A stretch of 62,450 bases of DNA, the filler included, from Stramenopiles sp. TOSAG23-3 (lineage: Eukaryota), in NCBI GenBank assembly GCA_900128585.1. It is 8 parts of 8 records of this genome, joined end to end, with 100 filler letters (N's around TTAATTAATTAA, not from the genome) between each part and the next. Parts side by side here need not be neighbours in the genome. Positions count along the whole stretch, not along the records: positions 34,312 to 45,614 come from LT642746.1; 7 more parts are not named here. The stretch is one strand, 5' to 3'. Shown here in pieces: positions 1-62,450 of this stretch; within the stretch, counting starts at the first letter, position 1, and each line of letters opens with the position of its first letter. Position numbers and translations under genes: made by a program. The notes beneath the pieces were generated by a model, which did no database searches, was not told the origin of the DNA, and worked only from the letters and a program-made list of their open reading frames with translations.

Positions 1-1
1 T

Positions 2-3000
2 TGCACCGACGCCTTCGACGATCGACAGTTTTTGACTCTTGCTTAAACGCAATATACCCTTCGATACGTCCATTATTTTGCCTCTGTTCAATTGGACGTA
101 AGCAGAAGTGATTTCTAATGTAGACGTCAGTGGCGTAATTGTTGTAGGAGTTTTGTAAACAGACAGGATATCGTTTCCATGTTGGTCCTGTAAATTTATT
201 TTTCCCACTTCGCCAGTACCCGACGATTTACCGGGCAGTATGTTGACCGATCCCCCATTCCCGTTGCTGGAGGTGTTTGAAGCACTTTGTCCTATTATTT
301 TAAAACTCGAAGCACTACCGTTTGAAGCCATTTGAGGCCGTTTTATCGTAAAATCTTTGTCTTCTCCGATATCCATTGTATCATCATTGTTTAATGCTAT
401 ACGAGATTTCAAAACACCAGTGCTGTCGGCCGTGAAGAATGACAATTTTCCGCCCATCAACCCATTGGTGTTGTCTTGCACTCGGCCCACTATCCTACTT
501 ACTGAAGCGCGGCTGCTGCTGTTGAAGCCATCGAATTTTATTGTGCCAACAGCATCGCCATTCTGCGACGGCGTTGGGATCCCAGTCGGGTCTGTCTCGT
601 TTCTGTCCCGAGATAATACAATCGTTGCGCCCATACTGCCCGCGTTCGAAGACGCAACCCTGGCAAAAAATACTTCATCCAATCGCGACTCAATTGCAAC
701 TGCAGCAGGGGGCTGAAAGTAATTTCCAGCGGAGATATTTCCCATTTGAACCAATCTTATCATTTGCAACGACGTTTCACTAGCACTAGACCCTTCTGCT
801 TTTATCAATGCGCCCGTCGAAGATTCGCCAGAAGAGGACGACGATACATATATACCATTGCCATCTTTCAAGCTGTTGGCCCGAACGTCCAGCATATTTC
901 CACTTCCTTGCTTGTTCGCTTCAATTTTTAGCATAGAGCCACCGTTGTTGTTCATGCTGCTCCCAGATGAAACCAATTTTAGTGCGGAGCCAGACGTCAG
1001 CCCGTCGCCTTTTATTACAGCAATGTCTCCCGTTTTCATGCTTATCGCGGATACAAGAACAGGATTTTCAGCATTCACGGCCGTAGTCTTGATGTCCAGG
1101 AGCTTCCCAGTAGTCAAGGTTTCCCAAGGGCTGTGAACGGCACTGCCCCAGACGACAGAGTTTTGGGATTGAATTTTGTACCCAGCTTGATTTGTCAGCG
1201 GTACATAATCCACTGTCGTATAAATAGAAAACGTTGTCGGCCCACTGTTACTATACGTCGTGTTGCTAGGACAAACGACAGACGCGAGCTTTCCCCCAAC
1301 AACGTTTCCAAACAGGGATACTACCAGAGTAGAACTGTTGGGGTAAGATGAAGCCCCAATGACGGTTTTTCCATCCGTTGAAACGGTACAATTACCAATA
1401 TCACTATCGTTTTGGAAAATCGCAAAATTAGACCCAATTGTGATATCATGACCAATTTTCAAAGACCTTGAAGGAGTGAACTCCACTGTCAAATCCCCCA
1501 GTGCATTGCCGCCTATGTACGAAATAGACCGATGCGCCCTTTTCCAGACTACGCTGTAATAATCTGTAATGTCGTATTTTGCTTGTACCGGTATCAAGTT
1601 CTTGCTAGACCAAATTTGAAACGTGGCGGTAGAATGTTGGTCACTGTTTGCTCGTAAATTGTTCGAGCATTGCACCAGCAAGTTGGAGCCGGCCATGATC
1701 TTTGAAGACCCCACACGAATGGTTAACTTGCCGGAAGAAATGCGAGCGTCAAGGAAAGGAACATTGTATTTACCGTGCATCAGTGTGCAGAATATGTTTC
1801 CATCTTCTAAAAATATGGGGTCGGAGGTTGGCTCGAAGAAAATGTCGTCGCCTTGAACCAGGGTGGTCTCTACCGTAAAGGAAAAGATGATGTCGCCTCC
1901 GTGTAATTTTGACGTGTAAGTTGTCGAACGGGACACTTGTGCCCCCGTCACCGAATTGGTCTGCTTGATAGCATATGCGGCGGTCTTGCTGTTGGGCACG
2001 GCATGACTGGAGGACACTACATCAAAATGCACGGGACCGGCACTTGTGTGTGTAGTGTTCGACGAATCGCACACCAACTTCACAAGCTCGCCGCGTTTTA
2101 ATACTGACGCAATATGGACGATTAGCACTTCAGACGACTCGTTGCGGCTTATGCTGCTGCGCGATACGTCCCCCCCATTGATAGTGCACGTCACATTGTC
2201 CCCACCCAGGGATATTCCGGGGGACGCAGTTACGTTCATCTGCCCCGAGGCAGGGATAGTGTGGCGCGGAATGAATTCAAAAACGACAGGGCCGCCAGTC
2301 ACTCCCAAAACGTACGAACCCTGGCGAGATATGTTTTTAACATCCACGGAATTAGGGTCATCAATCGTGTATCCCTTTAAATTCGACAGAATGGTCGGGT
2401 TTGCAGATGTGTAAATGCTAAATTCCACGTTCCCGTAATAATTAATTCTAAGGTTGCTGGAGCACGCAATTACCACTTCATAACCCGGTACAACGTCTTG
2501 TAGGACACGCACAGAGAGGATGTTTCCCCCAGAAACTTCGCTGTAACTCTCCAATGATACCCCATTGTTTGTTACAACGCAGCTTACGCTTTTTGCGACG
2601 GCATGATGCTCGAAGACGTCGATGCTAGACGAAACATTAATAACGTCCCCCGAACGGAGAACAGTCTGCGGTGAGAAAGAAATCGCAATTTGTCCTAGTC
2701 CTGGGTTGTTGTAGATTCCGAGTGCAGTGCCGGTCGTGAGATTTCCAACGTGTATGGCGTGTGCAACACCGTCCAAAATATTATTCGCCTTCAGCAACAG
2801 TGCCGTGCCCTCCTCTATCCTAGAGTTGCTCTTTTCACCATTGACGACCAAGCCGCCGTGGTGCAAATTCATTGTAGCTGCTCCAGTTGCGTGCGAGAAA
2901 TCAACGTAGCCACTGTTTATAGTAACGTTTTCGCTCGTCGTCAGTCCCGTGAAATATCCCGGAGTCAATCCACTAAATTGGGGGTCTCCCCGATCGTTAT

Positions 3001-6000
3001 GCTTTGTGCACATCCAATTAGTATCCCCATCGGTGGAAACACACTCAACTACCGGGGTGCTGAAGCCAATCCGCATTCCACCCTTTTCCAGTGTATAGTG
3101 GTTGTTAATGACGTTGTTCGCTCTGGGCATCAGAAAATATCCCGTGAAAGTACCCGGGGACTTGTCGGCGATAATTGTTATCTTATGTCCAGCTTGTCCG
3201 ACAAGAGAACGAGTCAAACGGCACGCCAATTGCCCTTCGTGCACTGTGGCCGTCTCAAAAGTAGTGGCGATCGACGAGCCGTCCAGTAAAACGAGCCCGG
3301 CAGTTCGCCGGCTGTCTCCAAGGGCACTAATTTTGTACACCATGCCTCTCATCGATAAACTGCAAAAGGAACCTAAAATTACAACATGGTCGCCTACGAC
3401 GAAGTCATGAGACGTTTCGTTTAGGGTAAGGGTCTTCGTCGCGTCTGAAATATTCGCGATGTGAACGTTCGAAGTCTGGCCAAGAAAGGGGAGGAATAAT
3501 CGATTCCGGGAGTTCTTGGAAACGACCGTCACCGTACTTGCATTGGGTGGAATGTAGGCCACTGACTTATTAAACGCGATTGGGATTGGTGGCACATTCA
3601 GCATGCCTGCAACATACAGCGCGCCGCGTACAATCGTCCTGTCGTTTATCGTATCGAGGGTCAGCAGGCCAGGCTTTGATTCGGCGCCGAATTCAACAGA
3701 AGTGGGGTCTAGATTTCGTATTTTGACGTCTGTTCCTTGGCCAGTCTGGGATAGATCGATCCCACCCCCCTGAATCACCAGCCTGTCTTGAACTGTCAAA
3801 CTCCCCGACACTACCGTGTCTCCGTTGACAGAAAGCGTTCCATTGACCTGCACTTGCTCGTCATCCAGAGCGGTAGAAAACGACAAAATACCTGGTAGAT
3901 GCTTGGTTCCTATTTGAAAGGCCGGGTCGAGTTGTTCTGGGATTTGTATCACCGTATTGGTTTTCATCACAATGGGTTCTATTCCTGGCCCATTCTCCCC
4001 ACCAGCAAATACAACTTCTCCGTGCAGGGTTGTGCTGCCGACAATTTCGATATCAGGTGCGACTCGTACGCCCGGTTTGCTGGCTGTCGATTCGATTGTC
4101 AGGGCACTTGCACGCGTTCGAATGACTCTACCACTAAACGGTTGATACCAGTCGGACAGTATGTTGCCCTCAAACCCCGCCGTTAACTGCTCAAAGGCGG
4201 GCACCGAGGAACTGTTGACCAGGGAGAAAGTGTTTTTTGTTACAGTTTCTATTTCGAATTCCTGGCCATTGAGGATCTTCAAGTAGGGACCTTGGATATG
4301 CAGGGTGTTGGGACTAAACAGCAGGCCGACGGACGGCGAGGTCTCTATGGGGGTGATAGGAACTCTGACGCTAACTTCACTGTCGCTTCTTATCTCGACT
4401 TTTCTCTCGGCGTGATTTCTAGGCTGCGCTGCCTGAGAAGACGTTATATTCTCGACGTTCAAGACGCAGTCCGTTCGCGCGGGCAGAAACGTAACCGTGG
4501 ACAGAGAAGACAGCACAAAGGATATATTCAAAATATCAGAGGCGATTTCTGTCGTCAATTGCCACTTGATGCCTTGGCAATCGTCAGGGGTTTGCGTAAA
4601 AATAGATGGGATCCCTTCAGTGGTAAAACCGGGAAGTAATATTCTGATCTCGTCGTGGACACCAACGTTTGACGAGCTTGCAAAAGTGTACCGGACACGA
4701 ACTTTCTGTTCTGCTCGAATATCACTGGAGTTCTCACCCGTCAGAAGTTCTAACGTGTTTTTCAATAATATGGAACCAATTGCTGTTGAAGTTTCGATTG
4801 CGCCAGAAAACAGAGTACTGGTGCCTGCCAAGGCCTTTATCACTAGTTTGCGATGATTGTCATTAGGCGCTTGGGGTTGCTTTGGTGTCACCAGATCACG
4901 AATTGCAAGTTTGCACTCGTTCCCTTGATCAACGGATCCACTCGCACGGTTCAACCTTACGATAGACGAGCCAGCCAACCACTCAACGGACCACGTTGTG
5001 TTACCACACTCTGAATTGCTCGGGTCAAATTTTATGCCTGCCAATGAGGACGAAAACTGTGGAAGGGAAATTTCAATTTGTCCCACTTCTGACAAACGTC
5101 TTGTCAATGTGAATTGTAATAATATGTTCGTGGGGCTGTTGACTCGAGGGTTTCGAACAACCAGACGTGTAGCGATAGCGCTCAATCCCACCGGGGGAGA
5201 ATACTTCACCGGCATCGTTGCGATTTCTGAATTGGTGGAAGTTGAAGAATAAATTGCCACTGTCCGTTCCGCATAATTTTCAGGCTGCGACGCATTCGGA
5301 GATGTTGACAAATGGAACGAAAGCTGGCATACTTGAAGCGCTTTTAGCACACCGCTAAACGTCGCATTAAGACATGCTCGTGCTTTGTCCCATTCCAGCG
5401 AAACGCTGCCGCATCCTGTGGTATTTACATTAGCACTGAAGTCACTCTGGAATCCTGGCAAGCAGAGAACCACCTTTGTAGACGCAGGCAAGTCTTTCCC
5501 GACTGCAAAAGTGTAATGAAGCGTGAGAGACTTATTTTTTTCAACGAAATATTCATCTCCGTCCCCGGTGTGAAGCCTGTTGATAAAGATAGGATTCCCA
5601 ACTCGGGTAGAAAGATCGGCCTGCAAAGAGAATGTCCTATTTCCAATACTTGATTTTACCGATATTACTTTTAAAGCAGCCCCAAGGGCTTTTGAGGGAG
5701 TTTGTGGCCCAATGATTGCAATTTTGCACGTCTGGTGCGATTCCAATACTCCACGCCAAATAGTAATGTTTGCTACCCTTTGTTCGGGATCCCACGTTAG
5801 ATTGAACCGCTGCACACCGGGACATACCGTCGTGCGATAATTTATGTACGGGGTGGTGGTAAAGATAGAAAATGCATCCATAGTCAAACCTATTGAATCT
5901 CCTTTCAACATCTGGATTGTTGGCTGAAACGTATACACAAAGGTGGTATTCCACTCTGTGCTTGGTATTCCAAACAGACCACTCAATACAACACGGTCTC

Positions 6001-9000
6001 CGGCCTGGTATTTATGGCCAACGCCCTCTTTTGTTAAGGTGTGCACATTGATCCCGCCTTTAGTGTTTCTCGTGATTGTCTCAACAGAGACAGACGCTTG
6101 TTTGTTCACTTTCAGCAGCTTCATCCGGCCAGAGTACGGGTGAGTGCCAACCAACGACAAAGGTGGCTCATGGCTCAAAACGAATTCGTTCGTGTTTTCG
6201 ACATTGGATACGAACATAGTGGCGCCGTTTAAAACATTCGCGTTACCAGTGGCACCCTGCACGACAAGCTCGTCGTCTACGAGGAACGAGTGACGAAGCC
6301 GGTGGGCACGAAAATGAGCCTTGCTGTCTGTCCCCGTAAACTGGCGAAGGCCTTCCGCCAATTCGATAATTTTTGATGTCAACTTGATTAGCTTGCCGGT
6401 CATATTTTTACCACAGGATGCAAATTTGTCGTCATCCTCGCCCCATCGGCTGCGGACAAGGAGCCACTCAGACGAGTTGCTTTCAACGGAGAACCGGACG
6501 CCATTCAAATGATTGTTGCAGGACAAATCCGCGAAACTGATAACATCCCCAATCTTTAAATTATTCAAGTGTGCAGCATCCTTAAATTCAACCTTTCGTA
6601 CATTATTTCCGTTGTTTGTAAGGTTGGCGATCGGGTAAATTGTCGTCGCATTGGCCTTCATGACCACCACTTTCCCCCGTGAATCATACAGGTTATAGTT
6701 GGAGGTACCACTACCCCCCATGTTCAGTTTGAATGAGTATCGATCACCATCTGCCAAATCAATATCGAAAGATTCCCCATTTACTTCATACATTCCAATT
6801 ACGTTTTGGATAACAACACGGTCTCCCTTCACCAGGTGATGCTCAAGCGTAGTGATAATTTTTGGAACGTTTTCCCGAGATATGGAAGAAATGTCAAGCA
6901 CAAGTCTGCGATCGATGACACCCGCAAACCCCCCAACGCCTTCGCCGGGCGTGTTATTCCGTTCGAAACAGTTATACGAGTTTGCAGGTTTCTTCCACTT
7001 ATTAAAATCGTCAAATTTTGCATATTTAGAATAACACGTAGAAAATTCAATCGTTTTTGGCGAGACTACTGTAATGATCGATTCAGCAGCGTTCAGATCC
7101 GTAAAACCCCGTACGCCTGCTAACATAACCGTGTCGAGTTGCGCAAGTTCGTGATTAGCATACGTCGTCATCTGTGGCAGCTTAGGAGACGCGCTCACGG
7201 ACGCGCTTACTGCCGCAAACGCATCTGCCCAAGCGATTTGGAACGCGCTTTCTTCTCCACCTTTCAGTTCAATGGTAGCAGGCCCGTTAAACTTTATTTT
7301 CTGGTCGATCCCTTTAAATTCCAAGTCCCTCAAGAAGGTTGCTTTGTCTCGAATTTTTAATGAGCTCATCACGTCAATCCTTTCATTTTCGGTTTTGGTA
7401 TTAATATTAAGCATGAGTTTATGAACGACCCCACTGACAAATGGGTCGCTGGAGGTAGAATCAAACCCATCCAAATAGAATTGGGTTTCGTTGTATTTTG
7501 TGATCTGAAAAATTCGGTTGTTTACTTGGGGCATCCCTTGAACGTTTTCCATAATTACGAACTCTCCATTCACCAGATTGTGACGCGCAGGGGATGTGTC
7601 GACTTTGGCAGTCTCGGCTTTGCTTATGTGCCGGATTGCCGTCCCACTGGTAGAATAGCGGAAAGCGTTATACGAGTTGCCAGGGACGATAATCGATGCA
7701 CCGTCTGAGGCCTGGGTTCCCTCAAACTTGATAAGGCCACCTTCAAGTTTTAGTTGACCTTTTACATTAATGTCAGAAAAGTCCCCTCCAGACTTCCCAG
7801 AACTCTTTACCTGACCATCACTGTTGCGTTGCTCGCATACCCATTTCGAGTCATCGTTTACTGTGATGCAATCAATTATGTTGACCTCCTTCACTACTGT
7901 CAGGGCGCTTTCGGCATTGATGGATTCACTTGTGGATCCAGGCGAGACTGACAGCTTAAACCCTTCATAATTTTTGTCAGCGACAATCGTGATACGCCAC
8001 CCTCCTTTCACCGTTGACACTGGTGGGAGATACAAAGTGTTTGCCTCACCGCTAGACTCAAGCACAATTAATGAATTCTTTTCGCACTTGCTACCAACAA
8101 GGTTATGGTTGTTATTTTCCATTTTTATCTTGCAAGGCATTTCTCGGATTGTTCCCTGTACAGACAGCGCACCGTTGATTTCGACAACCCCGGATACTGT
8201 ATCAAAATTTATGAGCGGGTCTTCCTCCGCGGAGAAGGACAAACTGGATGTTTCATGATCTCGAATTTGAATCGTCGTCGCTTGCGCGGTTAGATCGATA
8301 ATTGGGGTATTTATCACGAGGGAGTCGTTTGCAACCTGCAGACGAACATCGCCGCCTTCATCGAGAAAGTCGACCGTACCGCCAGCGCCTGAAGCAGTCT
8401 CGTTGTTTCCACTGTTGTACCCACTTGAGGGGGATCCCGGACGTATTACTATGGATCCACCAGTTCTGTTGGACCCCCCCGCATTGCCCGCAACAATCGA
8501 TATATCCCCGCCTTTTCCAATAACCGCGTCTTGTCCCTTGATGATCGTTTTTGACCCAACGCCGTGCTGAAAGAAGTTCGTGACCTTGGGTTCTGCCCTC
8601 CGGATTATGAACGCGTTATTGCTTTGCCCGTTGCCAAGTATCATTTCATTTCCATTGTTGAGCGTCATGTGCTCCATTGGCTCATCCCACCCCGGCGCCT
8701 TCGTCTTGAATGTCAGTTTTCCTCCGGTAAATTTATTCGTGGCCGATTTAGATTGTTGAACAAAACTTTCTATGGCTGCAACCGACTGGCGTACGAACAC
8801 TTTTGATGAGGAAGCATTGCTAGAATTGCTCAGGAGTCCATCAAATGAAATTTTTCCAACCATGTCGCCATCTATTGTCGAAGCTATCGCACCTCCGGCG
8901 GAGCGCGACCGAGCAAGAGTCATGTGCGCAGCGTCATTTGCGTCGTTCGTTTTCGCGTGCAAAAATATTCCTTCCGACGAAAACGTTTCGATAGCTAACG

Positions 9001-11356
9001 CGGCGGCGGGGGCGCTTGGTGGGCCTGATGCGTTTATGGAGTTGTGAACCAGTCTCAAAACCTGGGTCCGTGGGCTGTTTGGGTGCTCGTTGATGAATTC
9101 GGCGACCGCTCGCTTATCGAGCTCAGTTTCGCTGGATGAGGAGACTACCCGAAGTGCACTACCACGTTTCAGCCCATCTGCAGCAATGTCGACAACGGCG
9201 TGCTCTTCAGAGGAAGGGCCTGCGGCAGAGGTTACCCTCAATGCTGTTCCAGCAATCAAGTTTCCGACCGAAATATCCATTCCAGTACCATTTTTCAAGT
9301 CGCCGCCTGTCACTCCAAGGAGCGTTCCCGCAGCGGCCTCTCCCGCCTGGATGCTTACTAGCTTTGCGCTGTTGGTAGTCCCACCGTTAAGCTTTCCGAC
9401 AATTTTCATGACTGTTCCATCTTTCAGGCCTGAAGCTTCAAATTTCATCAGAGTTCCATGTTGTACATCCGTAGCGTTCAGAGAAACTATCCCATTTGAA
9501 GACCCCCCTTTGGATTGGATGTCTAGAAGTTTCCCGTCGCCAGTGAGCTTCTCGCCTCCCTCAATCCTTAGAGCGGTTCCTGTCTCCAAGCTTTTCGCCC
9601 GTACATCGACTATGTTTCCGTGTTTCACATTGTTCGACGAAACGTAAAGCAAGGTGCCATCCCCCGTTGTCCCTGCCTTGGTCTCGATGGAAACTATTTT
9701 ACCCTCTGGTTCTAAGTTGTTGCCGACCGCGGTGAACAACGAGCCTTTCTCTACGGACGTCGACGACAATCTAAAAACCCCATTTGGGGAACCAGATTGA
9801 CTCTGTATGTGCACAAGGCTCGCCCCATCTTTCAAATTTGATCCGCCAACCACCTTTAATCCAACGCCATTTTCCATTTTCTCTGCATCGATCTTCAGCA
9901 GCGTGCCTTCAGTGGCGTATTGACCATCAATCAACACAAGGTTTCCATTCTCACCAAGCGCACTGGAACCTTTGACTTTCACCGCACTGCCCGACGTAAG
10001 CCCGTTGGCTTCAATGTTTAAAGCGTGGCCCGTTCGCAGATTGTTCGCCCTGATCCGTACAACGCCTTGCAAGGCCTTTGTTGTCATGGTTTCAACGTCG
10101 AGAAGAACGCCGTTTTCTGTACCGCCCTTGATTTTTAGTGCAGCCCCATTCGTCATTTGCGTGGCCAAAATTTTAACCAAAGAACCGTCTGTTTGGTGAT
10201 TCCCGTCTACTTTCATCAAAGTACCACACTCAGACGCGGAGGTACATGTTAGCGCAGATCCGTCGCCAGTAGTTATTGTCATTACGGAACCCTTTGTGAT
10301 TGATCTACCGCTCAGTTTGAAGAGGGTCCCAAGGCGCATATTGTCAGCTTTAAACAAGATCGGGTTGCTCGTCGAATCACCAGCGGATGCAGTCGTCACC
10401 TCCAACAATTTCCCCCCCCTTAGCCTAGAGCCTGACAGTATTTTTAGCAACGACCCCCCCTTCATTTTGTTCGCGGAGATAAGCACACCGTTCCCACGGC
10501 CTTCCCCGTCCAATTCAACATGCAACAAACGGCTCTGAGCCGTCATGGTATTGCTGTTTTTTACGAAAACGTGCAAACCTGTCCCGGACAGGACTTCATC
10601 AGACTCTACTCGTAACACTGTGCCGCTTGAAACGTTCCCTCCGGACAGTTTAACTGCCTCTGATGCCCCAGTCACTTGCGCCTCCACATGCAGCAGGGAA
10701 CCCCGCACAAGGTTTGCACCCCCAGTGATTTGCATTCCGGCCCCTTTTACGAGTCCCGATACGTCTAGTTTTAACCCGACCCCATTGTCCATTCCGTCCA
10801 TGTCAATGTTTAATAAGTTTCCAGCATCGGTCTGCGGCGCGGATAATCGCACAAGCGCCTGGATAGACGACAGAGTGTTCCCGTACGATATATCCACCGC
10901 TGCGTCTATGGAACTATTTCGAACGCCCTGCGCAACCACTTTCAGTGCTGTCCCAGTGCTTGTATTCAACGACACGCCTTTGCGTACAACTAATGCCCCA
11001 AAGACTTCGCTGGTTGATCCATCCGAACCTAGAATGGATGATCCTTTCACGGTTAGCGAGCCGTCGACGGTGGTCGAGTCTAACGTGCCTGTAGTAGTTA
11101 TCATGTCTAAATTACCCGTGGTAATTAACGTTCCATTCACCGCAGGCAAATAAATATCTCGGGGTAGAGAAGCCTGGTAGACTTGGAGCGAAATGGTCTC
11201 TCCGTCAACGGTTTGGAACCGCATCACTGTTCCGTTGCTTTGACTAACCACGGAACCGGAAATATGAATGCTGTCTTCCCTGTTGTTTCCCAAGTAAACC
11301 TTTCCGTTCGCACGAAACGTTTCGTTGTAGGGTATCAACATTTGCGTCCTCTCCAC
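2..11356 (-). CDS. Giant (>=3,785 aa, open at both contig ends) Gly/Ser/Thr/Asn/Val-rich beta-repeat protein with phage-tail-fibre-like motifs and tandem FCCH-like domains
   Basis: Manual translation at several points gives one consistent frame: from 11356 VERTQMLIPYNETFRANGKVYLGNNREDSIHISG..DIYLPAVNGTLITTGNL, ~8900 TLARSRSAGG..DGDMVGKISFDG, ~6800 HHLVKGDRVVIQNVIGMYEVNG, end ..LSIVEGVGA. The ORF track lists no terminated minus-strand ORF in this frame, and many of the + strand shadow ORFs across 11 kb fall in one register (start mod 3 = 0). Confidence 0.9.
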   Translation of the reverse strand, partial: MERTQMLIPYNETFRANGKVYLGNNREDSIHISGSVVSQSNGTVMRFQTVDGETISLQVYQASLPRDIYLPAVNGTLITTGNLDMITTTGTLDSTTVDGSLTVKGSSILGSDGSTSEVFGALVVRKGVSLNTSTGTALKVVAQGVRNSSIDAAVDISYGNTLSSIQALVRLSAPQTDAGNLLNIDMDGMDNGVGLKLDVSGLVKGAGMQITGGANLVRGSLLHVEAQVTGASEAVKLSGGNVSSGTVLRVESDEVLSGTGLHVFVKNSNTMTAQSRLLHVELDGEGRGNGVLISANKMKGGSLLKILSGSRLRGGKLLEVTTASAGDSTSNPILFKADNMRLGTLFKLSGRSITKGSVMTITTGDGSALTCTSASECGTLMKVDGNHQTDGSLVKILATQMTNGAALKIKGGTENGVLLDVETMTTKALQGVVRIRANNLRTGHALNIEANGLTSGSAVKVKGSSALGENGNLVLIDGQYATEGTLLKIDAEKMENGVGLKVVGGSNLKDGASLVHIQSQSGSPNGVFRLSSTSVEKGSLFTAVGNNLEPEGKIVSIETKAGTTGDGTLLYVSSNNVKHGNIVDVRAKSLETGTALRIEGGEKLTGDGKLLDIQSKGGSSNGIVSLNATDVQHGTLMKFEASGLKDGTVMKIVGKLNGGTTNSAKLVSIQAGEAAAGTLLGVTGGDLKNGTGMDISVGNLIAGTALRVTSAAGPSSEEHAVVDIAADGLKRGSALRVVSSSSETELDKRAVAEFINEHPNSPRTQVLRLVHNSINASGPPSAPAAALAIETFSSEGIFLHAKTNDANDAAHMTLARSRSAGGAIASTIDGDMVGKISFDGLLSNSSNASSSKVFVRQSVAAIESFVQQSKSATNKFTGGKLTFKTKAPGWDEPMEHMTLNNGNEMILGNGQSNNAFIIRRAEPKVTNFFQHGVGSKTIIKGQDAVIGKGGDISIVAGNAGGSNRTGGSIVIRPGSPSSGYNSGNNETASGAGGTVDFLDEGGDVRLQVANDSLVINTPIIDLTAQATTIQIRDHETSSLSFSAEEDPLINFDTVSGVVEINGALSVQGTIREMPCKIKMENNNHNLVGSKCEKNSLIVLESSGEANTLYLPPVSTVKGGWRITIVADKNYEGFKLSVSPGSTSESINAESALTVVKEVNIIDCITVNDDSKWVCEQRNSDGQVKSSGKSGGDFSDINVKGQLKLEGGLIKFEGTQASDGASIIVPGNSYNAFRYSTSGTAIRHISKAETAKVDTSPARHNLVNGEFVIMENVQGMPQVNNRIFQITKYNETQFYLDGFDSTSSDPFVSGVVHKLMLNINTKTENERIDVMSSLKIRDKATFLRDLEFKGIDQKIKFNGPATIELKGGEESAFQIAWADAFAAVSASVSASPKLPQMTTYANHELAQLDTVMLAGVRGFTDLNAAESIITVVSPKTIEFSTCYSKYAKFDDFNKWKKPANSYNCFERNNTPGEGVGGFAGVIDRRLVLDISSISRENVPKIITTLEHHLVKGDRVVIQNVIGMYEVNGESFDIDLADGDRYSFKLNMGGSGTSNYNLYDSRGKVVVMKANATTIYPIANLTNNGNNVRKVEFKDAAHLNNLKIGDVISFADLSCNNHLNGVRFSVESNSSEWLLVRSRWGEDDDKFASCGKNMTGKLIKLTSKIIELAEGLRQFTGTDSKAHFRAHRLRHSFLVDDELVVQGATGNANVLNGATMFVSNVENTNEFVLSHEPPLSLVGTHPYSGRMKLLKVNKQASVSVETITRNTKGGINVHTLTKEGVGHKYQAGDRVVLSGLFGIPSTEWNTTFVYTFQPTIQMLKGDSIGLTMDAFSIFTTTPYINYRTTVCPGVQRFNLTWDPEQRVANITIWRGVLESHQTCKIAIIGPQTPSKALGAALKVISVKSSIGNRTFSLQADLSTRVGNPIFINRLHTGDGDEYFVEKNKSLTLHYTFAVGKDLPASTKVVLCLPGFQSDFSANVNTTGCGSVSLEWDKARACLNATFSGVLKALQVCQLSFHLSTSPNASQPENYAERTVAIYSSTSTNSEIATMPVKYSPPVGLSAIATRLVVRNPRVNSPTNILLQFTLTRRLSEVGQIEISLPQFSSSLAGIKFDPSNSECGNTTWSVEWLAGSSIVRLNRASGSVDQGNECKLAIRDLVTPKQPQAPNDNHRKLVIKALAGTSTLFSGAIETSTAIGSILLKNTLELLTGENSSDIRAEQKVRVRYTFASSSNVGVHDEIRILLPGFTTEGIPSIFTQTPDDCQGIKWQLTTEIASDILNISFVLSSLSTVTFLPARTDCVLNVENITSSQAAQPRNHAERKVEIRSDSEVSVRVPITPIETSPSVGLLFSPNTLHIQGPYLKILNGQEFEIETVTKNTFSLVNSSSVPAFEQLTAGFEGNILSDWYQPFSGRVIRTRASALTIESTASKPGVRVAPDIEIVGSTTLHGEVVFAGGENGPGIEPIVMKTNTVIQIPEQLDPAFQIGTKHLPGILSFSTALDDEQVQVNGTLSVNGDTVVSGSLTVQDRLVIQGGGIDLSQTGQGTDVKIRNLDPTSVEFGAESKPGLLTLDTINDRTIVRGALYVAGMLNVPPIPIAFNKSVAYIPPNASTVTVVSKNSRNRLFLPFLGQTSNVHIANISDATKTLTLNETSHDFVVGDHVVILGSFCSLSMRGMVYKISALGDSRRTAGLVLLDGSSIATTFETATVHEGQLACRLTRSLVGQAGHKITIIADKSPGTFTGYFLMPRANNVINNHYTLEKGGMRIGFSTPVVECVSTDGDTNWMCTKHNDRGDPQFSGLTPGYFTGLTTSENVTINSGYVDFSHATGAATMNLHHGGLVVNGEKSNSRIEEGTALLLKANNILDGVAHAIHVGNLTTGTALGIYNNPGLGQIAISFSPQTVLRSGDVINVSSSIDVFEHHAVAKSVSCVVTNNGVSLESYSEVSGGNILSVRVLQDVVPGYEVVIACSSNLRINYYGNVEFSIYTSANPTILSNLKGYTIDDPNSVDVKNISRQGSYVLGVTGGPVVFEFIPRHTIPASGQMNVTASPGISLGGDNVTCTINGGDVSRSSISRNESSEVLIVHIASVLKRGELVKLVCDSSNTTHTSAGPVHFDVVSSSHAVPNSKTAAYAIKQTNSVTGAQVSRSTTYTSKLHGGDIIFSFTVETTLVQGDDIFFEPTSDPIFLEDGNIFCTLMHGKYNVPFLDARISSGKLTIRVGSSKIMAGSNLLVQCSNNLRANSDQHSTATFQIWSSKNLIPVQAKYDITDYYSVVWKRAHRSISYIGGNALGDLTVEFTPSRSLKIGHDITIGSNFAIFQNDSDIGNCTVSTDGKTVIGASSYPNSSTLVVSLFGNVVGGKLASVVCPSNTTYSNSGPTTFSIYTTVDYVPLTNQAGYKIQSQNSVVWGSAVHSPWETLTTGKLLDIKTTAVNAENPVLVSAISMKTGDIAVIKGDGLTSGSALKLVSSGSSMNNNGGSMLKIEANKQGSGNMLDVRANSLKDGNGIYVSSSSSGESSTGALIKAEGSSASETSLQMIRLVQMGNISAGNYFQPPAAVAIESRLDEVFFARVASSNAGSMGATIVLSRDRNETDPTGIPTPSQNGDAVGTIKFDGFNSSSRASVSRIVGRVQDNTNGLMGGKLSFFTADSTGVLKSRIALNNDDTMDIGEDKDFTIKRPQMASNGSASSFKIIGQSASNTSSNGNGGSVNILPGKSSGTGEVGKINLQDQHGNDILSVYKTPTTITPLTSTLEITSAYVQLNRGKIMDVSKGILRLSKSQKLSIVEGVGA

Positions 11357-11456
11357 NNNNNNNNNNNNNNNNNNNNNNNNNNNNNNNNNNNNNNNNNNNN
11401 TTAATTAATTAANNNNNNNNNNNNNNNNNNNNNNNNNNNNNNNNNNNNNNNNNNNN
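11357..11456. other. Artificial contig spacer (44 N + TTAATTAATTAA + 44 N); identical spacers at 22787-22886, 34212-34311, 45615-45714, 56978-57077, 58804-58903, 60628-60727
   Basis: Identical 100-nt structure seen seven times. The linker has stops in all six frames, and contigs are ordered by decreasing length. Confidence 0.98.
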
Positions 11457-13222
11457 TTCTCCACCGAAAGCAAAAAATGAACCATGTGGGCGTTGATGGC
11501 GTTCTTTTTTTTGTACTTTTCGCGCGACCGTTCGGTCATTTTCCGACCTTTCTCGATCCAATCCATAAACTCTTTTTCTTCTAAGACTCCGTTCTTGTTC
11601 AAGTCCAGCATTCCCAAGACTTTTTCTGCGGTTTTGACGGACATGTTGTGGTCTGTGATAGCTTGCCCTGGCATATGGATCATCAGCAGCTCCGTCATCA
11701 TGGCCGCTAACTCGTCAACATCTATGTGCTTGTCATCGTCAACGTCGTACTTTTGAAAGATGTTGCGGATTCCGAGCTTGATCGGGTCAAGGTCCTGCGT
11801 CTCCGCCAGGCTCTCAATTTTTTCCAGCAGCCGGACCAAACGGGCCTTTTCAGGGGACTTTCCCCGGAACTCTTCCCTTTGCTCTTTGGTAAGTTCGCCG
11901 CCCTTGCGAACCCAGGCGTAGAACTCGTCCTCCTCCAACAGCCCGTTGCCGTCCAAGTCGAATATTGCCATGATCTTTTTCGAGGCTGCCACGGAGGTGT
12001 TGTGGTCGCCCAGCTCCCCAGTCATTTCTGTTATCAGCGCTTGAAGCTCCGCCTCGGTGATGTGCCCGTCCTCGTCAATGTCGTAGTCCATAAAGGTCTT
12101 GTGCACTGCTGATTCAACGGGCTTCAACTGGTTCATCCACACTTCTGTAGCTTCCAAATACTTTACCAGCAGCGCCCGGGCCGTCGACTTTTTCCCAAAG
12201 GCGATTCTTTTTTCCGAGGACATCGTCAACCCCTCGTTCACCCACGTCACAAACTCCGCCTCATCCAACTTGCCGTTTTGATCGTTGTCGAGGATTTTCA
12301 TGACCTGCTTTGCGGGTTCCACCAACTGCTCTTTGGTGACTTTCATGGCCCCGTACTTGTTTATCGTCTCCATCATCATGACGACGAGCTCCTTGTCGTC
12401 TATGAACAGGTCCCCGTCGTTGTCGTAGTTCATGAAGATGCTGTGCAGAAGCCTTTGGTACTGCTCTCTTCGTCCAGCCTTTTGCCCAACCGCAGGGGTC
12501 GCCAGCTTCACAATGGTGCCTTCGTCCTTCAAGGTCTTGTTCATTTCTAGCTCGCAGGCCTCGAGAAAGTACACCAGGCCCTTGCGGTCGTCTCCTTTCT
12601 TTGAGAATACGTTGCGCTGCTCCACGGTCATCGTGAGGCCTTTTCGAATCCAATCTACGAATTCGTTCTTTTCGACGGTGCCATTCTTGTTTTCGTCCAA
12701 AGCATCCATCGCAAGCTTGGCCGCAGAGCGGGTCGCGTCTATGCTCGGGAGACCGCGGTTGTGTATGGTCCCGAGCTCAACGATCATCGCAGTGAGCTCA
12801 TCCAGGTCGATGTGCCCGTTGTGGTCGATGTCGTACTCCTCGAAGACACGGTTCACTGCGGACTCGACGGCAGCGGACGGTATAGTCTTCTCCAGCGCGC
12901 TGATGAACATGACAAGGTCCGCCCGCTCTGGGGCAGATTTCGCAAACTTTTCGCGCTTTTCCATCGTCAGGCTGACGCCTTTCTTGGTCCACGCAACGAA
13001 CTCGTGCAGCTCGATCATCCCGTTGGTGTTCGTGTCCAACGCGTTTAGGACCAGCTTGGCCGCTTTCTTCGGAGCGTTCAACGCCTTTGCGTTGGTCTCT
13101 TTTCGCAAAGTCTCCATCATTTTCACGAGCTCTGCAATGGTAATGTGCCCGTCACCGTCGACGTCAAACTTATTGAAAAAAGCTGTGATGGCATCTGAAA
13201 AAGTAGCAGCGGTGGCGGACAT
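11457..13222 (-). CDS. Multi-EF-hand calcium-binding protein (>=10 EF-hands in 5 tandem modules), 3'-truncated by contig end
   Basis: Loops DVDGDGHITIAEL, DTNTNGMIELHEF, DIDHNGHIDLDEL, DENKNGTVEKNEF, DNDGDLFIDDKEL, DNDQNGKLDEAEF, DIDEDGHITEAEL, DLDGNGLLEEDEF, DVDDDKHIDVDEL, DLNKNGVLEEKEF. Confidence 0.92.
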
Positions 13223-14001
13223 GTTTCAGAAAGAAGGGTAGAGACGACGTACGTATTGACTGGGGTATCGTTCGTTCGTCCGTTCGTCCGTTTGGTTCGG
13301 TCCGGTCGGGGGAGGGAGGGTTGGTGTATATATATACACTACACTTAATACTCCGGCAAGGAATGAAGAGTGAAAGGAAATATGGTTATCCAATTAAATT
13401 CTATCTCTCTCTTACACACATACACAATCGAACATACACACACACACACTTTTTACCATTTGATTAAATGAAAACAAAAAAAGTCAATTCCTTTGAGTGA
13501 GTCTATAAATTTATTTGTCTTCTTAGAAAATTCAATACTATGTCTATGTTAAATTGATAACGAATTTCTGAAACGAATTAATACTTGTATTATTTATACT
13601 TATAAATAATATACTCTTAGAATACAATAATGTTTTCTATTAAATCCAAATGATCTCTTCTATAAATAGCAAAAGGAGTTACAAAAATTATTAAAATTTT
13701 GGATTTGATTAAATTTAAGATTTTTAGTTTGTATTTGAAAGAGACCACCACCGGCGGCGGCGAAAAAAAAAATAAATAAAAGAATAACAAAAAGAAATCA
13801 ATAAGGATGATGCTGTGTGGTGTATTTTACATAGGACGTATTTTTGTTAAAAAAAAAAAGAAGAAGAAATACCACAATTATTTCTTGGTATAAAATATAT
13901 TATAGATAAAGATGGTGGTGTGCCCCTTTTGTACTATATTAATTTTTTAAATTTTTATTATTATAAAAATTATATCGGGATCGTGAACTGTACGAACGAT
14001 T

Positions 14002-14038
<37 letters not shown>

Positions 14039-14137
14039 GTGAGTGAGTGTATTTGTTTTAAATTAAAGAATGTTATTTAAACAAAGCAAAAACAAGGAAA
14101 ACAAACGAAACGAAACATCGACAATACATAATATTTT

Positions 14138-15370
14138 ATGTTGAAACAACGAAACATTGCAAACGAAGAAAACCACCCGAAGAAGAAAACCGCAATGGCC
14201 ACATGCGCAGCGAAACATGTACCCCACCTGGGTGAAAAGGAGGGGAAACAATTGACTAGGTTGGAAAAGTTAAAAGAAAATAGTGGGGATGCTGCTACCC
14301 AAGCTACTCTTGACGAGGCCATGGCGCAAATCCAAGCGACGAGGGCTTCCTTAGCCAAGACTCAAAAGACTCTTGACAACGCTCGTGAGCAGAGTGCTAA
14401 GATTCTAGAGCAGTCCGCGAGCATTGAGGAAAGATGGGCGGAATTCCAAAGAGCCTTCGACGAGATGAACAAAAAAATGGTTGAAAACATCGCTGCATCA
14501 CTTGGGGGGACTCACATAAGCCGCACGGGGATAAAGCATGAGCGTATTCCAGCAAAAGATTGCGTATCAATGATCAAGAACGCAAAGTCCATTGTTGTTA
14601 TGACAGGAGCAGGGATAAGCGTCGACAGTGGCATACCAACGTACCGTGGATCAGATGGGTATTGGACGAAGGGAAGCAACAACTACCGTGCACAGGAAGT
14701 GGCAACACGGCGTTTTTTTCGCGAAAAGCCAGAGGAGCAGTGGGAGTACATGTTTGAGCGCTACCAAAACATGAGTACGGCAAAGCCGAACCCGGGGCAC
14801 CACTCGCTCGTAGCATTGGAGCAGTACTGCAAACAAAACAAGAAAAGTTTTTGTTTAATTTCACAAAATATCGATAATTTGCACAGAAGATCCGGTTCTC
14901 AAAATATTTGCGAAATCCACGGGAATATGAGCTTTGCACGTTGCTCCAACAGCGATTGCCACGAGTGGGAAAAGTGCGTCAAATTTCCTACCCCACCCAA
15001 GAAAGGGAATGATAAGTACGTCCCGAAATGCAAGGCGTGCAGTGCAAACTTACGACCGAACGTTCTTTTTTTTGACGAGAGCTACAGCGAGAAACTGTAC
15101 AAATTGAAATCTGCAATCGCGGCTGTTGAGAAAGCGGACGTGTTCCTGGTGATAGGCACAACGTACCAGACCAACCTTCCATTACGATTGCTGAACATTG
15201 CAAACACGAGCGGGGCCAAAATTATTGACATCAACCCAAACTTAAACGACGACGTGGCAGTGTGCAAGCTGAAGCAGGTGAAAGAAACATCGACAGAGTT
15301 TTTGGAGAAAACAATGGACGCTTTGTTGAAAAAAAGTGGGGTGAACGGGAGAAGAAGAAGAAAAAAATAA
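14138..15370 (+). CDS. Sir2-family NAD-dependent deacylase with N-terminal coiled coil (start may be ATG 14195)
   Basis: GAGISVDSGIPTYRG, PNPGH, SQNIDNLH, EIHG, two Cys pairs for Zn, LRPNVLFFDE, VIGT, DINP. Confidence 0.93.
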   Translation: MLKQRNIANEENHPKKKTAMATCAAKHVPHLGEKEGKQLTRLEKLKENSGDAATQATLDEAMAQIQATRASLAKTQKTLDNAREQSAKILEQSASIEERWAEFQRAFDEMNKKMVENIAASLGGTHISRTGIKHERIPAKDCVSMIKNAKSIVVMTGAGISVDSGIPTYRGSDGYWTKGSNNYRAQEVATRRFFREKPEEQWEYMFERYQNMSTAKPNPGHHSLVALEQYCKQNKKSFCLISQNIDNLHRRSGSQNICEIHGNMSFARCSNSDCHEWEKCVKFPTPPKKGNDKYVPKCKACSANLRPNVLFFDESYSEKLYKLKSAIAAVEKADVFLVIGTTYQTNLPLRLLNIANTSGAKIIDINPNLNDDVAVCKLKQVKETSTEFLEKTMDALLKKSGVNGRRRRKK

Positions 15371-15606
15371 AAGAGAGAAGGTAAATAAACACACCACGCA
15401 GGAGGAACACCCCGTAGTTTTGTGGGTACACCGGCGGGCGGGAGGGGGGTTGCAATTCATTGTACAGTGTAATATAATTAAAAAGGCCAGTGTATTATTT
15501 GTTTTTTAGTTTAATTTTAATTAAAATTCCACATTTTTTGTACAAAACAAAAGTTTTTAAAAACAACCAATTTTTTGTCAATTAAAAATTTACACGACGC
15601 GCCGAA

Positions 15607-17436
15607 TTATATTTGGCTGCGGACAGCGTGAAATGTCCTCCTTTCTTTTACTAAATTCTCCAACTCCGCTCGTTCTGCGGCAGTTGTTGTTGTAAAGCGA
15701 GCGTTTTCTTCGCCACGCTCCCACGCTCTGATCGCACACTGATGCCACTTTGAGATCGAGGCTTCGTTTGTGTTGATCCAACGTCCTTTTCTACCCTTTT
15801 CAAACGCCAGGCCGGCTTCCTCCTGTACCGTCGGCCCGTTCCCCACAAAGAACGTGGCAATAAAAAATTCGTCTACGAAAAAATTGCACGCTACGTTCAA
15901 TTCGCTCCGAACTGGCTCCCACCCCCCTAGCTCTTCTTTGCACTCTCGAACAATGCAGTCCATTGGGGTCTCTTTGAACTCCCGTTTCCCGCCAAAACAT
16001 GTCATAGTGTTCGCAGCCACTGTTGCGGACACGTCCCTGCACTCAACGTAAACCCTGTTGTCGGCCTCCGACGGGCTGGTCAAGATAATGCAGGAAAATG
16101 GCGGCGCTCGGGCCAGCGGCCTGGCGGACAGAAACGCCCCGACCCTTTTGCGCACGTTTCGACGGATGTTAAAGTAGAACAATTCGTAGTCAATCGGGTG
16201 GTACCAGCCGAAAAGGCAAATGTTTTGCATTAACCCTAACTTTGACGTCGGAAGGGACGGGACGGCAATGGTGCCATTGTCTGTCCCTCGCGTGTAGAAC
16301 TTGGACGTTTCTGTGGGAAACGTTCGTCGTACACGGGTCGTCTCAAAATTGAGCGGTCGGTTGGAGATTACCTCGAAGAGACCGTAGGGCCTTTCGAGCG
16401 TTGTCTCTGCGGCGGCTAGGCCCAACCATTCGTCTTTCTCTACGCTATATTTCACGCTCGAAGGCCCGGACGCATAAGTTTTCGCCGCTGGGCAAAACGT
16501 TAGTGGGTCCGTATTGATGGTTTTTCCGAACTGGTCTCCCGGCTCCGAGGCAAAGTGGCCCGGCCACTCCTCAAAAGCGTGGTGAAAGGGAGGAAGAAAA
16601 GAACTGTACCACTCGCTGCCAATGTCCCACCCTACGACACAGTGGCAGTCGGTCGGCGTTTCGCTTATTTTAAAAAACTTGTACACGTTGCGTTTCCTGC
16701 GGCAGTCACCGTTGGAAAACAGGCTCTGCGGCAGGCAGGAGCCTATTATATACGCTGCAACAATTCGCTCCCGAAGCTTTTCGTCGTTTTCTATGACTTC
16801 CAACAACAGCCGGTTCAAATGAAACCCGCCCTGAGAGTGGGAGGCAAGCACGATGGGACCATCGCTGTCAATTTTCGACAGAAAATGTACGAACGCCGAG
16901 CGTACGTCCTCGTACGCCAACCCCAGGGCTTTCCGTCCCGCAACCCCGTCCACCGCAAAACTATCGATGTTTCCCTGCCTGTAGTACGGTGCATAGATAC
17001 GACAGGTACTGTTCAAGACGCTTGCTTGGGTCGACAGCATCCAGTTTCGAGTCTGTTCGCTGGCAGCTGGGCCTTCTTTGGCTCGGGCGTTCCATCGCCT
17101 ACCGTAGTAGCCCGTTGGGTGGACAAAGAAAGCATCGCACAGCCGCTCACTTTCAGGAACGTACGTTTCCGTTTCTGGGACAAGCTCTGCCAGGCTTTTT
17201 CTCCCAGGGTACGCTGCCCAGCTCGCGGGGTCGTTGTCGTAGTCCGGTGCCTTCGTCTCCACCGCAAATTTTTTCGGAGCTATTCTCCGCAGCCTACACA
17301 CCAAACCGGTCACTTTCCACAGTAGCCAATACTTGGAACAGTAGTTCCTCACATAATACAGGAAAGCAACCAGCAGGCTCGTTGCCAACGAGGTTTTCGG
17401 CCACCGGGCAAGAAATTTAGTGAAAACTTGCCCCAT
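15607..17436 (-). CDS. Membrane-anchored DUF3089-like alpha/beta hydrolase fused to a C-terminal Nudix domain
   Basis: N-terminal hydrophobic helix; PDY..PASWAAYP, DAFFVHPT, IYAPYYRQ, ILASHSQG-type nucleophile elbow (VLASHSQGG), YHPIDY; Nudix box GKREFKETPMDCIVRECKEELG fits GX5EX7REUXEEXG. Confidence 0.85.
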   Translation of the reverse strand: MGQVFTKFLARWPKTSLATSLLVAFLYYVRNYCSKYWLLWKVTGLVCRLRRIAPKKFAVETKAPDYDNDPASWAAYPGRKSLAELVPETETYVPESERLCDAFFVHPTGYYGRRWNARAKEGPAASEQTRNWMLSTQASVLNSTCRIYAPYYRQGNIDSFAVDGVAGRKALGLAYEDVRSAFVHFLSKIDSDGPIVLASHSQGGFHLNRLLLEVIENDEKLRERIVAAYIIGSCLPQSLFSNGDCRRKRNVYKFFKISETPTDCHCVVGWDIGSEWYSSFLPPFHHAFEEWPGHFASEPGDQFGKTINTDPLTFCPAAKTYASGPSSVKYSVEKDEWLGLAAAETTLERPYGLFEVISNRPLNFETTRVRRTFPTETSKFYTRGTDNGTIAVPSLPTSKLGLMQNICLFGWYHPIDYELFYFNIRRNVRKRVGAFLSARPLARAPPFSCIILTSPSEADNRVYVECRDVSATVAANTMTCFGGKREFKETPMDCIVRECKEELGGWEPVRSELNVACNFFVDEFFIATFFVGNGPTVQEEAGLAFEKGRKGRWINTNEASISKWHQCAIRAWERGEENARFTTTTAAERAELENLVKERRTFHAVRSQI

Positions 17437-18021
17437 GAAGATCAACACTGAAGCAGGTCAAAACGCAAGTTCACTTTATACACAGCCGAACATGTCAACG
17501 GAATAGGGCCAAAAGAAAACACGATGTTCTTCTTATCACACAAGTTTCAGTAATTCTATAAACAATTTTTGTACGCCTTGTAACAATTGGTTCAGGATAA
17601 AGTCTAAGTTTTATATGATATTAGACGACTAGTATATTCAAATTTCAAAAGGACGCTTCTTCGCTGTCCTCTCCCCTCCAGCCTCCAGCGCAGACGACAC
17701 ATCTCAAACCATATTTTTTTAATAATAAAATTTAGTCAACAAAAATAGCGCAGCAGTTTGGTCATTACCGGTTCGGTGGGTATGGGTAAGTACCTTGGTA
17801 TTACAATAATCCGTACAACTTTTGACAATATATAATAAAAAACAAGAGTGTTTCTTCTTCAGTTATTGCAAATGAAGAAGAAGAACAAAATCAAATCCAT
17901 CCCAAGTTTCTATTAATACCGAGATGACCCATAGATGGAAAACGTTTTATTAAGACACACTTAAAAAATGAATTTAAGAGACAAGAGATTACGTTTCAAG
18001 TTATATACTAAAAATACAATT

Positions 18022-19083
18022 TTATTGTTTTACCTTCGCTTGACTGATAGCAAGGCCCCATAACCCGAAAACAATCGGGCAAAGGTATCGCCGAAACCTG
18101 CTCCCGTCCATTTGCATGGCTTCGGCAATTAGCTGGCGGAACGAGTACGACCTCAGCTGCGATGCCATCGGCACGGTAAGCATCAACCCTAATGTCGCGA
18201 CGAGCTTTGCGATCAAGGTCCGGTCGCGCACTTTCGAAGACGTCAAAAGGGCAATGCCTAAAAACAGTTCGAGTCCCCCAAAGCACCTGGCGACGAGATT
18301 TCGCTGCGGAGTCCACGTGGGGAAAAGAGCCTCCGTGTTCATCACGTTCTTCAAATGGATGGATCCGCTCGAGACCAGCCCGCTCGCTAGCAAGGCGGAC
18401 GAGACCCAACTCGTGCTGCCCAAGAGCCCCGTCGTGTGCCCTAAGCAGCACCCAATTCCAAAGAGGACAAAGGCCCTGTCCCAATATTTTTCAAGGTAGT
18501 ACATCACCGTTCCAAAAGTGTCCAAAGATTTCCGACCGTCTGAAAAGGAGCCGTCCAGCGCTTGGTTGAACATTTTCTTGTAAATCCTGGCCTGTTTCTT
18601 TTTCTGCCGGGTCTTCAACAGTTCTAACTTGTCTAACTCCTTTATTGTTTTCTTGTTCCCGGGATCAACGACCAAGAGCTGCTTGAAGTCTTTCCTCGCC
18701 AAATCGTACTCTCCAAGCTTCGTGTTGGCCACCCCCCGTCGAAACAGCGCTTTGATAGACTCCTCGTTCAGCTCCAGGGCTTTGTCACACTGCCGCCTCG
18801 CCTCGTAAAACTCTTTTTGCTTCAAGTGACACGCGGCCAAGTTCGTGTAGCACGGCTCCCTCTGCTGCTTGGCCCTCCGGGCATCGCCCGAACCGAACGC
18901 GAAGTCGGAACTGATGTAGCTTAGCGCGCGATTATACTCTTTTATCGCTCCCGCATAATCTTTTTTTTTGAAGAACCCATTACCCTTCTCTTGCGCACTC
19001 TTTGCAGCCTCTAACTTTTCTCCCGGAGTCATATCCGAATCGTCCTTAGAACTTTTCGAGCTGCCTCCTAGATCAGGCTCCAT
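18022..19083 (-). CDS. FKBP/Cyp40-type three-TPR co-chaperone-like protein with C-terminal transmembrane region
   Basis: EKGNGFFKKKDY..AIKEY..AL, NLAACHLK, KALFRRG..ARKDF..DPGN; no PPIase domain; 3-4 hydrophobic segments at the C-terminus. Confidence 0.85.
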   Translation of the reverse strand: MEPDLGGSSKSSKDDSDMTPGEKLEAAKSAQEKGNGFFKKKDYAGAIKEYNRALSYISSDFAFGSGDARRAKQQREPCYTNLAACHLKQKEFYEARRQCDKALELNEESIKALFRRGVANTKLGEYDLARKDFKQLLVVDPGNKKTIKELDKLELLKTRQKKKQARIYKKMFNQALDGSFSDGRKSLDTFGTVMYYLEKYWDRAFVLFGIGCCLGHTTGLLGSTSWVSSALLASGLVSSGSIHLKNVMNTEALFPTWTPQRNLVARCFGGLELFLGIALLTSSKVRDRTLIAKLVATLGLMLTVPMASQLRSYSFRQLIAEAMQMDGSRFRRYLCPIVFGLWGLAISQAKVKQ

Positions 19084-19780
19084 CTTCTTAAAAGAAGCGT
19101 GTTGAATTCAAAGCAGTAAAAAGCTGAACGAGGGAGAGGGAAGGGAAGGACAACAGCAATATTTCTCTTCGTTATGGATAAATAATCAAAACGGTCGCAA
19201 TTATCAAACAAAACTCTTTTAAATAAGCACAGATATCCTTTGTACTTACGAGTACTTGCCTTACTTCTCAAAGGGACGATGTGTATAAAAAATTTGATCA
19301 TTATTTTTTGCCTCTTCTTCTTCTTCTTCTTCTTCTTCTCCTCGTTCATCACTTTTAAAAATATTTTCCATATTAAGGAAAATATATACACATATCTTAT
19401 TTTATCGCTTCATGAATATTTATTTTCTTTTTATATATTTGTTTATGACGAAGTGATAAAAAGGCAATCTCGACGATGATATACAGATACCTTAATTGTG
19501 ATTTGAAGATCCGGTTTGTTGTTCCTCCGTTCTTCTTCCCTTTCGTCGTCCGTTCTTTCTTCTTCTTTCTTCTTCGTCCGTCGCACCAATCAACCACTCA
19601 ATTGTGAAGAAACGGTTTGTGTTATAAAATTTAATTCGTTATCAAACAATAAGATAAATAAAACAAAACACAAGAAAACCAATTCGTCGTGTCGTTTGTT
19701 TCTCGTTGTTGAAACAGTAGTGTGGGAGGAAGAAAAAGCATCGTCGAGAAGTGGTAAGTAGTTTGTGCGTAGCGATAGGC

Positions 19781-20473
19781 ATGAGTTCGTGGTTTGAACA
19801 ACTTGGTGAATTCGTGGCACCCTCGCCCGAAAAGGGCAAACAGGGAAAGAGCGTGAATGCACCGAATCAGTTTGCAGCGGAGAGTTTAGTGGACTGCAGC
19901 CGTGTCTTTGTAAAGAACGACTCTTATGGAGGGGCAGGGGCGTTCGCCACGTGCAATATTCGGAATGGCGAATTAGTTGAAAAGGGCATCGTTCGCCGTC
20001 TGACTAATGTGGACGGGAACGAGAACCCGTACGTTTTCACGTGGAGCGACGTCGTCCCGTCCCCTACGTGGGCCGTAGGAAGCGGGTGCTCAACGTTTTA
20101 CAACACTGCGGCAGAGGACAAAGCAAACACGCACATGAAGCGAATTTACGACGAAGACAGGTTCGAGATATACGCCACCAAAGAGATAGCGGCAGGAGAA
20201 GAACTGCTGCACGTTTACAAGTCGAAGAAGTGGCGCCAGTGCTTCAAGCCACTGAACGACGACGCAGCAACTTCAAGTTCGTCTGAAGCGGTCAACGTAT
20301 CAGAGAAGAAGGAGGAAACGGCGCCGCTGGTGACTGGCGAACCAATGGAGGACTCGTCGGCACTGGCCGAACCGGCCGAAGCGTCGACACCGGCCGCACC
20401 GTCAGCGGGCCAAAAGGACACGTTATTAAATGCTTTTTTTGACGCTCCGGTTAAGGTTGCTAAAGCCGACTAA
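19781..20473 (+). CDS. Small SET-domain protein (bacterial/viral-type minimal SET)
   Basis: GAGAFATCNIRNGELV, FYNT..ANT, IYATKEIAAGEELLHVY. Confidence 0.8.
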   Translation: MSSWFEQLGEFVAPSPEKGKQGKSVNAPNQFAAESLVDCSRVFVKNDSYGGAGAFATCNIRNGELVEKGIVRRLTNVDGNENPYVFTWSDVVPSPTWAVGSGCSTFYNTAAEDKANTHMKRIYDEDRFEIYATKEIAAGEELLHVYKSKKWRQCFKPLNDDAATSSSSEAVNVSEKKEETAPLVTGEPMEDSSALAEPAEASTPAAPSAGQKDTLLNAFFDAPVKVAKAD

Positions 20474-20712
20474 CGGCGGGCCAGCGATCGACCTGCGAAA
20501 AATCCAGTTGATAAAATGTTTTATACTGGTTGAGATAAAAATAATTTAGGAGAAGAAACAAAAGAGGCACACGTATCTAGTAAATTCGTAAAGCATACTC
20601 TTACTATCCTTTTTTTAAATGTATATATTTTAATTGTTTTAAATCCCGGGTAGTAGTATATGGGGGTGGCCCGTCCGCCCGTTTAAAAAACGATTCTCTC
20701 TTCTTTCTTCTT

Positions 20713-21690
20713 TTAAAACGTTGTGAATGGATCCGCACCTTCGTACGTTGGCTCTTCTGGTTCTTCCAAAGAGTCTGGGTATGGGTCGAAGTTACTGGTA
20801 TCCGCCGCGCCGGAGACGTTTGGAATAATGGGGGCGGTCAGCTTCAAGGCCATCAATTCTGCAAAGTCAAACCCGTTGTACCATTTATGCCCCTTCACGT
20901 CCTTCGCGCCGTTCTTCAAGCACCCGTAGCGCTTCGTCAGGTCGGTGGCCAGCAACTTTTTAATTAAACTCTTTGCCTGGCGGTCGAAAAATCTCGGGAA
21001 GCTCACCTTTCCGGCTAATATCTGCTGGTAAATTCCCATGGGATCGTCGTCCACGAACGGGGGCTGGCCGGCCAACATTTCGTACGACAGGATGCCGAGC
21101 GTCCACCAATCCACGCCTTTCCCGTGGCCCTTGTTCAAGAGCACCTCGGGCGCAATGTATTCCGGGGTACCGCACAGGGTGTACGTTTTGAAGGCAACGA
21201 CTTTTGCAAAGCCAAAGTCGGTTAGCTTCAAGTAACCCTTGGTGTCCAGGAGCAGGTTCTCCGGCTTTAAATCACGGTAGATCGTGTCCGACGTGTGCAA
21301 GTACTCGAAAATTTCGGATATCTGGGCCGCGTAGAACCGCGCGGCGTTGTTGTCCAGGCGCCCCGCTTTTCTCAAATGGGTAAAGAACTCGCCCCCACAG
21401 ATGTACTCCAACGCCATGTACAGGTACCGGGAGTCCTGAAAGGTCGCGCTCAAGTTGACTACGAAAGGGTGCGCAATCCGTTTTAATATGGTCTTTTCGG
21501 AGATCATGTGGTCGACCTGTTGGAGGCGAACAACTTCGACCTTCTTTAACATCTTTATTGCCCATATGGATTGGTTCGCTTTGTGCGTCGCCAGGCGAAC
21601 CCTCCCAAAGGACCCGGTCCCCAAGGTAACGCCTACTTCAAAGTCTGCTAGGGTAGTGTTTTCATCAAGCTTTGCAACGGGGGTGGCCAT
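20713..21690 (-). CDS. PKA-C: cAMP-dependent protein kinase catalytic subunit
   Basis: LGTGSFGRV, YRDLKPEN, DFGFAK, TLCGTPEYIAPE, DWWTLG, DTSNFD and C-terminal FxxF. The real start is ATG at 21690 (MATPVAK). Confidence 0.96.
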   Translation of the reverse strand: MATPVAKLDENTTLADFEVGVTLGTGSFGRVRLATHKANQSIWAIKMLKKVEVVRLQQVDHMISEKTILKRIAHPFVVNLSATFQDSRYLYMALEYICGGEFFTHLRKAGRLDNNAARFYAAQISEIFEYLHTSDTIYRDLKPENLLLDTKGYLKLTDFGFAKVVAFKTYTLCGTPEYIAPEVLLNKGHGKGVDWWTLGILSYEMLAGQPPFVDDDPMGIYQQILAGKVSFPRFFDRQAKSLIKKLLATDLTKRYGCLKNGAKDVKGHKWYNGFDFAELMALKLTAPIIPNVSGAADTSNFDPYPDSLEEPEEPTYEGADPFTTF

Positions 21691-21958
21691 TCTTTCTGTA
21701 TCTCGTTTTCTCTCTCTCTTTCGAAGGACACGATATGTATTTATATATATGTATATATCAAACGAAAAAAAAACAAACAAAAAAAGGTTCTTGGTAAGGT
21801 CTCAAATTGTCTTGAAACGTTCTAGAAAACAATCTTTCCGCTGAATGACTTTCCTTTCCTGCGATTTCTTACTTGCATTTTCTGTTTCCATTGCCTTCAT
21901 TACATTTCGTAATTTGGCATAAAATTGACCATTTTTTTTTGTCCATGTCTTTGTAATT

Positions 21959-22022
21959 ATATATTAAACGTTTCGTTTACTATACTGTGTGTATATTAAA
22001 CGTTTCGTTTACTATACTGTGT
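21959..22022. repeat. Short tandem duplication (~32 bp x2)
   Basis: tatattaaacgtttcgtttactatactgtgt is present twice in tandem. Confidence 0.8.
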
Positions 22023-22886
22023 CTATAGTATAAGGAATCCATGCTAAATAATATAATATACATATTCCATGCATTGTCTTGTTCAAAGACAGCCTTCATT
22101 GTAGTTCGTTTTGTACGCATCGGTGCAATTACGTTTAAAGTATGGAGAAGGTAAGTGCATTACCGTTAAATTATTTGGAAGTGAAACGTTCCCATGGATG
22201 TAAAAACAATGTAGTAGTACATATCATGTACCATAATTATTTAAATATATCATATGTTATTTTTACTTTAGAATACTTTTCATAAGAATGTATTTAAATT
22301 GTAAAACAACGTACCACGAAGTTGAAAAAAATTCGTTTTTCGTGAATCTCTTTAAGAAACAATGTCATGATTAAGGAATCTATGATAAAACAAAGGAACC
22401 TTCTTTCTTGGTATTATCTATCCTGTATCCCTTTTATATAAAATGCTTTGGTTTGAATTAAAATGATGTTTGATTCTATGTTCTTATTAATAGTATCCCG
22501 AATCGACAATGTGGTCACCATTATAGATACAGGCAATACAATATAAAAAAGGGAAAACTTTAATCTCTCTATCCATCTCATAATGATCACCCTTAATTCT
22601 GGCTTAGTTCGCCCAAGCCTAATTTTTTGTAACGAATATATGAGACTCTTATATTCTTGTATATATAAGAAAGAGAAACTAATAAATTTAAATAGGATTA
22701 TTATGTAATATTATTTATATTTTATCAACCCTAACCATAACACTAACCTATATGATTGTGAGAGAAGAAGAAGAAGAAAATGATCANNNNNNNNNNNNNN
22801 NNNNNNNNNNNNNNNNNNNNNNNNNNNNNNTTAATTAATTAANNNNNNNNNNNNNNNNNNNNNNNNNNNNNNNNNNNNNNNNNNNN

Positions 22887-23096
22887 TCTTCTTCTTCTTC
22901 TTCTTCTTCTTCTTCTTCTTCTTCTTCTTCTTCTTCTTCTTCTTCTTCTTTCTCTTCTTCTTCTTCTTTCTTCTTCTTCTACTTCTTCTTCTTCTTCTTC
23001 TTCTTTCTCTTCTTCTTCTTCTTTCTTCTTCTTCTACTTCTTCTTCTTTCTTCTTCTTCTTCTTCTTCTTCTTCTTCTTCTTCTTCTTCTTCTTCT
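22887..23096. repeat. (TTC)n microsatellite at contig start
   Basis: About 210 bp of near-pure TTC repeats. Confidence 0.97.
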
Positions 23097-24214
23097 ATAA
23101 TATTAAGGTTAATAATAATTATTAAAAAATCGATGGCTATTATTATATGTTGGCATTTTTATTGTATAGTTATTTATAATTTTGAATTCTAAATAAGATA
23201 TATTTTATTCTATTTATAATTATTAATTCATATTCCTTATTTTTACTTTGATGGGTCGTTCGTTGAGTGGTGTTGGTGGATGGTGAAAAGTACGATGTAA
23301 TAATAATAATAAAAAGACACTATATAACAATAGTAGTCTTTTGTTATAGTCTAATTTTTTTAGTTAGAAGGCCAGTTAGTAGGCAGTTAGTAAACTTCGT
23401 ATTTTAGTAGTAAATTTAAATGTTTAAATTATTAAAACAAACGAAAGCTGTGCAATGCTGTTGAAAAAATAAATAGGTCGATAATATTATTGTATACTAA
23501 TTATATAATTACAAGTAGGAATATTTACAATAAGATCGACTTAATAGGTAAAATACGAAGTAAATCTTTCTTCAGATTTTTAGAAATTAAATTACAGGCT
23601 AATACAGTGTAGTCTGAATCGAAGATTTTAGCAGGGGACCTCTTATTTGAAATAAAAGCCTCTTATTTCTCTAATGGTGTGTAGTATTAATATTACAATT
23701 GCTGTGTGGTGTAAATCGCAAAACTCTTATTTGACATATGTACTATTTTGTATACTAAAAATATATTCATAGGAGTCCGAATATATGAAGGAGGAAATTA
23801 ATAATTTTCATTTTTCTTCTTCATTCTATTACATTATATAATATATGGACAGACACTACACTATAATACACGTACGTAAGAGACCATCATCATCCCCACT
23901 CCCCACTGCGGTATTATAAGGAATTTTGATTTTCTGTCGATCATTTTCCTTCTTATTTCAATGCTAATTTTTCTTCATCATGACAACAACATCATCATTA
24001 CCTCGTTTTTTTTGTTTTGTTAGTTTGAATGAGTGGGTACAAAGTTGGTTGTGAACATCCATCCATTGGATACATTCAATATTTGTAATACAAGCAAATA
24101 AAAACCAAGAGTAGACTAAGAAACCACGTTAAAAAAATCTCAACAACACGAAGAGAGAGAGAGAGAGAAAGAAAGCGTTTTCCATCGTCACCAATCGTTT
24201 TAAATATTTTCAAC

Positions 24215-25204
24215 ATGCACGTCAGCCGCCGCTTCTTTTCAAAATTCGGGAAAGCACGGGTTTCCTCTCTGGGGAAGACTGCGAAGTTTTCAGTCATTGC
24301 TGCCGTCGGAACGGGCCAGATGGGAGGCGTATTATGTAAGCGACTGGCAGGAGACGGTCACACAGTTTTGCTAGCGGGCGAACCGTGCTCCCTACCAGAA
24401 CGCCAAGCCCTTGCGGCGGTGGAAACGAAAGGGACCCTGGAAGTTGTGGAGGACATCACTGAGGCAGTTGAAAAGGCGGACGTTGTGTTGACCTGTCTTC
24501 CAAACTCTATCGTAGTCAACGAGGTTCTCAACGAAATCATTAGTAGCCCCAACGGCCCGCTTTCGAACGCCACGTTGTGGTTAGATGCGACGTCTGGAAA
24601 CCCAGCGGTGTCGAAAACCATCGGGGAAAGGCTGCTGGAGTTCGAAGTTGATTTTGTGGACTGTGCGGTCAGTGGAGGGCCAGCCGGGGCCGAGGAGGGC
24701 ATTTTGACCTCGATGATAGGGGGGGCGGACGATGCATCCGAACGTGCAGAACCATATTTGAACTCGTTTTCCTCGAATGTTGTGCATGTCGGCCCGACTG
24801 GCTCTGGGCACGCGGTAAAGTGCGTTAACAATGCAATGATGGCCACCAACCTTTGGGTTGCCGCGGAAGGAGTGTTGGCGTTGAAAAAGTTTGGAGTGTC
24901 CCCTCAAGCTGCCCTCGATGCCATCAATACATCCTCCGGCAGAAGCTGGGGCAGCCAGAACAGGATCCCAGGCCACGTGCTTACACGAAAGTTCGATTAC
25001 GGGTTTCATTTGGATCTGTTGGAAAAGGACCACCGCACATGCTTGGAGAGTGTGGTGAAACCCACAGGCAGTTGCGCCCCGATCCTGAGTGCAATGCATA
25101 CGAACTTAAAAATTGCCCAAAGCATATTGAAAAACCCAGCGGCCGATCATGTCGAAATCTGCAAGATTCTAGAAATGTGGTCAGATGCAGAGATTAAAGA
25201 ATAA
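24215..25204 (+). CDS. 3-hydroxyisobutyrate dehydrogenase-like / beta-hydroxyacid dehydrogenase, probable mitochondrial presequence
   Basis: VGTGQMG Rossmann motif, TCLP, DATSG, DCAVSGGPAGA, GSGHAVKCVNN, GFHLDLLEKD; Arg/Ser-rich N-terminus. Confidence 0.9.
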   Translation: MHVSRRFFSKFGKARVSSLGKTAKFSVIAAVGTGQMGGVLCKRLAGDGHTVLLAGEPCSLPERQALAAVETKGTLEVVEDITEAVEKADVVLTCLPNSIVVNEVLNEIISSPNGPLSNATLWLDATSGNPAVSKTIGERLLEFEVDFVDCAVSGGPAGAEEGILTSMIGGADDASERAEPYLNSFSSNVVHVGPTGSGHAVKCVNNAMMATNLWVAAEGVLALKKFGVSPQAALDAINTSSGRSWGSQNRIPGHVLTRKFDYGFHLDLLEKDHRTCLESVVKPTGSCAPILSAMHTNLKIAQSILKNPAADHVEICKILEMWSDAEIKE

Positions 25205-26192
25205 AAACGAGAGTGAGCAAATTTAATTGAACGTAATAATACGTATATTATGTTTTTTTTATACGTATTACACACGTTTTGGAACATTACCTGATGATAT
25301 GTTTTTCCTCCTAGAAACTATAACACATTTTGGTTTTTAACACCCTCGTTTAGAACAACACGAGAAGAGGAAAACCCCACAAGGAGGAGAGATGTTTGTT
25401 CGAATTATTTTTTGTTTGTTTTCAATTGACAAAAGGAGCAGATTCACATTCGCGGTGCATGAAGAAGATAAATTTTATATAACCCCAGGAGCAGAGATAA
25501 GTTCGCAACATGAAAAAGATAAATTTTAATTACTTAACCTTTTGTAAATAACAACAGCCAATTTTCTTGTTTTAATTATCATATCTAGGTCTATGATATG
25601 TTACCACTTTTTTTAGTCGTCTAATTAAATATAATATAACTAACAACCAACAAACAACAGCCAGTTTTTAATATGACACATGACTGACATGAGGAGAGAA
25701 GGAAGTAAATTATTTAAATAGAACGACTAAGTTTTATAAAGGGAGGGGGGGAGTGTTATTTATAATTAAATTTTTGTCGCGTCTTTATTACTATAGATAG
25801 ACCGTAGTTGGTGTGTACATCATATAATAATAATAATGATAAAATAATGGCAAGCAACAAAATTATTATATTTTTTATTTTATTCCAAAAAGTAGCAGCT
25901 GTAGTATTAATACCAAGTAGTGAAGTATATATTTAAAAATACAAACTATAATAAAACACAAATTATAGTAACATACATTAGATGACAGAAAGAAGAAAAG
26001 TAAATGGGCATCTCAACTTTTTATACATATTTTTAAAATCTTCTGAACGAAGTTAGGACTTGTTTTGAGGGAAACAAGAAAACGTATTGTTTTGGAGACC
26101 GGCTGTTGGGGATTTTCAGAACGCCAACACCTGTAATTTTCCCCAGCAGAGCGAGCGCTCAAGCGTGTACGTCTGTGAACTGGTAATATAAA

Positions 26193-27839
26193 ATGATGCG
26201 ATCGTATCAGCTTTTGTTTTTCGTCCTGGTCGTTGACCGCTTGCTTGGCAATGGCGAGTCTTCAAACGGGACGTTCTCATCCTCACAGATGTTTTTGGAC
26301 ACACCTGCCAATGCAGTAGGGTTTAGCGTCCAGCGAGTAGCATCGATTGCGCCTGGAGGCATGGTCACTAATTTCCTCTACGCTAATTTGTACGCTCCGG
26401 TGGATGCACACGCACTGAACAGGTTAGGGAAAAAGTACTTCGAAAACAATTTAATGTTGGTGTGCCCGGAAACCAAAGACTTTCCCTCCCACGCAATTTT
26501 AGACTCACGGCCAAGGTTCTACGCCGATAGAGGCGAAAACAGGTACAACTACATGCCGCTGAAACTCCCAAAATACTTAATTCCGGCAACTGACAGTACA
26601 AATCCAGCGCACGTCAAGGGCGACTCCGAAATCGTTTCCTTCTTGCGTCGTCATGCTGAAACGAAGCAGCACGCCAATGAAGCAAACCATGCACACTTTA
26701 TAATACTATTAGAAGCACAAGAGCGTTTTTTGAGTGCAGGCTCTTTCGCTGAACACTTGCACACTAATAAGGGTGGGAACGTATTTGTCCACACATCATT
26801 CATCACTAAACGCCGGCTGCATACCTGCCAGGTTTCTTTGAAGCCCAAACAAACCACCAAGGCGACCGGGGGTGCAGGGATGACAGACAAAGCTTCATTC
26901 CCTGCAAGCACCGCCCTTCCGTTGAAGGAAATAGAAACTGTTAGAGAAAACGGCAAAGGAAGCAGAAAGCTGGGGCTCTCCACGTACCAGCTTCAAAACA
27001 TAACAACGAGCCGAATGGACATTCGAGAACAGACTTTGGAGTTGTTCGAGCATGGTGTTAACGAAGAAGCGGAAACAGACGAGACTTACGACAGCAGTGC
27101 ACCGCATATTAAGGAACGATGCACGTTTGATCATTCGACACTTTTAGAAACCGACAACAGCGAAGCGGACGGCATCATGAGTGTCCTTGGGGTTCCCATG
27201 CTGGCCGATGTAATTAAAGGCAAACTTTTAGGTTTCATACCCAACTTCGTAGAAGTTACTGGAGGATCCATTGGAGACGCAAGCGTTGACTCGCTGGCTA
27301 ACTCGGCTGCGCCACAAATGGACATGCAGCAAACGAAATCTATTGGGGGAGAACTGGTGAGGATGTTGACACCGCACTTATCCGAGACATTGGTGCCCCC
27401 ACTGCTGGAGACAATAACAGATTCTACTTCCGAATCAGCGGTGGAATTGATACAGATATTTATGACAAAGACGTTGTCTCCTCGATTGGCTCGAGCCATG
27501 ACTGTGGCGATAAATGAAGCTGTCGTGACCGAGACTCCTGACAAAATAATAGACCACGTTCCGCTACACACTGCACGCTTGCTGACCAAATCGCTTACGC
27601 ACATTCTGTCCCGATCGTTGACGCATGCAATTGTCCCTAGTCTTTTGCACACCGTTTCTCACAACCCACTCCAAGATTTTTATTGCTACTACTGTTACAA
27701 ACACAAAACATATTGCCAGTACTGCAACTACGGACCGTCGCAAGTTTACTACGCGCTCTATTACGCGGGCTTCTACACAAATTATTACAGCGACTACTAC
27801 AGTACCGCAATGCTCAAGCATATGGGCACCAGCGAGTGA
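26193..27839 (+). CDS. Hypothetical secreted protein with helical S/T/L-rich region and Tyr/Cys-rich C-terminal motif
   Basis: 548-aa ORF with coding-like GC between AT-rich spacers; N-terminal hydrophobic stretch; tail YCYYCYKHKTYCQYCNYG..YYALYYAGFYTNYYSDYY. Confidence 0.75.
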   Translation: MMRSYQLLFFVLVVDRLLGNGESSNGTFSSSQMFLDTPANAVGFSVQRVASIAPGGMVTNFLYANLYAPVDAHALNRLGKKYFENNLMLVCPETKDFPSHAILDSRPRFYADRGENRYNYMPLKLPKYLIPATDSTNPAHVKGDSEIVSFLRRHAETKQHANEANHAHFIILLEAQERFLSAGSFAEHLHTNKGGNVFVHTSFITKRRLHTCQVSLKPKQTTKATGGAGMTDKASFPASTALPLKEIETVRENGKGSRKLGLSTYQLQNITTSRMDIREQTLELFEHGVNEEAETDETYDSSAPHIKERCTFDHSTLLETDNSEADGIMSVLGVPMLADVIKGKLLGFIPNFVEVTGGSIGDASVDSLANSAAPQMDMQQTKSIGGELVRMLTPHLSETLVPPLLETITDSTSESAVELIQIFMTKTLSPRLARAMTVAINEAVVTETPDKIIDHVPLHTARLLTKSLTHILSRSLTHAIVPSLLHTVSHNPLQDFYCYYCYKHKTYCQYCNYGPSQVYYALYYAGFYTNYYSDYYSTAMLKHMGTSE

Positions 27840-28171
27840 AAACCACAATGGCGACGAAAACGATAAAATGCATTTTTGGGCGCGGCGATGGCCTCTTCTA
27901 ATTATTTTATTTTTCAAAAATAAAAATAAAAGAAATTCTTAAACATATGATACACACTTTGTGTCGACTCGATGATATTTTAAAAAATATCAGTGTACAA
28001 TGTCAATGCATTATTTACTAAAATTCTTAAAATATATGGTTTGTAGAAAAACAAATTAATCAGATTTACTCATACAGCTTTGGCACTAAACATCATGTGG
28101 TATAATACCAGCGACTGGCAGACAGTTTAAACTTGTTGTAAATTACTTTCTACTTTGTACTCTCACTTCAC

Positions 28172-30124
28172 TCACTCCCCATCCAAATTGTCAGAACGTC
28201 TCACATACGTGCACATGTCATTTACCAAAGGGGCTTCATGCCGCAGTCTATTGTAAAACACTTCAAACTGCTCGTCTGGCAAACCGGCGTATTGTGAATG
28301 TACCTCTCCGTTATATACAACAATAATTGTTGGGCACTGGTCAACAATGTAACCGTGGGATGCCAAGAAATCTGGAAACACGGACAAATCTACAGCACCA
28401 AAGATGCACCGGTGAACGGAACCTTCCGAGCCCCTGGTAGTACCCTGTTTCGACAAGTCCGCGCAACCGCTCTCCATGATTTTCTCAAAAATACGTCTGA
28501 TACTGGTCGCACCGTCACGATCATGCACCGCATGCTCTTCCAACCATGCCATTGTCGCCCACCCAGTGGTGCATAAAATAAACCCAACTGATGGACTTTC
28601 ACTGTTGGTTGTCTCGTGCCCACTGCTGCGAACTAATTTGGTTTCGTTCATGAAGGCATCAAAATTGTCCTCAGAGGAGATAATTGCCGGGGTATTCGAT
28701 TCATGCCCCCAGTGTTCTGGAAATGGTCGCTCAGACCAAAACTTTATGCCATACTGCTGACGCATTGCCATTGCACGCTTTGTTCTTCCATTGGTGCTTG
28801 TCCGGTGAACCACGTCCATCAAAGTGGTGTTCCATGGATCAAGCTCCGACCCAAGTGTCCACATTTTCTGGGCCTTTTCAACGTTCTTTGGTACACCAAA
28901 ACCATTGTGCAAGTGGATTCCAGCCCTCAGCAGACAGCGCGCTTGGCCAATGGTATCTCCGCCTAACATTTGGTGAAGCAGCTGCCGCCCGCACCCGTAA
29001 AGCAACGGGGGAGAACTGCCACTAACTCGGGCAGACGTATCGTAATCCATCTGCGGTTCAATCAAATTTTCATGACTAAAAAACCATTCTTTATCATCGA
29101 ACAAATAAAGCCTTGCACTTTGGTTTCGCATGATGTCACCATCCTTGCCGATACCATCCTGCTCCACGCTAGACCCATCATCGGGAATCGATAGGGAATT
29201 CTCGTTGTCACCCTTTCCGTTACTTTCAGCCCGGGCACCCAGGGGCGACATTCCGTCTACGGACTCTGCGTCAAATTCTAGTTTAGGTTCAAAGTACAAT
29301 TCGTGCGGTAAAGTGCGCAAATACCAGGATAGTGCTGTATTCGGCTGGGGACCAGAGCCATGCGCTTGGCTGTAGCTTCTGGCCGTTTTAATACCCCCAG
29401 CATCGTCGCCCGCCACAAACATGGCCCAACAATCTTTTTCGTGTAGAGCAGGTTGTAGGTACTTTCGGGCTGTGCTTATGTCTGGCACAATGCTTAACGT
29501 CTTGTCGCCAAACCTATACCTTTGGGACATGTAAATTCGAGCACCATTGTGACCAAGGTCGCATGCCCTGTGCAATAAGTCCAATGCGCCTTCAGGATCA
29601 ATGGGAATGTCGTAGAACTGACTACCTACCTTCTTCAGGTACGCCAAAAAGAGCAGGGCGTCTCCTTGGTCCAACTCTGCTGCAACTTCAAAATAATGTA
29701 GGCGAGACTTGTCCGTCCTCACTCTCCCAAGCCCACTAGGACTCCTGTTCAACGCATCTAGTCTATTTTTATGCACATCTATTTCCGGCCCGGGCACCCA
29801 TTGTGCAAGTTCACTAGTCCTCGGCTCGGGCAAACTGCCCAGTTTGCGTTTCGTGGAGGTATCTTGGACGAAGCCCAACACCCCCAAAGTGTACGACGCA
29901 TTTGCATGGTAGCTTATTTCCTCCGGGGTTGATTTGCCTTTCGTGACGTCATATACTTGTTCAAAAAATACCTGCGCGCGCTGTATACCACGTTGTAACC
30001 GAAGGGATGTCTTCGTCACTGGGTTCACAACGTCTGCAATCGCCAGTTCCCCAAACACAGTCAACGCAGCAGGGCAGTTTTGCTGCGCCTTTTTCAGCAG
30101 AGAGGACTTCATCACGAGTAACAC
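28172..30124 (-). CDS. Sel1-like repeat protein with C-terminal thioredoxin-like (no CxxC) domain; start uncertain
   Basis: YFEVAAELDQGDA, LLHRACDLGHNGA..RYRFG, NGFGVPKNVEKAQKMW; C-terminal FGAVD....LASHGYIVDQCPTIIVVYNG. Confidence 0.7.
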   Translation of the reverse strand: MLLVMKSSLLKKAQQNCPAALTVFGELAIADVVNPVTKTSLRLQRGIQRAQVFFEQVYDVTKGKSTPEEISYHANASYTLGVLGFVQDTSTKRKLGSLPEPRTSELAQWVPGPEIDVHKNRLDALNRSPSGLGRVRTDKSRLHYFEVAAELDQGDALLFLAYLKKVGSQFYDIPIDPEGALDLLHRACDLGHNGARIYMSQRYRFGDKTLSIVPDISTARKYLQPALHEKDCWAMFVAGDDAGGIKTARSYSQAHGSGPQPNTALSWYLRTLPHELYFEPKLEFDAESVDGMSPLGARAESNGKGDNENSLSIPDDGSSVEQDGIGKDGDIMRNQSARLYLFDDKEWFFSHENLIEPQMDYDTSARVSGSSPPLLYGCGRQLLHQMLGGDTIGQARCLLRAGIHLHNGFGVPKNVEKAQKMWTLGSELDPWNTTLMDVVHRTSTNGRTKRAMAMRQQYGIKFWSERPFPEHWGHESNTPAIISSEDNFDAFMNETKLVRSSGHETTNSESPSVGFILCTTGWATMAWLEEHAVHDRDGATSIRRIFEKIMESGCADLSKQGTTRGSEGSVHRCIFGAVDLSVFPDFLASHGYIVDQCPTIIVVYNGEVHSQYAGLPDEQFEVFYNRLRHEAPLVNDMCTYVRRSDNLDGE

Positions 30125-31108
30125 TTCAGGCTAGCATGCAGAATTTGCTGCCGCTCAAACGAGTGTGCCGTGCCGTTAACGCCTTCACCGTATCTATTCC
30201 TTGCAGTTTACAGTTTTAATGATGCATCAAAATAAGAATCCAATATATTCCTTTATCTTCTATAGTACATCTCGATCGATCGAATCTTCCGTCAGTAGAC
30301 GAGACGATCATTCGGTGGTCAAGAAATAATTATAATATAAATAAAATAAGAATAAAAAAATTATTATAGGAGGGGAATTCCTTCCTGCTGTTCCGTGTTT
30401 TAATATAGTTGTCCTCGTATTCTGCCACTCACTTGTTGTTGTTGTTGTGGTAGTAGAGTACGTAGAATTTACCAATAATACTTTTAAAACCAAATACTTA
30501 TGCTGTGTTTATGTTAACAAAATAATTTAATATGTGATCGATCAGAAAGAAGAACCACCAGAAAAAACAAAAAGACCAAAAAAAAAAAAAGCGATTATGA
30601 CATTCGTAGACACTATTATTTAAATTATAATAAGTACGAACAAAAAAGTATCTATAGTGTTACATTCGTACATGAAGAGAATATTCAAGTACGATATTTT
30701 TTTGATTCTTCTTCCTCTTTTCTAAAATTTCATTCACACACACAGCATCATTCACACACACAGCATCATTCTGTGTACTCGTATTCACTCGTAGGCCAGT
30801 TTTGTATTATAAATAGGAGAGGGAGGAGGGAGGTGGTGTATTATTATTTATATATTTATTTTTTTATATCGGTGGGTCGGTGTGCTCACAGTTAATTAAT
30901 CATCTTGAAAAAAAAAAGAAACGATTTTTTTAGTTTTGTTTTATTAGGTAACTTTTCAGCGAGATGTTCATTTTCATGTACTTTGGTTCATTACATATAG
31001 GTCCAAAAAGAAAAATATTGAAACCAGGGAAAGAACAAATCTAATTTCCCAACAACGTCTGAATACAGTTTTTTCTCCAGCCCGTTACATTCTTACAACA
31101 AACCAATC

Positions 31109-33078
31109 ATGGACCCACAGTTGCCCGGCGACGGAGTTGAAAATGACCACTACATCCCTCATTCCCACTTTGATGATTACAGCTCTGATCTTGCCGCTTA
31201 TTTTGAACTTGTTGAAAAAGAGATGATCGAGATCAGCGAGGACGAGGAGTATGTCAAGGATCTGATTAGGAAACAGAATTTGACGACCGCTGAAGAAGAC
31301 GAATCGGAAAACAATTTCCAACGGGAGCACGAGTTAACCTTCGACAGTCACCTTGAGACCGATGACAACAAACGTGTTTCTGGGATCCAGGAATTTATTG
31401 AAACAACATTAAAAGTCAAGTTCAAGCCTTTAAAAACCCACCTCTTTGGCCAGCTGGACATTGAAGCGGTCTTGCAGGACGTTTTGCAAAAATCCCGATG
31501 GTATGCATTGAATGAAGTCCGGCGGATGTTTGAAGAGCCTATCAAGAATACCATCCAGGCAACGCTGGAAAATATTGAAGCAACCGATGATTTCGAAAGG
31601 AACGATGCAAGCTCAGCGCAGGATACCAGCAATGGCCTTCAGGCTCTGGTCGCTTCCGCTGTGGAAGCATTTTGGGTTCATCAGTTAGTAATATTCAAGG
31701 AGGTTATTGATGCACATGTAAGTAGACCCCTACATTCTCTCGCTGCTCGTTCAACGTAGTTTAACATCAAAAATCCCACACAGTTTGACAACATGATCGG
31801 AGAAAAACATTTGCTTGCCGAGGAGCTTTTTAGCTTAATGGACGAGAACATGGACGGAAAGGTTACTTTCAAAGAATTTCTGCACGTGTTTACCAAGGAG
31901 ATGACGAAGGTGTTACCTTCTGCCGTATTCTTTGCTAACGCAGACCGGCGCATACAGAAAGTATCGTGGCACGCCAGGGCATCGAAAGCCCAGCTTGTAT
32001 TTCATCTCTCCGCTTTGTACTTTAAAACTCTGTAAGTTCCCTAGTTCGTATTCAACGGCTACAATGTACAATCGCTAACCAATTCGTGTTTTAAAAAAAA
32101 TAATACAGGGGACAAAAAATTAAAACAACTTTGCAAATGAACTGTCAGTCGTCTTCTTCACGTACACCAGAGCATGAAAAACCCAACGGTAAGTGCAGGT
32201 CCTGGCTGTTGCTGAATGGGGCATCGGCAAGCCATGGACTTCGAAAGTTTCTAATGTATTTGCAACGAGCATACGAAGTGCGCGGAATGGAATTGTCAGG
32301 GTTATGGAAAATAATATGGAACAGACAATTTACACAAACTAAACTTACGAGCAAAAGCGCGGCCCCGATGGCAACTGTGCTAGGGGACGTCGATGCAATA
32401 CCATTGTACGTCGACAAATCTTTCATATTGTTGACGACTGGAGCAAAGATTACGCGCAGTAACTTAAACGTGCTGTACGACGACATTGACCAAGATTATT
32501 TCAAAGACGATGCTGGCATACATTATCACGAATTTTGTATATTTTTGATGCTCTATTTGAATCAAATGAAATCCTTCATGTTCAAGCTCCTGATTGCTGT
32601 AATGGAAGCTAATTTACGCGACATTGTCCGGAAACAATTGTTGAGCGTTGGCAATCGCGCAGAGCTACTGCATGATTTGTTTCGTCGTCTCCGTCTTCCC
32701 GGCCCCACTCTCTCCGCTAATGACGATAGACTGCGGCTTTCCATCTTCCCTCAAGCGAATGAACGCCCGGTTTGCCACTTCAAATATATGCGGGGGGTTG
32801 CCGCCCGATCGCGTGCCTTCGCTTTTCACCCGGTACTTGCGCATATACATTTCGTCGTAAATGCTTATCCCGTCTTTGTCCCTGCACAATTTGTACGGGT
32901 TCATGACAATCAAGATTTCTCCCGCCCTGGTGTAGATCTGCTGGCTCAGGTAGCGGACCATGATGTTGTTCACAATTGCAGGTTCGTGCAGGTGGTGGAA
33001 ATAGACCATGTCTTCGAGCGGCTTTCGGGTGTTATTTCGTGCCCATATTTTGTCCGTGGTCAAATGGACTGTTTTTGA
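31109..33078 (+). CDS. Spliced EF-hand-containing hypothetical protein; exons ~31109-31717, 31784-31909, 31958-32031, 32109-(~32660/33078); 3' end runs into antisense myosin
   Basis: Introns 31718-31783 (GTAAGT..TTAAC..CAG) and 32032-32108 (GTAAGT..GCTAAC..CAG) join three ORF-track ORFs in frame; 31910-31957 is a probable in-frame intron. EF-hand DENMDGKVTFKEF. Confidence 0.7.
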
Positions 33079-33342
33079 GGGGGAGAACGTGGTTCGGACT
33101 TCAACCGTTCGGTTCGCATTGTCGACGCTGTAGACAGTCGCCGGAATCCACGTGGGCCTGGTGCAGTAGTTCTGAGGCAACAGAGACGCGCGGTATTGGG
33201 AAGACTTTTCTTCGTACACGTTCTCCACCCACACGGGAAACCCTTTGTGAAAGTGCTTGATGGCCATCAACTGACTTTCTCTCCGGGGACTAATTTTAAC
33301 CGCCGAACGGTCCACAGTGTTCCTTTTAATACGAAATGACAT
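32665..33342 (-). pseudogene. Truncated myosin (N-terminal SH3-like region plus start of motor domain)
   Basis: EDMVYFHHLHEPAIVNNIMVRY..QIYT..ILIVMNPYK, PPHIFEVANRAF, QSIVISGESGAGKTETTKQIMQ, then TAG; the rest of the motor domain is absent. Confidence 0.85.
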
Positions 33343-34397
33343 CCTGATAGACGAAGCGTTTACTTGAATGCAATTGGAAATGACTCCAGCTTCTCGTCGC
33401 AGATCTTCAGGAAAGAAATTATAAAGCAGTGCGTACGTCTGAACGAAACGAGGAGAAAGACTTCGACCTTGGAGAAGGTAGTATTGTAATTTTTCAGTTA
33501 TAATTAATAAAAGAAAGGTTAAAGTAATTTTTAATGAAGGAAAGCCATATCATCATCACACCGGATAAAAAAGTTATTTAAAAAAATATCATACTATAAC
33601 CATCCTATTCCATACCTTAGATAAGAATCTCTGTCTTGTTTCATTTATACTATCAGAGACAAAGCTTTACTCTATCTATGTAAATACAATATCCTATTTT
33701 GGAGGAAGTATTAAATACATATAGAATAAGGATTCTAAACGAATGAAAATTAATTTAAATAAAAATGAAAGACAATTATAAAATACTATACCTAAATAGA
33801 ATAGTAAAAATATGGCCCTTTCGTTCGTTCTTCGTTGTTTGTTTCTTTTTTGTTTTTTCCGATTATCTTTTATCGTTTTTCATAGTAGTGCTGTGCTATT
33901 TATTAATGACTAAAGACTTCAGAAATATTCCTTGGTATTTATATATAGTCGTCCGTTCTAGTTTAAATAGTCATTCGTCAATCGATAGATGTTATTTATA
34001 GGGTACGTATTTTTAATTGTACCTGAGTGCTGTGTGGTCTGTATTGTATTTTATTATTAATCCTCATTTTATTGTTTTATGAAGAAGCTAGAAAAGTATA
34101 AGTTAACCTAATAAATTAGTCTACTTAAATATAAAATAACGAAGGAGCGAGAGAAGGAGAAGAGAGAAGAGAGAAGAGAGAGATTTTTTTAATTATCTTA
34201 ATAAAGCTTAANNNNNNNNNNNNNNNNNNNNNNNNNNNNNNNNNNNNNNNNNNNNTTAATTAATTAANNNNNNNNNNNNNNNNNNNNNNNNNNNNNNNNN
34301 NNNNNNNNNNNATATATTTATATCAACAAAATTTAAGTTACGAAAAGTAAGTTACGAATTAAACAATGGAAAGTCCATCTACTAAAACAACTAAAGT

Positions 34398-34632
34398 AAT
34401 GCTATTTGATGTCTTTACATTTTGCCATTTTTTTAATGGCTCCTATTCCAGATACAGGAAATAGCATATTATGCTATTTGATGTACTTAGTTTTTGCCAT
34501 TTTTAAAATTGATACACCTATGCTATTTCCATATGCACTACTTTTTGACATTTTATCCCATGCTATTTCCATATGCACTACTTTTCGAAATATTAGCGCT
34601 TTTTTGCTCAGTATTTTTTTGCTCAGTATTTT
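34398..34632. repeat. Degenerate minisatellite upstream of the Ubl-Dam gene
   Basis: Repeated units atgctatttgatgt x2, atgctatttccatatgcactactttt x2, ttttttgctcagtatt x2. Confidence 0.7.
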
Positions 34633-34934
34633 TTTTTATTTTTATTTTTTCTTTAAGCTTTGAAGTTTTATCTTTCAATATAAACACAGTATAGAAGAAG
34701 AAGAAGAGATCCAGTATTTAACTGCTCAGTATTTTACTCCTCCCCAAAATGTAGTACCCGTACAGGTAGACTGTACCTGGTACCTGTACACCGAGATGAT
34801 TACTTGGTATTATTATTACTATTACACATCCTCATTATTAATTATTTTTAAAATTTTTTATAGTATGTATGAGGAAAAGAAACAAACAGTAACAAAGTTG
34901 TTATCAAAACAAAACAAATCAACTAAAAAACAAA

Positions 34935-37886
34935 ATGAAAGCAACTTTAACTTTTACATTGTTCACCGTTGCATTATTATGCAGTGGTGGTGCTCATGGC
35001 GTTCTGTGCCATGGAACGAAAACCCCATCAGTGGCGGATCGCGCCACTTTAAACATCAACGTCACGACTACGCCAGAAGAACCCGTTCTTCTTCCACTTT
35101 TACCAAGCCTAAAAAAGGATAAAGGGACACATCCGTCTCCCGCATCCTATTCTGAGGGTAGGTGGGGGGCTGATGGGAAGACGTGGACCGGGCCGAAAGG
35201 GACGGGGGGTCCTGACCAAAGCGCATTCGCTCCAGGGGGAGACCAGGAATCGTTCTTCGGAGCAATGGCTCGAACGTACATTTTGTTCCCTATCCACGCG
35301 ATACTAAGTCGCCCACAAAAAGCTTGTGCAGTGTTCTTCGCTTGCAGTTTCTCGGTGGGTGAAATCGACGCAGTTGTGCAGAGCATCGCCGCTCTCCACG
35401 CAAAAGATTTCGTCGCACCGCTACTCATGGTTGCCACCCTTGTGCTGGTTTTCATGGACTGTCTACGTGCCGCCGTCGAACCAATCGAGAAGGCGCCCCA
35501 CCAGTGCCCTGGTCGCTTCCAATTCTTTGTCAAAGTGAACGGCAAAACCATCACAATCAACGCACACACCTCGGACACTATTGCCACAATAAAACACAGG
35601 GTTAAGGACAAGGAAGCAATACCCCCAGCGAAACTACGCCTTCAGTTTCACGGAAAAGACCTGGATAATGAGAAATCCGTCGGCAACTACAAGATAATCC
35701 GCGAAAGCACGATCCACGGGTGCTTGAGGGGACGTGGAGGCATGAAACGACCCTCTCGCGTGACCAATGGGTATCAAGTAGAGGGAGGCGATTTGACCTG
35801 TCACGGCCTTAAGGAAAATAACTACTGCCGTTCAAAATTTGAAAATGATGCTTCGTATATATCCTCATACGACGGCCATCAAGTGTGTCAGGACTGCTAT
35901 GACACCCTCCTTCAACCCGCATCTAATGGCTACAGACCAGTGACGACAAAAGAAAAAAGAAGAAAAAGAAGAAAAAGAAGATATGGCAGCGGAGGAAGCT
36001 CTTCTTCTACTACTCGTCGTTCGACAACACTCGGCATCAACCTGCAGTCTGGACATGGAGTATCGACGGTCACTCCTGTGGCATCTGCTACAGCTGGACA
36101 CGGTACGATTGCTACAGATGGCAGCGGAGGAGGAGGGATCTCTTCCTCTTCGAGTGGCGTATCGACGCCCAAACCTGTAGCGTCTGCTACAGCTGGACGC
36201 AGAAGAACAACAAGAAAAAGAAGAAGAAGAGATGGCAGCGGAGGAAGCTCTTCTTCTACTACTCGTCATTCGACAACACTCGGCATCAACCTGCAGTCTG
36301 GACATGGAGTATCGACGGTCACTCCTGTGGCATCTGCTCCAGCTGAACGTAGGACGATTGCTACAGATGGCAGCGGAGGAGGAGGAAGCTCTTCTTCTTC
36401 AAGTGGCGTATCGATGCCTAACCCTGTGGCGTCTGCTACAGCTGGACACAGGACGAGGGGGAGAGGAGGAAGCTCTAGAAAAGAAGATAAAAAAATACCG
36501 GATGATATTTTGGATCTGTTACAAGAAAAATTTAACAGGAAGAAACCCTTTTTTGTGCCAGGCGAAAATGGCCTAACAAGTGACTGGGACAAAACGAACA
36601 AATGCCTAATCTATGTCACCTCCAAAAGAGGAGCTTGGATGAGCAAGGCTGTGAACGAAGGTAAGAAAGGCGCAACGGTTCTTGCTATTTTCCCGGCAGG
36701 GACCACTACAGAGTGGTTCAAAAAATGTATTCTTGAGAATATAAATACAAACCGGGAACTGAACTGTAATGAGAACCCTTTAATCAAGAGATTTTACGCG
36801 ATCCGTGGCGACATCCATCCGAAGCTAGGCGCCAGTCTTATGGTGATAATGGGCCCTAACTTGTCGGGACCTACAAAAGTCAATTGGATCACATTTAAAC
36901 CACCCCGAAGGCGTAGGCAGGAAGATGCTGAAAATGACAAAATTGACAAATTCAAAACATTCACCCCTTGTGTTATAGAGAAGCTGTCCAACACATTCAA
37001 TGGGGGCGAACCGATGGAAGACCTCCGCTCGCACGAACCTGGCGCAGTGCTAAACAATATCACCCTCTTCTTTTCTTGTACAAGAAATATCGGTAAATGG
37101 CTTAAAAGGGCGCGAGATCTCGTGGAAAGTAACGACGGGGTGAAAGCCGTTGGCCTCATTCCTGCAAGGACGAATAGCTATTGGTTTTCTGATCTCATTC
37201 TTACCCCACCCTGCCCCACCAGTTTGTTGTTTGTGCAGCAAGGCGTACCGACGCCGCTGCCAGAAGGCGAAAAAAATAGATGGCCGGTGACTATGTACCC
37301 AATGTGCGTGGTAGTCTTGGAGAAGACCAAAGGGAGAGAACAGGCTACACTTGGTGATATAAAATTCAAAACCCCGCGTTTACCGAGATCCCGACCGACT
37401 GTATGGATTGAGGGACGTACTAACATTGAAACGGGAAATGATACTGCGCACGTAGAAGAGCCCGTGCATCAGCTCCAGGGCCTAATTGGGAAGATGTGTA
37501 TCTTTAAATTGAGCAACGCCTGGAAAAAATATGCGGTTAGCAGTGTTCACGACCGGAACGTCCGCTTCAGTTGCCCTGGCGACCAATTTGCAATACTACA
37601 ATACGCACAACTTAAAGAAAGGGTTAAGGACCCAGACTCTTTCCGATGGGTGCAAAGCGAAACACGTGAAGAAGGAAACCTCTCCGCTGTCCATGACAGA
37701 GCGCGGTGCAACCGTTGCCCAGCAGATCGACCAGGTTTGATTAAGTGGTGTTGCGCAAATGTCTTCATTTGTTCGCATTGTGATCTTGCAATCGCCACAA
37801 ACGAAATTGATCTGACGACATTGCCCTCTGACGATGATGAAACGGCAGATGAGGAGGAAGTTGTACTAACAACGGCGCACATCTAA
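34935..37886 (+). CDS. Multidomain protein: signal/TM segments, ubiquitin-like domain, Cys cluster, duplicated S/T/G-rich repeat, two degenerate phage-type Dam (N6-adenine MTase)-like domains, C-terminal Cys/His Zn-finger-like motif
   Basis: FQFFVKVNGKTITI..DTIATIKHRVKDKEAIPPAKLRLQFHGKDL..YKIIRESTIHGCLRGRGG (ubiquitin-like, ends in GG); WMSKAVNEGKKGATVLAIFPAGTTTEWF and IGKWLKRA..AVGLIPARTNSYWF..YPMCVVV (Dam-like); CNRC..CCANVFICSHC. Confidence 0.8.
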   Translation: MKATLTFTLFTVALLCSGGAHGVLCHGTKTPSVADRATLNINVTTTPEEPVLLPLLPSLKKDKGTHPSPASYSEGRWGADGKTWTGPKGTGGPDQSAFAPGGDQESFFGAMARTYILFPIHAILSRPQKACAVFFACSFSVGEIDAVVQSIAALHAKDFVAPLLMVATLVLVFMDCLRAAVEPIEKAPHQCPGRFQFFVKVNGKTITINAHTSDTIATIKHRVKDKEAIPPAKLRLQFHGKDLDNEKSVGNYKIIRESTIHGCLRGRGGMKRPSRVTNGYQVEGGDLTCHGLKENNYCRSKFENDASYISSYDGHQVCQDCYDTLLQPASNGYRPVTTKEKRRKRRKRRYGSGGSSSSTTRRSTTLGINLQSGHGVSTVTPVASATAGHGTIATDGSGGGGISSSSSGVSTPKPVASATAGRRRTTRKRRRRDGSGGSSSSTTRHSTTLGINLQSGHGVSTVTPVASAPAERRTIATDGSGGGGSSSSSSGVSMPNPVASATAGHRTRGRGGSSRKEDKKIPDDILDLLQEKFNRKKPFFVPGENGLTSDWDKTNKCLIYVTSKRGAWMSKAVNEGKKGATVLAIFPAGTTTEWFKKCILENINTNRELNCNENPLIKRFYAIRGDIHPKLGASLMVIMGPNLSGPTKVNWITFKPPRRRRQEDAENDKIDKFKTFTPCVIEKLSNTFNGGEPMEDLRSHEPGAVLNNITLFFSCTRNIGKWLKRARDLVESNDGVKAVGLIPARTNSYWFSDLILTPPCPTSLLFVQQGVPTPLPEGEKNRWPVTMYPMCVVVLEKTKGREQATLGDIKFKTPRLPRSRPTVWIEGRTNIETGNDTAHVEEPVHQLQGLIGKMCIFKLSNAWKKYAVSSVHDRNVRFSCPGDQFAILQYAQLKERVKDPDSFRWVQSETREEGNLSAVHDRARCNRCPADRPGLIKWCCANVFICSHCDLAIATNEIDLTTLPSDDDETADEEEVVLTTAHI
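35962..36450 (+). repeat. Intragenic tandem duplication, 249-nt (83-aa) period
   Basis: atggcagcggaggaagctct starts at 35983 and 36232; the two units are nearly identical. Confidence 0.93.
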
Positions 37887-38022
37887 CTGTTTGAACAGAC
37901 CGGGAACAAAAGATTTTAATAACTAAGAAGGCGATTAGAGAAAACTTGATCGTAAATAGTATTGTTCTTTTAAATACTAGAATAAAATATTAATAGTTGG
38001 CTTAACTTATAACTTCTCTCTT

Positions 38023-39427
38023 CTACAACACCAAACTCATGCAGTCCCTAAATTTCTTCTCGAACAATTCCTCTGAAAAGCGTTCGCTGGCATGGCTTCT
38101 CGCGTTGGTCCTTATTTTCGATTTCTTTGCTGGGGACAGGCTGAACACGTTGGCCATGGCTTCCGCGTACTCCTCTGGTTCTACAGCCAAAAACCCAGTC
38201 GCACTGTCGTTTCCCACCTTTGCGCCCGTCTGAAAGCTGGGCACCACAATGTCCATTTGGGGCCCTGCGGAATTGTGCGCAATCGGTATGGCCCCGGCCG
38301 CCTGCATTTCCACCACTCCAATCCCAAAATGTTCATTCCACATGGTGTGCATACCAGCCTCGGCTCGGCCGAGCCAGGACACGAGCTCGTCCCAGGTAAC
38401 GTTTCGTCGCAGCTCTACATTGTCCGCGACGCCGCACTCTTTTGCGTACACCTCCAGCCCATTCGCCAAAGCCTCGTCTCCTTTGTTTCTACAGCTCCCA
38501 ATCATAACCAACCGGACGTCCTGGAACTTTTTCCTGTCGCTGCGCTCCTTCAGAAGAATTTTCATTGCCGCTATCTGCCGCCGTTGGTCTTTCTCCGGGC
38601 GGAATTGCGAGATTGAGACCACGACCCTTTCCCTCTCCTTCCCATCTATTGGAAGCTTTTGCAACCGCGTCGTATCGCAAGGGGGATAAACGACGTGGGT
38701 GTTGCTTTTGGTGCGTTTCCACAACGAGCGGACGTGGCCGCCGGTCCAAGACGAGTTCACCATAACGACGTCGCAGAAGAAGCCAGCCCAGCTGTACGCG
38801 TACGCAAAAAATCGGTAGTACCATAGTTTCACAAACGTGCGCGTGGTGCTGCTTGTGATGGCCCCGTCGTTGTTGTACGTCGGCCGACGTTCGGCGACGC
38901 GCTTCAACATGTCTTCGCTGATGGTGGGGTAGTGCACGTACGCCGCCGTCCGGCACCCGCACAGCTTGGCGAGCGGCAGGGTGAACGCACAGCCTGTGGT
39001 ATCGATAAAAACGTCCGGTACAAACTGCCAGAGTGCCTCGAGGGCGACGATCATCGACCCAAAGCTCTGCCCCAACATCGTAAAACGGGGCCACGCCGAC
39101 GCCTCTAGCAGATTCCTTCTCTTCAATCGAACAAACCTAGGCTTGTTTTTCAAGATTATGTTGAAACGGTTCAAGCAGCGCTTAAGAATATCCTCGTCCG
39201 GCTCAATGTCACCGGTGTAAATGGTCACTGGGATGTCAGACTCTTCCATTGCTTTCACCGCTATCCATAAGACCCGTTCGCCCCCCCCCACACGTGTTGG
39301 CGTACGGATGAAAGAAGGCTATGCTTTTCGCCGGGTTTTTCGACACTTTGAAAAGGTACGAACGGACCAACAAGAGCACCACCAGCCCGCCAACCACCGC
39401 CGACAAAAGCGCATGGTAGTACAGCAT
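38023..39427 (-). CDS. ALG11: GDP-Man:Man3GlcNAc2-PP-Dol alpha-1,2-mannosyltransferase with +1 frameshift in a homopolymer (39281-39289)
   Basis: TM anchor and SIAFFHPYANT in one frame; GGGERVLW, YVHYPTIS, SQFRPEK, MWNEHFGIGVVE in the next. Removing one G from the G9 run restores FFHPYANTCGGGERVLW. Confidence 0.93.
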
Positions 39428-39696
39428 GCTCACTGCGGAAGAAAAGAGGTCCAACTGAAGAAGGACCATAGTTATCGTTAAATGCCACAACAAAAATCAA
39501 ACCTTTCTTATTGCACGTTGCAAGATAAGCACACGCGCGCGGAATATAGATACACAGAAAGAGAATGGAAATTTGGGACTCAGAAAGAGAATGGAAATTT
39601 GGGGATTTAAATTAGAAATGGAAAGAAACCTAAATTATTGTTCTTTTGAACATTACCACATACGATTAAAAAAAAACTACTTTAAAATTATTTATT

Positions 39697-39935
39697 TAAA
39701 AAAAAAAAAAAAAATGAAAAAGAAGAAGAAAAAGAAGAAGAAGAAAAGGAAGAAGAAGAAGAAGAAGAAGAAGAAGAAAGAAGAAGAAGAAAGAAGAAGA
39801 AGAAAGAAGAAGAAGAAATGAAGAAGAAAGAAGAAGAAGAAAGAAGAAGAAGAAGAAGAAGAAAGAAGAAGAAGAATAAGAAGAAGAAAAAAAAAAGAAA
39901 AGAGAAAAAATAAAAAAGAAGAAGACAAAAGAAGC
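39697..39935. repeat. poly-A / (GAA)n microsatellite
   Basis: Long A run followed by an imperfect AAG repeat tract. Confidence 0.95.
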
Positions 39936-40451
39936 CAAGCCATAATTAAGGATATGTATTTATAGGAATAATGGAATGAGACACTTTACAATGATAAATC
40001 CATTGTAGATATAAGTATTTAAATGAAACCATTTCTTCAATATTAATTATAACTAAATAGAATGAAAAAGTAATAAAAATATACCTCTTTTACATACACA
40101 CAGTATATATAATATCATTATTGAACATTTCCTTTTGAATTTTGGTGGATGGATTATCTGGTCCATCCCTCTTCCCTCTCCTCCTCCCTCCTCTCCTCAT
40201 CTTCTTCTTTCTAATAAATAATAATAATAATAATATAATAAAAAAATCAATCTTAAAAAAAAAATAAAATATTGTATCTTTTTCAAGGAACGAATTGAAA
40301 ATAGTATTTAGAAGAAAGAAGATGAGTAAGCATGAACAGTGTCCTCCATTTGAATGTTTAGAAAGATAGCTATTAATACCCGTTCGGTCCTTCTTCAGAC
40401 AATACAAACCATCAACAGTATTAGTTACACGCAAAGTACAACCCATCATCC

Positions 40452-41732
40452 ATGTTTTTTTCTAGGCTTGCTTCCAACGTTGCCGCACGAAGGGCGCTGG
40501 GTCGTGTTTCCACGCGGTCCGCATGGAGCGGCGCCAAACGTTTCCATCGCCGCACAAACACTCGTAGTGCGTTTCAAGGAATGCCAGCAGTATTCTTAGG
40601 GTCTTCAATTGCCATCGGTTCCGCGTTCGCGTTTGCAGAGGGCGAAGAGGCAGAGATCGAGTGGGGTGCGCCAGTCGGCGGGCCCCTTGGCGAGGGCGAC
40701 AGTCTTGCGGTGGAGAAGGAGTACCCGTTCAAGAAAGAGAGCAACACCGTGCTCTCGAACCGCCACAGAGTTGCCCTGTGTGGGTGGCCAATAAGGGGCG
40801 CGCGAGATATTGACGACGAGCGCGTAAAGGATATGCATGCATTGTTCGAGCACGTATGGAACTCGAATTACGACGGCGTTGAGATATCTGTGGAAGACTT
40901 TCGAGCCCTGTACCCGGAAACGTTCCGTGGTATGAGTGACGTGGAAGCGGCTAAAGTGATAAAGGAGACGGCGGAAGACCATGGCGTTTCCGTGCTTGGC
41001 ACACTGTACTTGGTGGGGGACGGGACCGATCGTGTCCGACCGTGGGATTTGGATTTCAGCGACGAAAATTTTTACCAAAAAATGGAGGAGAAATTGACCG
41101 CCGACAGAACAGCAGGCGCGGAATACGTCACCTACCAAATCGGTTTGCCCCCAAAGTACATGAACACCGGCGGGGCGTACCGTGGGGATACAGAATATTA
41201 CGACCTTACCGTGGACCGCCTTCACAAGCTTAGAACGCTGGCAAACAATGTAGGGTTGAACATTTATTTCGAAACGCACATCGAACGAATCTCGGAGGAT
41301 CCCATCGCCTTTACCGATATTATCGAACGATCCGAAACCTTGAGCGGTCGGCCCTTCGAGGAGGTGAACGGCGACCTTTCCCATTACATCTATTGTGGCA
41401 TCACAAAAGGCGCTGCCCTGGATAAAATTCTGAAACGAGTGAACCACATGCACCAAAGAATGGCCCGTCTGTATGGTGATTTTTCCTCCGAAGTCATCAA
41501 CCCCGCGGAGGACTGGGAGGCCAAGGGCTGCACGTACACTGCGTTCCAACTCTCGTCGAAGGCATTAAAGGGTGGCCTTTCCAGCCGCACAATTAGTGGA
41601 GAAACGGGGCCAATCCATTTGGTAACAGACACGTTAACCCACGATGCAAAACTGGTTCCACTCTTTCGAATGATGGCACTCTACGCAGACGGTGAAATTA
41701 CAGACCAAGAAGTTAAAAATCCTTTCCTGTAA
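40452..41732 (+). CDS. Xylose-isomerase-like TIM-barrel (sugar-phosphate isomerase/epimerase family), probable mitochondrial presequence
   Basis: YDGVEI, YFETH, GDLSHY, HMHQRM, GETG metal-ligand pattern; Arg/Ser/Ala-rich N-terminus. Confidence 0.7.
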   Translation: MFFSRLASNVAARRALGRVSTRSAWSGAKRFHRRTNTRSAFQGMPAVFLGSSIAIGSAFAFAEGEEAEIEWGAPVGGPLGEGDSLAVEKEYPFKKESNTVLSNRHRVALCGWPIRGARDIDDERVKDMHALFEHVWNSNYDGVEISVEDFRALYPETFRGMSDVEAAKVIKETAEDHGVSVLGTLYLVGDGTDRVRPWDLDFSDENFYQKMEEKLTADRTAGAEYVTYQIGLPPKYMNTGGAYRGDTEYYDLTVDRLHKLRTLANNVGLNIYFETHIERISEDPIAFTDIIERSETLSGRPFEEVNGDLSHYIYCGITKGAALDKILKRVNHMHQRMARLYGDFSSEVINPAEDWEAKGCTYTAFQLSSKALKGGLSSRTISGETGPIHLVTDTLTHDAKLVPLFRMMALYADGEITDQEVKNPFL

Positions 41733-42551
41733 TTTCATCCCAGTTTCAACCCGAATAATATACATTATAAAATGGCTAATACGAGGGACACATGATGATT
41801 TTGAAACCTGAGGAGATATCATTTTTATTTTATCTGTAAGAAACGTACTCGATTCGGATCATGCATGGAATCAAGCTTAGTTCGGGACGTGGCGTCCCAG
41901 GCCTTCCGGCCAAGGTCGCTGATGCGATTGTGCTGGGCCCGAATAGAATCAACGGACGCTTTGGCAAGGGCTGTGGAAAGTTCTGTGGCTGTGGACGCTT
42001 TGGACATGGGAATGATAGTCAAGACTAAGTGAAAAGGTAGACTATATTTGATTAGTAAAATCACAAGAGCTGAGCTAAGTTCGCAATACATGAAGGTGCG
42101 TAAACCTTTAATGGACAAAAGGAGCAGATTCATTTTCACGGTACACGATTTTAATTTACTTAGATACGTAAGATACTCAAACATTTGTTCTGCATACCCC
42201 CACCCCAAGAAGAAAAAAAGAACCCACTGCCGGCCACCACCGCCGATTTTTATTATTATTATTTTAAAATTCTTGATACTGTGTCGATGTTAAATAATTT
42301 CATCTAAAAAGCTACTCTACCACAAATTTCTCTCTCTCTCCTCTTCTTCTGTTCTTCTCTATAAAAGTAGTATCCATTTCCCAATTTTTGATAAGAGACA
42401 ACACTTTCTTTTTATAGATATTAATACAGTAGAAGTGAAAGTGTGAAAGAAAAGGATTTCAAATTCACAGTAGAGCAAGTCGAACAAAGCAGTTGCTTGT
42501 TGTTACCAGTTGGTTTGAACGATAGTTGTTTGTTTTTGTATTTTTTGAGAA

Positions 42552-42630
42552 TCATATATTTTTCATCGTCATCTTCGTCATATTTCACAATGGTTTCTTT
42601 TGTTCTCTCAACAAAGTGTATGGTAGGTAC
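42552..42630. repeat. 79-bp perfect inverted repeat, partner at 45536-45614
   Basis: tcatatatttttcatcgtcatcttcgtc...caacaaagtgtatggtaggtac equals the reverse complement of the last 79 nt of the contig. Confidence 0.93.
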
Positions 42631-43250
42631 TGTTGGGATTGTTTTGTCTCAGCACAACCTTTGTGGTTGCTCAGGCCGGGTGTCCTTGTGAAAGCCTAGG
42701 GACTTACTGTCAATACGCACCACCTGATTCACCGTGTCCAAGGAAAGGAGTCTGTCATGGTTACCCAAACTCCACCTGCAGTTGCAACGATTGTCCAAAA
42801 CCAGATTCTTCGTGCAAAGGGTGCAGTCCGTCCCCCGGTCCAACCCCCGGCCCGTCCCCCGGCCCATCCCCCGGCCCATCCCCCGGCCCATCCCCCGGTC
42901 CACCCCCAGGCCCTTGCCCAGACGGATACTTTGAGTGCAACTGTTATTGCAACGCAGGCGACACGATTTACGGTTCATTTGGATGCAACTGTGCAAACTA
43001 CAAGCCATTGCCGGCGAGTCAGCAAACGAAATGTTGTGGCGGGGAATATGGCTTCGACGCTTGGTGCGCGAAGGCAGGGACGCCGTCGGCGAAGAGTGCA
43101 ACATGTAGCAACCAGACAACTTCTGGGTCACCGACTCCACCAGGAGACTTTTACGAGTTTGGAACGTACAAACGATGTGTCAAGGGGCACTGCAACGCGT
43201 ATTTTTGTGACAACCCCAAGCCAGATTACCCAACGGGATGCCAGGGATGA
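42590..43250 (+). CDS. Secreted Cys-rich protein with (PGPS)n linker; 5' end needs a 1-nt frameshift or a splice
   Basis: Cys-rich domains flank PSPGPTPGPSPGPSPGPSPGPPPGP. ATG 42590 (MVSFVLSTKCMV) plus VLLGLFCLSTTFVVAQA forms a signal peptide if one G near 42626 is removed. Confidence 0.75.
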
Positions 43251-43591
43251 TTGATTAGTTAAATTCATGTGTTATGAAAAAACAAATTATAGTATGATAT
43301 GCTTTAAGACTCTCATTGTGTTATGAAAATTTTTTTTTTTATAAGTATCATGTTTTAGTCAGTGAAAATAAATCAAATATGAACGTACTAAGGGACGCAT
43401 TTTGTTTTTTTTACCCGGAAGTACGGAAGTATCAAATTAATTTTAGTAAAACTTGGTACGAAGAAGCTAAATTTAATTACTTAAATAACAGCCAATTTTC
43501 TTGTTTTAAAACTTAGTGCAGTCGTTGCTGCAGCACAATAACACCAAGAGCTTATTAAACCAATCCCTGCTCGCGTTTGTACGAAGGGATC

Positions 43592-45538
43592 TCAATGGTG
43601 CTGCTTCTTCGAAAAACGGTTGAAGTCTGAAAATCCCAGGGGGGCAAACGATTCTTTCTTCTTCGAGTTCGGCGAGTGAAAGTCTTTGAAAGTCGGGATT
43701 TCCGGGACAAAAAACTTGCTGGCATTAAAGTCACCGTCGTTCAAGCCCTCGTCGTCCCTTCGCGTTGATCGGAAGCGATCGGGCCCGTCTTGCTCCTTCT
43801 TCTCGTCCTCGTGCATTCGGCCGCTGTTGCGGCTTTTGTTCTTGCTGCTGCTCCTATGGTCGTCGTTGCGCGAGCGCCGACTTTCGCCCTTCTTGCTGCG
43901 GCGCGAGCCTCCGCCGTTCCCGTACTTGCTGCTCTTCTTCGAGTAGCCCCCCCCTCCATCCCGGGGCGACCGGTCCCTTCGGGAGCGACTGTCGTGGTGG
44001 TAATCGTCCCCTTGCCTCGAGTCGCCCCCGCGCCTCCTTCCCGCCCCCCGGGAGTCGTAACTGTCCTCGTGGTCGTTGTAGCCCCCGCGCCCCCTGTCGT
44101 CGTACCCGTCGTCGTCGTAGTCGTGGTGCCCCCCGCGGCGGCCGCCGTTGCTGCGGTGCTTCTTCTCTTCGTCCCGCCTCCTACGCTCCTTGCGGCGCTC
44201 CTCGCGCTCGCGGTCCTTTCGGGACTGCCGGCTGTCGACGCGGCTTGGCTTCATTTTTGAGTTCGAAACCTTCATCAGGCGCTGCTTCCCCGAGTTCGAT
44301 CCCAACGGGGGGGTAATCGGGGGGGAAACCCCGTTTCGCCGGCCCGGGTAGTTCTGTTGGCGCGCGATGCGGCTCGGCTTCATCTGCGTCTGCCCAAACT
44401 TGTGTGACTGCACGTTGGACAGCGTGACTTTGGGTTTGGACTTGGAGGGTTGTTGTTGGTGGTGGTCCGCCCTGGAATTGGAGCGAATCGAGAGGTTCGG
44501 CGACGGCGGCGGGCTCGACCGGTCGCTCCCACGGTCGTGGTCCCGCCGGCTGCTGCGGCCTTCCCGGTGGTGGTCGCGGTGGTCCTTGTGCCGGCTGCTG
44601 CGGCCGTAGCTGCGGGACGAGTCCCGGTCGTCGTCGTCGTCCCGGTACCGCCCGCCGCCTCGCCTGGAGTCCCTCGAGTGCCGGTCCCTCGAGTCCCGGT
44701 CGTCGTCGCGGTACCTGCCCCGGTCCTCCCGACCATGCCGGCGGGAGTCCCGGTCGTCGTCGCGGTAGCGGTCCCCGCCCCGCCGGCGGGAGTCCCGGTC
44801 CCCCCCGTTGCTCCCCCGGGACCCGGTCCGAGAGTCGCCGCGGCGCCCCCCCCGGTCGTACCGCCCGTTGTCCGAGTCCTTGTCGTCGTCCCGGCGGTAC
44901 CGGCTCGACGGTCGGCTGTCCCGGCCGTGTCGGTCGCTCTTGCCGCTGTGTATGCGGTCTTGCTTGTCGTACTCCTCTTTCAGCCCGTGGAAGAAGGCGT
45001 TCTCCAGGCACTCCGCTGCGGTGGGGCGGTCCTTTGGGTCCCTCTTGACGAACAGGCTCATCATGCTGTAGGCCCGCTTGGTCAGCTTGCCGACGTACTT
45101 TCGCTGCAGCGTTTCCGGGCGCGTCATGTCCGGGAACTTGAGCCCCAAAAATCGCGGGTTCCGAAGGAACATTTCCATCTGGTCGGACGTCAAGGGCCCG
45201 AGGACCTTCTGGATGATGTACAGCTGGTCGATCTCGCTCTCCCCTGGGAACATCGGCTGCCCGTCGATCAGCTCGCCCATGATGCACCCGACGGCCCACA
45301 TGTCGACCGTCTTGTCGTAGTTGGTCGAGCCGAGCAGGAGCTCGGGCGCACGGTACCAGCGGGTGGCGACGTAGTCGGTGAGCTGCTGGCCCGGGTGGGT
45401 GATCGTCCGCGCGAAGCCAAAGTCACACAGCTTTAGGGTGTGGTCGGGGTTGACGAGCAAGTTCTCCGGCTTGATGTCGCGGTGAATAACGTTGTTCTGG
45501 TGGCAAAAGTTGATCGCCCGGCAGAGCTGGTAAATGTA
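43592..45538 (-). CDS. CDKL-family (CDKL5/LF5-like) Ser/Thr kinase, N-lobe missing, long R/D/S/G low-complexity tail
   Basis: YIYQL, IHRDIKPENLL, KLCDFGFAR, LTDYVATRWYRAPELLLG, FPGESEIDQLYIIQKVLGPL, NPRFLGLKFP. Confidence 0.92.
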   Translation of the reverse strand, partial: YIYQLCRAINFCHQNNVIHRDIKPENLLVNPDHTLKLCDFGFARTITHPGQQLTDYVATRWYRAPELLLGSTNYDKTVDMWAVGCIMGELIDGQPMFPGESEIDQLYIIQKVLGPLTSDQMEMFLRNPRFLGLKFPDMTRPETLQRKYVGKLTKRAYSMMSLFVKRDPKDRPTAAECLENAFFHGLKEEYDKQDRIHSGKSDRHGRDSRPSSRYRRDDDKDSDNGRYDRGGRRGDSRTGSRGSNGGDRDSRRRGGDRYRDDDRDSRRHGREDRGRYRDDDRDSRDRHSRDSRRGGGRYRDDDDDRDSSRSYGRSSRHKDHRDHHREGRSSRRDHDRGSDRSSPPPSPNLSIRSNSRADHHQQQPSKSKPKVTLSNVQSHKFGQTQMKPSRIARQQNYPGRRNGVSPPITPPLGSNSGKQRLMKVSNSKMKPSRVDSRQSRKDREREERRKERRRRDEEKKHRSNGGRRGGHHDYDDDGYDDRGRGGYNDHEDSYDSRGAGRRRGGDSRQGDDYHHDSRSRRDRSPRDGGGGYSKKSSKYGNGGGSRRSKKGESRRSRNDDHRSSSKNKSRNSGRMHEDEKKEQDGPDRFRSTRRDDEGLNDGDFNASKFFVPEIPTFKDFHSPNSKKKESFAPLGFSDFNRFSKKQHH

Positions 45539-46326
45539 CCTACCATACACTTTGTTGAGAGAACAAAAGAAACCATTGTGAAATATGACGAAGATGACGA
45601 TGAAAAATATATGANNNNNNNNNNNNNNNNNNNNNNNNNNNNNNNNNNNNNNNNNNNNTTAATTAATTAANNNNNNNNNNNNNNNNNNNNNNNNNNNNNN
45701 NNNNNNNNNNNNNNAGTTGGGGGTCTGTGTTGGGGGGTCTGTGTGGAGAGAGGAGGGGGCGAAAGAAACCAGAAGTCATTCCTGGCTATACGTAGAGTAG
45801 TAGGGAATAAGTTTCATGTTTCCTATTAATAAAACAATTAAGAATAAAGATAATAAGTACAAAATTATTCTATTCATGAACAAGTATGTATACAAAGAGT
45901 TATAGATGTGTGAAACCAAGTACATCACTTTTATATTGATTTATAAGATTGGCAAGAAAACATAGAATAATTGGAAATATTGTACTTGTCACTAATACTG
46001 TCACTACTACAACTATAGAATTGAACAACTTATTTATAATTATAACAACATCTTCTGATGATTAAATAAATACAAAAAGGAACAGATGGAACAGAACAGT
46101 ACAGTACAGTACAGTATGGTCAACACAATTATTATTTAATTAATTAATAATTAATTGTATCACAGAGGACGACGGAGGGACGGGGACGTCTTAAATAAAC
46201 ACGGGATGGGGACATGCATTTCGTACCTAGGCATTCGTCCCAACGGTCCCGGAAAAGAGTTTAGGGTTAGGATTTCGGGGCAGTCGTTTCAGAGAGGGGA
46301 TCAAACATACGAATACCCCCCCCCCC

Positions 46327-48021
46327 ATGGGTAAGCACAATTCTTTTTCGCCCAGCCCACGGGCAATAGTTTTTAGTCTATGTTTTCTTCAGGTCCTGTC
46401 GCTGTTCGGGACGGACGCGACTGGTGTAATCAGAGGCCTTGTCAGTAGTAGGCAGAGCCCAGGGAGCTTGGAACCCGAACCCGCTGTTGAGCCCGAACCC
46501 GCTGTTGAGCCCGAACCTGCTGTGTTATCGCCTTCATGCCCCCAGAGATGTACGTCAGAGTGCAACGAGAAGTGGTGGTCACTGACGCATTGCTTCGATG
46601 TAAAATGGGGGTGTTTTCAGGGTTGTACTAAAGCGTGCAAAGCAGCTGGTGGGAGTTGTTTGGGCTTTTGCGACGGGCAGCAAGACTGGTCGCGTTGCAA
46701 CAAGGAATCGTGCAAGCTCGGGTGCCAGCTGGGGTCAGGATTTAACTTTAGGTTTGACAGCGACAGCCCAGAAAATACTACCGTGGACAACTGCACGGTC
46801 AGCGAGGTGGAGTGTTTGAATGGTGGCAAGGCGGTAGGGAACTCCCCTGACTGTAGTTGCACTTGCCCAGCCGGTTTCTCCGGAGAAAAGTGCGAAGCGA
46901 GCGACGGGTGCGGTGAGACGGACATCGAGTGCGCCAATGGCGGGTCCGTTTCCGGAACGAGACCAGATTGTACTTGCACCTGTATGCCGGGATTTGCTGG
47001 GAAGAAATGCGAGGCTTTAGTAGAGTGCGAGGCAGGCCCCGGCAGCACCGCCTGTGAGAATGGTGGAAAACCTGCCGGGTCTGCGCCCAAATGCACGTGC
47101 GAATGCGCGAAAGGGTACTCTGGTCCACACTGCGCCACAAAAGATCAATGCCAAACCGGACCAGAAGGAAAGCCTTGCTCAAACGGAGGAACGGCCAAGG
47201 GGACTACTGGCACATGCAAGTGCGAATGCGCGAAAGGGTACTCGGGATCTCACTGCGAGACGGCGGAGGCGTGCACGGAAGGTGCGAATGCCAAAGCGTG
47301 CCAAAACGGGGGGACAGCGGCTGGCAAGCAAGGTTCGTGTTCCTGTAAGTGCGCGAAAGGTTTCACAGGCGAACACTGCGAAGAGGACGCAAAGTGTACT
47401 GGGGGTTTAAACGGCAACCCATGCGAAAACAATGGGACGCCAGAGGGCGCTGTGGGAAACTGCAAGTGTAAGTGTCCCAAAGGCTTTATAGGATCAAACT
47501 GTGAACTCCCAGAGCGGTGCAAGCTGGGCCCGGGTGGAAAGAAATGTTTGAACAGAGGCATGCCCACGGGAACGGGTACGGAATGCTCCTGCAACTGCGG
47601 TGAAATTCGTTTTAAAGGATCGCTATGCGAGATTCCAATTCCTTGCGAAACTGGCGGGGACGGTAAAATATGCCAGAATGGTGGGAAGCCAGTAGGCGCC
47701 GGAAAATTAGACTCGTGTTCTTGTAAGTGTGCAGAGGGCTTCACTGGTGAGCACTGCGAGTCGGCTGGAAAATGCGTAAAAGGACCCGACGAGAAGCCAT
47801 GTGAAAATGGTGGGGCCCCCACTGGCACGCATGGATCTTGCACGTGCAACTGTAAAGTAGGCACAAGCGGCGAGCATTGTGAAAATTTGCTTGAATGTAA
47901 AGTTGGATACAACGGTAAGCCGTGTCAAAACGGAGGGACGGCAGCGGGAAAAACAGGAGATTGTAAATGTGAATGCACCAGTGAGTTTTTTGGAATTAAT
48001 TGCGAGAATAAAAAGAAGTAG
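46327..48021 (+). CDS. Secreted EGF-like repeat protein (about 10 EGF-like units)
   Basis: Signal peptide, (EPEPAV)n, repeated CxNGGxxxGxxxxCxCxCxxGFxGxxCE. Confidence 0.9.
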   Translation: MGKHNSFSPSPRAIVFSLCFLQVLSLFGTDATGVIRGLVSSRQSPGSLEPEPAVEPEPAVEPEPAVLSPSCPQRCTSECNEKWWSLTHCFDVKWGCFQGCTKACKAAGGSCLGFCDGQQDWSRCNKESCKLGCQLGSGFNFRFDSDSPENTTVDNCTVSEVECLNGGKAVGNSPDCSCTCPAGFSGEKCEASDGCGETDIECANGGSVSGTRPDCTCTCMPGFAGKKCEALVECEAGPGSTACENGGKPAGSAPKCTCECAKGYSGPHCATKDQCQTGPEGKPCSNGGTAKGTTGTCKCECAKGYSGSHCETAEACTEGANAKACQNGGTAAGKQGSCSCKCAKGFTGEHCEEDAKCTGGLNGNPCENNGTPEGAVGNCKCKCPKGFIGSNCELPERCKLGPGGKKCLNRGMPTGTGTECSCNCGEIRFKGSLCEIPIPCETGGDGKICQNGGKPVGAGKLDSCSCKCAEGFTGEHCESAGKCVKGPDEKPCENGGAPTGTHGSCTCNCKVGTSGEHCENLLECKVGYNGKPCQNGGTAAGKTGDCKCECTSEFFGINCENKKK

Positions 48022-49052
48022 TAACAATACGAGAAGTGGTATCATAGGCGCTCCTCAACACGCCTGTTAAAAATTAAGATTATCTCGGTAAAACATGCCA
48101 TACATTTTACGCTCCTAGGACAATTTGTCAATATGACAATTCCCTGACATGACATGCCAACGAGCACCGAATAAGTTCGTATTTTATATAATTATATTTT
48201 TTTACTTTTTTTTAAAAACAAGAAAGTTTGTTACCCTATCATCCTATCAAATTTCACTAGAATACACATTAGTATAAATATATTCATAATAGAGTTATGT
48301 TATAGGGTTATGTAAATTAGAACTGAACGTTGGTTTTAGTTTTAGTTTTTGGGTGTGTTGTGTTCTGTTCTTGTTCTTGTTGTTTTATTTATGTTCCTTG
48401 GTGTTATTTGTATGTATAATAAATAATGAGATGGGAGGGCAATGGGATGCAGTGTTAGGAAAGAAAGTTGGATTGAGACATAAATATTAATTAGCGCCTA
48501 TCTAAATGTGTAGTGTATAGTTTATATATATACCTTTGCATATATCATCATTCATCATCGACTTTTTATTATTCATTCTCTAAATATTTAATTCTATAGC
48601 GCACGTACCGTACATTCTTCACTACGCTACGACGCTACTATAATGTAATATTAAATTGTTGTTGTTTTCATTTTTCTTTTTTTTTCTTCTTCTTCTTCTC
48701 TTTTTTCTCTTCTTTCTCTCTCTCTCTCTCTCCTCCTCTTCTCTCTCTTCTTCTTGCTTCGTTCGCAATAATATTAATAATATAATAATAATAATAAGAA
48801 ATATTCTTTTACACTATTTTTATTGTGGGTGTGAGTGTTGGGTTTGTTGTTGTTAAATTGTTGCGATTCATCCCGTTCGAAGGAAAAGGTGGAAGCCAGA
48901 AAAAAAATAATATATGCGTGGAAAGATCTTTTAAAAATTCTCAAAGTGTTTTCCAAAAGAGCAGAAAGAGTACACCTTGGAATTACTCCACAAGATACGC
49001 AGCGAGGAAGATTGAAGCGACTCATTAGAAGTGCAGCGCGCAGTTTCAAGCA

Positions 49053-52000
49053 ATGGAAAATATTGCCCCGACAAACACTCCGAAAAAACGGTTGCCACTT
49101 GGGCAAAAACTTGGGCTGTCGTCTACCCCCCTATCTCAAATAGGGACCCCCAGAAGTTCTTCGAATGATGCCACTGATGCCGTCAAAGTGTTCGTTCGAA
49201 TAAGACCATACATTGAGCCCGAGGATGAAGACAACGGTTTCGGAGATGGCGGAAGGGAAAGCGTTGACTACGTTCACATCCACTCCCACGGCAACCAGAT
49301 CTCTCTTTCGAAGAAGAAATTTGCATTTGACAATGTTTATGATGCCTCTTCGTCTCAGGAGAACATATTTAGTGATGTAGGGAAACCAGTGGCCGACGCC
49401 GCTCTCCAAGGCTATAATGGGACGGTTTTTGCATACGGCCAAACAGGATCGGGCAAGACGCACACCATGATGGGCGCCCCGGAAGATCCAGGGCTAATCC
49501 CTCGCGTGATTCAGTACATGTTTCAGGAACTGAAGCGGAAGTATAGCGATGCCGACGGCATCAGTTTCAAGATTAGTGTGTCATACCTGGAAATTTACAA
49601 TGAGCGAGTTGTTGATTTGCTGGATGTGGAAGCAGGTACGAAGGATTTGCGTGAAAACACTAGAAAGAAGCAAGTGTACGTGGAGGGTTTAGTTGAGAAA
49701 GAAGTCTCGTGCCCCAAGGAAGCTGCCGAGTGGATGGCAGTCGGAAACAACAACCGCAAGGTCGGAAGTACAAAAATGAACAGCCAGTCTAGCCGTTCAC
49801 ATGCCGTGTTTACGCTCAACGTATCTATAGCATCAATGCAAAGCGGAGTGAGAGTCACGAACTGTTCAAAGGTTAACTTGGTTGATCTTGCGGGAAGCGA
49901 GCGCCAGGGAAAAACTAAGGCCACAGGGGAGCGCTTGAAGGAAGGCGCCAACATAAACAAAAGTTTGTCCGCGCTGGGCAACGTCATTAAATCCTTGGTC
50001 TCTGCCAAGAAATGGCACGTCGCCTACCGGAATAGCAAACTTACGTTTTTGCTCCGCGACAGTTTAGGAGGAAACTCTCAAACTTCAATCCTGGCAGCAG
50101 TTTCTCCAGAAATATCGAACGCTGCTGAGACTTTGTCTACTCTTGAATTTGTCCAAAGGGCAAAAAAGATAAAAAACAAAGTGATGAAAAACGAAGATAC
50201 GGCAGGAACCAACGAGAGCCTTCGCCACCAAGTTCGGTTGCTACAAATCAAACTAGATGCGGCCACAAAGATGAATGAAGAAGCAATGGCCAAGACGCAA
50301 GAGAACAGGGACGAGGAAGTCCTTGCACTACAAACAAAGTTGGAAGACGCGACCGAACGAGCAGTCGCTGCCGAAAGGCAGCTGGAAACCGTGACGCTAC
50401 ACCATGCTATGAACAAGCGAAGAGACAGTTCTTTGAGGGATTCGGTTGGTGGCTTCAGCCCTATCATGCCCCCGCTGAAAGAGCGATCAAGCGAAGAAGA
50501 GCTTTCTTGCAACGAGATAAAGATTGATTTTGGAAACGAACGGCGAACAACGTTGCAGCTAATGGAGGACAGTGTTCGCTTATCAACAGGTGATGTTGAT
50601 AAGATAAACTGGCGTCAATCGATCGAGTCCTTGAACATCCAAGCTCGAGAGTCCGTTGACGGGGTTGAAGCACCTTTATTAACGTTGCAGATACAAACCT
50701 TGCGACAGGAAGTCGAATCGCTTAATGTGGAACTAGAATGCGCGAAGAAACAAATAACTGATTTGCGAAATGTTCACGAGGAGGCCTGCGAACAAAATGC
50801 AATACTACTTCGTTCGAAAATGGAGCTGCAAACACATGTGGGCGACTTGGAGTTTCAGTTTAGGATTCATGAGCGTGCCAAGTTGAAGCGAAAAATACTC
50901 CCAGTGGATCCTGTATACGTACCCGAATACGCAAAAACAGAGATGGGGCTGCTTCGGGAAGAAAATAGAAACTTGTTAGGGGAACTTATGGCAGCGCGCC
51001 ATCGTGCACTGTCGTTTAAAGTGTTCAAAGACTTGGAGGCGTTGAACATAAAAAAGCATCTGAGAAAAATCTCGACATCCATGCAAAAGTTTACCGAAAA
51101 CGCCACGATTGAAAATGCCAAGAAGAGGAAGGCAGCCAAATGTTTGAAAGACTACGACGAAAGTATTGGGAACGAATTCGGAAACTGGACAATGTTGTCT
51201 GGAGGGGCGGCAGCGAAAGGCAAACGGCAAAACGTTTATTTCGTACCAAGTACATTTGCCTTTGATGGTAGCGTTGTTGGGGACGATTTGGATGACATTT
51301 CCAAGAAGGTTAAAAAGATTTCCGCTTACAATGTATTAGAACATTTGAAACAAGGATCAGGGGCTGTCGATTGGGATAAATTTATCTCAGCCGAAGGAAA
51401 AAGCGTGCGCGACTCGAAAAGCCGACTACGCAATGAGATTTTGGAAAGATGGCTAGTAGAGCACAGGCTTCAAACTTTTAGCAAAGCAATTTCAAAATGG
51501 GTAAAGAAAAAGAAGCAGGCAGGTGATGTGTCAGACGTATTGCTCATGAGTGAAAGCGATTTGAAAACAGTGGGAATATCTAAAGATGAAAAGGCACTGG
51601 GACGCTTCAATGCCGCGAAAGAATTGTTTGAAGCAACACTTCCTAAAGACGAAGCCAAAAGACACGAAAAGGACCCGGGAGACGTGACAGGAGCAGACAG
51701 AGTGTTAGAGCAGGAAATCAAGCTTACTCCAATACAGGCGCTGAAGAAGAAGTACGGCAAACGGAACACCGCGAAAAAGGCTGCAAACGCTGGCAACATC
51801 GAAGACCTTTTGGTCTTGATAGAGACTTCTGAATTACACGAAGGGCTGTACTGGTGTGCTCTGGAGGGGCATCTAGACATGGCCACTACCATTTACAATA
51901 AGCTAAAATTCAAATCTTCAACATTTGATATCGATTTGAGAAATGACGATGGCGACACTGCTTTTCATATGGCCTGTCGGAATGGCCATGCAGAATGTGC

Positions 52001-52424
52001 AGCGTTTTTGAAAGAGTGCGGTTCAAACATTAATACTACTGACAACGACAGCAGCAGGCCGATTATGGATGCTGCATACAACAATAATGTAGAAGTAGTA
52101 GAGTACCTCATCGGGCAAGGTGCCGTTTTGAAAGAAGTTGACAAAGATGGGATGAGTGCATTGGACTATGCCTACAAGAAGAAAAACAAACAATGCATTC
52201 GTTTGATTGATGAAGCGATTGGCGAGCCAGAAGCTCCAAAAACGGGCGGTAGACAGCGCCGCCGTCGCCTTGGATCTAGAAAACGTATAACATACCTTGA
52301 AGTTGCGGATGATGATGAGGGTGATGTTTGCCAAAAGGAGGACCCAGAGGATGATGATTTTGACCCCACTGTGGACGAAGATATTGCGAGCGACTCGGAT
52401 GAGGACGATTTATTTCTTTCTTAG
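49053..52424 (+). CDS. Kinesin (N-terminal motor, kinesin-12/KIF15-like) with coiled coil, SAM-like domain and ankyrin repeats
   Basis: VKVFVRIRP, GQTGSGKT, NSQSSRSH, LVDLAGSER, YRNSKLTFLLRDSLGGN; ankyrin GDTAFHMACRNGH..GSNIN, GMSALDYA. Confidence 0.93.
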   Translation: MENIAPTNTPKKRLPLGQKLGLSSTPLSQIGTPRSSSNDATDAVKVFVRIRPYIEPEDEDNGFGDGGRESVDYVHIHSHGNQISLSKKKFAFDNVYDASSSQENIFSDVGKPVADAALQGYNGTVFAYGQTGSGKTHTMMGAPEDPGLIPRVIQYMFQELKRKYSDADGISFKISVSYLEIYNERVVDLLDVEAGTKDLRENTRKKQVYVEGLVEKEVSCPKEAAEWMAVGNNNRKVGSTKMNSQSSRSHAVFTLNVSIASMQSGVRVTNCSKVNLVDLAGSERQGKTKATGERLKEGANINKSLSALGNVIKSLVSAKKWHVAYRNSKLTFLLRDSLGGNSQTSILAAVSPEISNAAETLSTLEFVQRAKKIKNKVMKNEDTAGTNESLRHQVRLLQIKLDAATKMNEEAMAKTQENRDEEVLALQTKLEDATERAVAAERQLETVTLHHAMNKRRDSSLRDSVGGFSPIMPPLKERSSEEELSCNEIKIDFGNERRTTLQLMEDSVRLSTGDVDKINWRQSIESLNIQARESVDGVEAPLLTLQIQTLRQEVESLNVELECAKKQITDLRNVHEEACEQNAILLRSKMELQTHVGDLEFQFRIHERAKLKRKILPVDPVYVPEYAKTEMGLLREENRNLLGELMAARHRALSFKVFKDLEALNIKKHLRKISTSMQKFTENATIENAKKRKAAKCLKDYDESIGNEFGNWTMLSGGAAAKGKRQNVYFVPSTFAFDGSVVGDDLDDISKKVKKISAYNVLEHLKQGSGAVDWDKFISAEGKSVRDSKSRLRNEILERWLVEHRLQTFSKAISKWVKKKKQAGDVSDVLLMSESDLKTVGISKDEKALGRFNAAKELFEATLPKDEAKRHEKDPGDVTGADRVLEQEIKLTPIQALKKKYGKRNTAKKAANAGNIEDLLVLIETSELHEGLYWCALEGHLDMATTIYNKLKFKSSTFDIDLRNDDGDTAFHMACRNGHAECAAFLKECGSNINTTDNDSSRPIMDAAYNNNVEVVEYLIGQGAVLKEVDKDGMSALDYAYKKKNKQCIRLIDEAIGEPEAPKTGGRQRRRRLGSRKRITYLEVADDDEGDVCQKEDPEDDDFDPTVDEDIASDSDEDDLFLS

Positions 52425-52578
52425 TTAACGTACGCACAATATACCAAAATTGTATTATTGTGCGTCCGTAGACATTAAATTTTAAAAACAAGAAAATTGG
52501 GCTATGATATGTGTTATATTTTAAGTAATTAAATTTAGCTTCCTCATACCGCCCTAATCCTTATTAAATTTATTAAAT

Positions 52579-52700
52579 TTTAAAAACAAAAAATTGGCTG
52601 TTATTGATAAGTAAATTAAAATTTAGCTTTCTCATGTGCCGCGAAAATGAATCTGCTCCTTTTGTCCATTTAAATAACAGCCAATTTTCTTGTTTTTAAA
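52579..52700. mobile_element. MITE-like element with 27/28-bp terminal inverted repeats; member of a dispersed family
   Basis: tttaaaaacaaaaaattggctgttatt (52579-52605) pairs with aataacagccaattttcttgtttttaaa (52673-52700). Related pieces lie at ~25430-25575, ~42100-42170, ~43463-43512, ~52480-52545 and ~53605-53650. Confidence 0.6.
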
Positions 52701-52946
52701 GGTTTATGTTCCCTTATATACCGGTGTATTCCATGCATGATCCGAATCGGTGTTTGGATTTGCGACGATGTCAAATGCCCCGAAGTGAACTTCTTCATCC
52801 GATGCCTCACTCATACATGAAACAACCCTTGTGTGATTTTCCAAGCAGCGGTATGAATGTTTTAGAGGTGCTCATTTTCTGTCTTGTAAATCAGTCAAGG
52901 AATTGTCATTTGTGGGTTGAGGAGCCGGCCACATATTTTTAATCTT

Positions 52947-53492
52947 TTATATGCTAGCATACATTTCTTCGTATTGATCTAATGAAAAAAACTCCTTCCC
53001 AAGGCCATCGTACGTGGTCAACAGCCCCTGCGCCATTCCCATACTTATCATGGATGCCCGTGTTATTCGCAGCCTTGCCGTTGTGTAGATGCTTATGATA
53101 CAAAACGAAGTAAATATGATAGACAGAGATTTGACCAGGGTGAACAGGAGAGGAAAAATTAATAGGAATTTGATCGATACCCTGATTTTCTTTAGACCAC
53201 TAGATACCCCAAGAAACACTTTCCTCTGCTTCCATAATTTTAAAAGCATATAAATAGTCGCCACAAGGTGGGATACATAAATGACAACGACACCGGCGAC
53301 AAACATTGCAAAGAACGCTTCTGTGCTTTGGGTTGGCAAAAAAGGCTCATTTATCCCAAGCCACTCGTCCAAACTATTTGTCCATGTATTGGTTGCGTTT
53401 ACTACACCATCCATGACCAGTTCAAAGGATATAAACCGCGATGAGAACAAGACATGCAATAATACTCTTTTCCTTTTCAAAATATTTTTCAA
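52947..53492 (-). CDS. Small multi-pass membrane hypothetical protein (start possibly MDGVV at ~53414)
   Basis: Two to three long hydrophobic segments; GC higher than the flanks. Confidence 0.5.
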   Translation of the reverse strand: MKNILKRKRVLLHVLFSSRFISFELVMDGVVNATNTWTNSLDEWLGINEPFLPTQSTEAFFAMFVAGVVVIYVSHLVATIYMLLKLWKQRKVFLGVSSGLKKIRVSIKFLLIFPLLFTLVKSLSIIFTSFCIISIYTTARLRITRASMISMGMAQGLLTTYDGLGKEFFSLDQYEEMYASI

Positions 53493-54041
53493 ACTTTATA
53501 ACGATGAACTATGGCAAGAAATGAAACATAATCAAAATCGAAATCAAAATGGGTTTGGTTTCAGAGAGTGTGTGAACAATTAAAATTATCGTTGTTATTA
53601 TATATTTTAAAAACAAAAAGTTGGCTGTTATTATTAACTAATTAAAATTCATGTTCCATTGGTACCGTACCTAGGTACAGGTATTTAAATACTATACTGC
53701 GAACTTGTTTTTTATATTTTTAATATCATCCTGATCAAAATTATCTCCATTCATCATCATCATCTCGTTAAATTAATATAACATAATATAAGAACAACAA
53801 CACAACAAAAATCTCATATTTTTTTTATTATAAAATTATTATTATTATTCTCTTTTTTATAAAATTACTTTTTCGTATTTATTAATTTTGTGTTGTGTCT
53901 ATGTTGTTGGGAAGGCTGGCCTTAAGGACTTCTTTGGATTATTATTATAATATAATAGTTGGGAAAACTTACTTTAGCATATTATATATATATAGACGAC
54001 TATTATTATTATGCTTAAATAAAAGAATCTGTTTTTTCTTT

Positions 54042-55532
54042 TTAGAAAGCGCTTTCTAGCATTGCGTTCCAGTCTTCTTCTTTGTCTTCGCCATTTTCAG
54101 CACCGTTTGTTTCCAGATTCTGCACTGCAATGTTCGCCCGATGTTTCTGTATCGCAGCTTTTATATTTTTGTTAGAACTGTTCCCATTGACCGCATATGG
54201 CCGCCCCTCTGCTTGGGCCCAGTTCCTCAAGTCTTGCCTGCTTAAGCGATTCACCTCATCATCGTTTCCTGCATTGCGAGATGCACCGTTTTCAGTGTTT
54301 TTGCTCTGTTGCATGTCTTTGGGTTTGGGAGGCACTGCCTTGTTTGGGGATACACCCTTTTCCCCCTTAACCTGCATTTCCGCCTCATTTTGTTTCTCTG
54401 TCAACGCGGCACCCTTTGCTGCCTCCGCTTCGGTAGTACCACCACTCTCTTCTACATGATTTGGAACGCTGACACTGTTGTTGTTGCTGCTAGTTTCTGT
54501 GACGGATGGATTAACGCTTGCGGCTGGACTATTTTCTATCGGATCGTGACCACCAGGTGTTGCAGACGACGTTGGATGTTCAGATTTCTTTTTTGATACA
54601 TTTGGCGTAATTCTTTTTCGTTGCGCTCGGTTTTGACCCATCGGCTTCTGCCCTCGCGCCGGTTGTATTTTCATCCCCCGAATCAGTTTTATGCTATTCC
54701 GCACTTGTTTTAGACTGTACCGTATCTCCTTCCGCCTCGTTTCTTCTTCCGCCTTCCGTGTTGCAATCTCAACAGATCGTTTTATCTGGTCCTCTTGCAG
54801 CCGGATCTTTTTTTTGTCTATCTTCATTTTGCGATGGGCGGCCACGCGCTCCCGATTCTTAGCCAGTATTTCCTGGTCACGTTTTCTTATTCGCTCCATT
54901 TGTGCTTGTTTCAACTCCATAGGGGACTTCAGGGATTCTGTGTGCGTTCGTTTGAACGGTGTTTGTGGGCTCTCATTGTCAGATGGATGTTCCAGAGAAA
55001 CAGACGCCCGAAACTTTGTTAGTATTTGGCTTTTCATAAGTTTTCGGGCCTCGTGAAACGCTTTTCTCTCTTTCCGCTGGGCCGCAAGAATTTGTTTTTC
55101 TTTCTCCACGGCAAGTTTTTCTTGTTCTTTTCTTTTTTTCCAATCCAGGCTGCTCTGCTTTAATTTTTCTGTTATGAGAGCTTTTTCTTTTTGCCTCTTT
55201 TCTCTAGAGGCTTCAAACTTTGCCCTGCTTTGTTCTCTCTGAGCTTTTATTCGCATTTCTCGCTCCCGCTTCAGTTGTTCCTGCGTTTCTTTTCGTTTTC
55301 TCATTTTCTCCCCGTAGGTTTGTTTTGCCTCTTCTCGAAGGAATTCGTCAACACTTTGTGTTGTAAGGTAAGAGTGCCTTCCATTGTTCGATGCTATTTT
55401 GTGCAAAGCCAATTTTGTCTTTTTGTCGTGCGCTATATGGACTGACGTAGACGGCTTAAACCCATGTTTTGCAACTGGAGATTTCCTAAAGAAGCTTCTA
55501 TCGCCAGCAAAACTACTCATTCTCCCAGACAA
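54042..55532 (-). CDS. Coiled-coil E/K/R-rich hypothetical protein with possible C-terminal SAP/HeH-like motif
   Basis: 496-aa ORF with long charged helices; LSRQDLRNWAQAEG...VNGNSSNKNIKAAI. The 5' end may be spliced. Confidence 0.7.
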   Translation of the reverse strand: MSGRMSSFAGDRSFFRKSPVAKHGFKPSTSVHIAHDKKTKLALHKIASNNGRHSYLTTQSVDEFLREEAKQTYGEKMRKRKETQEQLKREREMRIKAQREQSRAKFEASREKRQKEKALITEKLKQSSLDWKKRKEQEKLAVEKEKQILAAQRKERKAFHEARKLMKSQILTKFRASVSLEHPSDNESPQTPFKRTHTESLKSPMELKQAQMERIRKRDQEILAKNRERVAAHRKMKIDKKKIRLQEDQIKRSVEIATRKAEEETRRKEIRYSLKQVRNSIKLIRGMKIQPARGQKPMGQNRAQRKRITPNVSKKKSEHPTSSATPGGHDPIENSPAASVNPSVTETSSNNNSVSVPNHVEESGGTTEAEAAKGAALTEKQNEAEMQVKGEKGVSPNKAVPPKPKDMQQSKNTENGASRNAGNDDEVNRLSRQDLRNWAQAEGRPYAVNGNSSNKNIKAAIQKHRANIAVQNLETNGAENGEDKEEDWNAMLESAF

Positions 55533-55841
55533 TAGGAACGCTCCCCGTTCGTTTGCCTAGCGGGCAACAGAAGAACTGCGTGCGAGCGTTCTGCTCTGAT
55601 TCTTAACGTTAAACGTGTTAACGTTACTCGAAACACGTGCAGCCGACCCTTGCTCAAACCGACACATGCACAGAACCATAACCCTGTTTACTTATCGTTA
55701 AAAAGTCATCTTCATAGCGCAGAAGGTGATCCAAAAACTTCTTCTGAAAAAAACTGTCAATTGTTGCATGCTTGCAGCAGTGTACATTTTTTTTATTATA
55801 ATTATAATATATAGTCTAATAATAATAATAAATAATAATAA

Positions 55842-55879
<38 letters not shown>

Positions 55880-56326
55880 ACTATTTATAATTAATAATAA
55901 TAATAATTAAAAAACTAGCAGGGAGTTATTATGTATTAGTGTTACGAAAAATAACATCTAATAACAACAAAAGAAGAAGAAAAAAATGATGACGAAAAAA
56001 CAAAATACTATTTATTATAATGCTGTGTTCTGTTGTACAAACCCACCATAAAAAAAAGTATCAATCATCATCATATATAATAATACCGTACCGTAGCGTT
56101 ACCAACACCCCCCCATTCGCATTATTCATCTTTATTAATCGGTCTCTTCTTATACTCCTCTCGGCGGGATCGTGCTCCGACGATGATGGTCACACAATTT
56201 TTGTAAAAGAAGAATGTATTATATACTGTATATATTTGATGAAATTTGCCCACGATTAACGACACGCTTTTCATTAGCGAGATAGTACATTTGTGTAACG
56301 CTGATTGTAGAGTTCTAACAAGAAAT

Positions 56327-56977
56327 ATGGGAAAGAAGCGTAGAAAGCACTCGACTGGGATCGGTACACCGAACACAAGCCGCGCGCTTGCGGCGGCGTC
56401 TGTTGCTGCCATTAGTAAGCGAAAAGCGAAGAAGCGGCGGAAGAACAAACATGGCGCTGGTTCCAACGCGACCGCCAAAGAACCATCACAAGTTGAAGTA
56501 GAAAAAAAAATACAAAGAAAACAAAACCGCGCGTTGGACAACCGCCGTGGAGCTAAGAAGGGCACAAAGTTCCAACTAATTCGAGCTCAACAGAGAGAGT
56601 CCTCGACGGCCAGGAAGGAAAATTTGAAGACACTGTTGCGCTTGAAGTTTCTGGAAAAGGACTTGGTAAAGCGGGAGAAGCTGCTACGAAATTGGATCAT
56701 TAAGAAGGCGCCGGAAAAGCCGTGGCGCCACCCCCACGACAAAACAGGCCGCCTGTACGGCGCCGCCCGACCGGCAATATCGTTAGAAATCTCAGATCAT
56801 GGGTGTGGTTTAAGAAAGTTTGAGTGCGAAGAAAGGTGTCAACTGGTAAAAGACGAGACGAAAGATTTATGGTCGGAACTGACCGCAGCGGGGACACTCT
56901 CCAGCAATGGTGCCGGAGAAGAATACTGCAAAACCGCGATGGAGTGTGCCGAAGTTAACTACAGTCTCAACCGTACT
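56327..56977 (+). CDS. Basic (K/R-rich) hypothetical protein, 3'-truncated
   Basis: ATG 56327 MGKKRRKH..., open to the contig end, coding-like composition. Confidence 0.65.
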
Positions 56978-57077
56978 NNNNNNNNNNNNNNNNNNNNNNN
57001 NNNNNNNNNNNNNNNNNNNNNTTAATTAATTAANNNNNNNNNNNNNNNNNNNNNNNNNNNNNNNNNNNNNNNNNNNN

Positions 57078-57274
57078 TTTAGTGCGAAAATGTGCGAAGA
57101 AGTAATTGACCGCTTCAAGAATGGGAAACGATTTTCGCTCGGGTTTGCGAACAAGGCCCGAATCAAACCGAGTGTTTTTTTTTAGTTTTAGTCCTGATCC
57201 TGGCTTTTCCTGATCACGTGCGGTTTGTGCGCGGTAACCACGAGCACGCCGCGTTTGCCGTAGCCTTTGGTTAA
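57078..57274 (+). pseudogene. Fragments of a PPP-family Ser/Thr phosphatase (PP5/PPEF-like)
   Basis: MCEEVIDRFKNGKRF (57090) and VLILAFPDHVRFVRGNHEHAAFAVAFG* (57191-57274; RGNHE motif). The intervening GDxHG and GDxVDRG motifs are absent. Confidence 0.6.
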
Positions 57275-58104
57275 ACGGTCAAGATCTCTCTCATAAGATA
57301 TTTTGACTACGATATCGGTTGCAACAGTTTACGTTGGATTTTTGAATAAAGTGACCGAAATAGATGATACGCTCATGCATTATTAAATTATTATCGTTGT
57401 AAATTATAATCGTTATTAGGCCCTTCACTCACAATAATGCTGATTATGAGGAAATGAGAGATGAAGCATAATTAGCATATAATTACTATGGGAAACATCA
57501 AAGACGATAGTTGTTACATTGTCAGAATACGAAAATCCCGGCTATTGTAGAAGTACGTTTGAATAGGACGAACGTTGGTTGGCACGCAGGAAAAATTATT
57601 ATTCTAGTCTAATTAATAGTCGAGGTGATAATAGGACTAATAGGATACGAGGAGTCTCGTATCTGGTAGTTTGTAGTTTGGTAGTTTGGATATTTAATAA
57701 GAAGATACGACGACTGACACCTGACACCGCCGATAAAAAAGTGTGTCCCGCCCCGGGCCCCGGGACACAAACTTAAAATAAAAAGAATAATCTTTTGATA
57801 TTTTACAGCAGCATAATATAGGAACACAATGTTGTTGTGGTGGCAATAAAATGCGCTTTTTTTTTATTTTATTAATTAAAACTTAATATATTTTATTCTC
57901 TTCTCCCCATAACTCCACCCCATCGACCAATATTATCACAATTGGTATTATTGTTGGAAAAAATTCATCCAGATTAGAATTATCTATGGGCACGTCATTT
58001 TCCTTGGGTTGTTTAACGGAAAATTGATCCAAGTAAACACATAGGATATAGACGTATCAACGCCAATTGTAAAAAACCGTTGATATAGGGAAATATACAA
58101 ACTG

Positions 58105-58803
58105 ATGGATGGTGATGAAGAGTCGTCTGTACAGATGCAAACGGCAGCGGTGAAGATACAAGCTGTAGCAAGAGGCCGCCAACAGCGGCAACGGTGTGGT
58201 AAAATCAAAGAAGAAAGGGCGGCGGTGAAAATACAAGCTGTAGTCAGAGGTCGTCAACAGCGACGACCGGCTGATAAATTCAAAGAGGAAGGGGAAGAAA
58301 CTCTCTCTTCGGCGGAATTGCAAGAATACATGAACAATGTCGCGCACAACATTTCCATGCAATTGTCGTCGTCGCCAAATGAAGTCAGTGTAAGCATCAC
58401 AGACATTGCTGAGAAAACCGAAGTGCCAAAACTTAATTTTGAAGTGGAAAAGGAGAAATATGAAAAGGCAAACCAAGGATATATGTGGACAAACAAAATT
58501 AGAATTTTCTTCGGAATGTCCGTAGTCGTTGTTATAGTAATTTTACTTTCTGTTCTCCTGGGTGGAAAAAAAAGCGGGAGCAGCAGCAAGAACGCTGCAG
58601 CACCCGATGATGTCGTTGTTTGTAAGCCAGGAACTTATTTTAAAAGCGGAGAAAGCAGCTGCGTACAATGCCCTGGCGGGAAGTGGCAAAAAGACGAAGG
58701 GCAAGCCACTTGCAATGCGTGCGCCGCAGGAAGTGTTACGAACACATTGGCAAACACAGGTGCAATATCTTGTGTCGCGTGTGTCGCTGGAGAATTCTCT
58801 TCT
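58105..58803 (+). CDS. Type II membrane protein with two cytosolic IQ motifs and extracellular TNFR/ephrin-like Cys-rich repeats, 3'-truncated
   Basis: AAVKIQAVARGRQQR and AAVKIQAVVRGRQQR; TM IFFGMSVVVVIVILLSVLLGG; CKPGTY..CVQCPGGKWQ..CNACAAGS..CVACVAGEF. Confidence 0.82.
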
Positions 58804-59165
58804 NNNNNNNNNNNNNNNNNNNNNNNNNNNNNNNNNNNNNNNNNNNNTTAATTAATTAANNNNNNNNNNNNNNNNNNNNNNNNNNNNNNNNNNNNNNNNN
58901 NNNTTCTTTCGTTCACGCAACGTGAATACTTACATGTTGGTATCCAACGTGTTCAGTTTGATCGATCACCTCCCCCAGGCTGCCGTCGAACAAAATTGAT
59001 GTTCTTCGAGCACCCTAAAATATCAAAAAGACAATAACTTATTTTAATAACATAATCACAGCATTGAAAATAAAAATAGAAGAAGAAGAAAACGAAGATT
59101 CAATGTGAATAAGTATAAATAAATGTATTCTTATTTCCTATATAATAGTATATTTACAACCCAAC

Positions 59166-60296
59166 CTACATCCCATCAGGTGGATGTGGAACGGTCTCTT
59201 TCGGGATCGTATGAGAAGAATTGTCATGTTTTGCATTGATAACATGATCCCTGAAAAAGGAAGAAATTTCTTTTGTGACATCAGTTCTCGTGTCGGGATC
59301 AAGGTGAAGGTGGTGATAGCTATTTTTCAACCGTAATGGAGTTTTCAGATTGGATCCCAGCATTTGCAGTCTTGGGTGCTCGTTCAAATCCTCCTCGTAA
59401 AAAGAATCGTCCTCCTCCTCTTTTGCGGTACCACTAGAATCTTTCATTAATTGGAATATTGTCGCTGGCCCACCATTCTTTTTGCTAGACGGCCACCCCT
59501 TGTGTGCTAGAATCGCGGTTGTTGGGCACTTGATATTTTCCAAAAATGCTTTCACGTTTTCTTCGTTGAAACGAATTGGTGTGGCATTGCTCAGTCTTGG
59601 ATCGTGCACAAAGCAAACGCCCGAATCGCCTGCAGGTTTTGTCCCCCTCTCCAAAATCTTCCTTGCAGCTTCCGACGAAATTCTCTGTTGCCCGGGAAAT
59701 CGCCTGACTGCTTGCTGTCGCAAATTTACTACGGCGTCTACGTTCTCGTAGACCCTTCCAGTTTTGCCCTCGGTTTTTGCCACCGCAGACGCTCCTTCCG
59801 CTTCGTAAGCAGTCCGGAACTGGTCCGGCGCTTTTGTAGCCAACTCACTGACAGGACCGACACCATCCAACAAGACCACCCCACTAAATCGTTCGGGGAA
59901 AGACCCCGCTATGATTGAAGCAACCCCCGCTCCCATGGAATGTCCTATAAGCAAACTGCCCTTTTCATCGCTTCCTGGTCCTGCGGCATTGCCCCACCCT
60001 AGCTCGTCTAATGCCCCGAGAGCGAAGGCTGCATATTCAGACTGATAATAGAAGCTTGAGTTGGGCAACCATTCACTCTTTCCATGCCCGCAAAAATCCA
60101 ACGCAAAAACCTCGGCGCCAAATTCTTTGCACAGCTCAGGCGCTACGTAATCAAACGAGTTCGCGTTGTCTAACCAACCGTGCAAGCACATAATTTTCAG
60201 CGACGATTTTTTCCCCGAAGACGAGGTGCTGCGCCACAACTTCCCTGCAAGATTCAAATTCCTCACGCTCAAAAACTTTTCGGATACAGAGACCAT
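59166..60296 (-). CDS. Serine hydrolase-like (SERHL-type) alpha/beta hydrolase
   Basis: CLHGWLDNANSF, ALDFCGHGKS, IGHSMGA, HDPRL, HHLHLD; start ATG 60296. Confidence 0.9.
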   Translation of the reverse strand: MVSVSEKFLSVRNLNLAGKLWRSTSSSGKKSSLKIMCLHGWLDNANSFDYVAPELCKEFGAEVFALDFCGHGKSEWLPNSSFYYQSEYAAFALGALDELGWGNAAGPGSDEKGSLLIGHSMGAGVASIIAGSFPERFSGVVLLDGVGPVSELATKAPDQFRTAYEAEGASAVAKTEGKTGRVYENVDAVVNLRQQAVRRFPGQQRISSEAARKILERGTKPAGDSGVCFVHDPRLSNATPIRFNEENVKAFLENIKCPTTAILAHKGWPSSKKNGGPATIFQLMKDSSGTAKEEEDDSFYEEDLNEHPRLQMLGSNLKTPLRLKNSYHHLHLDPDTRTDVTKEISSFFRDHVINAKHDNSSHTIPKETVPHPPDGM

Positions 60297-60727
60297 TCTT
60301 CTCTCTTCGGAACCAAAAAAAAAAACACGCCAAAAACTACTATAAATTACCACGTGTTTTTTTCTCTGGTGTTGTTCAAAAAATTTAGACCGACCCTTCC
60401 TTTCTTTTACAAAATATAAAGAAACTGTTAAGTTCTTCATCAAAATATAATCTTTTTTTTTGTTGTGGTACGGTATCCGGCGCGGTGCGCGGCGGTGGTC
60501 GTCGTTTGTTTTAGGAGGAGGAAAAGGAGGAAGGAGGGAGAAAAAAAGAAGAAGAGAAGAAGAGGATGGCATTTTTTATTTTATTTATTATTTTAAAAAC
60601 TACTAATATGATACATAAATAATGAAANNNNNNNNNNNNNNNNNNNNNNNNNNNNNNNNNNNNNNNNNNNNTTAATTAATTAANNNNNNNNNNNNNNNNN
60701 NNNNNNNNNNNNNNNNNNNNNNNNNNN

Positions 60728-61905
60728 TACTTGCCAACGAAAAGGGATTGGAGTACCTCTGGCTTAAGATTTTTGTTGGGTTTAAAATGCGGTATGAGTC
60801 TCGAGAAGTTTTTTGTAAAAAAATTTCGTCCAGAAAGAATATTGGCAATCAGTTTGTCTCCATGGTCAGCTTGACTAAAATAACGTTCCAATACGTTACC
60901 GATGGACCAACCGCCACGCAGGAGGATAGTGAAATGCATCGGGGTGCCGTCAGTCCCTGACGCAGCATATGTTGCAGCAGATTTTCGTAGCGAATGAGTG
61001 GCTATTTTTGCTTTTGACAATCCAACAGCCTTGAGTGCTTCTTTGACTTCGGTGTCATCCAATGCATCGCTAATGGCCTTACCGTATCCACTTTTGATTG
61101 ATCCACCTTCAAATAGAGATAAGTTATCAATATTTTTGTTCACCAAATTTACGGCAAGAGCCAAAACACAACAAATTATTGGATTACTGGGATTACTTGC
61201 AATATGAACAGTTTTTGGTTTTGATGTGGATTTTTTCCTTTCAGTTTTACGGTGTGTATACAAGATAGTAAGCATATCATTATCAAAGCTAAAGCTATTT
61301 ATATTTATTCGAGTTATGTCTACGCTACGACTCATTAAATTCCACTGCAGTAGAAACATGAGCCAATACGTTACGTCATAACTCAACAAATATGTAGCAA
61401 TTGCTAAATATACAGACCAAGGAACAGCAGACGTCTCCTTGCTATCCCATCCAGCAACATCTTTTTTGTCTTTTAGTTCATTATTGAGACCTTGATAAAA
61501 TTTTTTGATGATTGATTTTGCCTGTGGAGAATACTCCATTGGCCCAGTAGAAATTTCATTTAACCGTAATAACAATCCAGACCGTACATGGTCAAAATGA
61601 GTTTTCCCAAACTTGCCTTCTGGCCAGAAATGCGTTTCTCTTTTCCATAGAACGTACATAAAGAGAATGTTTTCGTCAATATTGACATCTTCCATATGTT
61701 CCACAAATGCAGATTTATCTGCCATTTCGAAATACCGCAACGGTTCATTATTTGGTATTAGTAATTTTTTTCTTTCATCACTCTCTGTGACACCAGGTGT
61801 AGTTGGGAGTATCGTGAAATACCAATGGGCAAAGCCTGCTAAGGCTTCGTGGTAATCACTTTTTATCCTGTTCTTGGTAACTGATGAAGGTGTCGATTGA
61901 GGCAT
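60728..61905 (-). mobile_element. Crypton-like tyrosine-recombinase transposon ORF, 3'-truncated
   Basis: Catalytic set LQWNLMSR (R), HRKT (K), THSLRK (HxxR), LRGGWSIGNVLERY (W, Y); AT-richer than host genes; no RT or LTR visible. Confidence 0.85.
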
Positions 61906-62450
61906 ACTTGTTTAGCTGTACCACTAAAAAACGTTTTAGAACAAATTGTCATTTCCTAAGGACTATAAAAGTCAATATAAGTTGGCAAGCAATAGAATCA
62001 AACGTAGCAAATGGAAGGAAATATACAACAGACTTGCAAAACTGTAATGATGAATTAATTATTTTATTAATATTATTTATTAACACGCACGAGTTGGTTA
62101 TTCAATGACAAAATAATAACTTTTTTATCTAAAATGGGAATCAAATACATAAACACAGCATAGAGAGCAGGGTAATTATTATTTTTGCCTATCAAAGCTT
62201 TTCCAAAAAATTTGTTGCAGGCATTTAGGAACAAAACCGGGGGATAATTTTAATCTTTTAATTATACTTTTAAGACGTTATTCCTAGTGTAAGATCAGCT
62301 TTTTGATGTCTTTCCCAAAAAAATAAAGCGCCTCCATCATCACCATCGCATTTTTTCTTCCTCTTCTTTCGTAACGGTTGATCGAATGAAGCCCAAATGT
62401 TCCTGCCTTATTTGATGTTATAAAATCAAAAAATAATCAAAAAAAAAAAA

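Follow-up and report, generated by a model that had tools for sequence, protein, structure and literature searches.

An open reading frame (ORF) of Stramenopiles sp. TOSAG23-3 (assembly GCA_900128585.1) that seems to join a ubiquitin-like domain (Ubl) to two degenerate phage-type Dam adenine methyltransferase domains raises the question of whether it encodes an enzyme, the relic of a mobile element, or a cellular protein that uses the methyltransferase fold for another role. The analyzed window, the whole stretch of 62,450 nucleotides, consists of eight contigs joined by N44-TTAATTAATTAA-N44 spacers and is thus not one genome stretch. The ORF lies on the 11.3-kb contig at positions 34312–45614, has just 623 bp of sequence upstream of its ATG, and shares this contig with ALG11 and a kinase gene of similar G + C content. 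In its product, the Ubl precedes a Cys cluster, a tandem repeat of basic, S/G-rich 83-aa units, the Dam-like pair, and, near the C-terminus, a CxxC...CxxC motif (Table 1). All strings quoted in the initial annotation (LRGRGG, IPDDILDLLQEKF, NGLTSDW, GATVLAIFPAGTTTEWF, TPCVIEKLSNTF, IGKWLKRA, AVGLIPARTNSYWF, YPMCVVV, YVTSK, and FFSCT) are present in the translation, and its central claim, the fusion of a Ubl ending in GG with a related pair of degenerate phage-type Dam domains, is upheld by the agreement of Pfam, ubiquitin alignment, and hhalign.

Table 1. Features of the Ubl-Dam gene and its product (window positions)
Feature	Position	Strand	Basis
Whole ORF, 983 aa	34935..37886	+	ORF call and translation; no intron seen
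Signal-peptide-like N-terminus, aa 1–22	34935..35000	+	Hydrophobic window aa 5–25
Candidate transmembrane helix (strongest hydrophobic segment), aa 159–177	35409..35465	+	Kyte-Doolittle maximum 2.39 in aa 151–184
Ubiquitin-like domain, aa 195–269, ending LRGRGG, then Met270	35517..35741	+	PF00240; alignment to ubiquitin 2–76
Cys cluster C289, C298, C318, C321, possible zinc finger	35799..35897	+	Cys positions
In-frame tandem repeat, 2 x 249 nt (83 aa)	35954..36451	+	Copies 91–92% identical
Dam-like domain 1, aa 518–655	36486..36899	+	Pfam Dam, PHROG_111, hhalign, AlphaFold
Dam-like domain 2, aa 675–815	36957..37379	+	hhalign, match to P0002, AlphaFold
C-terminal CxxC-x10-CC-x5-CxxC motif, aa 925–949, zinc-ribbon-like	37707..37781	+	Common to P0019, P0021, P0022

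At aa 198–262, the Ubl scored 52.5 bits with PF00240 (cut-off 25.4; E = 4.1e-14). Its best match among solved structures is ubiquitin, with which about half of its residues are identical (E ~1e-17 to 1e-18 for single units), and the PDB matches include the ubiquitin-eL40 and ubiquitin-eS31 fusions. The alignment extends from end to end and places the RGG on R74-G75-G76 of ubiquitin (LRGRGG vs. LRLRGG); a Gly-Gly in this register was taken as the requirement for processing or conjugation. K48, R42, R72, and R74 of ubiquitin are retained, and residues of the canonical surface and tail are changed in the alignment (L8 to V, I44 to Q, V70 to C, L73 to G). Since the hydrophobic patch and the tail are altered at I44, V70, and L73, recognition by standard deubiquitinases is not assured.

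The first Dam-like domain comprises an N-terminal helix, NGLTSDW, YVTSK at the place of NPPY, a GAW..KA helix, and PAGTTTEWF, and the second contains FFSC at the NPPY place, the IGKWLKRA helix, IPARTNSYWF, and YPMCVVV. The Pfam Dam model (PF05869) scored 25.0 bits in the whole protein (cut-off 28.1) and 28.3 bits with domain 1 alone; domain 2 alone gave no Pfam match. PHROG_111 ("DNA methyltransferase") matched domain 1 with an E value of 3.3e-07 and domain 2 with 0.057. In hhalign comparisons with small Dam enzymes, domain 1 matched a profile built from 13 such proteins with 98.7% (E = 4.1e-16), and the C-terminal half of domain 2 matched with 97.6% (E = 3.9e-12). Domain 2 also matches domain 1 of P0002, a homolog described below, with an E value of 7e-08. 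In the ESM Atlas, the tandem region scored at best 0.91, to a cluster without a name, and Dam was present on 14% of the members of one cluster; the best score for the C-terminus was 0.76, and no usable lead came from either region.

Structure prediction points in the same direction. The AlphaFold model of the tandem region has a mean pLDDT of 67.7 (about 80 for domain 1, 60–80 for domain 2) and four strands in each domain; five strands are given for transposon DAM domains in the relevant part of a preprint (10.64898/2026.05.21.726589). The first three BFVD rows for the model are Dam enzymes (E = 1e-05 to 1e-04), headed by a DNA N-6-adenine methyltransferase of Clandestinovirus, a giant virus (1.2e-05), with phage Dams also at the top. 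In the VIA comparison the top 10 rows are all methyltransferases, most of them with adenine N6 or restriction-modification titles, and cover both domains. Model residues 1–138 (domain 1) matched PCIF1/CAPAM (Z 7.9), CamA (6.7), E. coli Dam (6.0), and T4 Dam (5.4), and residues 154–301 (domain 2) matched RlmJ (5.9), METTL16 (5.6–5.7), and TaqI (5.5), Z values of 5–8 being middling by the tool's own scale. A methyltransferase-like (Rossmann-like) fold is predicted for both segments by the BFVD Dam rows and VIA Z values of 5.4–7.9. Of the profile and structure searches against Dam that had been proposed for each domain, the hhalign comparison was positive for both, but Foldseek of the model against the PDB returned no row at E ≤ 1e-3; the profile of alignment A2 likewise had 0 matches at E ≤ 10 among PDB sequences. 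A complex prediction of domain 1 with domain 2, run without controls, gave a score of 0.15 (mark 0.34), which speaks neither for nor against an intramolecular pseudo-dimer.

The replacement of the catalytic NPPY in both copies, already noted in the initial annotation, was confirmed by alignment with small Dam proteins, 13 of 15 of which have NPP[YF] at the site occupied by YV-T(SK) in the first domain and by FFSC in the second. P0002 has VKPK and FFAR, so that NPPY is absent in all four domains of the two proteins. Judged from these alignments, the motif loss is deeper than NPPY and includes the LDxCA strand, which in both proteins falls in a gap of 12–14 residues within domain 1; domain 2 cannot be aligned over its N-terminal half, the LDxCA region included. 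This first strand is the cofactor-binding one in methyltransferases generally, and because it is deleted in domain 1 and unaligned in domain 2, cofactor binding is unlikely. The two domains probably have no methylation activity, and SAM binding is probably absent. That the protein is still an enzyme, acting as a methyltransferase or otherwise through a non-canonical site, would agree with the kept fold and the surviving family motifs NGL..DW, G.W..KA, and PA.T..WF, but is extremely unlikely given the fourfold absence of NPPY and the deletion of the LDxCA strand in domain 1 of both proteins. Degenerate active sites with kept cores in both domains would also be expected of a pseudoenzyme partner, in which the dead pair is a scaffold or regulator of an active adenine methyltransferase from another locus, comparable to METTL14 with METTL3 and DNMT3L with DNMT3A. 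Inactive partners of the METTL14 type are described in the pertinent sections of Iyer et al. (2016; PMC4738411), together with fungal proteins of one clade that have a second, inactive methyltransferase domain. Here, however, both domains are dead, unlike in the fungal active-plus-inactive tandem, and no other copy occurs in the window, so that this explanation appears unlikely.

A phmmer search against 1.84 billion representatives yielded 18 matches at E ≤ 1e-3, consisting of P0002, 15 proteins of 100–256 aa, a fibronectin false positive, and P0019. Eight of the ten matches scanned passed the Pfam Dam cut-off, P0002 scoring 44.4. This protein of 812 aa is the sole relative among these representatives with the full architecture, a Ubl ending in RGRGG and two dead Dam-like domains. 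The search for Ubl+Dam architectures that had been suggested thus succeeded in P0002, but a copy with intact NPPY was found in neither of its domains. The TOSAG23-3 protein and P0002 share 48% identity in the Ubl and 38% (BLASTP) or 43% (alignment A2) in the tandem region, ESTIHGCLRGRGG of the Ubl is identical in both, and the linkers between these parts do not align; conservation is therefore read from one comparison in a family of two proteins. P0002 and its cluster mate P0020 differ at 4 of 812 residues, all located outside the Ubl and the Dam-like domains, a number too small to be informative. WGR- or Tudor-like segments considered in the tail of P0002 were dropped when Pfam at E ≤ 10 on its C-terminal half gave nothing meaningful. 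Among longer proteins, a search with alignment A2 returned P0002 alone (1 of 8000 candidates scored). A pattern search with alignment A1 gave 594 matches in metagenome contigs and 175 in viral contigs, none of which was confirmed in either set, and an exact look-up found neither the full form nor four alternative starts in the protein collection. The blanks of the word-index protein search (whole protein and aa 500–983) reflect word sampling, because P0002 was missed as well.

Among the RNA-library contigs listed, 13 from four libraries of four studies match the gene without a difference between positions 35343 and 37930; these are low-depth assembled contigs, and DNA may be present in RNA libraries. 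The metatranscriptome contigs cross the gene in pieces without joints, hence no intron was seen. The AT-rich spacer at 34500–34833 had no RNA cover in any of the four libraries. Variants in RNA contigs comprise eight substitutions (one synonymous) and one in-frame 3-nt deletion; they come from mixed strains and are not numerous enough to test for selection.

These data bear on the possibility that the gene is a decaying, now functionless relic of a DIRS/LTR retrotransposon or an integrated virus. Degenerate motifs and a giant-virus Dam as best BFVD row would fit such an origin, and, according to the part of the preprint that deals with them, most of 10,030 eukaryotic DAM proteins are transposon-linked and orphans are mostly remnants (10.64898/2026.05.21.726589). 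Against this, the 983-codon ORF is intact, the four-part architecture is kept in P0002 at 38–43% identity while the linkers have diverged, the RNA contigs are exact, and the deletion in the environmental variant preserves the frame. By Pfam, neither this ORF nor any other on the contig encodes a transposon or viral domain, whether reverse transcriptase, RNase H, tyrosine recombinase, or capsid, and no terminal repeats were found flanking the gene. Because the architecture is retained at this level of identity, the gene is not a decayed relic in the neutral sense that had been raised as a caveat, and a functionless remnant is very unlikely; the notion of an element-borne gene found no support either. 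Of the proposed examination of flanks and copy number, the flanks proved free of transposon genes, and the copy number of one applies to the window, within which no second Ubl-Dam gene occurs.

In the region preceding the Ubl, the start codon is the first ATG past the AT-rich spacer and has an A-rich context. The signal-peptide-like N-terminus reaches a Kyte-Doolittle mean of 1.64 (19-aa window), and a second, weaker hydrophobic segment at aa 130–149 precedes the candidate transmembrane helix. The 164 codons ahead of Met165 were open by chance in 7 of 20,000 shuffles, and the G + C content of this stretch is coding-like (0.53–0.56, compared to 0.25–0.32 in the spacer). Codon usage in the ORF gives weakly positive in-frame log-odds, which do not decide the case of the N-terminus. 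As no contig with 0 differences is among the RNA contigs listed for 34935–35342, the case for the N-terminal 136 codons is made by openness and composition; this gap in cover does not count against transcription there. In the TOSAG23-3 gene an N-terminal membrane anchor is thus probably coding, as the initial annotation had proposed, but in P0002, the sole homolog, the Ubl is preceded by about 40 residues without a hydrophobic segment, and the anchor is therefore not a conserved part of the system. Pfam at E ≤ 10 yielded nothing meaningful for the N-terminus, the post-Ubl region, or the C-terminus.

Between the Ubl and domain 1, the Cys cluster gave only one chance-level row in Pfam at E up to 10. 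The tandem repeat is S/G/T-rich with K/R runs (KRRKRRKRR, RRRTTRKRRRR), and aa 346–515 contain 37 S, 31 G, 23 T, and 20 R out of 170 residues. The C-terminal motif, which is followed by an acidic tail, is shared with three short metagenome proteins in the form CxxCP...PGL[IL][KR]W...N.F.C..C. Since AlphaFold gave a pLDDT of 38.9 (four sequences) for the C-terminal 143 aa, no fold can be stated for them.

The Ubl with RGG in register, two Dam-homologous domains, a kept architecture, and exact RNA contigs are observed. With moderate confidence, the gene is interpreted as an expressed, lineage-restricted cellular gene for a ubiquitin-fusion protein with tandem catalytically dead phage-type Dam domains, whose role, as far as the sequence indicates, is probably non-catalytic nucleic-acid binding. 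By analogy to ubiquitin-ribosomal-protein and Fubi-eS30 fusions, ordinary deubiquitinases would cut after the GG, and cleavage would free a C-terminal product of 714 aa beginning with Met270. The dead domain pair would then serve as a non-catalytic nucleic-acid-binding or adaptor module, and the basic repeats and zinc-ribbon-like Cys motifs might help direct it to the nucleus or onto nucleic acid. In TOSAG23-3, the precursor may start membrane-bound through the signal-peptide-like part and the membrane helix that are absent in the homolog.

The full model built on the initial annotation is a membrane-tethered precursor from which regulated deubiquitinase cleavage after the GG would release a nuclear part that reads 6mA or DNA. 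The hydrophobic segments in a stretch open in so few shuffles, its coding-like composition, the GG in ubiquitin register, and the K/R runs are compatible with this model, but P0002 lacks the hydrophobic part, and ubiquitin fusions are usually cut constitutively, which leaves little room for regulated cleavage; the complete model is rather improbable. The still bolder proposal of a new class of nucleic-acid-modification reader, in which a domesticated dead phage-type Dam pair is made as a membrane-anchored ubiquitin-fusion precursor, cut after the GG, enters the nucleus, and binds adenine-methylated or Dam-site-like DNA, is improbable.

No description of a Ubl combined with two dead Dam domains was found in the literature. 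Eukaryotic PF05869-type Dam is known from retrotransposons, viruses, and a small number of clades of horizontal origin, all retaining the catalytic triplet, according to the relevant portions of two sources (10.64898/2026.05.21.726589; PMC4738411). If a host gene maintains two of these domains under constraint after the loss of the catalytic loop and of the strand with LDxCA, an enzyme fold would have been converted to use in binding or as an adaptor. The tie to ubiquitin-type processing is unusual. If binding of DNA or 6mA proved true, the protein would be a further type of reader in a field that has few; if not, the gene would still be a well-documented orphan architecture of an abundant marine protist.

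Among known systems, the small phage-type Dam proteins (PF05869, PHROG_111) share with the expressed fusion gene a homologous core, a similar predicted fold, and the motif order TP..LF..L...F helix, (D/N)GL..DW, G.W..KA helix, PART.T.WF, F.KGR..F, and final hydrophobic strand. In contrast to them, the domain no longer has NPPY, its LDxCA strand has been deleted from domain 1 and cannot be aligned in domain 2, and it is a tandem duplicate inside a 983-aa eukaryotic protein with Ubl and Cys-rich parts. The ubiquitin-fusion precursors ubiquitin-eL40, ubiquitin-eS31, and Fubi-eS30 likewise have an N-terminal ubiquitin-type domain ending in GG and directly followed by an unrelated protein. The cargo here differs in being a 714-aa multidomain protein, not a ribosomal one; moreover, 40 (P0002) to 194 residues (this protein) precede the Ubl. 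UHRF1, a chromatin protein, also unites a Ubl with zinc fingers and a reader of DNA-methylation state, but it has no sequence relation to this protein, its Ubl is not fused in a cleavable way, and the reading is done by an SRA domain.

The DAM of DIRS/LTR retrotransposons, as described in two sources, is likewise a PF05869-type domain within a eukaryotic polypeptide (PMC3783388; 10.64898/2026.05.21.726589). It occurs in pol polyproteins with reverse transcriptase and retains the Asn-Pro-Pro triplet in the examples discussed in the latter, whereas no transposon domain is present here and the triplet is gone. The DIRS1 copies are inactive and derived from PCIF1 according to the corresponding passage of Iyer et al. 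(PMC4738411); PCIF1/CAPAM is also the best VIA row for domain 1. Finally, METTL14, DNMT3L, and the second domain of the fungal clade-4 N6A proteins are, like the pair described here, methyltransferase folds with a disrupted active site, and such pseudoenzymes are assigned a role in binding or regulation instead of catalysis in the sections of that review devoted to them (PMC4738411). They belong to other clades, however, and have an active paralog beside them, whereas both tandem domains are dead in the Ubl-Dam protein.

The gene is a single ORF without interruption on the plus strand, as established by ORF calling and translation, and every peptide string quoted in the initial annotation was recovered from its translation. 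The window is not continuous genome; it consists of eight contigs (five of ~11.3 kb and three of ~1.7 kb) separated by seven filler spacers, each composed of 44 N, TTAATTAATTAA, and another 44 N. Neighborhoods across these spacers are therefore not real, and the contigs may be non-adjacent in the genome. Since the gene is located on the 11.3-kb contig at 34312–45614, the ORFs left of position 34212 are not its neighbors. Upstream of the ATG this contig contains just 623 bp of AT-rich sequence. The G + C content of the ORF (0.42–0.56) resembles that of the other genes on the contig, which the AT-rich spacer sequence (0.11–0.32) does not. Neither direct nor inverted repeats bracketing the gene were found, and the window contained no second gene copy. 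On this contig, the kinase gene, whose kinase match begins at profile position 102, is flanked by a perfect inverted repeat of 79 nt, the second arm of which forms the extreme end of the contig; this repeat may be an assembly chimera or a fold-back at the contig end. Elsewhere in the window, the exact sequence of a kinesin-ankyrin protein was present in the protein collection, in a six-member 90% cluster drawn from several public sources.

Features of the gene, its protein, its contig, and the remaining window (numbers are window positions unless marked aa)
Feature	Position	Strand	Remarks
Filler spacers	11357-11456, 22787-22886, 34212-34311, 45615-45714, 56978-57077, 58804-58903, 60628-60727		
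Gene's contig	34312-45614		
Gene	34935-37886	+	983 aa
N-terminal region	aa 1-194		start signal-peptide-like
Hydrophobic segment	aa 159-177		Kyte-Doolittle maximum 2.39
Ubiquitin-like domain (Ubl)	aa 195-269		PF00240
Cys cluster	Cys 289, 298, 318, 321		
Linker tandem repeat			2 x 249 nt, in frame, 91-92% identity; S/G/T-rich with K/R runs
GAA runs in linker	36196-36233		draw unrelated RNA contigs of great depth
RTRGRGGSSRK	36447-36476		before Dam-like domain 1
Dam-like domain 1	36486-36899 (aa 518-655)	+	
Dam-like domain 2	36957-37379 (aa 675-815)	+	
Stretch without domain assignment			~110 aa, after Dam-like domain 2
CxxC-x10-CC-x5-CxxC motif	aa 925-949		common to three short metagenome proteins
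Acidic tail			after C-terminal Cys motif
ALG11 mannosyltransferase gene	38023-39291	-	convergent with gene, downstream on same contig
Long GAA/AAG-rich purine tract	39698-39958		in spacer after ALG11
Xylose-isomerase-like TIM-barrel ORF			gene's contig, after ALG11
ORF without Pfam family			gene's contig, after TIM-barrel ORF
Protein kinase			gene's contig, truncated by contig end
79-nt inverted repeat	42552-42630, 45536-45614		
ORF >3785 aa	2-11356	-	spans entire contig, open at one end
ORF, 612 aa	15607-17448	-	DUF3089 (E 2.9e-44), weak NUDIX match barely over cut-off
ORF, 1123 aa	49053-52424	+	kinesin motor fused to C-terminal ankyrin repeats

The N-terminal region contains a strong hydrophobic segment. 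The 164 codons preceding Met165 are open, a state found in 7 of 20,000 shuffles that preserved composition; in the other two frames, the same stretch has five and six stops. At the ATG, the first past the AT-rich spacer, the G + C content rises from approximately 0.26 to 0.53. Based on the open codons, the G + C jump, and the position of this ATG, the region is taken as coding; the furthest-upstream RNA contig with 0 differences among those listed begins at 35343. The Ubl (Pfam E = 4.1e-14) has ubiquitin as its best solved relative, with an alignment extending from Q2 to G76 of ubiquitin and about half of the positions identical by manual count. Its RGG tail falls on R74-G75-G76 and is directly followed by Met. 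Compared to ubiquitin, K48, R42, R72, and R74 are retained, and I44, V70, L73, and K63 are changed to Q, C, G, and R, respectively. A second RGRGG, resembling the Ubl tail LRGRGG, is located further downstream and is probably low-complexity linker sequence of the RGG type.

Both domains of the tandem are Dam-like. Domain 1 scored 25.0 bits (whole protein) and 28.3 bits (domain alone) against the Pfam Dam family PF05869, for which the cut-off is 28.1 bits, and domain 2 gave no match to this family. Against PHROG_111 (“DNA methyltransferase”), E-values of 3.3e-07 and 0.057 were obtained for domains 1 and 2, respectively. In hhalign comparisons to a profile of 13 small Dam proteins, domain 1 reached 98.7% (E = 4.1e-16) and domain 2, with its C-terminal half, 97.6% (E = 3.9e-12). 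Domain 2 also matched domain 1 of the homologue P0002 (E = 7e-08) and, over 37 residues, domain 1 of its own protein (E = 7e-05). A phmmer search with residues 501–983 against 1.84 billion representatives resulted in 18 matches at E <= 1e-3, namely P0002, 15 proteins of 100–256 aa, a fibronectin-repeat protein, and the short metagenome protein P0019, whose match falls on the C-terminal Cys motif. Eight of the ten matches scanned with Pfam passed the Dam cut-off, and the other eight of the 18 align as Dam proteins; the fibronectin-repeat match was rejected as a false positive.

The sole relative of the protein found was P0002, which has 812 aa and is encoded on a 2.7-kb assembled contig. Its parts follow in the same order, comprising the Ubl, a linker, two Dam-like domains, and a long tail with Cys motifs at its end. 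The 13 residues at the Ubl end, ESTIHGCLRGRGG, are identical in both proteins, and the Dam-like domains match at 38% over 359 residues (BLASTP, E = 1e-54) or at 43% in the alignment that includes both tandem regions. The linkers and tails of the two proteins could not be aligned, and conserved domains joined by unalignable linkers and tails are the pattern expected if the domains were under constraint. P0002 has only about 40 residues before the Ubl, without a hydrophobic segment, and its Ubl is seven residues shorter near the second strand (aa 44–60, compared to window positions 35517–35600), a difference that may reflect a true deletion or may stem from the assembly.

The catalytic loop NPP[YF] was present in 13 of the 15 small Dam proteins aligned. 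At this site domain 1 has YV-T(SK) and domain 2 FFSC, and the corresponding residues in P0002 are VKPK and FFAR. In domain 1 of both proteins, 12–14 residues bearing the conserved LDxCA motif are deleted, and no alignment was obtained for the LDxCA part of domain 2. The deleted residues presumably form the first strand, which lines the cofactor site in the class I methyltransferase fold. Considering the loss of NPPY, the lost or unalignable LDxCA, and the four strands predicted per domain by AlphaFold, catalysis by the tandem domains appears very unlikely and cofactor binding doubtful. Since neither of the two defining motifs tested was found, we do not count the gene product among the functional Dam family members. 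We have high confidence that both the gene and its dead-Dam architecture are genuine.

The tandem region was modelled with AlphaFold from a 17-row alignment, at a mean pLDDT of 67.7 (~80 in domain 1, 60–80 in domain 2). When this model was compared to the PDB with Foldseek, none of the rows reached E <= 1e-3, although many of those listed were methyltransferases. Among viral models, the first three rows were DNA N-6-adenine methyltransferases, one from Clandestinovirus (1.2e-05) and two phage Dams. A structure search independent of Foldseek, with Z values in the range that this tool rates middling, retrieved PCIF1/CAPAM (7.9), CamA (6.7), E. coli Dam (6.0), and T4 Dam (5.4) for domain 1, and RlmJ (5.9), METTL16 (5.6–5.7), and TaqI (5.5) for domain 2. 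The predicted methyltransferase-like fold rests on a consistent list of matches, not on one score.

The DNA of the gene occurs in marine or seawater sequencing runs: 20 of the 24 listed rows, from 12 studies, held part of it, and 5 of these 24 contained half or more of the sampled words. On the RNA level, 13 listed contigs with 0 differences, from four libraries of four studies, tile positions 35343–37930; they contained no joints, and the spacer at 34500–34833 was uncovered in all four libraries. Expression of the gene is likely, not proven, because the contigs are of low depth and DNA carry-over is possible.

On balance, we lean slightly toward a reading in which the tandem module would bind nucleic acid or a partner enzyme without being catalytic itself, and the basic repeats and Cys motifs would help to target the protein to the nucleus or to nucleic acid. 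The Ubl precursor would be processed after Gly269, as in the ubiquitin-ribosomal and Fubi-eS30 fusions, and the membrane anchor would be peculiar to this organism's version of the protein. An RGG tail is generally missing from integral ubiquitin-like domains, and its conservation here argues for such processing; the chances that cleavage occurs appear evenly balanced. Direct binding of DNA or RNA by the module, as opposed to a role as partner of an active enzyme, is a more tentative suggestion that we regard with some doubt. The initial annotation had proposed a Ubl fused to two degenerate Dam domains, perhaps serving as a DNA reader released from a membrane anchor by cleavage after the Gly-Gly. 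The architecture was confirmed, and the interpretation was supported in part.

According to the consulted parts of Iyer et al. (2016; PMC4738411), N6-adenine methyltransferases were acquired 13 times in eukaryotes and DIRS1 copies are considered inactive; these parts contained no ubiquitin-fused tandem Dam. Muszewska et al. (2013; PMC3783388), also consulted in part, report that PF05869 detects the DIRS methyltransferase domain. A 2026 preprint (10.64898/2026.05.21.726589) describes, in the portion consulted, 10,030 eukaryotic DAM proteins that are mostly transposon-linked and keep Asn-Pro-Pro, with a few clades, of horizontal-transfer and viral nature, as exceptions; the terms “ubiquitin,” “tandem,” and “domesticat” had 0 occurrences in its main text. 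Further literature searches found no Ubl-Dam fusion either. We regard the architecture as real, conserved, and undescribed in the literature consulted, in a tiny family whose function is inferred. It is a eukaryotic co-option of the phage-type Dam domain as a pseudoenzyme.
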